Assembly (NCBI RefSeq): GCF_964213995.1
Contig: NW_027590175.1
Coordinates: forward strand, 682,001 to 746,000
Reading direction: 5' to 3'
DNA length: 64,000 bases
Source: Mustelus asterias
Lineage: Eukaryota
In this document: positions 1 to 64,000 of the stretch, one piece after another
Layout: each line of letters begins with the position of its first letter
Position numbering within the stretch: the stretch's first letter is position 1
The notes under the pieces: model-generated
What the model was told of the DNA's origin: nothing
Database searches by the model: none
What the model saw: only the letters and a program-made list of their open reading frames with translations
Position numbers and translations under genes: made by a program

Positions 1-473
1 GTTGACTCTTAAATGCCTCTGAAATTACCTAGTTTAGTTAGGGATGGGTAACTTTACAAATGAAGAAAGATTAGAGCAGTTGGGATTGTTTTTTCTTGAC
101 GGGAATGTACAGAGCTGACCTGATCGAGGCATTCAAAATCATAAAGTGTTGATGGAGAGGGTCTGTTCACATTGATAGACGGATTTTGTACCAGAGGGCG
201 CAGATTGAATGTAATTGGCAAAAGAAACATGGAGACACAACGAAAACCGTTTTCATACAGTGACTGAATCAGATCGGGAATGTGATGTTTGAGAGTATGG
301 TGGAGGCAGGATCAATTGATGCAGGATTATTATCTGAAATGAACAAAAGTGCTGGACTGCGAGGTATAGTGTTATTGGATTACTTGCTTCTTTAGAGGGC
401 CAGCACATACACTACGGGCCAAATGGCCTTTTTCTCTGTTATTCTCTAAGTATTCCATGGCTTCTGGCAGGGC

Positions 474-672
474 ATGATGTAGAAATGCCGGTGTTGGACT
501 GGAGTGAACAAGATCAGAAGTCACACGACACCAGGTTATAATCCAACAGGTCAACTTGAAATCACAAGCTTTGGGAGCGCTGCTCTTTCTTCTCCTGACG
601 AACGAGCAGCGCCCCGAAAGCTTGTTATTTCATATCAACCTGTTGGACTATAACCTGGCGTCGTGTGATCTC
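474..672. mobile_element. Palindromic Penelope-derived fragment with hammerhead core
   Basis: Inverted arms ~521-585 and ~604-669; CTGACGA (595-601)...GAAAGCTT (616-623). Confidence 0.65.
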
Positions 673-1069
673 TCATGTTGGCAGGGGAGACAGTGGCATA
701 GTGGTATTATTATTGGGTTGATAATTCCGAGGCCGAGACTATGTTCTCAGGTCGAGTTTCCGTAACGTTGGCCATGAGACTATTGTCCTAAAGAACACAT
801 CTGCTTTGCAAGTGTCCAGTAATGGTAAATCTTCCACCTTTACTCAGTTTGGCCCATACGTGTCTCCCGGCGCACATAACTGCCCTCTGAGTTTGCCTAG
901 AAAGCCAATAAATTCATCCTATTAGAGATTGCCAACAAATGCTGGCCTTGCAAGCGAGGCACACATCCCAGGAAACAAACAGCTAAAATTGTCGTTTTCA
1001 CAACATCGGCAATAGAAAAATGTGTCCACCAGATGGCAGTGAAACCGCGATTGTTGTCACCTTAAGCAA

Positions 1070-1780
1070 ATTATCTCAATTATCATTGCAATGGACTCAG
1101 TCTCTGCTCATCTTGAACTGGACCCAATCTCTGTTTATATGACACTAAATCATTTTTCTGATTATATGACAACAATTTTCAGTTGTTTCAGTACTCTGCA
1201 AAATCCTAGTAATTACTATACTGAACGAAGCCTCAGCTGATACGCAACAACCGTGAATTATATCTCGGCTAATATTATAAAACTCCATATCTCAATTTTT
1301 ACTTCACTAGACCCTTTCTCTCCTGACACTGCAACTGAACATGTTACCGTTTGCTTTAGACGAGACTCGGTCTCAGTTATTACATTGCTAGAACCTGTCA
1401 CGTATGCACTAACATCGAAAATATCTCAATCACTGTTGTACCAGTCCATGTTCCTGTTTATACCGAACAACAACCTGTCTCTGTTATTATTGTCCTGTGT
1501 CATGTTCTTGCACAGTTGCACTTGTCCATGTCAAAACTATTTTAATCTAAGACCTTAGTCTGAAATTACCATATCAGACTTTGTCTCTATTTATATTGCA
1601 CAATGCCTGGAATCAGATAAAACTACATTAAGCCCTGTGTCAGTTTTATGATGCTGGATCACATCACCGTCATTATTGGGCTGGACCACGCCCCTGTTTG
1701 TTTTACACATCTCAGTTATTATTGTACTCGGCACTGCCTACATTTAATTCCTCTTGACTATATTTTTGTTGGTATCACAC
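1070..1780. repeat. Degenerate ~25-bp minisatellite (ctctgtttatattacactagacc); also ~3830-4130 and ~13295-13730
   Basis: Recurring tctctgtttatatta and ctggacc motifs. Confidence 0.65.
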
Positions 1781-1789
1781 TCGCTCATG

Positions 1790-2415
1790 TCTTTGATTTG
1801 AATTGATTTGATTTATTATTGTCACATGTATTAACATACAGTGAAAAATATTGTTTCTTGTGCGCTATACAGACTAAAACATTACCTTCATAAAGAAGGA
1901 AACGAGAGAGTACAGAATGTAGTGTTACAGTCATAGTTAGGGTGTAGAGAAAGGTCAACTTAATGCAAGGTAAGTCCATTCAAATGTCTGACAGCAGCAG
2001 GGAAGAAGCTGTTGTTGAGTTGGTGCGTGACCACAGACTTTTGTATCTTTTTTCCCGAAGGAAGAAGTTGGGAGGGAGAATGTCCGGGGTGTGTGGGGTC
2101 ATTAATTATGCTGGCTGTTTTGCCGAGGCAGCGGGAAGTGTAGACAGAGACAACGGTTGGGAGGCTGGTTTGCGTGATGGATTGGGCTACATTCGCGATC
2201 TTTTGTAGTTGCTTGCGGTATTGGGCAGAGCAGGAGCCATACCAAGCTGTGATACAAACAGAAAGAATGTTTTCCATGTGACAGTTGTAAAAGCTGCTGA
2301 GTGTCATAGCTGACATGCCAAATTTCCTTAGTCTTCTGAGAAAGTAGAGGCGTTGGTGGGCTTTCTTAACTATAATGTCGGCATGGGGTAATCAGGACAG
2401 GTTGCTGGTGATCCA
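1790..2415 (-). mobile_element. Rex1/Babar-like LINE 3' fragment
   Basis: ORF 1960..2316 (CITAWYGSCS...DPTHPGH); (GATTT)n tail. Confidence 0.8.
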
Positions 2416-2474
2416 TCTGGCAGTGTAATAACTGAGACAGAATCTCGCCTGATGCAAACAGTAACATGTTATAA

Positions 2475-3745
2475 ATTGTCCCATTGGTAAGGTGCAGCAT
2501 GGGTTCATGAAGGGCAGGTCATGTTTGACTAATTTGGTGGAATTCTTTGAGAACATTACATGTGCAGTGGACAAGGGGAACCTGTGGATGTGGTGTATCT
2601 GGATTTCCAGAAGGCATTGAGGAGATGCCGCCCCAAAGACTGCTACATAAGATAAAGGTGCACGGTGTTACGGGTAATGTATTAGCATGGATAGATGATT
2701 GGTTAACTAACAAAAAGCAAAGGGTGGGGGTAAATGGGTGTTTTTCTGGTTGGCGATCAGTGACTAGTGGTGTGCCTCAGGGATCAGTGTTGGGACTGCA
2801 ATTGTTTATGATTTACATCGATGATTTGAAGTTGGGGACCAAGTGTAGTGTGTCAAAATTCGCAGATGACACTAAGATGGGTGGAAGAGCAAAGTGTAGA
2901 GGACGCTGAAAGTGTAAATGAGTAGGCGAGCGTCTGGCAGATGGAGTACAATGTTGGTAAATGTGAGGTCGTCCATTTTGATAGGAATAACAGCAAAATG
3001 GACTAGCATTTAAATGGTAAAAAATTGCAACATGCTGCTGTGCAGAGGGACCTGGGTGTCTCAAGGAGTTGGTTTGCAGATGCAGCAGGTAATTAAGACG
3101 GCAAATTGAATTTGCTAGAGGGATGGGGTTTAAAAACAGCGAGGTTATGTTGTAGCTGTGTAAGGTGCTGGTGAGGCCACACTTGGTGTACTGTGTACAG
3201 TTTTGGTCTCCTTACTTGAGAAAGGATATACTGGCACTGGAGGGAGTGAAGAGGAAATTCACTGGTTTGATTCCGGAGTTGAGAGGGTTGGCTTATGAGG
3301 AGAGACTGAATAGACTGGGGCTATACTCATTGGAATTCAGAAGAATGAGGGAAGATCTCATAGAAGCATATAAGATTATGAAGGGAACAGATAAGATAGA
3401 AGCAGGGAAGTTGCTTCCACTGGCGGGTGAAACTAGAACTCGGAGGCGTAGCCTCAAAATAAGGGGAAGCAGATTTAGGACTGAGTTGAAGAGAAACTTC
3501 TTGACACAAAGTGTTGTGAATCTGTGGAACTGCCCGCCCAGTGAAGCAGTTGAGGCTACCTCATTGAATGTTTTTAACGCAAGGATAGATAAAGTTTTGA
3601 TCAGTAAAGGAATTAAGGGTTATGGTGAGCGGGCGGGTAAGTGGAACTGAGCCCACAAAAACATCAGCCATGATCATATTGATTGGCGGAGCAGGTTGGA
3701 TGGCGCCAGATAGCCTCCTCCTGCTCCTCGTTCGTGTGTTCTTAT
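2475..3745 (+). mobile_element. Decayed CR1 ORF2 fragment
   Basis: Frameshifted RT ORFs 2547..2909 ([13 protein letters not shown]) and 3165..3650. Confidence 0.88.
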
Positions 3746-4129
3746 GTTTTTTATGTGCAGTTGCAATATCAGGAGAGACAGGGTCTTGTGAAGTGACAAT
3801 TGAGATATGGAGTTTTACAATCGCCAACATTTCTCCAACCACCTGTCCTTGTCCATGTCTCTGTTTATATTACTTTGGTGCATATCTCAGTTTATATTAT
3901 ACTAGAGCCTGTCTCAGTTGATATTATAGTGGCCATTATCTCTGTTTATATTACAAAACAATGCACGCTATTATTACGCTCGACCCTCTTTCGGCAATTA
4001 CTGAACTGGACCCAATCTCCCTTCATTTTATTACAGGTGCGGTATCAATAACTGCTGCACGCAGTCCTTTCTCTGTATTATTGCACAAAAGCCTGTCCTT
4101 CGTTGATATTAAAACTGACTATGATCACT

Positions 4130-4302
4130 GTATTAGCCATGCTAAATTGCCCCTTACAGTCGAAAGATGTGCAGGTTATTTGTATCGACCATTTTAAATG
4201 CACGGGGTTTAAGGGATCGGACAGAGAGGAGGGCCTAAGTGGAATGCAGACGCAGTGGGCCAGATGGCCTCTTTCAGCACTTTAGGGTTCTATGGATCTA
4301 TG
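4130..4302 (+). mobile_element. HE1-type SINE 3' fragment
   Basis: gccatgctaaattgcccctta...gggccagatggcctctttc. Confidence 0.65.
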
Positions 4303-5609
4303 TCCGTGAAATATCACATCAGTTCTCGCCGTAGATATTTGAGAGCTTACTTATTTGAACTATTCTCTTTTCTAATGACCCACTTTGGAAAAAATGATAA
4401 AAAAAACAAATTACTGCTGTGCTGGAATCTGAAACAAAAACAGAAAATGCTGGAAAATCTCAGCAGGTCTGGAGAAAATTATTTTTTCTTTTAGCAATTT
4501 CTACTCAATTGTCACAGTGATAACCTTCAAATAATTTCGACCCTCTGTGATTGTATGAAAATGCCAATCAGTTCATGTATTTCAATTGAAGATTATTTAA
4601 CGCTGTAACTATTTACCGATAACCATTCTGTGGTGCACCCTTGTTTATAAAGTGATTTCAGATTGTCTATTTCGTTCTCAGTGTTGACATATCTGTCTTT
4701 AGCGATCAGTTGTAAAATGGATTAAATCACATTTATATTGCACCATGCCTGGAATCAGATAAAACTACATTAAGCCCTGTGACAGTTTTATGATGCTGCA
4801 TGCCATCACCGTCACTATTGGGCTGGACCATGCCCCTGTTTGTTTTACACATTATCTCAATTAGTATTGTACTCGGCACTGCCTACATTTAATTCCTCTT
4901 GACTATGTCTTTGTTGATATCACACTAGCTCATGTCTTTGATTTGCTTTGATTTATTATTGTCACATTAACAGACAGTGAAAAGTATTGTTTCTTGCACG
5001 CTATACAGACAGATAATGACGAGCAGATTACTGACAAATGATCATCTAGGCGTTTCACTTACACTTCTGAAATAACACTCAAATGTGTGCTGATTTGTGA
5101 AAATTATGGCAAAAATGAACCTGGGCCTATAACTGACAGGAGATAAATACACCTGTAATTCGCAGACTTCATATCCCTATTGATGAAAAGGATTGAAACA
5201 TCTGCTGCTTTCCAGAGAATGTTCAATATTTCTGTTTAAGAAGTTAATGTTAAAGTTCATTGATTCGTCACAAGTCAGGCTCACATTAACACTGCAATGA
5301 AGTTGCTGTGAAATTCTCCTGTTCGCTTCAATGCACGTAACCAGCACGTCTTTCAAACTGTGGGAGGAAACCCACGCAGACACGGGAGATACTTAACCGT
5401 TACCTTCACCAATTGCATGATCATCACCCTTAATATATTGGACTGATTCGACGCCCTGTGGATTGTACAGTCGAGAAAATCTAATATGAAATGAGTCAAG
5501 ATCAGGTGCATCATAAAGAGAGACCAGGCCTTCTGTAATATACACAGCGGTCGGGGCTGGTGAACATGCACTGCAACGGTTTAAGACGGCAACTCGTCAC
5601 TCATCACAA

Positions 5610-5950
5610 GGGCGGCACGGTAGCACAGTGGTTAGCATTGCTGCTTCACAGCTCCAGGGACCTGGGTTCGATTCCCGGCTTGGGCCTCTGTCTGTGTGGA
5701 GTTTGCACATTCTACTCGTGTCTGTGTGGGTTTCCTCCGGGTGCTCCGGTTTCCTCCCACAGTCCAAAGATGTGCGGGTTAGGTTGATTGGCCATGCTAA
5801 AATTGTCCCTTAGTGTCCTGAGATGCGTAGGTTAGAGGGATTAGCAGGTAAATATGTAGTGGTATGGGAGTCGTGCCTGGGTGGGATTGTGGTCGGTGCA
5901 GACTCGATGGGCCAAATGGCCTCTTTCTGCACTGTAGGGTTTTTATGACT
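5610..5950 (+). mobile_element. HE1-type tRNA-derived SINE (V-SINE)
   Basis: A/B boxes (tagcacagtggttag; ggttcgattcc), V-domain (gtgtggagtttgcac...ccggtttcctcccacagtccaaaga), CR1-like tail. Confidence 0.9.
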
Positions 5951-8647
5951 TCTGTGACCACTTTCTCTGGGGAAATTAGAGATGAACAACGATGCTGACC
6001 ATTCCCAGCGCCGCCCGCAACCCATAAATGATGAATATAGACAGATATGCCAGCGCAATGATACAATAAACTGCCCGTGAGAGTAACATAAACAAATATT
6101 GGAACAAGAAATACCTGCTCTAACATTAGAATAAACAGTAAAGTTATTTGTGTGATCGTTCCAGAAAAAAAAACATTTTGTCTAATTGTAACTGGGAGGA
6201 GTCAAATATACCAAACCAGAGATAGATCCTTATTCAGAACTGATTAGGTAACGTTTTGAACAATAATCGTAAAGAATTAGAGTATTGGAATTTGAATTAC
6301 CCGTTTAGCAGAAACTGCGGGCTTGTGGAAATACTGGTGCTTAACATAAGAAAGCAATGATTCTTAGAGCCTTATCGCAGGTTTCTGAGTCATTGTGAGT
6401 GACCCAGGAATTTGTGTGGCAAACACGGAGTGGAAACACGATTTAAAAAACGCAGAAATGACTGACTCCGCCTGACAAACGACTGATATTCTCAAGGGGA
6501 GGACAATCATGGCAGACTCTAGACATTTTTGATATTTGAGGTGAAAACGGTGAATCTGTCAGAGGAACAGAAAATCATATGTTCTCTCTCATTCTTACCA
6601 TAGTTCGCTACTTACACAGACAGATCAATGTCAGAACCAGCAGCTTGTACAAGCGAGGGTTTAAATATTCAGCTGAGGACATTTGATGACTCAGAAGTTA
6701 AAACATCAAAACCTTATGGGAGCAAAAAATAGTGCAACAAAAATTTAAGGTAATTCTGCTTTTCCGAAACAAGTTCAATCTCGTGTTACTCTGCTCAAAG
6801 CGATGGATTGTAAATAGTAATCAATTTCTGAATGGTCCCTGGCAATTATCCGCATACACACTCAAGTTCCGTCGAAAGACAGGATTAGCACAATACGTCA
6901 GCTGTATAAATATACGATTTTATTCAGTCTCAATAAAGAGCAGGGATAGATAGAGAAAGGATGTTAAAACAATGAAAGGGAGCAAGCTATCATTTCCCGG
7001 CTTCAGAGAACAGAGGGAGCTCAGTGACTGATCCACTGAACATCCGGTTACGTCCTGGAATGGAAGCTCTGAACAGATCACAACAGGCTTATTTGTAAAT
7101 GTCACTACAATGTGATCTGTGTGACTCTGCCCTGACTCTGTAGACAGATATAGGCCGCATTGCCAGATGTTGTCACCAGATTGTGGTCCCTGGATTTATT
7201 TTCTGCTCAGACGTGAGATGTGCGGTTTGGAACCGGCAGCATAGAAACAGGAAGTTGTATTACCTGAGAATAGAACAGGCGGCGTCAGTTTGATGTTATC
7301 ACCGTGAACAGTCTTCTGGCCTGTGAGGGTGACTTCGCTCTGACAGCATCAAAAGCAACCACAAATATTGCTGCCAGTCTCAGCATGACATTCACCTCCA
7401 TTCCCAGTTTAAACAAAAACAGAAATAACAATATTTGGGTGTTAACGCATCAACTGAAAGGACATAATGATTGGGAGAAAAGAGGGCAAATTCAACCAAC
7501 GATTTGGCCCACAGAGGTATTCTAAAATAGAAAGTTTTAAGTGTGTTTGGTGTTTTGTGAGAGAAAGCGAGGCGACAGATTAAGTGTGTGAAGTAATCTG
7601 TTTCTAGCACTGAATTTTCCTCTGATGAGATTTTTGTGATTTATCTTTTCAGGCACAAAGTCTCTTTAGTTGCCTCCCGCAGCCCAAAGAGGTGCAGCTT
7701 AAGTGGATTGGTCATGCTAAATTGCCCCTCAGTGTCTATTTGCAGTGCAACTTTGCACGTTTGTTTTTGTTCCTCAATTTCTTTTGAATAAGAGAATATT
7801 ACGGGAATCACCCGTCTTTCAACAAAATATTACGCACAATACGAGAACAATTAGATATTTTACACAGCACCTCACAACTCGACGCATATTCCTCCAACCA
7901 AAAATAATTGTCCCTTTCACCCACAGACCCATTTTTTAAAGGTAATATCCATCTATTCACCGAGCTCGCTCTGTCTCTCTATCAGGGGCTTTTTATCGTA
8001 AAGTAAGAACTGACACTGTCTGATTCATTATCGGAGGAGTGAACCTGAGGAATGCTCCACAATAGAAGGCTATTGATGTCAATTGACTGAATATAAACAA
8101 GAAAGAGATAGTCTGTTTGGATTTTAATGTTATGATGGGCTGTGGGCAGAAATCAGGAATGTGGCCTTGAGATAGAGGATGAGCCATGATCATGTTGAAT
8201 GGAGGCGCTGGCTCGAAGGACCCAGTGGCCCACTCCTGTTCACATTTTATAAGTTCCTATGTTTACCCTGTCTGTCCCACATGTCTCTCCAGTTCCACAG
8301 TTCCTCTGAAATAGTAGAAAGAGCCATTCAGCTATATCAAGCCTGCTGTAGAAAGTCAAACAATAATAAAACCGACTAGAGGGCAGGTTTTCATAAAGGT
8401 GGTTCACAACCACCTTCTCAAGACGGGCTTTTAATGCTGACTTTGTCAGTGATGTCGAGATCCAGGGAATGAGCAAAACAGTGCAAAGTACTACAGATTT
8501 CGCAAAACTAAAAAACAACAAAAATGCAACTCAGCACGTCAGTCGGCATTTGCAGAGAGAGAGAAGCAGATTCACATTTCGGGTTGATGACCGGGTACAC
8601 AGTCTCACTGATATAATTCTAAAAAGCAGGACAAATTTGTTTGACAC

Positions 8648-11252
8648 TAGTTTAAACTAGTATGGCAGGGGGGTGAGGATCAAAATATTAGGTCTACAGG
8701 TGTGGAGGCTGGGGACGAGCTTGGGGCTGGGACAAGGCTGGCAAAGAAGAAGAGCACTCTGGGGGAGGACGACCTCACTGGGCCTGGAGGTCTGGAGTGC
8801 TTATACTTCAATGCAAGGAGCGTAGCAGGTAAGACAGACGAACTTGGGGCCTTAATGCGCACGAGGAATGTGGATGTGGTTGCGGTGACAGAGACTTGGT
8901 TGAAAGAGGGACAGGACTGGCAGCTGAATATTCCGGGGTACAAGTGTTTTAGGCGAGACAGAGGAGGGGCCAAAAGAGGTGGGGGAGTAGCGGTATTAGT
9001 TGGAGAGCATATTACAGCGGTGCAGAGGGAGGACAATTCAGAGGGGTCGTGTAACGAGTCACTCTGGGTGGAGCTTAGAAACAGGAAAGGCGCAGTCACT
9101 ATGTTGGGGGTGTACTACAGGCCCCCCAACAGCCCAAGGGAAGTGGAAGAATGGATATGTCAGGAGATACTGGATAGTTGCAGGAAAAATAGGGTTGTTG
9201 TAGTGGGAGACTTCAATTTCCCTGGTATAGACTGGAAATCGCTGAGGGCAGGGACTCTGGATGGGGAGGAATTTGTAAAATGTGTACAGGAGGCTTCGTT
9301 GGAACAATATGTAGACAGTCCGACTAGAGAGGGGGCTATACTGGACCTGGTACTGGGGAATGAGCCCGGTCAGGTCTTCAAAGTTTCGGTAGGGGAACAT
9401 GTGGCAAATAGTGACCACAATTCTGTTAGCTTTAGGATAGTGATGGAAAAGGATGAGTGGTGTCCCAAAGGTAAGGTGTTGGATTGGGGGAAGGCTAACT
9501 TTAGTGGGATCAGGCAGAAATTGGCAGTTCTTGATTGGGAGAGGCTGTTTGAGGGAAAATCCACATCTGGTATGTGGCAGTCTTTTAAGGAACGGTTGTT
9601 AGGGCTACAGGACAAGCATGTGCCTGTAAAAAAGAAGGATAGGAAGGGTAGGATTAGAGAACCGTGGATAACCAGGGAAATTGAGGGACTGGTCAAAAAG
9701 AAAAGAGAGGCGTATGTTAGGTCCAAGCAGCTAAAAACGGAGGGAGCTCTGGAGGAGTACAAAGAAAGTAGGAAAGTACTCAAACGGGGAATTAGAAGAG
9801 CAAAAAGGGGTCACGAAATGTTCTTGGCAGACAGGATTAAGGAGAATCCCAAGGCATTTTATTCATACGTTAGGAACAAAAGGGTTGTTAGGGAAAAAAT
9901 CGGACCTCTCAGGGACAAAAGTGGGGCCTTATGCTTGGAGCCCAAAGAAGTAGGGGAGATCCTAAATAAATACTTTGCGTCGGTATTCACAAAGGAGAGG
10001 GATGTGTTGACTGGGAGTGTCTCGGAGGGGAGTGTTGAACCGTTGGAGAAAATCTCCATTACAAAGGAGGAAGTGTTAGGTTTGTTAGAGAATATAAAGA
10101 CTGACAAATCCCCAGGGCCTGATGGAATCTATCCAAGGCTGCTCAGGGAGACGAGAGGTGAAATTGTTGGGCCTCTGACGCAAATCTTTGTCTCGTCACT
10201 GGACGCAGGTGAGGTCCCAGAGGATTGGAGGATAGCTAATGTGGTCCCGTTATTTAAGAAGGGTTGGAAGGATAACCCGGGTAATTATAGGCCGGTGAGC
10301 TTGACGTCCGTGGTGGGGAAGTTGTTGGAGAAAATTCTTAGAGATAGGATGTATGCGCATTTAGAAAGGAATAAACTCATTAACGATAGTCAGCATGGTT
10401 TTGTGAGAGGGAGGTCATGCCTCACTAACCTGGTGGTGTTTTTTGAAGAAGTGACCAGAATGGTTGACGAAGGAAGGGCCGTGGATGTTGTCTATATGGA
10501 CTTTAGTAAAGCGTTTGACAAAGTCCCTCATGGTAGGCTAGTGAAAAAGGTTGGATCTCATGGGATAAAGGGGGAGGTGGCTAGATGGGTGGAGAACTGG
10601 CTTGGTCATAGAAGACAGAGGGTGGTAGTGGAAGGGTCTTTTTCCGGCTGGAGGCCTGTGACTAGTGGTGTTCCGCAGGGCTCTGTATTGGGACCTCTGC
10701 TGTTTGTGATTTATATAAATGATCTGGAAGAAGGAGTAACTGGGGTGATCAGTAAGTTTGCGGTCGATCATCTTGCTGGTGCCAGTACAGAGCGAAACTG
10801 CGGATAGTTGGGAACCTGTCTCGGGGGCAGGGAATTCAGATGGTGTTCGTAAAGCAGAAGTGGAAATGAATAGGTTTGGGAAGCATTTTCTGACCAGGGC
10901 CAGTGTGATCTCCTGGACTCGTTTCGATCGCCTCAGGGGTTCGGAGAGGAATTTCCCAGATTTTTCTTTCCCCATATTGGCCCTGGGGTTTTCACTCTGG
11001 GTTTTCGCCTCTCCCTGGAGATCACATGGTCTGGAATGGGGGGGTGGGGGTGAGTTAATAGGTTGTGATGAACAAAGCATCGTAGCTGTGAGGGACAGCT
11101 CGGTGGATAGGATATTAGGATGTAGATAGGCTGGAAAATTGGGCGGGGATCCTGGATTCAGGATTCAATCCTGGACCGGGTAGCGGCGCGGGCTTGGAGG
11201 GCCGAAGGGCCTGTTCCTGTGCTGTATTGTTCTTTGTTCTTTGTTCTTGTTC
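8648..11252 (+). mobile_element. Chimeric CR1 element: ORF2 5' part, foreign segment, CR1 3' tail
   Basis: ORF 8702.. encodes APE and RT up to SKFA (~10763), then unrelated sequence, then the same tail as at 15241-15312 (ggccgaagggcctgttcctgtgctgtattgttctttgttc). Confidence 0.85.
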
Positions 11253-11900
11253 TATTTCCCCAGTATCCTGAACCAATATTCATTCTTCAACAAAAATTAC
11301 AAATTCACTGGTCATTTATCACATCTCGGACTGTGGGAGCTTGCTATATACAAATTAAGTGCTGAATTTTCAAAATTACAGTCGTGCGTAAATTCAGCAT
11401 AAGTACATCGGTGTGCCTTAAGTGCTTTGGGCCGATTTGAGTTCGGGAAAACAAGTTTTATATATGCAAGCTATTTCCAAATGTTAACATTTAAAAATGC
11501 AAGTTTGAAGTATTGAAACCTCTGAGTTTAATGCACTTATTGTCACGCATTCTCTTCATATTTTAATTTACTTCGTTTTAGTAAATAAAATCGTCAATTA
11601 AATTGAAATCTTGTGGGATACCAGATCGTTCAAAAATGCTTTATTGATTGTGACATCAGAGCATTCACAGCTAATTCTTAATTGGAATGCAGTTTTATTT
11701 GAATTAAACAGCATCTGGTGTAATGGATCTTCAAGAAGTTTCCATTCATTTTGAACCAACTGCTAATCTTCTTAAAATAAACTGCTATTTTGAGTTGCAA
11801 ATGATCAATAAGTGACTGCTTATCTGATTTTGCTGCCATGTGAGGTTTTTATGTAAATAAACACAGAAATAGAAATCCCCGATTAGAATGTGGGGTGACA

Positions 11901-12531
11901 AAAACACAACAAAAGTTTCGCCACTAAAACGGCACAGAAATAGAGACAAACAATTAAACGAGAAAAACGTCATTATTAGATCTATGTTTAGAATTAGGGA
12001 AGATTCTATCTCATCTAGAAGTATAATGACAATTATATTTTGTTTGTGGAGATTTTCTGTGTTTCACCTCTGTGCCTTTCTCCTGTCTGAAAGCTCTGAT
12101 GACACATTCAATAAAGCATCTTTGAACAGTCTGGTATCCCACTGGATGTCAACTTAATTGACGATTTTATCTACGTAAATGAAGCAAATTAAAACACGAG
12201 GCAGAGGAGTGACTATAATTGCAGAAAGTTCAGAGCTTTCAAAATATCATTTTCAAGTGTTAACATTTGGAAACAAATCAATCAACGGATTCCAGAAGTG
12301 ATTGTCTTTGGACATTGTTTTCTTCATCAGTTATATGAGAAAAACACAACAAAAATTTCGCCACCAAAATGGCACAGAAATAGAGAGAAACAATTAAACG
12401 AGAAAAACGTCATTATTATATCTATGTTCAGAATTAGGGAAGATTCCCTCTAATCTAGAAATATAATGACACAGCAATTTTGTTTGTCGAGATTTCCTGT
12501 GTTTCATCTCTCTCTCTGTCTTTCTCCTGTC
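11901..12531. repeat. ~190-bp direct duplication
   Basis: 11901-12088 versus 12341-12531. Confidence 0.9.
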
Positions 12532-12649
12532 TGGTTCTGTGTCTTGTCTCTCCATGATCGGTCATTATCTTCACTCTACAATATAAAGTCAATGTCTACC
12601 CAATGTATTCTTTCACCTGAGTCATCGGCCTCCAAAAAGATGTAATTTA

Positions 12650-13285
12650 GTGATTTGGAACCCATAGAGGGAGCATTCTTCTCAATGATCTCTTGAGCAT
12701 TCAATGACCTTGGAGTGTTTGATAAGACGGTAGCTGACATTTCCATTTGTATCTCATCTGGGCAGTAAATAATGATGATGACGTTATGTGGCAGTACCGA
12801 AGGAACTTACCCTGTATCTAAACCGTGCCGTCGCAACCCTTGGAGTAATTGATCGGGCAGTGTAGGGGAATGTTTACTTTCCATCTAACCTTCCCTGCAG
12901 CTTCTCTGCGAATATTTGATATAATTGTGTAACGGGAGATTTAATCTGTATTTAATCACTGTTGTACCTGATCTGCGTTTGTATAGTGGGATAGTGTAGA
13001 GGGGGCATTACCCTGTACCTACCATCAGTGCAAACCTGCCTTGAAACTCTCTGAAGGAAGAGTGCAAAGGACGTTTACCTAGTCTAGAGCTCCTGGTCTG
13101 CATACCTTCACTATGTTTGAGTTTCTTACCAGTCCACGTGCTCCAAATCTGTTTGATGGGACAGTGTAGAGTGAGCTTCACTTTGTGTATAACCAGTGCT
13201 GCACCTGCCCTGGGAGTGTTTAATGTGGCAATGTAGAGGGAGCCTTACATTCTTTACCTAACATCTTGGAACTGTTTGATCAGGC
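12650..13285. repeat. Degenerate ~65-bp satellite (gggagtgtttgatgggacagtgtagagggagctttac...)
   Basis: Recurring gtgtttgat/gtgtagaggg/tgtatctaa motifs. Confidence 0.75.
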
Positions 13286-14118
13286 AATGGGCTCGTGTCT
13301 CTATGTTGCATTCGTTTGTGACCCTCTCTCTGCTTACCATACTCTAACTAAACTCCCTGGTGTTTCATATTAAATAAGGCCCTGTCTCTGTTCATATTGC
13401 ACTAGGCATTTCCTCTTTCTATTTTCACATCGGCTCTGCCTCTGTTAGTATTGAATTGGACTATACCTACGTTTAAACACATTAAAACGTGTTTCAGTTT
13501 ACATTAAACAAGACGCTGTCTCTGTGTATATTACACCTTACCATGTCTCTGTTCATATTAAACAAGGTCCCTTCTACCTCTGTTTTTAGTAAACAATATG
13601 CTGACTTTGATTTAATTAAGACCTGTCTCTGTTCGTATTACGTTAGATGCGGTCTCAGTTCTGCGCTCGACCATTTATCTGTTTATATTAAATTGGACCT
13701 GACCTCAGTTAGTACTGCCCGAGACCATGCGCAATGACGTGGAACGCGACATGGGGTGGAAAAAATGAAGGTAAGGCAGCAAAACGGAGGGAACATAAGA
13801 ATATCAAATTCTCGAGAGCAATGATCAGCGCTGTCTAATTAAACGCCATAACGTTTCTTGCAAACATTCTAGATTTGCCAACTTGCAACCCAAAACACTC
13901 TGGCGTTCTTGCAGCTGTTCAAATTGTACAATCAAAATGCTATTGTCGGCGTCTAGTTAAATACAGCAAGGGAATAAAATAGTGTAACGTAAACAGAGGA
14001 CAATGACATCAGAAATTGAGATAGCTCCTGCTGTTGCAGCAACATTCTTTCCCTTCACGACGGACACATATTAGCTGCCTTTTGTAACATCGACAAGATG
14101 CACACAGCAACTCGCCGA

Positions 14119-15312
14119 GGTCACAGAAGACAGAGGGTGGTAGTGGAAGAGTCTTTTTCCGGCTGGAGGCCTGTGACTAGTGGTGTTCATGATGTGGAGA
14201 TGCCGGCGTTGGACTGGGGTAAACACAGTAAGAAGTTTAACAACACCAGGTTAAAGTCCAACAGGTTTATTTGGTAGTAAAAGCCACACAAGCTTTCGGA
14301 TTTTTTAGTGGTGTTTTTTAGTGATGTTCCGCAGGGCTCTGTATTGGGACCTCTGCTGTTTGTGATTTATATAAACGATCTGGAAGAAGGTGTAACTGGG
14401 TGATCAGTAAGTTTGCGGACGACACAAAATTGGCAGGACTTGCAGATAGTGAGGAGCATTGTCAGAGGCTACAGAAGGATATAGATAGGCTGGAAATTTG
14501 GGCAAAGAAATGGCAGATGGAGTTCAATCCTGATCAATGCGAAGTGATGCATTTTGGTAGAAATAATGTAGGGAGGAGCTATACGATAAATGGCAGAACC
14601 ATAAAGGTTGTAGATACGCAGAGGGACCTGGATGTGCAAGTCCACAGATACTTGAAGGTGACGTCACAGGTGGAGAAGGTGGTGAAGAAGGCATATGGCA
14701 TGCTTGCCTTTATAGGACGGGGCATAGAGTATAAAAGTTGGGGTCTGATGTTGCAGATGTATAGAACGTTGGTTCGGCCGCATTTGGAATACTGCGTCCA
14801 GTTCTGGTCACCACACTACCAGAAGGACGTGGAGGCTTTGGAGAGAGTAGAGAGGAGGTTTACCAGGATGTTGCCTGGTATGGAGGGGCTTAGTTATGAG
14901 GAGAGTTTGGGTAAACTGGGGTTGCTCTCCCTGGAAAGACGGAGGACGAGGGGAGACTTAATAGAGGTGTATAAAATTATGAAAGGCATAGATAGGGAGA
15001 ACGGTGGGAAGCTTTGCCCCAGGTCGGTGGTGACGTTCACGAGGGGTCATAGGTTCAAGGTGAAGGGGGGGAGGTTTCATACAGATATCAGAAGGACATA
15101 TTTTACACAGAGGGTGGTGGGGGCCTGGAATGCGCTGCCAGGCAAGGTGGTGGAGGCGGACACACTGGGAACGTTTAAGACTTATCTAGATAGCCATATG
15201 AACGGAGTGGGAATGGAGGGATACAAAAGAATGGTCTAGTTTGGACCAGGGAGCGGCACGGGCTTGGAGGGCCAAAGGGCCTGTTCCTGTGCTGTATTGT
15301 TCTTTGTTCTTT
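14119..15312 (+). mobile_element. 5'-truncated CR1 (same family as the 8.6-kb element)
   Basis: ORF 14400..15239 is the RT C-terminal part (FADD); its 5' part is near-identical to 10604-10763; (TTGTTCT)n tail. Confidence 0.9.
14188..14305 (-). mobile_element. Penelope-like terminal fragment inserted in CR1
   Basis: catgatgtggagatgccggcgttggactgggg...caacaccaggttaaagtccaacagg...agctttcgga, flanked by direct repeat TAGTGGTGTT. Confidence 0.65.
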
Positions 15313-15850
15313 GAGACTTCTTCCACAGCACCTTCCATATCCGTGACCTCGAGACTAACAAGGGCAAGCGAAATAGGGAAAGATACTTCTTTGCATCCTC
15401 CATCACAAACAGCCCTATGGAGTAGAACTGCAATTTTGCCCGGGCACCAAGATGCCACAATTGGCCAAATGCTATGTTGATGTCAAAGGCAGGCAGCCTC
15501 ACTTCACCTCTTTAATTTAAACATTTCCTTCATATTTGGATTAGAATTAAATGTTTTCTGGAACGGAGTGTTCCTGGTGGGACCGACGCCGAGCATCGTT
15601 GAGCGGATTATTGCTGAGTCAAAGCTACTTGATAGGATGATGCTTCAAACTTCCCATTACGTTGATCAAGCAAGGATTGATGGGGCGGTAATTGGCCAGG
15701 TTAGATGTGTCCTGCCTTTTGTGACAGGGCATGTCTGACAATTATACACATTGTTGACGAAATGCCAGTATTTTAGTTGCACTTGAGCAGAATGGTTGGG
15801 GCACATCTAATTTCAGAGCACAAATCTTTCTTGGACTGGATTTGTCAGGA
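15313..15850 (-). mobile_element. Decayed LINE fragment(s)
   Basis: Degenerate RT-region-like sequence (gggcggtaattggccaggttagat...). Confidence 0.5.
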
Positions 15851-16280
15851 CTGCAGAGGCAGCTCCTAGTCATAGCAATGCACTGGTGCAATATTAATTG
15901 AAACAGGATACAGTGCAATTTTAACCCCTAGAAACGAGATCTTTTCTACAATAAATACAGATGAATCCCAATATAACATAAACAGACACAGTTTGCAGTG
16001 CAGCATTAATTGAGGCAATATCTGTTTCATGCAATGTGAACCATCAATATTTCAATTTCATCTGCTGGCCAAACTCTGCAATTGCAACTACTGTAAAAAT
16101 GTCGCTGTCAGATATGATTTATGATATTACTGTATTAATAATCCACTTATGCAAATGTAATACCACATCGCTTTCTGCGGGAGGTGCCAAAATTTAAGGT
16201 GCGAATAATTTCAGGTATACATTGCTGAATAATGCAGGTTACGATCAGCACCACAGCAAAGTGCCTCAATTTCTGGTCAT

Positions 16281-16690
16281 AAAGAACAAAGAACAAAGAA
16301 CAATACAGCACAGGAACAGGCCCTTCGGCCCTCCAAGCCCGCGCCGCTCCCTGGTCCAAACTAGACCATTCTTTTGTATCCCTCCATTCCCACTCTGTTC
16401 ATGTGGCTATCTAGATAAGTCTTAAACGTTCCCAGTGTGTCCGCCTCCACCACCTTGCCAGGCGGCGCATTCCAGGCCCCCACCACCCTCTGTGTAAAGT
16501 ACGTCCTTCTGATATCCGTGTTAAACCTCCCCCCCCCCCCCCCCACGCCTCACCTTGAACCTATGACCCCTCGTGAACGTCACCACCGATCTGGGGCAAA
16601 GCTTCCCACCGCTCACCCTATCTATGCCTTTCATAATTTTAGACACCTCTATTAGGTCACCCCTCACCCTCCGTCTTTACAGTGAGAACA
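16281..16690 (-). mobile_element. 5'-truncated CR1 3' fragment
   Basis: Reverse complement of about 14930-15312; ORF 16361..16546. Confidence 0.9.
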
Positions 16691-19202
16691 ACATGTATTT
16701 TAGTTCAACTTGGTTCAAGGGAGTAATGTTGACCATGCGTTGTTTGGAGACAATGGAAACTTTAATTTCCAGCTCAGCAAACATGTTGCTTGGAGAACTT
16801 GTTGGTTCGTAATTCCACCTGAAAGATAGTTGGGGTCATTGCCTTTCTGTCAACAAGGAATCAAAGCTGTCCCAGAATTCAGTGGGAAGTGGAATTAAAC
16901 CACACCGAGGAAAGTGAGCAGCTACCCAGCAGCCTCTGTGCTTTATTGACAAGTAATCACCCCATCATCACACAGAAACTACTGACATACAACTGGAGTG
17001 TGTGATGATTTGTTTTGTGACAGACTAAATTAGACTATCTGAACCTAATGGGAAGTTGCAGAATCTTAAAACCCCGATTCATTGTTGCACTACTTTGGAA
17101 AGTAATTTAACACTTGTAGCTGTCCATTGAATTTCAGTATATTTCTGTTCCCACGTTGTTAAGTTTTGAGCCTGTTGCCTTCACTAAATTGGGTGATGGT
17201 ATTTTGAGGGATTTATTGTGCTTGAATAGACCACATGTACAAAATATTGCAATCCTTCATCCTCAACCAAATCCTGTTCCCTCTTTCTATCTTGGATATG
17301 AAGATTCATCATCACCAGAGAAAAGAACCATAAGTACCACAGCAAAACCTTCTCCTCTTACTGAGGTTCAGCTTGTTAGTTTCCGATAACTTAGTGTGAC
17401 GTCAGTTCTCCGTTAAGAGGTGTTTTTTTTTAAATCACGATCTCTGCAGCTCACAGGCTTAGGTGATGTCCTTGTGAGAGGAGCGAACCTGTTGGCAACA
17501 CAGGTGACAGGGATTCCATTTTAGTTTCAGTTTGTGAAATCGAGTGTTAAAAGCATCATGTTCTTCTCTCTCCCTGTTTGTTTATTTTGTATTTTGCACA
17601 TTCTGTAGTTCAGCTGAAAACAAGATACTGCTTTCCTGAAGTCTGCTGTTTTGGGGGTGGGCCAGTATATCTCAGATGTCTTGCAAATCCATCCTGTTTG
17701 CAAACTGCTCTGAGTCTCAGGAATATTTGGCTGCAGTCTCATAAGGAAAAGAAACGATCCCAGTATCAAGTGAACATTCGTCTGTGCTGTGTTAAATCTG
17801 TGAAAAGAGCTTTTGTTGTCTATTGGTTTTGATTTTAATTGGAACACAATAGAGATATTCATTAAGAGTTATACATTATAGTAGTTGCTTTGTTTCGTGT
17901 TTGTAATGGATAAAAGTCCTTGCTAATTTTATTGCCATACATGCTAACTATATTTGTAAATACATTTGTTCGATAGAAGCTCCATACTGGGTCATTTGGA
18001 TCATACCTGAAGTGAAACATCTCACGCTTATCCTGGCCAAATTCAAGACACAACACTTATAATTCAGGCGGGTTTCAGAAAACACTTTGAAGTTTCTAAC
18101 CTGAACCATGACACGAGGAATGGATTTCACCCAGAAGATCTCGAGAGATTCAAGGTATTAAACTCACATCACTGGAAAAAACTGAAAACTGCTTCATTCA
18201 TGTTGTAGTCAAGCACAAGTATGAAACTGCAGAACAACATATCTTTCATGACCATCTATTGGTGCTTCATTCAACCCATTCACTGATTCTTCAATCAAAA
18301 TGTACATACATCCAAGTACCATATATTCCTAAATTAACACAATCCCTTTTTTTGGAAAGGTACTGGCATAATAGTAATGTCAGCGTAAAAGTAATCCAGA
18401 GGCATCGCCAATGTCATGAGGGCACGGGTTTATATATCACCATGGCAGCTGGTGGTACTTCAATTCAATGAATAAATCTGGAATACATACTAATGGTGAC
18501 CAAGGTATCAGTTGTAATTCATCAGTGAAGGAAATCTGCCATCACTCGCAGGCCTCATCAAGATGCGGCTCCAGACAGATCGTAACGTGCTTGACTTTTC
18601 AATCTCTTCTGACATGGCCAAGCAAGCCAATCAATTCAAAGGAAATTAGGGACAGGCAGCAAATTCTGGTCTTGGCTGCAACTCCCACGTCCCAGGTAAG
18701 AACAAGCAGAAATAAAACATAAACATACATGTTTATGCATTACAAAATATATCCCCTGAGCTATCTCTCAGTGCATCTATATTTCTTTCTATCCATCCAT
18801 CGCAATGTCCATGATGTGTTCGATAGATCATCCTTGTTGATAATAAGGTGTTAGAGAAGCTGCATACTTGCCCTTTCCTGATAGATGAGAACAATAGGTT
18901 TTTAACTTTAAAAATTAAATTGTCTTCAGTACTGTTGCTGGGTAGATTAGTTTATAAATAGGTCTCATTGACAATGGTAATAGATTGAAGTTTGCTTGCA
19001 GCCACGCGATCAGTACAGAGGAAACAGATTTTTGAACTCCTGCACAAACACTACCAGATGTTTCCTAAAAATAACATCGGGCGTTTGACAGCAGGCTGGA
19101 TTGTTGCCAAATACTGTGTGGGACAGATTGCCATGAATGTGAGTGGGGAAAATGGGATTCAAACATTTAAGCAATACATTTTTCATTATCGCAGAAAGGC
19201 AC

Positions 19203-19420
19203 ATTTTAAATGTCTTCTAAACAAATATTTTCAATGAATATCCTGTTCATTCTGGGATTAACTAGTTCAGAAAATATTTTAAATGTCTTCTAAACAAATA
19301 TTTTCAATGAATATCCTGCTCATTCTGTGATTAACTAGTTCAGAAAATATTTTAAATGTCTTCTAAACAAATATTTTCAATGAATATCCTGTTCATTCTG
19401 TGATTAACTAGTTCAGAAAA
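19203..19420. repeat. 3 x 73-bp tandem repeat
   Basis: Units start at 19203, 19276 and 19349 and are nearly identical. Confidence 0.95.
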
Positions 19421-20016
19421 CAGCAGAGTGACTAGATGACATTTAATTTGTGTAACTTTCAATTAAATGTCATTCTAATGATTAATGTCTGTTTGTCAAC
19501 AACTTGATGAAATGCGAGAAAGAGATGTTAATGGTCACAATCCGTTAGTGTAATGAGATCGGTGTAATAGCAAAAAATGAAAAGAAATAAAATTATAAGA
19601 AAATCATAAAATTGCCTTGAACAGCGGGGATTCTTGGAATATTCAGAAAGTTCTGCTCCTCATGTAAACGGCACGTCACTTATACCTGATGAGCACCGTG
19701 TTCTGTTGTACAGTTTAATCTGATTTCGTTTGTTTAACAGTCGCTCTCACAGATGCCAACGAGTGCAGAAATGATTAGTTTCTAACTGATTCAGTGGTAG
19801 ATAAAACCATTCATTCTTGTGATATTGTGTAATGTGCTGCAAAGTCCTGATACCCTGTGTTCCCAAGAACAGTGAATGGTCGACAACCGGTGGCCAATAA
19901 AATGGGCTGCAATGATGTGTGTGCTGGAAGATACCTCTACTCGTAGCCCTGTCCGTTCTGATTCATTAACTTCTCTCTAAAGTCGATGCCGATTTTCTGT
20001 TTCTCCATTAGCTCAC

Positions 20017-20233
20017 TGCTTAATTATCAGACAAGCGGGTTTCTTTTGCAGCTAATCTTCAGAGGACTGCCTGAGGCTTACAGTTATTTTGAGGATAGTC
20101 AGGAGACATTGTGTAATGTTCTAATTATCAGTGCTTAATTATCAGACAAGCGGGTTTCTTTTGCAGCTAATCTTCAGAGGACTGCCTGAGGCTTACGGGT
20201 ATTTTGAGGATAGTCAGGAGACATTGTGTAATG
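20017..20233. repeat. 2 x ~102-bp direct repeat (period 115)
   Basis: 20017-20118 and 20132-20233 differ at about 2 positions. Confidence 0.95.
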
Positions 20234-20712
20234 CGAGGAGTTCGTTCTTATCTCCAAACCCAAATCGCACAGTGATAGCCATCCACACTGTAAATAGAAT
20301 CACTTTGTTCATCCCCACATTTAGTTTCAGAAATCGATAACAATTCCCACTGATAAATTATGCTTTATTATTGTCATGTGATGGAGACCTGGAATTACCC
20401 TCTGAAACTGTAATTTAATCATTTTCAATTTCGTCTTCTGCTGAGAGCCGTGGAAATAAAATAACTATATTTACAACGGAATTAGTCTATTTTATGAAGA
20501 GATGATGAACTGCAATATCATCATTTCACACAATGAATCCATTCAGCCCAACAAATATCCCGATGCAGATAAAATGTCAATTTTAATATCAAACTATTGT
20601 AAATCTCGGAGTCCATTCTGTTGGGGGTGTGGAAGGTGGGACCTGGATCCAGTCGCCGCCTGCAGCAGGGAATCAACAGGCGGCGCCTGGAATGCCGCCC
20701 CCTGCTGCCGGG

Positions 20713-20720
20713 TATTTAAA
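20713..20720 (+). promoter_or_regulatory. TATA-like box of the VH promoter
   Basis: TATTTAAA in a GC-rich context about 100 bp upstream of the leader ATG. No ATGCAAAT octamer was seen in the preceding ~300 bp, as expected for shark VH promoters. Confidence 0.6.
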
Positions 20721-20811
20721 TGCCGCTCACTGGGACCGGAATCCAACAGTCCGGGAGCTGGTTTGTTCACTGAGTTCCTGACATAACCATTTCCTCCATA
20801 TGACCAGAAGG

Positions 20812-20857
20812 ATGAGGTCGGCGATTTCTCTCAGTTTGTTGCTGGCTTTCTTATCCA
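20812..20857 (+). CDS. IGHV: IgM heavy chain leader exon (MRSAISLSLLLAFLS)
   Basis: ATG at 20812 (an in-frame upstream ATG lies at 20800), hydrophobic signal peptide, phase-1 donor GTGAGT at 20858 splicing in frame to the V exon. Confidence 0.93.
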
Positions 20858-20981
20858 GTGAGTAGTTTTTATTGTCCAAGACTCTCACTGTTAGCCACTG
20901 TTAACCAATCTCTGAAATGTTCCAGATTCAGCAATCATTTCGCCAGGATTAATCTTTGGGGATTTTGATATATTTTTACAG

Positions 20982-21283
20982 GAGTCCAGTCGCAGGTTGT
21001 GTTGACTCAGCCAGAGGTAGCGACCGGGCGTCCCGGAGGCTCCCTGAGACTGACCTGTAAAACCAGTGGGTTCAATCTTGACAGCGACTGGATGAACTGG
21101 ATCCGAAAGATTCCCGGACAGGGGTTGGACTGGCTCCTTGACTACACAAGTTCATCGAGCAACAATTACTCCCCAGGGATTCAGTATCGATTTACAGCGT
21201 CCAAAGACCTTTCAAGTAATACCTTCGCTTTGGACATGACTGGTCTGACGAACGAAGACACCGCCATCTATTACTGTACATAT
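20982..21283 (+). CDS. IGHV: Unrearranged immunoglobulin VH segment ([11 protein letters not shown]...LTCKTSGF...WIRK...[10 protein letters not shown])
   Basis: Acceptor ttttacag at 20981. Open frame with the conserved first Cys, WIR Trp and DTAIYYC motif (ORF 20999..21340). Confidence 0.96.
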
Positions 21284-21322
21284 CCCAGCGATAGGGACCA
21301 GGGCTGCCCCCGGACAAGAACA
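21284..21322 (+). other. VH 23-RSS with defective heptamer (CCCAGCG-23-ACAAGAACA)
   Basis: Heptamer position 21284-21290, exactly 23-nt spacer 21291-21313, nonamer 21314-21322. Confidence 0.85.
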
Positions 21323-21674
21323 GTTCGAGAAGGAATTTAACAACTTCCAACACAACCTGAAATTCAGTACCTCTTGTACATGTAATATTAACTGCAATGA
21401 TCTGAACCAGACAACTAGCTGATTCTTACCAAACTAACACAGCGAAAATGTAACGGTAAAACGTAACAGACAAACATAGAAAACGGGGTTGGACTGTGGC
21501 TGTGGTTATATTTACTATTGACACTTTCAACACTTCCAGACCTGCAAATAATGCTTATTTTAATATTTCTGACTTTGTGATCGATAAACTGCTGCCTAAC
21601 TGATAAATGAGATCAGAAATAACGTTCTATTTGAAGTGAATAGTGAGCGGCAGGACTGAACAGAGAGTGAGTGC

Positions 21675-21753
21675 AGTTTTTGTGCGGGTGTGTGTCACTG
21701 TGATATGTTGGGTCGAACTGGCAGGCACAGCTGTTACCGTCAATACAAAAACC
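21675..21753 (+). other. IGHD: Single DH segment (coding 21703-21725) flanked by 12-RSSs on both sides
   Basis: AGTTTTTGT-12-CACTGTG | ATATGTTGGGTCGAACTGGCAGG | CACAGCT-12-ACAAAAACC. Confidence 0.93.
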
Positions 21754-22070
21754 CCTCTCAGCACTTACTGATTGAGGCTGGATCAGTGTCACTTCTATAA
21801 TCCAACTATAATTTCAGTATAGTACTCTCGATGATCAGCATTGCCCGAATGGCAAGAATTAAAATGCAAACTCGATGATAATTGTTCGATTATCAGTTGT
21901 TGTTTTCAATAACATGTTCATGTGTTACTCTGTGAAATATAAATCATTAGGGTCATTTATGAAGAGCGAAAGGCATCCACAAATACAAATATAATTTTTT
22001 GAAGCTTCATTGATTTACTTGCCTTGTGCTTTGTGAATATTTAAAATAATGGTCTATTGTGTTTAGAGCA

Positions 22071-22109
22071 TGTTAATGTATGGTGCAGCCCAGAGAATGT
22101 AACACAGTG
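22071..22109 (+). other. JH 23-RSS (TGTTAATGT-23-CACAGTG), weak nonamer
   Basis: Heptamer 22103-22109 abuts the J coding end; 23-nt spacer; nonamer 22071-22079 deviates from GGTTTTTGT. Confidence 0.8.
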
Positions 22110-22156
22110 ACACTTCCCATCCTGGGGACAAGGGACCACGGTGACGGTGACTGCAG
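22110..22156 (+). CDS. IGHJ: JH segment (HFPSWGQGTTVTVTA)
   Basis: WGQG motif; phase-1 donor GTAAG at 22157. Confidence 0.95.
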
Positions 22157-25100
22157 GTAAGAACCGTGCACTTATTGAGCAACTGCTTCACTTGAGCCTT
22201 TGTTTTATTTTATTTCCTATTTTAGTAATTCATTAACTAATTGAAATGTGGGTTTGGTGGATTTTTTATTGAGATATTTTGCAATGGTCCATGTGATTTT
22301 GCTGAAAGGGTTGAAAAGTTCTGCTGCTTCTTGACAATAGGTGCTGCTAAGTTATTTAATCTCTGGTTGCTGTGATTTGGTGTTTATCTGTTGAGGGCAT
22401 TGTGTGGCTGGGTTACTGTAAATACCGAACTTCTGTTAAACAGTTATGCGTTTCTGCAATGTTTAAGCTCGGTGACATCAAATAGCTGCGAGTTGTACCA
22501 TCTACTGCACAAGTGTTTGAAATGTAACCCAATATTAACAAAATATGTTAAAATTGCTGTATTAATTTAGTGATCATGTTCCGTCTGCTCACAAATCTCG
22601 TGTTGTTGTGGCATATTTCTGTCCATTTAATTATTAATTGGGTTTGTCATTAACAGATTGGCTGGATTTTATATTGAGATTCTCTGTCAATTTTACATTT
22701 GGTTCTGTTGAAAGTATTTGTGGAATTGAGCTGCTTCTGCATGAAATGGGGTTCAGTCCCTCAGTGATGTGTTTTTTTGTGGTGAGGTGGTTGTGTGTCT
22801 GGGTGACTTTGAATAAGTAAAATGTGTGAAATTATTTGGTGTTTCTGTATTGCTTCTGCATTGTTTACACTCGGTGACACTGAGCAGTTACACTCTTTGT
22901 GATTGAATACAAACATTCAACACGTTTGAAACTGCTTGACGCATGATTGCAGGCAGAACTCAGGCAAGATTTATTGCAGTTTTAAAAAAAAATCTCAAAT
23001 GATAATTCCAGATTAAACTAAGGCACGGTTTACGCCGTTCGTTCAGAACATAGTTTGTCACTGAATTCACAATTTGTGATACCTGCAATGTTTAATTTCG
23101 GTGGCATCTGATGGCTGCAGCTTTTCCCATCGAAATGTTTAAATATGTTTGATGTCTCTTTGAAATATGATCCAATATGAATAAAATGTGATAAAGTTTC
23201 AATATTAATTTGTTGGACATATTCCACCTCTTCACAATATTATTGTTATCATTCCAGATTGCTGTTTAGTTTAATAATTTGGTGACGAGCTCTTCTGCTG
23301 GATTCCGTATTGAGATCTTCGTGCGATGTTACATTTATTTCTGTTGAATGGATAATTGAGCTGCTTCTCCATAAAACGGGGTTCATTCCCTCGGTGATGT
23401 GTTTTAGTATTTTTCTGCTGAGGAGATTGTGTATCTGGGTGACTTAAAATGTTTATAATTTGTGGAATGGTTTGGAGTTTCGGTATTGCTTCTGCATTGT
23501 TTAAACTGGTTGACACTGCGTGGTGCCACGTCTTCTGGTTCAATGCATTTGAAAATACTTTAGCACGATTGTCGGGGAAAAAACAGGCAGGTTTCGGAAA
23601 AAAATGAAATAAAGATACACTTTTATAAATGTAAATGATGATTGCAGATTAAAATACAGCATGGCTGAAAAAAAATCATTCAGAATATAATTCATTGCTA
23701 CAATCAATACTTAATTAACAAGTTTGAAGTTTGTAGAGTGAAATTAATATAATTGAAACAATTGCTTCGCGGTAATGTACTCCTTATTCACCAAAAATAT
23801 TTGATGTTGATATCATTAATCCCCTTTCACAACTATGCTGTGCATTGCACACAATTAACATAAACGAGAAAGGTTCTAGGCTGAAAACATTTTGTGATTA
23901 TTTCTGAAACTATTTCAATGAGTACAGGCTGATTCTACATCAACGTTTAGTTCAACAAGATATTTTGAAATAATCGTTTTGCGCTAATTAAGTTTACCGT
24001 CACTTAAATAGGAGTTTTACATTGCAGTTTGGTAATGTATGTATCCTGTTATTGCATTTCTTTTCGGTTGCAGGCGCAGCCAAATTATTGCTTTAAAGTA
24101 ATATGTAGATAGATAATTAATCACTACTCTAATCTTAAACAGTTTTCTGAGAGCTGAAGTTCGCTAGCATGAAGTAATTGTTCATTTGGTTGTTTTTGAA
24201 TTGTGGTAAGGTGTCGACAGGTGCTAGCCAGACAACGGCAAGTAAATGCTTGAAATTCACACTGATTAGTTTAATTACGGAAGTTTTATATTAGTTCTGC
24301 TCCTAGCAATAACATTCTGTCTTCCAATACTGCTGCAGACAGAATAAAATGATAGGAAGAACAAATGTCAGCACAGACGAATTTACTCAATCTGAAACTT
24401 CTGTTTAATTATTATTAAATATTAAACTGAAGAACAAAATCTCGACTTATTTTTCATCATGTCTCAGTCTTGCAGAGGATTTGAATAAATTGTCCTCATT
24501 GTGTTTTGTACTGTTTTATGTGTAACTTTTTCAATTAAACAATATGATCAACAATTTAATTACAGCAATGATCTGAATGATTAAATCAAGGAAGCAATTT
24601 TATTGATCACAAACAGCCATGCTTTACAGTATACTTGGGCCTTGAAGTATGCATTTTTAATCAATTTGTGGGTAAATAGAAGGCTTTTCGTAAAAGACAA
24701 AAATCAAATAATAAAATGTGAATAGATGAAGGTAAAATTATTAAAGATGTCTGAACGTTTCCATCCAGTAATTTGATGTTAATTGTTTAACACTGTTTAA
24801 GATTTCGTTGAAACCCAATTACTTAACAACGTTCTATGCAGAAGGGAGTTTTGAATTATTGAGAACTGTTTTTTATTATATAAAACAAATCAGCTGACAG
24901 GAGAAAGAACTGGCAATTAATAATAAGTTATATATAATATTCGTGCTAATTAATTCAACAAAAATGACCTCCAACAATCAAATTTAACGGTTTTAGAGAA
25001 TATTTAATTGTATGGAAAATGAATTCAGAAAACAATACATTACTCAGCTGTAATCTGCTCTATAAGGTGTTTTGCTTCGATTATTTTGTTGATTACAGTT

Positions 25101-25939
25101 AATTAAGAAATTAGATCGAATCAGGTAATGATTTTCAATTTAAATATTTCCTGGTTTGTTTAATTCTTACTGTAACACCATATCTGTTAGGGAAATTAAA
25201 CTACACTGAATCTGTTAAATTCGATGTGCTCATTTTCAGCGAAATTGCATTTTTCTGCCCAGTTTTCGAGATTTAAAAGAGACAGGGGAAAATTATTAAA
25301 AGCTGACCCACCGGCCCTGGGAATATTGGATTTTACAGTGTAATTCGATTTTACAGTCGCTTGCGAGGCCAAAATTTGATATCTTTCGCAAGGGTCAAAT
25401 TTTGACTTGAAGTATCCTTGAATGACTGCAGTCCATGTGGTGCCAATGTATCTGCTGTGCTGTTGCAGAGGAAGTCCCAGGACTTTGACCCAGCGACAGT
25501 GAAGCAACAGCGATATTGTTTCAAATATAGACTTGCAAAGGATATAGATCGGGTGGTAGTCCACCCCCCCCCACCCCCCCCCCCCCCAACCAACCTCTCT
25601 CTCTCTCTCTCCCTCACACACATACGCACACACAGACATGCACACACCCGAACACACACACACACACCCTCTCACACATGCACACCCTCTCTTACACAGA
25701 GGCTCACTGTCCCATACACGTACACGCTCAGGCTCTCATACATAATCTCTCTTTCTTATCCACACTCACACACATTTATACATGTCTCTCACACATTCGC
25801 CCTCACATACACCCAACACACAATCTCTCTCTATACACACACAGTCATACGCACGCACACTATCTCACACACGTTTTTTCACATTTTTTCTCTCATTTTT
25901 TCTCTCTCATTTTATCACAAACACGCACTCGACGGACAT

Positions 25940-26680
25940 TTCATGCCCTCAGGCCTGTCCATGGCCTGCTGCAATATTCCAGTGAAGCTCAACACAAACC
26001 GGAGGAACAACACCTCATCTTTCGCTTCGGCGCTTTACTGGCTTCCGGCCTCAACATCGAATTCAATGTCAGATGATTAGCTCTACCCCACTTGGAACCC
26101 CTTGTTTCTTTTTTTTAATGTTCTTTACCTTTGTTTTTCCCCATCTTTCTTTTCTCTCGTTTATTTTCCTTTTTAACATTTTTCTACTTTCATTTCCGAT
26201 CTTTTATTTTTCATTGTATTCGTCTTTCTTTATTTTTCTTCCCACTCTACTCTTACCCCCATTTTACTTTTTTCCTTCTTTCCTTACCCCCCCCCCCCTA
26301 CCCTTTATTCTTTCATTCATCCCTTTTCCTCTTCTTTTCTACTTTTTTCCCACGCTTCTCCCTTTGTCACCCCTCCCCCAACTTCAGGGCCATCTGTTAC
26401 ATCTCTAGTTTACCCTCTGATTTTGACTTCTCTGCCGTTTGGCCATTCACACATTCTATTCTCTCCATGGACTTCCATCAGCACTTCTTAGCACCTTTCC
26501 CTTCGTTCTTGCCTATGACTCATCTTTTATTCCCTCACCCTACAGCATAAATATCTTTCAGTATCTATGCTCTTTAGTTTTGACAAACGGTCGTCCAGAC
26601 TCGAAACATCAGCTCTTTTCTCTCCTTACCGATGCTGCCAAACGTACTGAGCTTGTCCAGCATTTTCCCTTTTTATCAGA
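25940..26680 (+). mobile_element. Penelope-like element 3' fragment
   Basis: ORF end EEQHLIFRFGALLASGLNIEF, typical of the Penelope GIY-YIG C-terminus; pyrimidine-rich tail; degenerate hammerhead-like ttgacaa...ctcgaaac at ~26580-26610. Confidence 0.7.
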
Positions 26681-27171
26681 GGTTCATGTTCTCTCAAACG
26701 TGGCCCTCACGCACACACCAACTATGTTTCATTTGCACGTTCTTTCTCTCTCACTTTTCCCTTCACACACTCTCATACGCACTCAAGTATAAAATAACGC
26801 TGCAAACACACACATTTTCTCTTTCTCTCTCTCTCTCTCTGAGACACACACACTCACGCACACTGTCTCTCACACACAGAGACACTGCCTCACACATGGA
26901 AAATCTCAGGCTCTCACATGCAAATGTCTCTCACACACTCCCTCTCAGACGAACGACACACAATCTCGGCCACACACACGTCTCTCACTCTCCTTTCTCA
27001 CGCAAACACACACCACACACGATCTTTCTTTCATTCTCTCTCTCTCACACACAAACACACGCACGCAAACACACCTACACACACACAAACACACACCCAC
27101 ACTGTCTAACACATATTATCCCCAACACCAGCACTCCACAAGCTATGTCCTCAGCCCCTTACTAAACTTCT

Positions 27172-27410
27172 TATAGTAAGAAGGTTAAATTCCAACAGGT
27201 TTATTTGGAATCACGACCTTTCGGAGCTCTGCTCCTTCGTCACGGGAGTCCACTTTGAGCCGACGGCTTGCGGTGCCGATGATAGCAATGATGTGTAGAT
27301 GCCAGCGTTGGACTGGGGTGGGTACAGTAAGAAGTCGCACAACACCAGGTTAAAGTCCAACAGGTTCATTTGGAATCATGAGCTTTCATAGCGCTGCTCC
27401 ATTATCTGAT
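27172..27410 (-). mobile_element. Two tandem Penelope-like terminal fragments
   Basis: Repeated aggttaaagtccaacaggtttatttggaatcac...ctttcggagc motif. Confidence 0.6.
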
Positions 27411-28335
27411 CCACCCTCACTGACACACATTGACTCACTTATCCTCACTGACCCAAACTCACCCACACTCACTCATTCACCCTCATTCACCCACCCACAC
27501 TCACGCTCAAACAATCACCCTTACTCGCACACCCTCAGTCACTTACACTCTCTCAAACATCCACACTCACCCCGACTCACTCACATGCTCTTATGCACCC
27601 TCTTTCGCTCACACACTCTCATTCATCCACCTTCATTCACTCATCCCCACTCACCCAGCCTCATTCACCCACACTCACCTTCACCCACCCTCACCCTGAC
27701 ACACCCATCGGCATTCATCCTCACTCAACCTCACTCACTCACCATCTCTCAGTCACCCACGCTCACTCTTCCTCAATCACTCGCCGTCACTGAAACTCAA
27801 TCACCTTCACTCACACATCCTGATTCACTCACAATCGCTCACCCTCACTCAGTCACTCATTACAATTCACTAAGACTCACTAATTCACTCTCACTCACTT
27901 TCACCACCTCACTCAGTCACCCTGGTTCACTCACCCAACCTCAGTTACTCTCAGTGACACTCACACACTGTCCAACATCATTCACTCATTCTCACTCACT
28001 CACTTTCACACTACCTCACTCACACAGCGTCACTCAGTCGCCCTCACTCACCCTCACTCACTCACGTTCACTCACACTCACTCATATGCACTCATCTTCA
28101 TCCATCCCCATGCACTCACTCACTCATTGAAACTTAGTTGCGTCACTCACCCTCATTCACTCACCTTCACTCACACTCACTCATGTGCACTCATCTTCAT
28201 CATCCCCATGCACTTATTCAGTCACTGAAACTTCTTTGTGTCACTCACTCTCACTCACTCACCATCATTCAATCAGCCTCACTCACTCACCCTCATCCCT
28301 CACCCAGCATCACTCACTCACACTCTCCCACTCAC
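27410..28335. repeat. (CACT/CACC)n-derived low-complexity tract
   Basis: Top strand strongly depleted of G. Confidence 0.9.
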
Positions 28336-28449
28336 AGTCGCGAAATCGGCGGCGGTGGGTGGGGAGGGAGGTGGGGAGGTGGTGGGGGGGGGGGGTGGTC
28401 TATTCAACAACAGAGAACTGAAGTGAGATCTGCAGACGAGTGATGTCCA

Positions 28450-29105
28450 AATGCAGGAGAATGCCAAGAGAGAGATGAAGGGAAGCTCAAGAGCCAGGGA
28501 AACTGCACAGAGGCGGGGAAACCACAGGATGCAAGTGGAAATGGCCGACAGCCAGGGAAATTCAGAGACCAGGTTAAAGGATGGACAGCCGGTGGAACGG
28601 GCACAAAGATGAAAGGAAGTACAGAGAGTCGGAGAAAATTACAGAATGCCTTGGAAAAGAGTACAGAACCGGAGGAAAATGCAGGGAGTCGGGGGGAAAG
28701 GGCTGAGAACCATGGGAAAGGGCATACAGCCGGGTGATTGGGAAAAGAGCTGGCGGGAAAGAGCAGAGAGCCAGGGGGAATGGCAGGATGCCGGTGAAAA
28801 AAGCAAGGAGTCGGGGGAAAGGGCAAAGAGGCGGGGAAAAGGGCAGAGAGCCGGGGGACAATGGTAGAGAGAGAGTGGAGATACAGGAAGGAACGTAGCA
28901 TACAGAAAGTCCAGAAAGAGCAGAGAAAGGGCACAGAGCCTGGGGAAAGTGTAGGGAGAGGGAGTCATGGCAGAGACGCGGGGAAAAGCGAAGTGGGGGG
29001 GCGGGGGTCAAATGTGCAGAGAGCATAGTGAGACGGGTCAAAGCGCAGGGAGCCGGGGAAAAATGTGGAAAGCCGAGGGATCGGGGAAAGATCCGGGAAA
29101 GAGTA
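28450..29105. repeat. Purine/G-rich ~20-bp minisatellite (GGGAAAGGGCAGAGAGCCGG-like)
   Basis: Roughly 30 degenerate units. Confidence 0.85.
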
Positions 29106-29271
29106 GACAGCTAACTTTCCGTAGGCGAGGGGAAAGGTTGGAATATGGAGTTAACAGCACAATCAGTTCAGCCATGATGTTACTGAATGGAGGAGAAAGC
29201 TCAAGGGGCGGAATGTCCTTCTCATGCTTTGAATGTATGGTCCTAAGATTAGAGAAAATTGTTTAATTATT

Positions 29272-30270
29272 TTGTTTATTCATTCTTGGGATATGGGCTC
29301 GCTGGATGGCCAGCCTTTATTGCCCATCCCTGGTTGCCCTCGAGAAGGTGGTGGTGAGCTGCCTTCTTGAATCGCTGCAGTTCATGTTCTGTGGAATGCC
29401 GTTAGGGAGGGAATTCCAGGATTTTGACCCAGCGACTGCGAAGGAACGGCGATATATTTCCAAGTCGGGATGGTGAACGGCTTGGAGGGGAACTTGCAGG
29501 TGGAGGTGTTCCCATTTATCTGCCGCCGTTGTCCTTTTAGATGCAAGAGTTCTTGAGTGTGGAAGCTGCTGTCTAAGAATCTTTGGTCAATTGCTGCAGT
29601 GCATCTTGCAGATAGCATACACTGCTGCTACTGAGCGTCGGTGGTGGAGAGATTGGATCTTTGTAGATCCGTGGCAATCAAGCGGGCTGCTTTGTCCGGG
29701 ATGGTGTCAAGCTTCCTGAGTGTTGTTGGAGCTGCACCCATCCAGCCAAGTGGGGAGTATTCCATTGCACTTTTGACAAGTACCTTTTAGTTGATTGATA
29801 GGCTTTGGGGAGTCAGGAGTTGAGTTACTCGCCGCGGTATTCCTAGCCTCTGAACTGTTCTCGTAGCCACTGTGTTTATGTGGTGTGCCCAGTTGAGTTT
29901 CTGGTCAATGGTAACCCCAAAAGTGTCGACATTGATTCAGTGATGTTAACACCATCAAAAGTCAAGGGACTGTGTTTAGAGTTTCCCTTATTTGTGATTG
30001 TCATTGCCTGGCATTTGTGTGGCGCGAATGTTACTTGCCACCTGTCAGACTCAAGCCTGGATATTGTCCAGATCTTGTTGCATTTGAACATGGACTGCTT
30101 CACCATCTGATGAGTGGCGAATCATTGGTGAATATCCCCACTTCTGACCTTACGACGGAGGGAAGGTCATTGCTGAAGCAGCTGAAGACTGTTCGGCTTA
30201 GGATACTACCCGAAGGCAGAGATGTTCTTGAGCTGAGATGACTGACCCTCCATAACCACAGCCACCTTCC
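29272..30270 (-). mobile_element. LINE (CR1/L2-group) 3' fragment in the J-C intron
   Basis: Minus ORF 29876..30106 (DRWQVTFAPHKCQAM); 3' end resembles the second SINE family tail. Confidence 0.7.
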
Positions 30271-30530
30271 TATGGACTATCACTTGCTGATTTTGCCGTT
30301 CGTCATGCAAGTCGTCTTTGTAGTTCAAGTAGTAATTGCAATTGCTTGAATTAGTATTGACAGTTAGGGCATATGATGATTACATAAATATTCATCCTGA
30401 TGGCATTTTTAAAGCAAAGTCACGAATCATTGTTTTTGGGGCTTTGGGTGTTGTAGGAGGGGGCGTTTGGTGGCAGAGGGATGGAAAGAGGAGGAGAGGG
30501 GCATTAGTGGGCTTGAACACTGGCAATTTG

Positions 30531-30908
30531 GCCGCATGGTGGCACAGTGTTTAGCACTGCTGCCTCTCAGCGCCAGGGACCCAGGCTCGATTTCAACCCC
30601 AGTCACTGTCTGTGTGGAGTTTGTACATCCTCTCCGTGCCTGCGTGGGTTTCCTTCGGGTGCTCCGGTTTCCTCCCACACTCCAAAGATGTGCGGGTTAC
30701 ATTGACTGGCCAGGCTAAATTGACCCTAGTGTCAGGGGGATTAGCAGGGTAATATTCGATATGAAATGTGTTTACAGAGAATATTCCACGAGCTGGCAGG
30801 GTTCGCAAGAGCAGTAGCAGGGTTTGGGAATAGGGCCTGGGTGGGATTGTCATTGGTACAGACTAAATGGGCCAAATGGCCTCCTTCTGTACTGTAGGGA
30901 TTCTCTAA
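30531..30908 (+). mobile_element. HE1-type SINE upstream of Cmu1
   Basis: Same structure as 5610-5950. Confidence 0.88.
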
Positions 30909-31295
30909 TTTCCAAAACTGCAACGACATAAATGTAGAGACAACTTCCTCCTCACCAACTGTTGATGATTGAGAAACAAATGGTCGCAGAGTTGATGGAC
31001 TGAATCCGCTGTCTCTTCTCTTTTGATCCAATGCCATGTATGTCATTCAGATAACGTCAAAATGTTTTTTTTCTCCAATGTGACAGAGACGGAGAAAGAG
31101 ATGTGAGTTTCTACAGAGGGAAGGAACAGGTGATGGTTTCTAACTAATAGCACAAATAAAATCTCAAATGTGATGTAGGTTTTGTTCGGAAATATTAGCA
31201 TAACCTCACAGTTCTGGTCAAATCCTGAAATGTCTGCTGGCTTAGTAATCGCAAATAACAGAGTCTAACTTGTTATATCGGCCATTCTTTCCCAG

Positions 31296-31595
31296 CGACA
31301 CCGTCTCCGCTCGTTCTCCACAACCTGGTCTCCTCCTGTCAGCAACACAACACCGACGGCACCGTCACCTACGGCTGCTTGGCGATGGACTACTTCCCAG
31401 AAATCACCAGGCTGACCTGGAAGAAAGATGGACAGCCGATCACCACTGGAGTTAAGACTTACCCATCAATGAGAAACACAAAGGGAACCTACACCCTAAG
31501 CAGCCAATTAACCATCACCGAGTCAGAGGGAGCATGCAGCAACATCAACTGTGAGGTTCGACACAGCGGTTCAGATAAGAGCATTGAAATGCAAT
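31296..31595 (+). CDS. IGHM: IgM constant exon Cmu1
   Basis: Acceptor tttcccag. Translates [35 protein letters not shown]...WKKDG...[15 protein letters not shown]; donor GTAAG at 31596; 300 nt. Confidence 0.95.
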
Positions 31596-31802
31596 GTAAG
31601 TGTTGTAGAAATTGTACATAACAAAATTCCTTTGATTAACCTGTATGTGACATTTGTTATAACTAATTTATAGAGATCTGCATATTCTTGACCCCTGGAA
31701 TATCCAGGTTTGTGTCCATTGACTGCAAATGAATTGATAATACAGAATGCATTTGATTGATCAACATCTTCTGCTGAAAATGATTAACATGTGTTTCTGA
31801 AG

Positions 31803-32117
31803 GTCCTCGAGATGACATCGCACCAACCGTTATCCTCACCGTGAGTTCCAGTGAAGAAATCACAAGAAGCAAATTTGCAACCGTTATCTGTTCAATTATC
31901 GATTTCTTTCCAAAGTCAATGACGGTGAAGTGGCTGAAGAATGGACAACCCATGGATTCAGGAATTGTCACCTCTCCCGCCTGGAATGCGAATGGGAACT
32001 TCTCGGCGAGCAGTGGGCTGACAGTCTCCGCTGGAGAATGGTTCAGCAAAGCAGTCTATACCTGCCAGGTCACTCATCAAGGCCTCCTCCAAAGTCGAAA
32101 CATCACTGGATCTCTGG
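31803..32117 (+). CDS. IGHM: IgM constant exon Cmu2
   Basis: [37 protein letters not shown]...WLKNG...YTCQVTHQ...ITGSL; AG at 31801-2, donor GTAAG at 32118. Confidence 0.95.
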
Positions 32118-32795
32118 GTAAGAGGCACAGACCAATAAAGAAATTGGTTACTCTGCGCTCTGCTTTTAATCAAAACCAAAAATGATTGAAGTTAGGACAT
32201 AGCAGGCAACAAATTCTTAGTTATTTCTATGTAGTTTGTGTTTCATTCTAATGTAAGAGCTCCATTTGGATTGCTCACTATTCAGGATTTTATCAGAATT
32301 GCAAACAATGATTCCCCCAACTTTGATACTTTGATGTCATATAGTGAGAGAGGTGGAATTGATACCAGCTTTATCCTTTGATTTCATTTATTAGTGTGAC
32401 ATGCATTAATATGCACAGAAATTCCTGAGGCAGCTGATAATATTTGGACTGATGTCGTTGTCTGGTAACACCTTTAGGGTAATGTGTTGAAAAGTGCATT
32501 CACCCTATTTATAAACCAACGTTCAGGACTGCATTCCTGAGATCAGGAATGATATATTTGTATTGGGAAAGTTGCAATGTCGATTCATTAGAATGGGAGT
32601 GGAGCAGAAATATTTTAACAATGAGAATAGTTTTCCCAGACCAAGCTGGTTTTTCATTGACTATAGAAGATTAAGGGCGATGGTTGGAGTTTGATATCTC
32701 GAAGTTGATTTATTCCATTTAGAGTGTGAGGGCTGAATAATGTTGTCTTGATTCTGAAGATGGAACTTGTGTTGATTTTCATTTTTCCTTTGCAG

Positions 32796-33104
32796 ATTCT
32801 TACCAGAATGCTGATTCCACCTTGACAATACTGCCACCACCAATTGAACAGGTCTTACTGGAGGCTACTGTAACCTTAACCTGTGTCATATCTCATGCTC
32901 CTTATGGACTCAACGTGTCCTGGAGCCAAGACAAGAAGGCTTTGAAATCAGAAATTGCTGAAAAGCCTGGAGAGGATCCTTACAGCGTCGTCAGCAACTT
33001 AAACATCTCAACACAAGCCTGGCTGAGTGGGACTGTGTTTGACTGCATTGCGAACCATGAGGATCTGCCGACACCTTTAAGAAAATCCGTCCACAAGGAA
33101 GAAG
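32796..33104 (+). CDS. IGHM: IgM constant exon Cmu3
   Basis: [43 protein letters not shown]...[22 protein letters not shown]; acceptor tttgcag, donor GTGAGT at 33105. Confidence 0.95.
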
Positions 33105-33329
33105 GTGAGTGGAGGGATTGGAGCGATTAATGAGCCATTGTGTCTATTTACATGATATGTGTAAAGTCAATATGTATTATTCCATGTTCTTTTGGCCTCC
33201 CCTGATTGGTAATTCCATTAACTAAACACTCTGGTCGTGCGGACTTTTTTAAATGGGGAAATTGATAAGTTGATGAATGAACAATGAATTGAAGGTGGTG
33301 AGATTGGCTTAGATTGAGTAAGAGCATGG

Positions 33330-34920
33330 GCAGTAAGTTATAGTCATTCGACCCTTTGAGTATGCTCTGGCATTCAGTGAGATCATGACACATCCGATAG
33401 GGTAACGTTGCACCACTTTCCCGCCCCAACTCCATATTTGTTGATTCCCTTATTGATTACAAATTTGTCTACGAACATACTTAATGACCCAGCGTCTAGA
33501 GACCACTGTAGTAAATAATTTAACAGATTCACTACCCTCTGAGAGGAAATTCCTCCTTATCCCTGTCCTAAATGGCCCAGTCCCTTACTCAGATATTATA
33601 CCTTGTAGTCCGAGACTCTTCCACAAAAGGGGAGAAAAGAAATTTCTCAGCATCTACCCTGTCCCGACACCTGAGCATGATATATAGCTCAATAAGGTTG
33701 CCTCACATTCATCTAATCTCCAGTGAGTTACATGGCAGACCTCCTCAACCATTCCTCGAAGGAACATGCATCAAATCGCATTTGTCCGGATAAAATTCCA
33801 TCTGACATTTCCCCTCCCAAATTGTCAGTCTACCTATATCCTGCTGTATTATTTGACAATCCTCATCACTATCCGCAGTTCCAGCAATCTTAGTATCATC
33901 CGCACATTTTCTAATGATGCCAGCTGCATGTTATTGAAGTAATGTATATAAGATATATATATATTTATATATATTACAAACAACAGAGGTTTCAGCATTG
34001 ATCCGTGGGGAACACCACCAGTTATGGACCGCCATTCAGAAAAAAGAAACATCCTTCCACCGCTACGGTCTTCTATGGCCAAGCTAGTTCTGACTTCATC
34101 CAGCGAGTTCACCCTTGATGCCATGTTATTGAACCTTTTGCACCAGCCTGCCATGCGGGATCTTTTTAAATGCTTTACTAAATTCCATGTAGACAACATT
34201 CACGGCCTTTCCCTCGTCAATCATTTCTGTCATTTCCTTATTTATTGGGATCAAAACTCTTCACCATTTGAAGATTGTGCCAGGTTGCATCGTTTATCCT
34301 TTTTTCCCTATTGTTATATTCCATTCCTTTTAAAATGATGCCCAACATTCCATTTGTATTTCTCATTACCTGCTGAACTTGCACGCTAGTTTTTGTGATA
34401 TATGCACGATGATCCCCAAATCGCATGTTGCTGCAGCTTTATGCTGTTTTTGTCCATTTAAATAATATTCAACCCCTTTACTCTTCCCAACAATGTGCAT
34501 AAATTCACATTGTCCTGCATTATATTCCACCTGCCAAGTTTTTGTTCACTTGCTTAACCTGCTCATATTCCTCTGCAGATTTTTTGCAAAATTCTCATCA
34601 CTTGCCTTCCCACCTATTTTGTTCGATCCGCAAACCTAACTATTGTACATTCAACTATCTTGTTTACCTCATTTCCATATATCATCAATAATGCTGATCC
34701 CAGCAGCGGTTCTAGTGGCACTCTACTAGTTACAGTTTGCCATCTTGTAAATGCTCCCCGGATCCAAATTTTCTGGCTTCTTTTAGTTAGCCCATTCTCT
34801 GTCCATGATGATATAATACCGCCAACACTATGGCCTCTTTTCTTATTAAGTAGCCTTTTGTGCATTTCCCTATTGAATGCTTTTTGGAAATCCAAGTGCA
34901 TTGCATTTATTGGTTTCCCC
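33330..34920 (-). mobile_element. Old CR1 fragments in the Cmu3-Cmu4 intron
   Basis: Minus-strand ORFs with [16 protein letters not shown] (33849..34199) and LDFQKAF...RFAD (34614..34901). Confidence 0.75.
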
Positions 34921-35145
34921 TGTACCTCTGGGGGTAAGATAGGAAGGGCCTGGTGCAGAATTGAAATCCAGAACAGTAGGGAGCAAAGAAAAGCATATCA
35001 ATCTCTGCTCCGAACTGGGAAACCGGGCAGATCACAAAGATGAACATTTAAACCCATACATCCAAAACATTCCCCTCGCCTCTGGTCTACCGTTTAATTG
35101 TATCTGGAACTCTCCACTTTATTGACATTTATTATATATTTTCAG

Positions 35146-35540
35146 CAGATCCAAATCCGCGGGAACCGTCCGTTTCTGTCCTCATGCCCTCCGCAGAAGA
35201 AGTCTCCGCTCAAAAAATAGTCTCCCTCTCCTGCTTAGTGAGAGGTTTCTCCCCCCGAGAGATCTTCGTCAAGTGGACCTTCAAAGACAAGCCGGTGAAC
35301 CCCGGGAACTACAGTAACACGAAGGTGATGGCGGAGAACGGCAATAGCTCCTTCTTCATGTACAGTCTGTTATCCATTGCAGCGTTGGAGTGGGCCAGCG
35401 GCGCTTCTTACTCCTGTGTGGTGGGACATGAAGCCATCCCCTTGAAGATCATCAACAGAACGGTTGATAAATCCAGCGGTAAACCCAGTTTTGTGAACAT
35501 TTCTCTTGCACTGATGGACACCGTTAATTCCTGTCATTGA
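35146..35540 (+). CDS. IGHM: IgM constant exon Cmu4 plus secretory tailpiece
   Basis: [32 protein letters not shown]...[11 protein letters not shown]...DKSS|[20 protein letters not shown]. Internal donor G|GTAAA at 35478/35479 for TM splicing; the tail has an NIS sequon and a penultimate Cys. Confidence 0.96.
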
Positions 35541-35567
35541 GAATCACTCGGTTACATTCAGAACTTC

Positions 35568-35582
35568 AATAAAAGTAATAAA
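35568..35582 (+). terminator. Secretory-form polyadenylation signals (two AATAAA)
   Basis: AATAAA at 35568 and 35577, just after the tailpiece stop, followed by T-rich sequence. Confidence 0.85.
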
Positions 35583-35813
35583 AGCTTTTTTCTCCAACGA
35601 TGAATGAAATACCCGATCGCTTAGTTGATTGTTTTCCTGTTTTACTTACGTTAGATATCTTTGGTTTGGGTCTCATATTTACAGGTCTCGCTCCCAATTC
35701 TTGGTAACCAGCGATCCCCGTTCAGATACACACTATCGAAACTGAGGTGGAGGTCCATTAACTCACGCACCGAACCCCACTTGCCTCAATTAAAAGACGA
35801 GGAATGCGATTAT

Positions 35814-36140
35814 AGAGAATCATAGAATCTTGTCGTGCAGAAGGAGGCCGTTCGGCCCATCGAGTCTGCACAGACCACAATCCCACCCAGACCCAATCCC
35901 CTTCATCCCATGCATTTACCCTAGCTAGTCCCCCTGACACTAAGGGGCAATTTAGCATCGCCAATCCACCTAGCCTGCATATCTTTGGACTGTGGAAGGA
36001 AATCAGAGCACCTGGAGGAAACGCACGCAGACACGGGGAAACCTGCAGAACCCACACACACAGTGACCCAAACCGGTAATCGAACCCACGTCCCTGGCGC
36101 TGTGAAGCAGCAGTGTTAATCACTGTGCCACCGTGGAGCC
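35814..36140 (-). mobile_element. HE1-type SINE downstream of the secretory polyA
   Basis: Reverse complement of the same SINE. Confidence 0.88.
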
Positions 36141-36299
36141 ACAAACGTAACCCACTGTGGCTCCAGTTCCTCTGCGGATAGATCCAAAAGGGTAATTACC
36201 GGCGAAACAGAGCAAACTATGAGCTCACTATTTCCCTCTCCTCAGACAGTGCATTCGGAAGGGCATTTCCGATAAGAACTCAGTTGCCATCAGTAGAAA

Positions 36300-37695
36300 T
36301 TGACTTTTATTTCCGGGATTTTAGAGTCCATTATTAAAGATGAGATCGCAGAGTATTTGGAAGTGCATGACAACGTAGGACTGAGTCAGCACGGCTTTGT
36401 CAAGGGGAAGTCATGTCTGTCAAATCTGCTGGAGTACTTTGAGGATGTAACAAGGACGTTAGATAAAGGAGAACAAGTATATGTGATTTGTTTAGATTTC
36501 CAGAAGGTCTTTGACATGGTGCTGCATAGGAGACTGTTAAAGAAGTTAATTGCCCATGGTGTTAAGGGTAAGATCCTGGCATGGATAGAGGATTGGTTGA
36601 CTGGCAGAAGGCAGAGAGTTGGGGGTAAAGGGGTCTTTTTCAGGATGTCAACCGGTGACTAGTGGTGTGCCTCACGGGTCGGTGCTGGGACCACAACATT
36701 TCACAATATACATTAACGATTTGGAAGAAGGAACTGAAGGCACTGTTGCTCAGTTTGCAGATGATACGAAGATATATAGAGGGACAGGTAGTATTGAGGA
36801 AGCAGGGGGGCTGGAGAAGGACTCGGACAGGTTAGGAGAGTGGGAAAAGAAGTGGCAGATGGAATACAATGTGGAAAAGTGTGAGGTTATGTATTTTGAA
36901 AGGAGGAATGGAGGCATACACTACTTTCTAAATCGGAAAATGCTTAGGAAATCAGAAACACAAAGGGACTTGGGTGTCATTTTTCAACATTCTTGTGAGG
37001 TTGATGTGCAGCTTCAGTCGGCAATTAGGAAGGCAAATGCAATGTTAGCATTCATGTCGAGAGGGCCAGAATACAAGAACAGGGATGTATTTCTGAGGCT
37101 GCATAATGCTCTGGTCAGACATCATTTGGAGTATTTTGAGCCGTTTTGGGCCTCATATCTAAGGAAGGATGTGCTGACCTTGAAAAGGGTCCAGAGGAGG
37201 TACACAAAATTATCCCTGGAATGGAGAGCGTGTCGTATGAGGAACGGTTGAGGACTCTAGGTTAATACTTGTTGGAGCTCAGAAGAGTGAGGGGGGATCT
37301 TATTGAAACTTACAGGATACTGCGAGGCCTGGATAGAGTGTTTGTGTGAGGATGTTTCCACTCGTAGGAAAAACTAGAACCAGATGGCTAAACCTCAGGC
37401 TAAAGGGACGATCCTTTAAAACAGAGAACCATAGAACCATAGATGAGGACTAATTTATTCAGCCAGAGAGTGGTGAATCTATGGAACTCTTTGCCGCAGA
37501 AGGCTGTGGAGGCCAGGTCATTGAGTGTCTTTAAGACATAAATAGATAGTTTCTTGATTAATAAGGGGGCCAGGGGTTATGGGGAAAAGACAAGAGAATG
37601 GGGATGAGAAAACGATCAGCCATGATTGAATGGCTGAGCAGACTCGATGGGCCGAGTGGCCTAATTCTGCTCCTAGGTCTTATGGTCTTATGGAC
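36300..37695 (+). mobile_element. Decayed 5'-truncated CR1 in the Cmu4-TM intron
   Basis: ORFs 36300..36662 and 36619..37251 carry RT motifs; (GGTCTTAT)n tail. Confidence 0.88.
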
Positions 37696-38049
37696 CTCTG
37701 GATTATTGGCCGCAGAGTTTAAACTTCCATTTTGTGAAACATTTCATAAAATATATATTTATCCAAAACTTAAAAATGTTTCAACACTCTTGCTCCTGTT
37801 AGTCATATGCTGGGATTGATTTCTCACAACCCAAATTTAAGCCAACGATTGAATTCTCTCCGGTTTTTACAGTTTTCTCCATGAGTATTCTGAGACGCAT
37901 CAATGAATTATTGCATTCACTCATCTGATGTCACCTTGCCGCTCACATAAAAGACATTAGCCACAAACATTGGAAATATTATCCATAATTTTTATTGTCC
38001 GGGTCAGGCTTGATTAATGGTTACCCGTGAAACTTGGAACAGCAATAAG

Positions 38050-51283: not shown

Positions 51284-51373
51284 AGCTCTCGCTCGGCCTT
51301 TGAACCCGAGACCTCTCGCAAGTTGGTGATGTTAATACCATCAGCTCGAATCATACCCCTCGTCCAAAGAGCC
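51284..51373 (-). pseudogene. tRNA-Pro pseudogene with intron-like insert in the anticodon loop
   Basis: rc ggctctttggacgaggggtatgatt...tgcgagaggtctcgggttcaaagg matches tRNA-Pro, with ~17 extra nt after the anticodon. Confidence 0.75.
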
Positions 51374-51996
51374 GCTGCTGGGGAAGTTTTTCAATGAAAA
51401 TATTTCCATTGCCTTTCAAAGCTGCTCAGACTTCTGCAGTGAAAGGTGAAAATGCCGGAAAAGCTCAGAAAGTCAGACAGCTTGTGTACACAGGAAAACA
51501 AATCTCATATTTTAGCTCCATAATCTCTGATTACCACGGGGAATGGTTCGAAACGTAGGAAGTTTTAAACAAGTGTTATCCAGCAGCATAACAAGAGGGG
51601 AGGCCTCTGGCCGGGTGTAAATCAGGAGAGCTTAAATGAGGGAAACAAAGAATTTTAAAGTAATTACACCACAGAATGGGGCCATTCCTAAGTCCTTTAC
51701 AGGACGCAGTTGTGTTGTGGATGAAGGGGAACCTGTGGATGTAATGTACGTAGATTACATTGGAGCCACAGTGATGAGTTGTTGGGTTTTGAAAATTGAA
51801 AGTTAAACTTAGGAAATAGAATTAGGAGCAGAAGTGGGCAAATTCACCCCTTCGAGCCTGAACCGTCATGCAATCAGTTCATGACTGATCTCTCCCTGTT
51901 CTCAAATCCACCTTCCTATCTGTTCCAATATCCACTCATCACTTTTATTATCAGGAATATATCTGTCTCCTTCTTGAAACCATTTAACAAATAGAT

Positions 51997-53226
51997 AACA
52001 AATAGGTTAGACCAAGGAGAGCCAATGGATGTTATCTATCTTGACTTCCAAAAGGCCTTTGACAAGGTGCCTCACGGGAGACTGCTGAGTAAAATAAGGG
52101 CCCATGGTATTCGAGGCAAGGTACTAACATGGATTGACGATTGGCTGTCAGACAGAAGGCAGAGAGTTGGGATAAAAGGTTCTTTCTCAGAATGGCAACC
52201 GGTGACAAGTGGTGTCCCGCAGGGTTCAGTGTTGGGGCCACAGCTGTTCTCTTTATATATTAACGATCTAGATGACGGGACTGGGAGCATTCTGGCCAAG
52301 TTTGCCGATGATACAAAGATAGGTGGAGGGACAGGTAGTATTGAGGAGGTGGGGAGGCTGCAGAAAGATTTAGACAGTTTAGGAGAGTGGTCCAAGAAGT
52401 GGCTGATGAAATTCAACGTGGGCAAGTGCGAGGTTGTACACTTTGGAAAAAAGAATAGAGGCATGGACTATTTTCTAAACGGTGACAAAATTCATAATGC
52501 TAAAGTGCAAAGGGACTTGGGAGTCCTAGTCCACGATTCTCTAAAGGTAAACTTGCAGGTTGAGTCCGTAATTAAGAAAGCAAATGTAATGTTGTCATTT
52601 ATCTCAAGAGGCTTGGAATACAAAAGCAGGGATGTACTTCTGAGGCTTTATAAAGCACTGGTTAGGCCCCATTTGGAGTACTGTGAGCAATTTTGGGCCC
52701 CACACCTCAGGAAGGACATACTGGCACTGGAGCGGGTCCAGCGGAGATTCACACGGATGATCCCAGGAATGGTAGGCCTGACATACGATGAACGTCTGAG
52801 GATCGTGGGATTATATTCATTGGAGTTTAGGAGGTTGAGGGGAGATCTGATAGAAACTTACAAGATAATGAACGGCTTAGATAGGATGGACGTAGGGAAG
52901 TTGTTTCCATTAACAGGGGAGACTAGGACGCGGGGGCACAGCCTTAGAATAAAAGGGAGTCACTTTAGAACAGAGATGAGGAGAAATTTCTTCAGCCAGA
53001 GAGTGGTGGGTCTGTGGAATTCATTGCCACAGAGGGCTGTGGAGGCCGAGACGTTGAGCGTCTTCAAGACAGAAATTGATAAATTCTTGATTTCTCGAGG
53101 AATTAAGGGCTATGGGGAGAGAGCGGGTAAATGGAGTTGAAATCAACCATGATTGAATGGTGGAGTGGACTCGATGGGCCGAATGGCCTTACTTCCGCTC
53201 CTATGTCTTATGGTCTTATGGTCTTA
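51997..53226 (+). mobile_element. Young 5'-truncated CR1
   Basis: Uninterrupted 371-aa RT/C-terminal ORF 52025..53140; (GGTCTTAT)n tail. Confidence 0.92.
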
Positions 53227-53585
53227 ATGATTCAGACTCCATCGCGCTATGGGGCAATGCATTCCACAAATTCACGACCCTCTGCGAGAAGTAGTTCCTC
53301 CTCATCTCAGTTTTAAATCTACCGCCCCTCAACCTATACATTTGACCTGTTGTTCTCGATCGCCCCATGAGATTTCGTCTACGTTCAATCTATCAATTAT
53401 TTTTAGAATTTTATATAGCCCGATCACTTCAGCATTTTGTGGGACTATTTTACCTCACTGTCGATTTCATGTCCCGGCGAACTCAATCGGTGTTATCATT
53501 AGCTGAAGCAGTCCATGTTCCATCCAAACTGGACATATTAAGAGATGTATCGTAAGTCAATTTGAAAAACACATTTCACCCGTGA

Positions 53586-53655
53586 CCCTGGATGTCCAGT
53601 GGGTTGTGTTTAGTACCACCCCACTGTTGTTTGGTTTCAATTCCCGCTCAGGAAG
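53586..53655 (+). pseudogene. tRNA-Glu-like remnant
   Basis: ccctggatgtccagtgg...ggtttcaattcccgctcaggaa resembles tRNA-Glu ends. Confidence 0.45.
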
Positions 53656-54563
53656 CAATTATTTATTCCTCTCGACAAACTATTAAAAATAACCTGATTT
53701 ACTATCTGATCAAAAGCAGATCTCCTAAAATCAGCCGAGTGAGGTTTGCAAGTCTCCATCACAGCTGGAAATGTCACATGTGCAACAGGTCAAGAACAAA
53801 TATAGTCGCAGAAAGACAGTGATAGGCTGCAAAGCGCTGACGATAGAGAGGGTGATGTAAGGTAAATCGGTCAGATTTTAGCGTTCACACTGAATTATTA
53901 AACCTTTCCCTCACTCTGCAACGACAATACTTGAAAAGGCTTCTGTCCAGTTTTGAACCGTCGGAAGCGAAAGTAATAACTGTGCGTGGAATGTCTGTTG
54001 TCTGTTGTAGTGGACTGAATATATCACCGTGGTGCAAACAGAAGGTGCCATTTTGCGGTAGAGACTTGCTTGTGGTGAACGTGATCTGGCGCGAAAATTA
54101 AAATAACAAAAGCAGCGTGGATAAGGAAAAATCTGTAAGACAGGCTGGTCTGGTGGTTAGAGTTTGACACTTTCACTGCTCTTTAGATTACAGGTCAGGA
54201 AATGGAGATTTGTCGCTCTCATCCAAACCACAAAAACAAATGTCAGGTATTGCCTGGTGGAACATATAAAACACAATCTTTCCTCGTGTCCTGAGGTGAA
54301 GACTGAGCAAATACAACGGGAGGTTTTCATGTCATATCTGGCAGGATATTGGGAACCAGACAAGGCTAAGGCATTTTTTTTGGTGCCTGTCCTTCACTGC
54401 AGCTGATTCTGTTTCTGACTGGATGTGATTTCTGTTTGTTACACAGTTCAGGATGAATTGATGCATTGAAGGAGCAGGCTCAAACCGACTGATGGCCTTT
54501 CTCAGCTCCTTTGCTGCTACTGAATTTCAGTAACGGTTTCAGCAAACAGCAGGATGGTTACGG

Positions 54564-54643
54564 GGGAGCATGGCAAAGCAATTTAAGCAAGTAGCTAGAT
54601 CCAGCCTCTGTATAAGCTGTGGGTTCAAATCCCGCCATTGCTC
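54564..54643 (+). pseudogene. tRNA-Leu-like pseudogene
   Basis: gggagcatggcaaagcaatttaag...tccagcctct...gtgggttcaaatcccgccattgc with long variable arm. Confidence 0.6.
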
Positions 54644-55178
54644 GAGTGGGCTTGAGTTTTGGTCTCTGCAGCTGAAATCGAGCAGTTCAGATTGAATGCA
54701 GGAGTTTCTGCCGTGTCGTTTTTGGCAGGAAGAAAGCGGAGACACAGACCAATGTAAACAGTTGTTGAGGTAAAGAAGCGCATGTGGAAGGAGTGGAGCA
54801 AATTATTATCGATGCTGGAATCGGAAACAAAAAGGGAAAATGCTGGAAAATGTCATCAAGTCTGGCAGCATCAGTTATGAGAGAAGAGAACTGATGTTTC
54901 GAGTCCAGATCACCCTTTGTCAAAACCGGAAGGAATTGAGTTGCTCCGACAGAGAATACAAACGGGAACACAGGCTGAATGGCTGTCTGCCGATATAACC
55001 ACAGGATTGCAAACATTGAGACTGCAGTCCCGGCCCAGGGGTAGATTGGGATTTTCTAACTGAGGCTCAAATCCTGTCATGTACACTTCCCGTCATTCCT
55101 TATTTTTATTGAAAGTTATTGGAAATGAAGCAATGGGTACAGAGATGATCAACTCATTGCAAATCTCTCACATCAGCG

Positions 55179-55240
55179 TCTCTGAGTGTCTAGTGACCAG
55201 AATCGACGCCGTGACGTGGTTTCAATTTCCAGTCACGGAG
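55179..55240 (+). pseudogene. tRNA-Glu-like remnant with internal deletion
   Basis: tctctgagtgtctagtgaccagaat...gccgtgacgtggtttcaatttccagtcacgga. Confidence 0.4.
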
Positions 55241-55367
55241 TGAATAACTTTTTGTTCAATTCTTCATTTGATGAAAACACGCCTCATAGCGTTTGTGAAG
55301 GTAGTAATATCTAAATCTTCCAGTTGGATGAACTTGCATCGGAGTTGGAAAAGTCAGAGATGCAAGT

Positions 55368-55845
55368 CCAGGATGCTACCGGGACTTGATGGATTGAGTT
55401 ATAAGGAGAGGCTGGATAGACTGCGACTTTTTTCTCTGGAGTGTAGGAGGCTGAGGGGTGATCTTATAGAGGTCTATAAAATAATGAGGGGCACAGATCA
55501 ACTAGATAGTCAATATATGTTCCAAAAGGTAGGGGAGTCTAAAACTAGGTTTAAGGTGAAAGGGGAGAGATACAAAAGCGTCCAGCGGGGCAATATTTTC
55601 ACACAGAGGGTGGTGAGTGTCTGGAACAAGCTGCCAGATGGAGTAGGAGCGGCGGGTACAATTTTGTCTTTTAAAAGGCATTTAGATAGTCACATGGGTA
55701 CAATGGGTATAGAGGGATATGGGCCAAATGCGGGGAATTGGGATTAGGTTGGGGGTTTAAAAAAAACGCGGCATGGACAAGTTGGGCCGAAGGGCCTGTT
55801 TCCATGCTGTAAACCTCTATGACTCTCTGACTCTGTGACTCCATG
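55368..55845 (+). mobile_element. CR1 3' fragment
   Basis: C-terminal ORF2 sequence (RRLRGDLIEVYKIM) and CR1 tail. Confidence 0.85.
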
Positions 55846-56076
55846 TAACACGAACGATAAACTCTGAAGAAGAATCACATAACAAGCACAACATACATGT
55901 CAGATACACACACAGCGCACATGTCAAATAATGTCATTTTCAAGTTGCATCTTTTAATTTCCTGCTCCCCACCAAATCAAAATCTCCACCAGATCAAAAA
56001 TCTCCGACCTCAAACCCTGTGCTGTTTCTCAATCCACTGATAATGCTGCACGTAATGTAAACGACGTGCAGCGCTT

Positions 56077-56151
56077 GGCTCCGTAGCTCAGTGGTTAGAG
56101 CACTGGTCTTGTAAATCAGGGGTCGTGAGTTCAATTGTTGCTGGGGAGCCT
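56077..56151 (+). pseudogene. tRNA-Thr (TGT), probably pseudogene
   Basis: GGCTCCGTAGCTCAGTGGTTAGAGCACTGGTCTTGTAAATCAGGGGTCGTGAGTTCAATTGTTGCTGGGGAGCCT; 5' half canonical, T-stem disrupted. Confidence 0.85.
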
Positions 56152-56429
56152 ATTGACTAAGCGTAGTTGATAGAAGCTGTAGGGTGGAGTCCAACAGACT
56201 GCAGGACGCAACAGAGAGCTTCTATGAGTGAAGGGGCAGATCAGGTGCAAACTTGGAAAGCGAAAAGATGTTCTTCGCCAAAAAATAGAAAGAGCAGGAT
56301 GTATTTGACAAGCTGAAAAATATAAATGTTGATCTGTAGAATAGATTCGTTTCTGCAAGGAATGCATGACGTTAGTATGTCGGTGCAGCAGACAAGTGGA
56401 AGGGCAATTGCGTTTTTGGTTTTTAGTTG

Positions 56430-57020
56430 CTGGCAGACTGGAGTCCAAGAATAACGACGTGTTTCTGCTGTTGCACAGGGTTAGTTGAGACCACATGTTG
56501 AATGATCTGTGCAGATGTGATAGTCGAATTAAAAAAGGGATGTGCTTGCTTTGGAAACGGTAAAGAGAAGATTCACCAGATTGCTCCCTGGGGTGAGGGA
56601 GCTGTCCTGTGATGGAATTCTCTGGAGTTTAGAAGAATAAGAGGCGATCTCATTGAACCCCTGCAGCTCTGATTAGGTTTGATAGGATGGAGGCTGAGAG
56701 ATTGTTTTTTTTTCTGCTGGTCGGGGAATCTAACCCACTGTGGCACAGATAACGCGCTGATCATTTTGGGCTAAGACAAGGAGAAATTACTTTACTCAAA
56801 GGGCTGAGAATCCTTGGCATTCTCTGTACCTGACTGTTATGTATGCCCCATCATCGAGTACATTTAAGGTTGGGATAAACAGGTTTCTGGTCTCTTGGGG
56901 AATTCAGGGATATGGGGAGATGGTGGAAAAACTGAGTTGTAGCCCAAGATCAATCAAGATGGTATTGAATGGTGGAACAGTCCCGATGGACTGAGTGGTC
57001 TGCTTCTTCTCCTGTTATTC
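56430..57020 (+). mobile_element. Old CR1 3' fragment
   Basis: Degenerate ctctggagtttagaagaataagaggcgatctcattgaa and gggatatggggag 3' motifs. Confidence 0.65.
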
Positions 57021-58299
57021 ATGATATAATAAAAGCAGAAAGTGCTGAAAGTTCTCAACAGGACTTGCAACAAATGTGGAGCAAGATATAGAATTAAGTT
57101 TCCGAGTCCAATATGACTCTTTGCAAACCAGTAACTGATTGCGAGTTACAGCAATTAGCACAACATCGAGAATGGGAATTGAATTGGATCCAGGCAGTGA
57201 AAGCCCTGAATTTAAACTGCTGCAGGATTTCTGTTGGAAAATTGTTCAGGAAAGTTGCTGCAACTGAAAGGGAGGAGGTTTGAGAGCATTCTGCGCCAAA
57301 TCGAGCTCCTCTATTACTGTTTCAACTTATGTTCCCAATATTGATATACTTTGTGTCCTTCTGCATCAGGGAAATACTGTCCAAACTTTGCCAGTCTTGC
57401 TGATATTCACTAAGTTGTCATACAAATCGATCGATGAATTATCATTTCAATTAAAACGAGGTATATTATATCATGCTGCTGTATATTTCCAACCTATTAG
57501 AAATCTGGGACTCACAGTAACTGATAGAAATTGATGCTGTAGTTGTAGATATAGAACTGGAACGCACCATCACACCGAGTGAATCCACTGTCTGTTTAAA
57601 TGTTGATCAGTGAAAATTTCAATCATCCACTGCTGTGTAACACACGGCCACTGAGTCAATAAGCAATAGCCAGTCAAAAAAAGCCTGTATCAGTCAATCT
57701 TTCTCGCAACTTTCAAACATGTTGTTATTCTCTGTACCATTTGCCCTTGAGGTATATGAATAAGTGAACGCAGTTTGTGATGGTAAAAAATGTGTTCACC
57801 CCCTCTGGGAACTGAATCACATTGGTGCACAGAGGAACACATACAGACACCGAGAGTCACAGAGGGCTGACGAGACACAAACATCCATAGATCAAGGATG
57901 TCACCAACTGGGTTCAGTTTTCTTCCATTTCTGGCTGGGGTTCTGATGAATTCTAGCTGACGAACAGAAATGAAGGAATGCGAAGTGAAGTAGGAAAAAC
58001 AGATGGGAATATTTGAAAGATTTTGATTCCATTGAAAGAATAATTAATTCTGCAGTCATCGAAAGGAATGAATGCTGAGCAGCGCATTGGGTGAGATTCA
58101 AATCACTGTGAGAAAACAATAATTTCAAATGCCGCTTGGCCATCGCTGCAACCGGTGTCAATGTGTCCATTGAATCATTGAATAGTGACAGCAACAAAAG
58201 TGAACATTCTGTTCCAGAAGGTCACGCTGCACCTTTCATCCCTGCTTTTTCTTCCTTACAAAATGCCATTTGCTGAAAAGACAAACGAGCTGCACTTTT

Positions 58300-58380
58300 T
58301 GGCAGTGGTGGGATTTTAACCCACAGAAATTCAGATATTGAAGCTTAAATTTAGTAATTAAGACCATGCGGCTCCACTAA
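58300..58380 (-). pseudogene. tRNA-Leu-like pseudogene
   Basis: tggcagtggtgggattttaacccac...agaccatgcggctccacta matches the rc of Leu AAG/TAG tRNAs. Confidence 0.65.
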
Positions 58381-58652
58381 CAATCGAAGGTAACTATTGC
58401 TCGGAGTAATACCGGCAACGGGTTAGAATATAATTGAGATTTTGAATGGGACATTTCGCCCCTCAAGCCCCTCACAATATTTTGGAATCATAGCCAAGCT
58501 GTTGTTTTCCAGCTGTTACATTTCCGACTTTTCCAGCTTTGATGAAAGATCCAGCTGGAAGATTAACTTTGTTTCTCACTCCACAGACGCTGCCAGATCT
58601 GGTTTCATTCAATGCGGAATTCCTTTTCATGGTGTCAGTTCACACAGCAATA

Positions 58653-58724
58653 CAAACTGGCTGGGGATTGAATCCAGTCCATAGTGATGAACGTGCCGAA
58701 TCCAAACCACTAGACCAGCAGGGA
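58653..58724 (-). pseudogene. tRNA-Glu-like pseudogene
   Basis: ctggctggggattgaatcc...gtgccgaatccaaaccactagaccagcaggga. Confidence 0.7.
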
Positions 58725-59295
58725 AGCTGACAGTGACTTTCCCAATCAGCGGATCATCGTCATTTTAGCCATTCTCTTCCTTCTCTTCCGTCACACAATC
58801 GACAGGTTTCTCATTTTTTAAAAATACTCTGCTTATTTCCACATTTGTCACCTGCGATCGAGTCCATGGTCGTGAAAACGATGACTTTGCACCATTGGAA
58901 CACCCGAGTTCCGCCATCACCAGCTCAATGTTGCCTTGTCTATCATTCCTTGTGTCAAATAATACACCCTCCCTAGTTTTCTGTGCCGAACCTCGCCTTC
59001 TGCCCTTTTTCAGGAGTGACCCCTGACTTTAAAACTAGAAAATGTAGGGGAAACCCATCAGACTAATTAAAATTTGCAAATATATGAATAATAGAACTTT
59101 TCCCTCAGTCTGCAATGAATGTGATTTGGAAAACAAATTCTGCCCAGTTTCATGCCGTGGGAGGCGGACGCGATAAGTGTCTTGGAATTATTCCTGTAAT
59201 TAGAACATAGAACATAGAACATTACAGCGCAGAACAGGCCCTTCGGCCCACGATGTTGCACCGACCAGTTAAAAAAAAAACTGTGACCCTCCAAC

Positions 59296-62115
59296 CTAAA
59301 CCAATTTCTTTTCGTCCATGAACCTATCTACGGATCTCTTAAACGCCCCCAAACTAGGCGCATTTACTACTGATGCTGGCAGGGCATTCCAATCCCTCAC
59401 CACCCTCTGGGTAAAGAACCTACCCCTGACATCGGTTCTATAACTACCCCCCCTCAATTTAAAGCCATGCCCCCTCGTGCTGGATTTCTCCATCAGAGGA
59501 AAAAGGCTATCACTATCCACCCTATCTAAACCTCTAATCATCTTATATGTTTCAATAAGATCCCCTCTTAGCCGCCGCCTTTCCAGCGAAAACAATCCCA
59601 AATCCCTCAGCCTCTCCTCATAGGATCTCCCCTCCATACCAGGCAACATCCTGGTAAACCTCCTCTGCACCCTCTCCAAAGCCTCCACATCCTTCCTGTA
59701 ATGTGGGGACCAGAACTGCACACAGTACTCCAAGTGCGGCCGCACCAGAGTTGTGTACAGTTGCAACATAACGCTACGACTCCTAAATTCAATCCCCCTA
59801 CCAATAAACGCCAAGACACCATATGCCTTCTTAACAACCTTATCTACTTGATTCCCAACTTTCAGGGATCTATGCACACATACACCTAGATCCCTCTGCT
59901 CCTCCACACTATTCAAAGTCCTCCCGTTAGCCCTATACTCAACACATCTGTTATTCCTACCAAAGTGAATTACCTCACACTTCTCCGCATTAAACTCCAT
60001 CCGCCACCTCTCGGCCCAACTTTGCAACCTGTCTAAGTCTTCCTGCAAACTACGACACCCTTCCTCACTGTCTACCACACCACCGACTTTGGTGTCATCA
60101 GCAAATTTGCTAATCCACCCAACTATACCCTCATCCAGATCATTAATAAATATTACAAACAGCAGTGGCCCCAAAACAGATCCCTGAGGTACACCACTTG
60201 TAACCGCACTCCATGATGAATATTTACTATCAACCACCACCCTCTGTTTCCTATCCGCTAGCCAATTCCTGATCCAATTTCCTAGATCACCCCCAATCCC
60301 ATACATCTGCATTTTCTGCAGAAGCCTACCATGGTGAACCTTATCAAACGCCTTACTAAAATCCATATATACCACGTCCACTGCCTTGCCCCCATCCACC
60401 TCCTTGGTCACTTTCTCAAAAAACTCAATAAGGTTAGTAAGGCACGACCTACCTGCCACAAAACCATGCTGACTATCACCTATCAATTCATTACTCTCCA
60501 AATAACTATAAATCCTATCCCTTATAATTTTTTCCAACATCTTGCCGACAACAGAAGTGAGACTCACCGGTCTATAATTCCCGGGGAAGTCTCTGTTCCC
60601 CTTCTTAAACAATGGGACAACATTCGCTAACCTCCAATCTTCTGGTACTATACCAGAGGCCAACGACGACCTGAAGATCAGAGCCAGAGGCTCTGCAATC
60701 ACTTCTCTTGCCTCCCAGAGAATCCTTGGATAAATCCCATCCGGACCAGGGGATTTATCTATTTTCAGACCCTCCAGAATATCCTGCACATCCTCCTTAT
60801 CAACTGTAATACTGTCTATTCTACTCCCTTGCAACCCAGTGTCCTCCTCAGCTATATTCATGTCCCCTTGCGTGAACACCGAAGAGAAATATTGGTTCAA
60901 TGCTTCACCAATCTCCTCCGGTTCCACACATAACTTCCCTCTGCCATCTATAACTGGCCCTAAACTTGCCCTAACCAACCTTCTGTTCTTGACATACCTA
61001 TAGAACGCCTTAGGATTCTCTTTAACCCTATCCGCCAAAGTCTTCTCATGTCCCCTTTTAGCCCTTCTAAGCTCGCTCTTCAACTCCCTCTTAGCCAATC
61101 TAAAGCTTTCTAGTGCACTACCCGAGTGCTCACGTCTCATCCGAACATAAGCCTCCTTTTTCTTTTTAACCAACAAAGAAACTTTTTTGGTGCACCACGG
61201 TTCCCTAGCCCTACCAATTCCTCCTTGCCTGACAGGGACATACCTATCACAGACTCGCAGTAGCTGCTCCTTGAAAAAACTCCACATGTCGGACGTTCCC
61301 AGTCCCTGTAATCTCCTAGTCCAACCTATGTTTCCTAATTCTCTCCTAATAGCCTCATAATTACCCTTCCCCCAGCTAAAACCACTGGCCCGAGGTTCAT
61401 GCCTATCCCTTTCCATCACTAAGGTGAACGTAACCGAATTGTGGTCACTATCACCAAAATGCACACCAACTTCCAAGTCTAGCACCTGGTCTGGCTCATT
61501 TCCCAGCACCAGATCCAATATAGCCTCACCTCTAGTTGGCCTGTCTACATACTGAGTCAAAAAACCTTCCTGCACGCTTTGAACAAAAACTGACCCCTCT
61601 AACGAGCTAGAGCTATAACAATTCCAGTCAATATTAGTCAAGTTAAAATCCCCCATAACAATTGCCCTATTACTTTCACTCCTAAGCAGGATTGACTCCG
61701 CAATCCTTTCCTCAACCTCTCTAGAACTTTTAGGAGGTCTATAAAAGACTCCCAACAGGGCGACCTCTCCTCTCCTATTTCTAATCTCCGCCCATACTAC
61801 CTCAACAGATAAGTCCTCATCAAACCTCCTCTCTGACACTGTGATACAATCTCTGACCAATAATGCTACCCCTCCCCCTCTTCTACCTCCTTCCCTACTT
61901 CGACTAAAACATTTGAACCCCGGGACCTGCAGCATCCATTCCTGCCCCTGCTCTATCCATGTCTCTGAAATAGCCACAACATCGAAGTCCCAGGTACTGA
62001 TCCACGCTGCAAGTTCACCCACTTTATTGCGAATACTCCTGGCATTGAAGTATACACATTTCAAACCCTGCTCCACCCCACCTCTGCAATGCCGTGCATT
62101 GCAGTCCCCATCCAT
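59296..62115 (-). CDS. CR1 ORF2 (APE endonuclease plus reverse transcriptase)
   Basis: NARS, SETW, GDFN and SDH endonuclease motifs; [17 protein letters not shown] and FADD RT motifs; 939 aa uninterrupted. Confidence 0.95.
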   Translation of the reverse strand: MDGDCNARHCRGGVEQGLKCVYFNARSIRNKVGELAAWISTWDFDVVAISETWIEQGQEWMLQVPGFKCFSRSREGGRRGGGVALLVRDCITVSERRFDEDLSVEVVWAEIRNRRGEVALLGVFYRPPKSSREVEERIAESILLRSESNRAIVMGDFNLTNIDWNCYSSSSLEGSVFVQSVQEGFLTQYVDRPTRGEAILDLVLGNEPDQVLDLEVGVHFGDSDHNSVTFTLVMERDRHEPRASGFSWGKGNYEAIRRELGNIGWTRRLQGLGTSDMWSFFKEQLLRVCDRYVPVRQGGIGRAREPWCTKKVSLLVKKKKEAYVRMRREHSGSALESFRLAKRELKSELRRAKRGHEKTLADRVKENPKAFYRYVKNRRLVRASLGPVIDGRGKLCVEPEEIGEALNQYFSSVFTQGDMNIAEEDTGLQGSRIDSITVDKEDVQDILEGLKIDKSPGPDGIYPRILWEAREVIAEPLALIFRSSLASGIVPEDWRLANVVPLFKKGNRDFPGNYRPVSLTSVVGKMLEKIIRDRIYSYLESNELIGDSQHGFVAGRSCLTNLIEFFEKVTKEVDGGKAVDVVYMDFSKAFDKVHHGRLLQKMQMYGIGGDLGNWIRNWLADRKQRVVVDSKYSSWSAVTSGVPQGSVLGPLLFVIFINDLDEGIVGWISKFADDTKVGGVVDSEEGCRSLQEDLDRLQSWAERWRMEFNAEKCEVIHFGRNNRCVEYRANGRTLNSVEEQRDLGVCVHRSLKVGNQVDKVVKKAYGVLAFIGRGIEFRSRSVMLQLYTTLVRPHLEYCVQFWSPHYRKDVEALERVQRRFTRMLPGMEGRSYEERLRDLGLFSLERRRLRGDLIETYKMIRGLDRVDSDSLFPLMEKSSTRGHGFKLRGGSYRTDVRGRFFTQRVVRDWNALPASVVNAPSLGAFKRSVDRFMDEKKLV

Positions 62116-62167
62116 GCATCCCTCACTTTCAGCCCCACTACTCAGGATCCCTCCCCCCCCCCCCGAA

Positions 62168-63106
62168 TCAGTTTAAACCTCCCTGCATGGCCTTAGCAAA
62201 TTTACCCCCCAGGATATTGGTCCCCTTCTGATTAAGGTGTAGACCATCCTTCTCATAGAGGTCACACCTTCCCCAGTACGAGCCCCAATTGCTTAAGTAC
62301 CTGAACCCCTCCCTCCTGCACCATCCCCTCAGCCATGAATTCAAACCTTCCCTCTCCCTATTCCTCTCTAAACTATCCCGTGGAACAGGCAAGAGTCCAG
62401 AGATAACCACTCTGTCAGTCTTGGCCTTTAGTTTCCACCCCAACTCCATAAATCCCTGCCTAATATCCCCTTCCCCTATCCTCCCTATGTCGTGTGTCCC
62501 CACATGTACAATAACTTGTGGTTTATCTCCCTCCCCCCTAAGAGTCCTGAATACCCTGTCAGACACATCCCGGACCCCAGCCCCTGGTAGGCAACAGACC
62601 AACCCTGAGTCCCTACCTTTAGTTCCGACCCTCCTATCTGTCCCCTTAATTGTGGAGTCCCCAATCACAAGGCCCAGTCTTTTACAGCCCCTAACCACCT
62701 GAGCTTTCTCACTCGGCTCACCCCCAGAGATCTGCTCTCTATGCTCAGTTGATTCCTCCTCAACTGTAGCCTCCAGCACCGAAAACCTATTATGGAGGGG
62801 AACCGCCCCAGGGGATTGTCTTCCCGATTGCTTCTTACCCCTCCTCCTGGCATTGACCCAAGCCTCATTTCTAGGAGTTACTATTTCTCTATAACTCCTA
62901 TCAACTTCCACCTCCGCCTCCCGAATTATGCGGAGTTCCTCTACCTCCCCCTCCAGCTCCTTTACACGCTCCTCCAGAAGCTGCAATCTAATGCACTTCT
63001 TACAACTAAAATCTCCTGAAACACTACTGGATTTCCTCACCACATACATCCCACAGGAGATGCAGCATACTGCCTGAACTGCCATCCCTGAAGCCATTAC
63101 CAGCAA
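62168..63106 (-). CDS. CR1 ORF1 protein (Cys-rich finger, coiled coil, SGNH esterase domain)
   Basis: CISC...CKKC, LEERVKELEGEVEEL, GDS, GTHD and DGLH motifs; 312 aa. Confidence 0.9.
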   Translation of the reverse strand: MLVMASGMAVQAVCCISCGMYVVRKSSSVSGDFSCKKCIRLQLLEERVKELEGEVEELRIIREAEVEVDRSYREIVTPRNEAWVNARRRGKKQSGRQSPGAVPLHNRFSVLEATVEEESTEHREQISGGEPSEKAQVVRGCKRLGLVIGDSTIKGTDRRVGTKGRDSGLVCCLPGAGVRDVSDRVFRTLRGEGDKPQVIVHVGTHDIGRIGEGDIRQGFMELGWKLKAKTDRVVISGLLPVPRDSLERNREREGLNSWLRGWCRREGFRYLSNWGSYWGRCDLYEKDGLHLNQKGTNILGGKFAKAMQGGLN

Positions 63107-64000
63107 GAAAAAAAGAAAACAAAAAACTTCCCCACACTTATAATTAGGTTAGAGGAGGATGGAAGGGTGGGATCCTCTACCAGTGTAGAGGATCGGGTAT
63201 CTCCTCTGCACCAATTTATAGGGCTAGGGGCCCGAGAGAAAAAAAAAACTACTACTGAGGGGGAACCTCCCAGGTAACTGACTTTTAAAGTTAAAATAAA
63301 AACCCTTCCCAGACTCCTTTGCTGCCCACTTCTAGTTTTCACTTTAAACTTGAAAAACTGCTGTTAAAGTAAAGGCCAAAAAAATACACACACTAGCTGA
63401 CTAATTAAATAAATAAACAATTCAATTAATCCAATTAATCTCTTACCAGCACTGCTGCTTTTCAATCACCCCTCTCAGCTTGCTCCAGTGGATCAATGAG
63501 GGGGAACCTCCCAGGTAACTGACTTTTAAAGTTAAAATAAAAACCCTTCCCAGACTCCTTTGCTGCCCACTTCTAGTTGACGAAGGTAAAGATAAGTACA
63601 TAGGGCATATAAAGCAGATATTTTCCAGAGTCAATCTTCCATTAAAAACACAACATTGTGCTTCAGGATAATCCGGATCTTCAAACAGATGAATGTTTTC
63701 AGATGTGTCACTGGCAATGATGTATATATATCTGTAGTTGTTGCAGTGTCCTCTGGCGGCTTTTTTCCCCGGTCGTGTTGTGCTTTTGAATCATGCAACT
63801 CCTGTGGAGCGCATCCTATCTTCCATTAAGAAAGAGAAGATGATAAATGTTCACAAAATTGGTATTTATTTTCACCAATTGCCATCCATTCACAAAGTTG
63901 CATAATTTTGTTCACCAGTTACCAACCATTCATAGACATTAATATATTTACGTTTTAATTTAAGTGATGTGATCGTTGCTGGCCAGGTCAAAATTTGTTG

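Follow-up and report, generated by a model that had tools for sequence, protein, structure and literature searches.

An IgM heavy-chain cluster of Mustelus asterias with a germline-joined D1-D2 segment, an abnormal V coding end, and a broken V recombination signal

The stretch that we analyzed (the window; 64,000 nucleotides, positions 682001 to 746000 of contig NW_027590175.1 of Mustelus asterias) is a shark IgM heavy-chain cluster. Pfam recognizes one V-set and four C1-set domains, and one V, one D, one J, and the C exons all lie in the same orientation, with the segments a few hundred base pairs apart (Table 1). The exons are 68 to 89% identical to Triakis scyllium IgM and 25 to 38% identical to a 787-residue Heptranchias heavy chain (P0023). 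An earlier note, made from the letters of this DNA, had described open exons for the leader, V, J, C1 to C4, the secretory tail, TM1, and TM2 with AG/GT ends, and this description is borne out. Translation meets no stop from J to the secretory tail or from J to TM2, the exon edges are AG/GT, and the C exons, splice sites, and both poly(A) signals are intact. The promoter is 86 to 90% identical to those of most paralogues. The set of signals differs from the canonical one (V23 / D1 12-22 / D2 12-12 / J23). Elsewhere in the window, long open reading frames at 8651 to 10804 (+), 51995 to 53137 (+), and 59299 to 63148 (−) have the look of what we take to be LINE (CR1/L2-type) endonuclease and reverse transcriptase.

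Table 1 Features of the IgM cluster, in positions of the window
Feature	Position	Strand	Basis
TATA-like box, promoter conserved with paralogues	20713-20721	+	Sequence, promoter comparison
Leader exon	20812-20857	+	Open, splice ends
VH exon (V-set), open; terminates YYC-T-Y rather than YYC-A-R-x	20982-21283	+	Pfam, translation
Abnormal V coding end ACATAT	21278-21283	+	Comparison with paralogue V ends
V 23-RSS with broken heptamer CCCAGCG	21284-21322	+	Signal scan, copies, contigs
Lineage-specific cryptic 23-RSS-like candidate site in V-D spacer, CACAGCG-23-AGACAAACA	21438-21476	+	Signal scan
D1-type 5' 12-RSS, canonical, CACAGTG-12-ACAAAAACT	21675-21702	−	Signal scan
Germline-joined D1-D2 segment: 11 nt D1-like + CG + 10 nt D2-like; three open frames	21703-21725	+	
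D2-type 3' 12-RSS, CACAGCT-12-ACAAAAACC	21726-21753	+	Signal scan
J 23-RSS, CACTGTG-23-ACATTAACA, nonamer weakened	22071-22109	−	Signal scan
JH (HFPSWGQGTTVTVTA)	22110-22156	+	Translation
Cmu1	31296-31595	+	Pfam, Triakis comparison
Cmu2	31803-32117	+	Pfam, Triakis comparison
Cmu3, without the N-terminal cysteine of paralogues	32796-33104	+	Translation, alignment
Cmu4 (up to 35478) and secretory tail, final C-H-stop	35146-35540	+	Translation
TM1 exon	43226-43353	+	Translation
TM2 exon (IK-stop)	43484-43492	+	Translation

The 3.68-Gb genome holds four copies of this V: the window's own, one on C88 (99.86% identical to the window over 40 kb), and two on C71 (C71a and C71b; 98 to 99%). A further contig, C971, carries a C region identical to the window's and ends before V. 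No lesion appears in the covered parts of the window, C88, and C971 copies. In C3, canonical paralogues are 90 to 96% identical to Triakis IgM versus 77% for the window copy, which suggests that the window lineage split from the canonical clusters before the species did. The N-terminal cysteine of C3, presumably the position of an inter-heavy-chain bond, is missing in the window (32796 to 32815) and present in 24 of 24 paralogue sequences and 8 of 8 sequences from other species; its loss may mark a specialized subclass or decay. The secretory tail ends in CH, not CQ. Searches of a protein collection with few shark proteins found no protein of the window subfamily, the best matches being 70% (V) and 77% (C3) identical.

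The V signal at 21284 to 21322 reads CCCAGCG, a 23-nt spacer, and ACAAGAACA. The earlier note had reported this heptamer and spacer correctly; the nonamer ACAAGAACA is common to all 30 V loci and is thus the family norm, not a defect. CCC is found in all four copies of the window V subfamily and CACAGCG in all 26 other V loci. A genome-wide scan with the heptamer and spacer pattern gave 56 matches (4 CCC and 52 CAC, one of the CAC matches being a non-Ig sequence that fits by chance), so that CCC makes up 4 of 55 V signals, all within one subfamily. A signal-like match on C23 was rejected as an Ig V signal because it is not Ig. The earlier note had also proposed checking whether position 21285 might belong to an intact CAC. 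Spanning contigs from three of four same-species runs (X1, X3, and X4; three samples from one study) show only the window's letter there; X15 lacks cover at this position, and contigs can drop rare variants. With CCC in four assembly copies of two sub-lineages and in contigs of three samples, an assembly or consensus error can be rejected for this species, barring a rare CAC allele. The J nonamer was likewise said to be weak, which holds (ACATTAACA is three off the consensus versus one for the usual paralogue nonamer, ACAATAACC), and the J heptamer retains CAC.

In mammalian assays, CAC is needed for RAG cleavage (PMC9723617), and changes at heptamer positions 1 to 3 leave too little cleavage for joining to be studied (PMC2875030). 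A T beside the heptamer, as adjoins the window V signal, lowers nicking in a report whose own heptamer test concerned position 3, not 2 (PMC7337519). If shark RAG behaves in the same way, the window V probably cannot rearrange. The cryptic site in the V-D spacer (21438 to 21476) uses the family heptamer CACAGCG, and 0.6% of spacer shuffles yield such a site, a figure calculated post hoc. Rescue through this site was rejected, since read-through from V meets a stop at 21338 and a clean join there would be unproductive.

Most paralogues carry a D1 (12/22) and a D2 (12/12), whereas the window cluster has a single D (12-12). From 5' to 3', it comprises a D1-type 5' signal, 11 nt of D1-like sequence ending in GGGT, the dinucleotide CG, D2-like sequence from which the first 2 nt are absent, and a 3' signal of the D2 type. 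Relative to paralogues, the cluster lacks about 370 bp of the spacer between D1 and D2; the inner signals have gone with the spacer and the outer signals are kept, which gives a V-DD-J layout with D1 fused to D2 at the coding ends. Since all four assembly copies share the same fused D, the join is inherited and not somatic; an X1 contig covering 21676 to 22300 shows no difference from it. Both breakpoints lie at coding ends, with 2 nt trimmed and two G/C bases added, as would be expected of a RAG coding joint, probably made in a germ cell. The identity of the single D as a germline D1-D2 join and the abnormal V end described below were both missed by the earlier note. In nurse shark, type III IgNAR has D1 and D2 joined in the germline. 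The M. asterias genome has many other germline joins, among them V-D-DJ (L005 and L006), VDD-J (L113 and L116), and VDDJ (L126).

The V coding end is also unusual. Six nucleotides (ACATAT) follow the Cys codon, compared with nine in all 39 parsed paralogue contexts, many of which are near-identical copies; two rows could not be parsed, a non-Ig match and a V without YYC. ACATAT is the exact reverse complement of the first 6 nt of D, and its last 4 nt directly repeat the first 4 nt of D, so that the V-D spacer with its bounding signals lies between two direct copies of the 4-bp sequence ATAT. None of 35 paralogue contexts with a D1, again with many near-identical, has a direct repeat of at least 3 nt, and the longest found is 2 nt, once. 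Simulations that placed the same mutation load on paralogue ends produced a direct repeat of at least 4 nt in about 1% of cases and a 6-nt inverted match in 0.007 to 0.02%, values that overstate the case because the patterns were picked after being seen.

The V-D spacer is 74 to 80% identical to those of paralogues, and the D-J spacer (73 to 81%) and J-C intron (72 to 84%) are equally diverged, which argues that the V-D spacer is native. A foreign donor was rejected, as nothing between 74 and 99% identity appeared among the 40 scored of 64 candidates. A stable stem between the two signal ends is unsupported (z = 0.49), a result compatible with transient template switching. Copying from the D flank is in our judgment slightly more likely than not as the origin of the V end; plain mutation is possible at well below even chances, and RAG re-insertion improbable. 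Such copying could have arisen when an abortive RAG join was resealed to its own signal end or when replication switched templates at the two facing heptamers.

A run from another species (X5, organism B) contains a joined form of this gene. Its contig 13 (390 nt, depth 4) matches V at 21021 to 21279 with five differences and runs on into D at 21703 to 21833 with one, four letters fitting either side. V is joined to DD at ATAT, the 3' signal of D is kept, and the frame is open (CTYVGSNWQ). The depth of 4 at the joint, compared with 2.6 to 3.5 for other orthologous pieces of the run, suggests on this one contig that the join is germline. An unjoined J with its signal lies on a separate contig (three differences). 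Over the V stretch organism B differs from the window at five positions, about as many as the C71 copies (four), which is compatible with either CAC or CCC in its ancestor. From organisms C and D come stretches of the D-J spacer and of V that are 98% identical to the window, none spanning the V end; at their low depth X5, X6, and X7 lack cover at 21284 to 21454, and only the X5 joint is used as evidence here. Within M. asterias, no joined V-DD copy was found in the genome (two unrelated one-mismatch matches versus one control match), and no V-DD joint was found in the X1, X3, and X4 contigs. The form in organism B is most simply explained as a later microhomology deletion at the 4-bp repeat. 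Organism B also shows a canonical V-D1 join (X5, depth 3.3), and organism F a D-to-J join (X12, depth 127).

The earlier note had suggested comparing dN/dS of the C exons with paralogues. We calculated dN/dS from pairwise and three-taxon distances, dropping all gapped codons and excluding sequences with cover below 85%, identity below 55%, or a length not divisible by 3. Pairwise values between the window and its paralogues are 0.59 (C1), 0.55 (C2), 0.60 (C3), 0.40 (C4), and 0.81 (V), and those between distant paralogues are 0.52, 0.55, 0.64, 0.12, and 0.74, respectively; for C1 to C3, the window (0.55 to 0.60) thus resembles the paralogues (0.52 to 0.64). The lineage dS is 0.10 to 0.18, and a neutral stem (dS 0.10 to 0.15) would be expected to carry 11 to 16 stops or splice hits. 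This expectation and dN/dS in the purifying range indicate a lineage that was functional for most of its history; by these measures it is old and was under purifying selection.

The period since the heptamer broke is harder to read. The two CCC sub-lineages differ by 1.3% in noncoding sequence overall and by 0.5% from V to C3, which bounds the age of CCC from below only; the change could far predate their split. Between them lie 6.5 synonymous and 7.5 to 8.5 nonsynonymous differences (dN/dS 0.36 to 0.53; P = 0.04 to 0.19 against neutrality, with one of six settings under 0.05). These values weakly suggest that selection continued once the heptamer had broken, and the few changes reveal no detectable difference in recent constraint between V and C. 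The conserved promoter and the intact window, C88, and C971 copies also speak against silencing. Some 0.4 to 1.2 disabling changes are expected per lineage since the copies split, and an intact copy has a probability of 0.3 to 0.7. In C71a a W codon of J has become a stop, and in C71b the C4-to-TM donor is lost; each is a one-base change between copies that agree at 99.91%, and either could reflect an assembly error. The J stop of C71a is not seen in the X1, X3, and X4 contigs, which can drop variants. The earlier note had implied a puzzle in the combination of a dead signal and intact exons. It mostly disappears: with so few disabling changes expected over the short datable span, and one in each of two sisters, intact exons are unsurprising. 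The C71a and C71b copies lie inverted and 5.7 Mb apart, match at 99.91% over 40 kb, and differ at five coding positions, all nonsynonymous or disabling; the pair may represent a recent duplication, haplotype mixing, or consensus error.

On balance, these sequence comparisons favor, with modest confidence, a recently silenced and partly germline-joined IgM cluster that is likely unable to finish V-to-D joining and is starting to decay. RAG in a germ cell would have fused D1 to D2, trimming 2 nt and adding 2 nt. The V end may then have been rewritten from the D flank by one of the two routes named above, and CAC would have become CCC before the copies split (about 1.3% divergence). D-to-J joining should still be possible, whereas V-to-DD joining by RAG should not, and a V-spacer-DJ transcript would stop at 21338. 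In the related species, the spacer may later have been lost at the 4-bp repeat to give a VDD-J gene that would need only D-to-J joining for expression. Between the two outcomes offered by the earlier note, a recent pseudogene fits best, with few changes expected and two sister lesions; the acceptor and donor roles are without positive evidence.

Silencing would not hold if the cluster still made a semi-invariant IgM at a low rate. In this reading, which we consider unlikely, the strong D 12-signal, paired either with the V signal, itself weak, or with the cryptic site (21438), would be cut and the ends mended through the shared ATAT, to leave the fixed in-frame V-DD junction CTYVGSNW, the product seen in organism B DNA. 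That the microhomology join is in open frame and present in organism B speaks for this reading, as do a D-J join at a shared dinucleotide, CA, that would also be in frame (judged by eye), a within-family dN/dS weakly below 1, and an intact promoter. Heptamers that depart from the consensus at positions 4 and 5 release ends to microhomology repair (PMC2875030); the same report, however, found joining unmeasurable with changes at positions 1 to 3, where cleavage is lost, and the adjoining T would reduce nicking further (PMC7337519). The genome moreover holds no joined copy, X1, X3, and X4 contain no joint, and both C71 copies have lesions. The cluster might alternatively be kept as a C-region acceptor for AID-linked intercluster switching, as a DJ acceptor, or as a conversion donor, which also has a low probability. 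Its C exons, splice sites, and both poly(A) signals are intact, its D 5' signal is canonical, its distinct C region (C3 without the cysteine) could supply a different subclass, and the postbreak dN/dS is 0.36 to 0.53; in nurse shark, V regions are reported to be expressed with the C region of another cluster (review, PMC4279169). Against these roles, 96 of 97 partial rearrangements in nurse shark were confined to one cluster, and the remaining one may be an exception (PMC2435157). The sole same-strand upstream V signal found on the contig lies about 298 kb away on a broken V, no V lies within 41 kb upstream, and two broken VH relics lie downstream, before the next cluster (C143, about 753.5 kb and 770.5 kb; L046 to L048). 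V and C are alike in recent constraint as far as the few changes show, and no paralogue V is notably closer to the window V (82 to 85%).

A different kind of proposal, germline RAG transposition, concerns the origin of the V end and is compatible with silencing of the cluster. Here RAG would have joined V and D in a germ cell, the excised signal-ended spacer would have been re-inserted into the fresh palindromic junction with duplication of 4 bp, and CCC would have been acquired later. This history seems to us quite improbable. The 4-bp repeat ATAT exactly flanks the RSS-bounded spacer and falls within the 3- to 5-bp range expected of RAG transposition, the empty site is an 8-bp palindrome centered on the repeat, and the empty-site sequence exists in organism B. 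RAG transposition makes duplications of 5 bp and more rarely of 4 or 3 bp (PMC2193153), RAG prefers hairpin tips in vitro (PMC1618415), and other germline joins occur in the window cluster and the genome. However, the repeat on the right corresponds to the native start of D1 (every paralogue D1 opens with ATA), and the D end would have to be restored exactly, with the spacer in its original orientation. Because the spacer is native, only an immediate local re-insertion is possible; the left heptamer reads CCC, which would require a later mutation; and the join in organism B is simpler as a later microhomology deletion. Signal-end insertions described in mouse thymocytes in vivo lacked duplications (PMC2118463).

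Partly joined clusters have long been known in sharks (PMC2193153, PMC5192425, PMC4279169). In horn shark and skate, IgM clusters that are partly joined in the germline take the forms VD-J, VDD-J, and V-D-DJ (Kokubu et al. 1988, cited in PMC2193153 and PMC5192425). They resemble the window cluster in layout, in a germline join whose coding ends were trimmed and gained bases, and in occurring as many copies beside unjoined clusters. In contrast to these, the window cluster has D1 joined to D2 with V and J free, a dead V signal, and a V end that copies the D start; the form "V DD-J" printed in PMC2193153 may or may not be that of the window cluster. Among the NS4 light-chain genes of nurse shark, near-identical genes likewise exist in joined and in split form, and the split form is the more probable ancestor (Lee et al. 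2000, PMC2193156). Lee et al. looked beside the RSS of the split genes for a 3- to 5-bp duplication and found none, whereas the split gene of the window has one of 4 bp. Nurse shark IgM1gj (PMC4279169, PMC5192425) is also an old and divergent lineage of IgM, with a CDR3 set in advance, towards which the VDD-J gene of organism B would be a step. IgM1gj is fully VDJ joined, without Cmu2, and expressed in pups; the window cluster has four C domains and unjoined V and J. The window V, with an open frame, splice sites, and a noncanonical heptamer, resembles genes of the IMGT "ORF" class, in which an open frame is combined with an unusual heptamer; on this ground the class includes four human IGHD genes (PMC7555362). 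The broken signal alone is an ordinary defect of this class. Unlike in that class, the heptamer defect would silence the whole cluster, as no other V serves its C region. In the literature searched, with partial coverage, we did not find a V-DD-J form with a V end apparently copied from D and a joined orthologue.

A 3- to 5-bp duplication beside the RSS has been proposed as a test for Ig genes split by RAG insertion, and its proposers found none in nurse shark (Lee et al. 2000; Lewis and Wu 2000). The literature that we searched on shark germline joins and RAG transposition, partial in its coverage, yielded no split shark Ig gene with such a duplication. The repeat in the window and the joined orthologue make the direction of change, joined from split or split from joined, testable by sequencing of congeners. 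If re-insertion were true, the cluster would be a germline fossil of a vertebrate RAG transposase and a recent rerun of the event thought to have split antigen-receptor genes. Even under duller mechanisms, it would document stepwise germline remodeling of one cluster (V-D-D-J, V-DD-J, VDD-J), in which a deletion could bypass a dead signal.

Several other clusters deserve mention. D2 and J are joined (V-D-DJ) in the next IgM cluster, 78 kb downstream of the window V (C143:781135; L006 and L043), and on C971 (L005). L116 (C270) and L126 (C71:7.31 Mb) have a near-identical V, one being VDD-J and the other a full VDDJ, with joins that seem to lie at short overlaps; the two form a stepwise series in the germline. 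L148 has a single D1-like 11-mer D with a CAC V signal, an independent V-DD-J form, and L144 has a D1-like 11-mer in place of D2. In L125 (C132:218 kb), D2 is shortened at its 5' side (CCTGGATGG) with its 12-signal intact, perhaps another resealed RAG cut. In L007 (C138, about 217.7 kb), 10 additional nucleotides come after D1, then a CACAGTA-23-ACAATAACC signal and sequence unlike that of a normal cluster; this may be a germline hybrid joint or a rearrangement breakpoint. Finally, a protein labeled as Aeromonas veronii (P0026) is 74% identical to the window Cmu3, and probably reflects host contamination in that record.

Follow-up and report, generated by a model that had tools for sequence, protein, structure and literature searches.

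A single D segment of D1 and D2 origin in a shark IgM minicluster: an inherited join probably made by RAG in the germline

The window analysed here, a stretch of 64,000 nucleotides of Mustelus asterias DNA, carries a complete IgM minicluster with an open leader, V, J, four C exons, a secretory tail and a transmembrane exon (Table 1), in which D1 and D2 have become one 23-bp D segment (21703-21725) with a 12-spacer RSS on either side. The D1-D2 join is inherited and not somatic, as it was found in four copies in the assembly and in a second species. A join made by RAG in the germline is the best reading of these data, and one that we regard as highly probable. Germline joins are already known from sharks, and the present one adds a well-supported case.

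Table 1. Positions of the segments, signals and exons of the IgM minicluster in the window
Feature	Position	Strand	Remarks
Leader exon	20800..20857	+	ATG at 20800 or 20812; open
VH exon	20982..21283	+	Open; ends 6 nt past the second Cys codon
V 23-RSS	21284..21322	+	Heptamer CCCAGCG (21284-21290), nonamer intact; predicted weak or dead
V-D1 interval	21284..21702	+	419 bp; native to the window lineage
D1-type 5' 12-RSS	21675..21702	-	Nonamer AGTTTTTGT, 12-bp spacer, heptamer CACTGTG
Fused D, D1-derived part	21703..21713	+	3' end apparently untrimmed
Fused D, CG	21714..21715	+	N addition, or the lineage's own D ends having drifted (putative origin)
Fused D, D2-derived part	21716..21725	+	First 2 nt of the family D2 missing
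D2-type 3' 12-RSS	21726..21753	+	CACAGCT, 12-bp spacer, ACAAAAACC
J 23-RSS	22071..22109	-	Equal to family majority at 31/39 positions; nonamer 7/9
JH segment (WGQGTTVTVT)	22110..22156	+	Open in the window; one C71 copy has a stop in place of W
Cmu1 exon	31292..31597	+	Bounds approximate; open
Cmu2 exon	31817..32113	+	Bounds approximate; open
Cmu3 exon	32798..33103	+	Bounds approximate; open
Cmu4 exon with secretory tail	35148..35540	+	Bounds approximate; open
Transmembrane exon	43228..43362	+	Bounds approximate; open

In the protein search, the closest named proteins were shark IgM heavy chains (70%), and no member of the window lineage was present among the matches returned (7 and 8 matches, best 69-70%). 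The intron between J and Cmu1 contains a long simple-repeat tract, CA/TC- and GA-rich, at 25500-29200, and about 3.2 kb extra is present near 24570 in the copies on contig C71. Between Cmu4 and the transmembrane exon, an open frame was observed at 40230-41100, which we take to resemble a LINE fragment. Further downstream, 59206-61126 has a 98.7% inverted duplicate at C143:400000-401935, adjoining another IgM cluster.

The norm of V23/12 D1 22/12 D2 12/23 J is absent in the window, where one D is left and the D1-D2 interval is gone; an RSS scan of the stretch from V to J gave no further D. The V-D and D-J intervals were measured as 419 bp and 384 bp, which bears out the lone 23-bp 12/12 D that a sequence-only reading had placed about 420 bp from V and 385 bp from J. 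When compared with 16 two-D clusters, the D1-type 5' RSS was found to carry the majority base at 28/28 positions and the D2-type 3' RSS at 26/28, and because of this agreement neither can be taken as a chance match. The D itself is composed of 11 nt that are D1-like, the dinucleotide CG and 10 nt that are D2-like. A parse as D1 plus D2 scored 12, against -3 for D1 alone and -4 for D2 alone, and in 60 shuffles the best score was at most 11, none reaching 12. Since a parse as D2 plus D2 also scored 11, the first half is assigned to D1 by its flanks and not by the core. The same reading had described a D1-like and a D2-like half separated by CGA; the halves stand, whereas the middle is shortened to CG, as D2 homology begins at 21716, the position at which D2 contigs start to fit and at which the alignment also places the start of the homology.

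The origin of the two flanks was determined by a search of the same genome with 21300-22170, which gave 66 matches (from the 40 of 92 candidates that were scored). In most clusters the match fell into two pieces with about 370 bp more between them than in the window, and among the 30 loci fetched there were 18 with both Ds detected. In all 18 two-D loci, the 5' flank aligned upstream of D1 (75-79%) and never upstream of D2, and the counterpart of the 3' flank lay downstream of D2 (79-83%) and in no case downstream of D1. The missing piece runs from the 3' heptamer of D1 to the 5' heptamer of D2, about 376 bp, with both D cores retained; the deletion thus extends from RSS to RSS with the coding ends kept, as in germline-joined Ig clusters. 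The one-D layout is a derived loss from the two-D minicluster. These results agree with the earlier proposal that one interval is missing relative to two-D clusters, that the 5' flank is a V-D1 interval and the 3' flank a D2-J interval with the break inside the D, and that only the Ds are joined. A simple deletion of D1, in which both flanks would be D2-type, was ruled out by the D1-type 5' flank, and a single D as the family norm was ruled out by the presence of a D1 3' RSS upstream at 54 of 76 sites.

A deletion independent of RAG, or an unequal crossover between D1 and D2, could also have removed the interval. D1 and D2 have common bases around their 5' heptamers, and three decayed single-D clusters in which a D2 core is all that is left after a D1-type RSS, together with the two-D cluster L041 with its D1-like D2, indicate that D1/D2 exchanges do occur in this genome. 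Such a crossover within the 5'-heptamer homology, however, yields a D2 of 9-13 bp, whereas the D in the window has 23 bp and both cores, and neither break is more than about 3 nt away from its RAG cut site; we therefore judge this origin unlikely.

Evidence for inheritance came from the assembly and from public reads. A search of the assembly for the D 23-mer, allowing up to 2 mismatches, gave four identical copies and no further match (control 0). The copy on C88, possibly the second haplotype, agrees with the window at 99.8-99.9% over 40 kb, and the two copies on C71 are 97.6-99.4% identical over tens of kb, with indels, one of them having a stop in J. Ten public runs contain part of the window, no RNA run of this species being among those listed, and contigs were compared from 8 of 11 listed runs. 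A contig of X4 spans 21355-21930 and one of X1 covers 21676-22170, each with 0 differences, although X1-X4 belong to one study and may represent the assembled animal; samples S1 and S3 likewise yielded short-read contigs with the fused joint. In organism B, a second and closely related species (run X5, another study), a contig carries 21703-21833 with one difference, at 21739 in the RSS spacer; this evidence consists of one contig of depth 4.05 from a small run. Runs X6, X7 and X8 gave short orthologue-like pieces, none spanning the D, and X10 gave other clusters only. An identical D in the four assembly copies and in the second species substantiates the earlier suggestion of a join fixed in the germline. 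A somatic V-DD-J intermediate is known from nurse shark thymocytes, as far as the accessible part of PMC2435157 reports, and the tissue of the runs is unrecorded. A lymphocyte intermediate of this kind, or an assembly artefact, is nevertheless extremely improbable here, as the same joint recurs in four diverged copies, in the S1 and S3 short-read contigs and in the second species.

Under the preferred reading, RAG would have cut at the 3' 22-RSS of D1 and the 5' 12-RSS of D2 in an ancestral germline, with the loss of about 376 bp, and the coding ends would have been joined with D1 apparently untrimmed, D2 shortened by 2 nt and 2 extra bases between them. Fixation of the join would predate both the divergence of the two species and the duplications from which the four copies arose, and the resulting 12/12 D would need two joins instead of three, which offers one route from the shark pair of a 12/22 and a 12/12 D to a single 12/12 D. 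The V heptamer has lost its CAC in this species, where V-to-D joining is therefore predicted to be blocked; in the close relative the V-D step was presumably completed, likely via a 4-bp overlap of V end and D start. Germline joining by RAG is established, according to the accessible text of PMC2193156, in which Lee et al. also report little sign of TdT in germline joins. The joint in the window shows 2 nt lost from D2, 2 extra bases and no P nucleotide, although the Ds available for comparison are distant. Most other joints in the genome are without extra bases, and that of C105/C597 has eight; the CG may thus be an N addition. Of the RAG/TdT join that had been proposed from the letters alone, the germline join holds and RAG is the best reading of the enzyme, whereas addition by TdT, with two bases only, is unproven. 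No unjoined sister of the window lineage was found among 40 scored of 205 V candidates, so trimming and N bases had to be read against distant Ds. Other lineages in the genome do show series from unjoined to joined clusters.

D2-type 3' RSS sites were counted throughout the genome. This census of 76 sites is a lower bound, as the D2 RSS of L013 escaped the search pattern. A D1 3' RSS was lacking at 22 of them, which comprised 12 V-DD-J sites (11 read directly and one inferred from a full-length match), 9 VDD-J sites and 1 site of another family. Two-D clusters are the majority, and V-DD-J is not rare in the genome, at 12/76 sites, among which the joint takes six different forms. For two of the DD joints, a VDD-J cluster with the same joint is present alongside the V-DD-J one. 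The first belongs to a near-identical trio in three states, namely L026 (C127) as V-D-D-J, L005 (C306) as V-DD-J and L025 (C667) as VDD-J, and the VDD-J joint of the C667 type is also present in organism B. A second series sharing its DD joint is formed by L033/L034 (C773, C104) as V-DD-J and L074 (C110:860135) as VDD-J. Inherited joining thus appears stepwise: V-D-D-J passes into V-DD-J and this into VDD-J, as seen in two series of this genome and in one that spans species, which implies that germline RAG can revisit the same cluster.

The V heptamer of the window cluster, which the sequence-only reading had overlooked, reads CCCAGCG against CACAGCG in the family. It is unchanged in all copies (L001, L003, L004 and C88) and was also found in short-read contigs of X1 and X3. 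Alterations in the first three heptamer bases strongly lower recombination, as stated in the accessible part of PMC2193808, and without CAC the V-to-D step is predicted to be blocked. Judging from this heptamer, the cluster is probably stalled in this species, and the block would be recent. A cryptic 23-RSS at 21438 was considered as a substitute and taken as chance, because a stop at 21337 precedes it in the V frame. The window lineage has no close relative: five separate segment trees gave it a stem of 0.12-0.19, and the V that comes next shares 82-83% identity in the own-genome search (40 scored of 205 candidates). Relative to the family majority, the D RSSs are better preserved (28/28 and 26/28) than the intervals (193/275 and 257/315), and the C exons gave a dN/dS of 0.35-0.47 when compared with five two-D clusters, which among themselves gave 0.14-0.36. 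The preserved D RSSs and the C-exon ratios together point to selection over much of the lineage's branch. A long-dead pseudogene was ruled out by five C exons free of stops in four copies and by the same dN/dS.

A 4-bp repeat was observed at the borders of the V-D interval. The last 4 nt of V (21280-21283) are identical to the first 4 nt of D (21703-21706), just outside both heptamers, and the contig of organism B joins 21279 to 21703 with the repeat present once. The main reading of this repeat is forward joining by microhomology, the likely direction of change at the repeat resting on two species, and the contig of organism B is most likely the next joining step. An exact search of this genome gave 0 matches to a V-to-D joined form of the window lineage. 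The repeat also resembles a published sign of transposition by RAG, a 3-5-bp duplication flanking an RSS-bordered segment as compared with an uninterrupted form (accessible part of PMC2193153). The V-D interval could accordingly be an RSS-bounded fragment that RAG re-inserted into a joined VDD exon with a 4-bp target-site duplication, in which case organism B would either have kept the form without interruption or have rejoined exactly at a later time. The same 4 bases outside both heptamers and their single copy in organism B are what this would leave behind; moreover, the overlap is 0 in 22 and 2 in 2 of the 24 other rows, and V continues for 6 nt past its second Cys codon in the window versus 9 in all 24, being 3 nt shorter. 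Against it, the V-D interval lies on the same long private branch as the other segments (0.19 vs 0.12-0.16), the segment trees are concordant and no close donor was found among 27 rows, so that a recent donor among those rows is excluded. Re-insertion would also need an exact restoration of the native start of D1, and family V ends and D1 starts already match at 3/4 bases. The C667 cluster shows a forward join of the same geometry as that of organism B, the whole V end being kept and 4 nt of D lost. An open-and-shut joint is one option for the short V end, comparable to the altered D2 end at an intact RSS in C105 and C597. On balance, we give re-insertion only a slight chance. Were the repeat the scar of a transposition, there would be direct evidence of RAG still being able to split genes in a vertebrate germline, in a natural re-splitting of an antibody gene whose uninterrupted form survives in a close relative.

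The forward-joined cluster can be set beside several known systems, each described here from the accessible part of its source. In nurse shark IgNAR type III, D1 and D2 are fused in the germline (PMC4622739), and the window cluster resembles it in having two Ds germline-fused, V and J free and one rearrangement fewer; it differs in being IgM, in having one 12/12 D left where IgNAR type III has two Ds, in its damaged V RSS and in being known from the gene only. Germline-joined IgH clusters of horn shark and skate have been reported as VD-J, VD-DJ, VDD-J and VDJ (PMC2193153, PMC5192425, PMC4279169, PMC2193156). These share with it the minicluster layout, the RSS-to-RSS deletion and fixation in the germline beside unjoined clusters, but their reported states have V joined, whereas here V is free and the Ds are fused. 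The somatic V-DD-J intermediate of nurse shark lymphocytes (PMC2435157) has an identical configuration and indicates that the order of joining is not strict; the join in the window, in contrast, is inherited, duplicated and common to two species. Nurse shark NS4 light chain genes are joined in germ cells (PMC2193156), and with them the clusters of this genome have in common repeated independent germline joins, apparent trimming and few N bases. Lee et al. (2000) sought a duplication left by re-splitting in the NS4 genes and found none (PMC2193156); the split NS4 genes have no 3-5-bp duplication at their RSS borders, unlike the 4-bp repeat at the V-D borders here. Neither a germline IgM V-DD-J nor a target-site duplication in a shark Ig gene was found in the accessible text of the literature searched, a scope that most subscription papers lie outside; the former may be in print.

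Several other clusters showed features of their own. L033/L034, L032 (C110:182709) and L074 are of one cluster type with two different DD joints, and the J tryptophan codon is altered in L032-L034. L073 (C105) and L075 (C597) are two identical VDD-J copies with 8 extra bases between V and D1, and their D2 3' end is changed beside an intact RSS, like an open-and-shut joint. L041 (C166) carries a D2 with a D2-type RSS but an 11-bp core that is D1-like, possibly as a result of gene conversion. The decayed single-D clusters L052 (C143:405626), L053 and L069 have an eroded 5' heptamer, and a repeat is inserted in the V of L052. V is joined to D1 only in L015 and L019-L021, which are VD-D-J clusters. 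L077 (C71:1564533), of a divergent family, has a D1-like 22-RSS behind its V end and then a single D, and is probably VD-D-J as well. Finally, in run X8, a shark metagenome compared with 21635-22170 of the window, a contig joins a D1-type 5' RSS to J, which corresponds to the V-DDJ state of another cluster.
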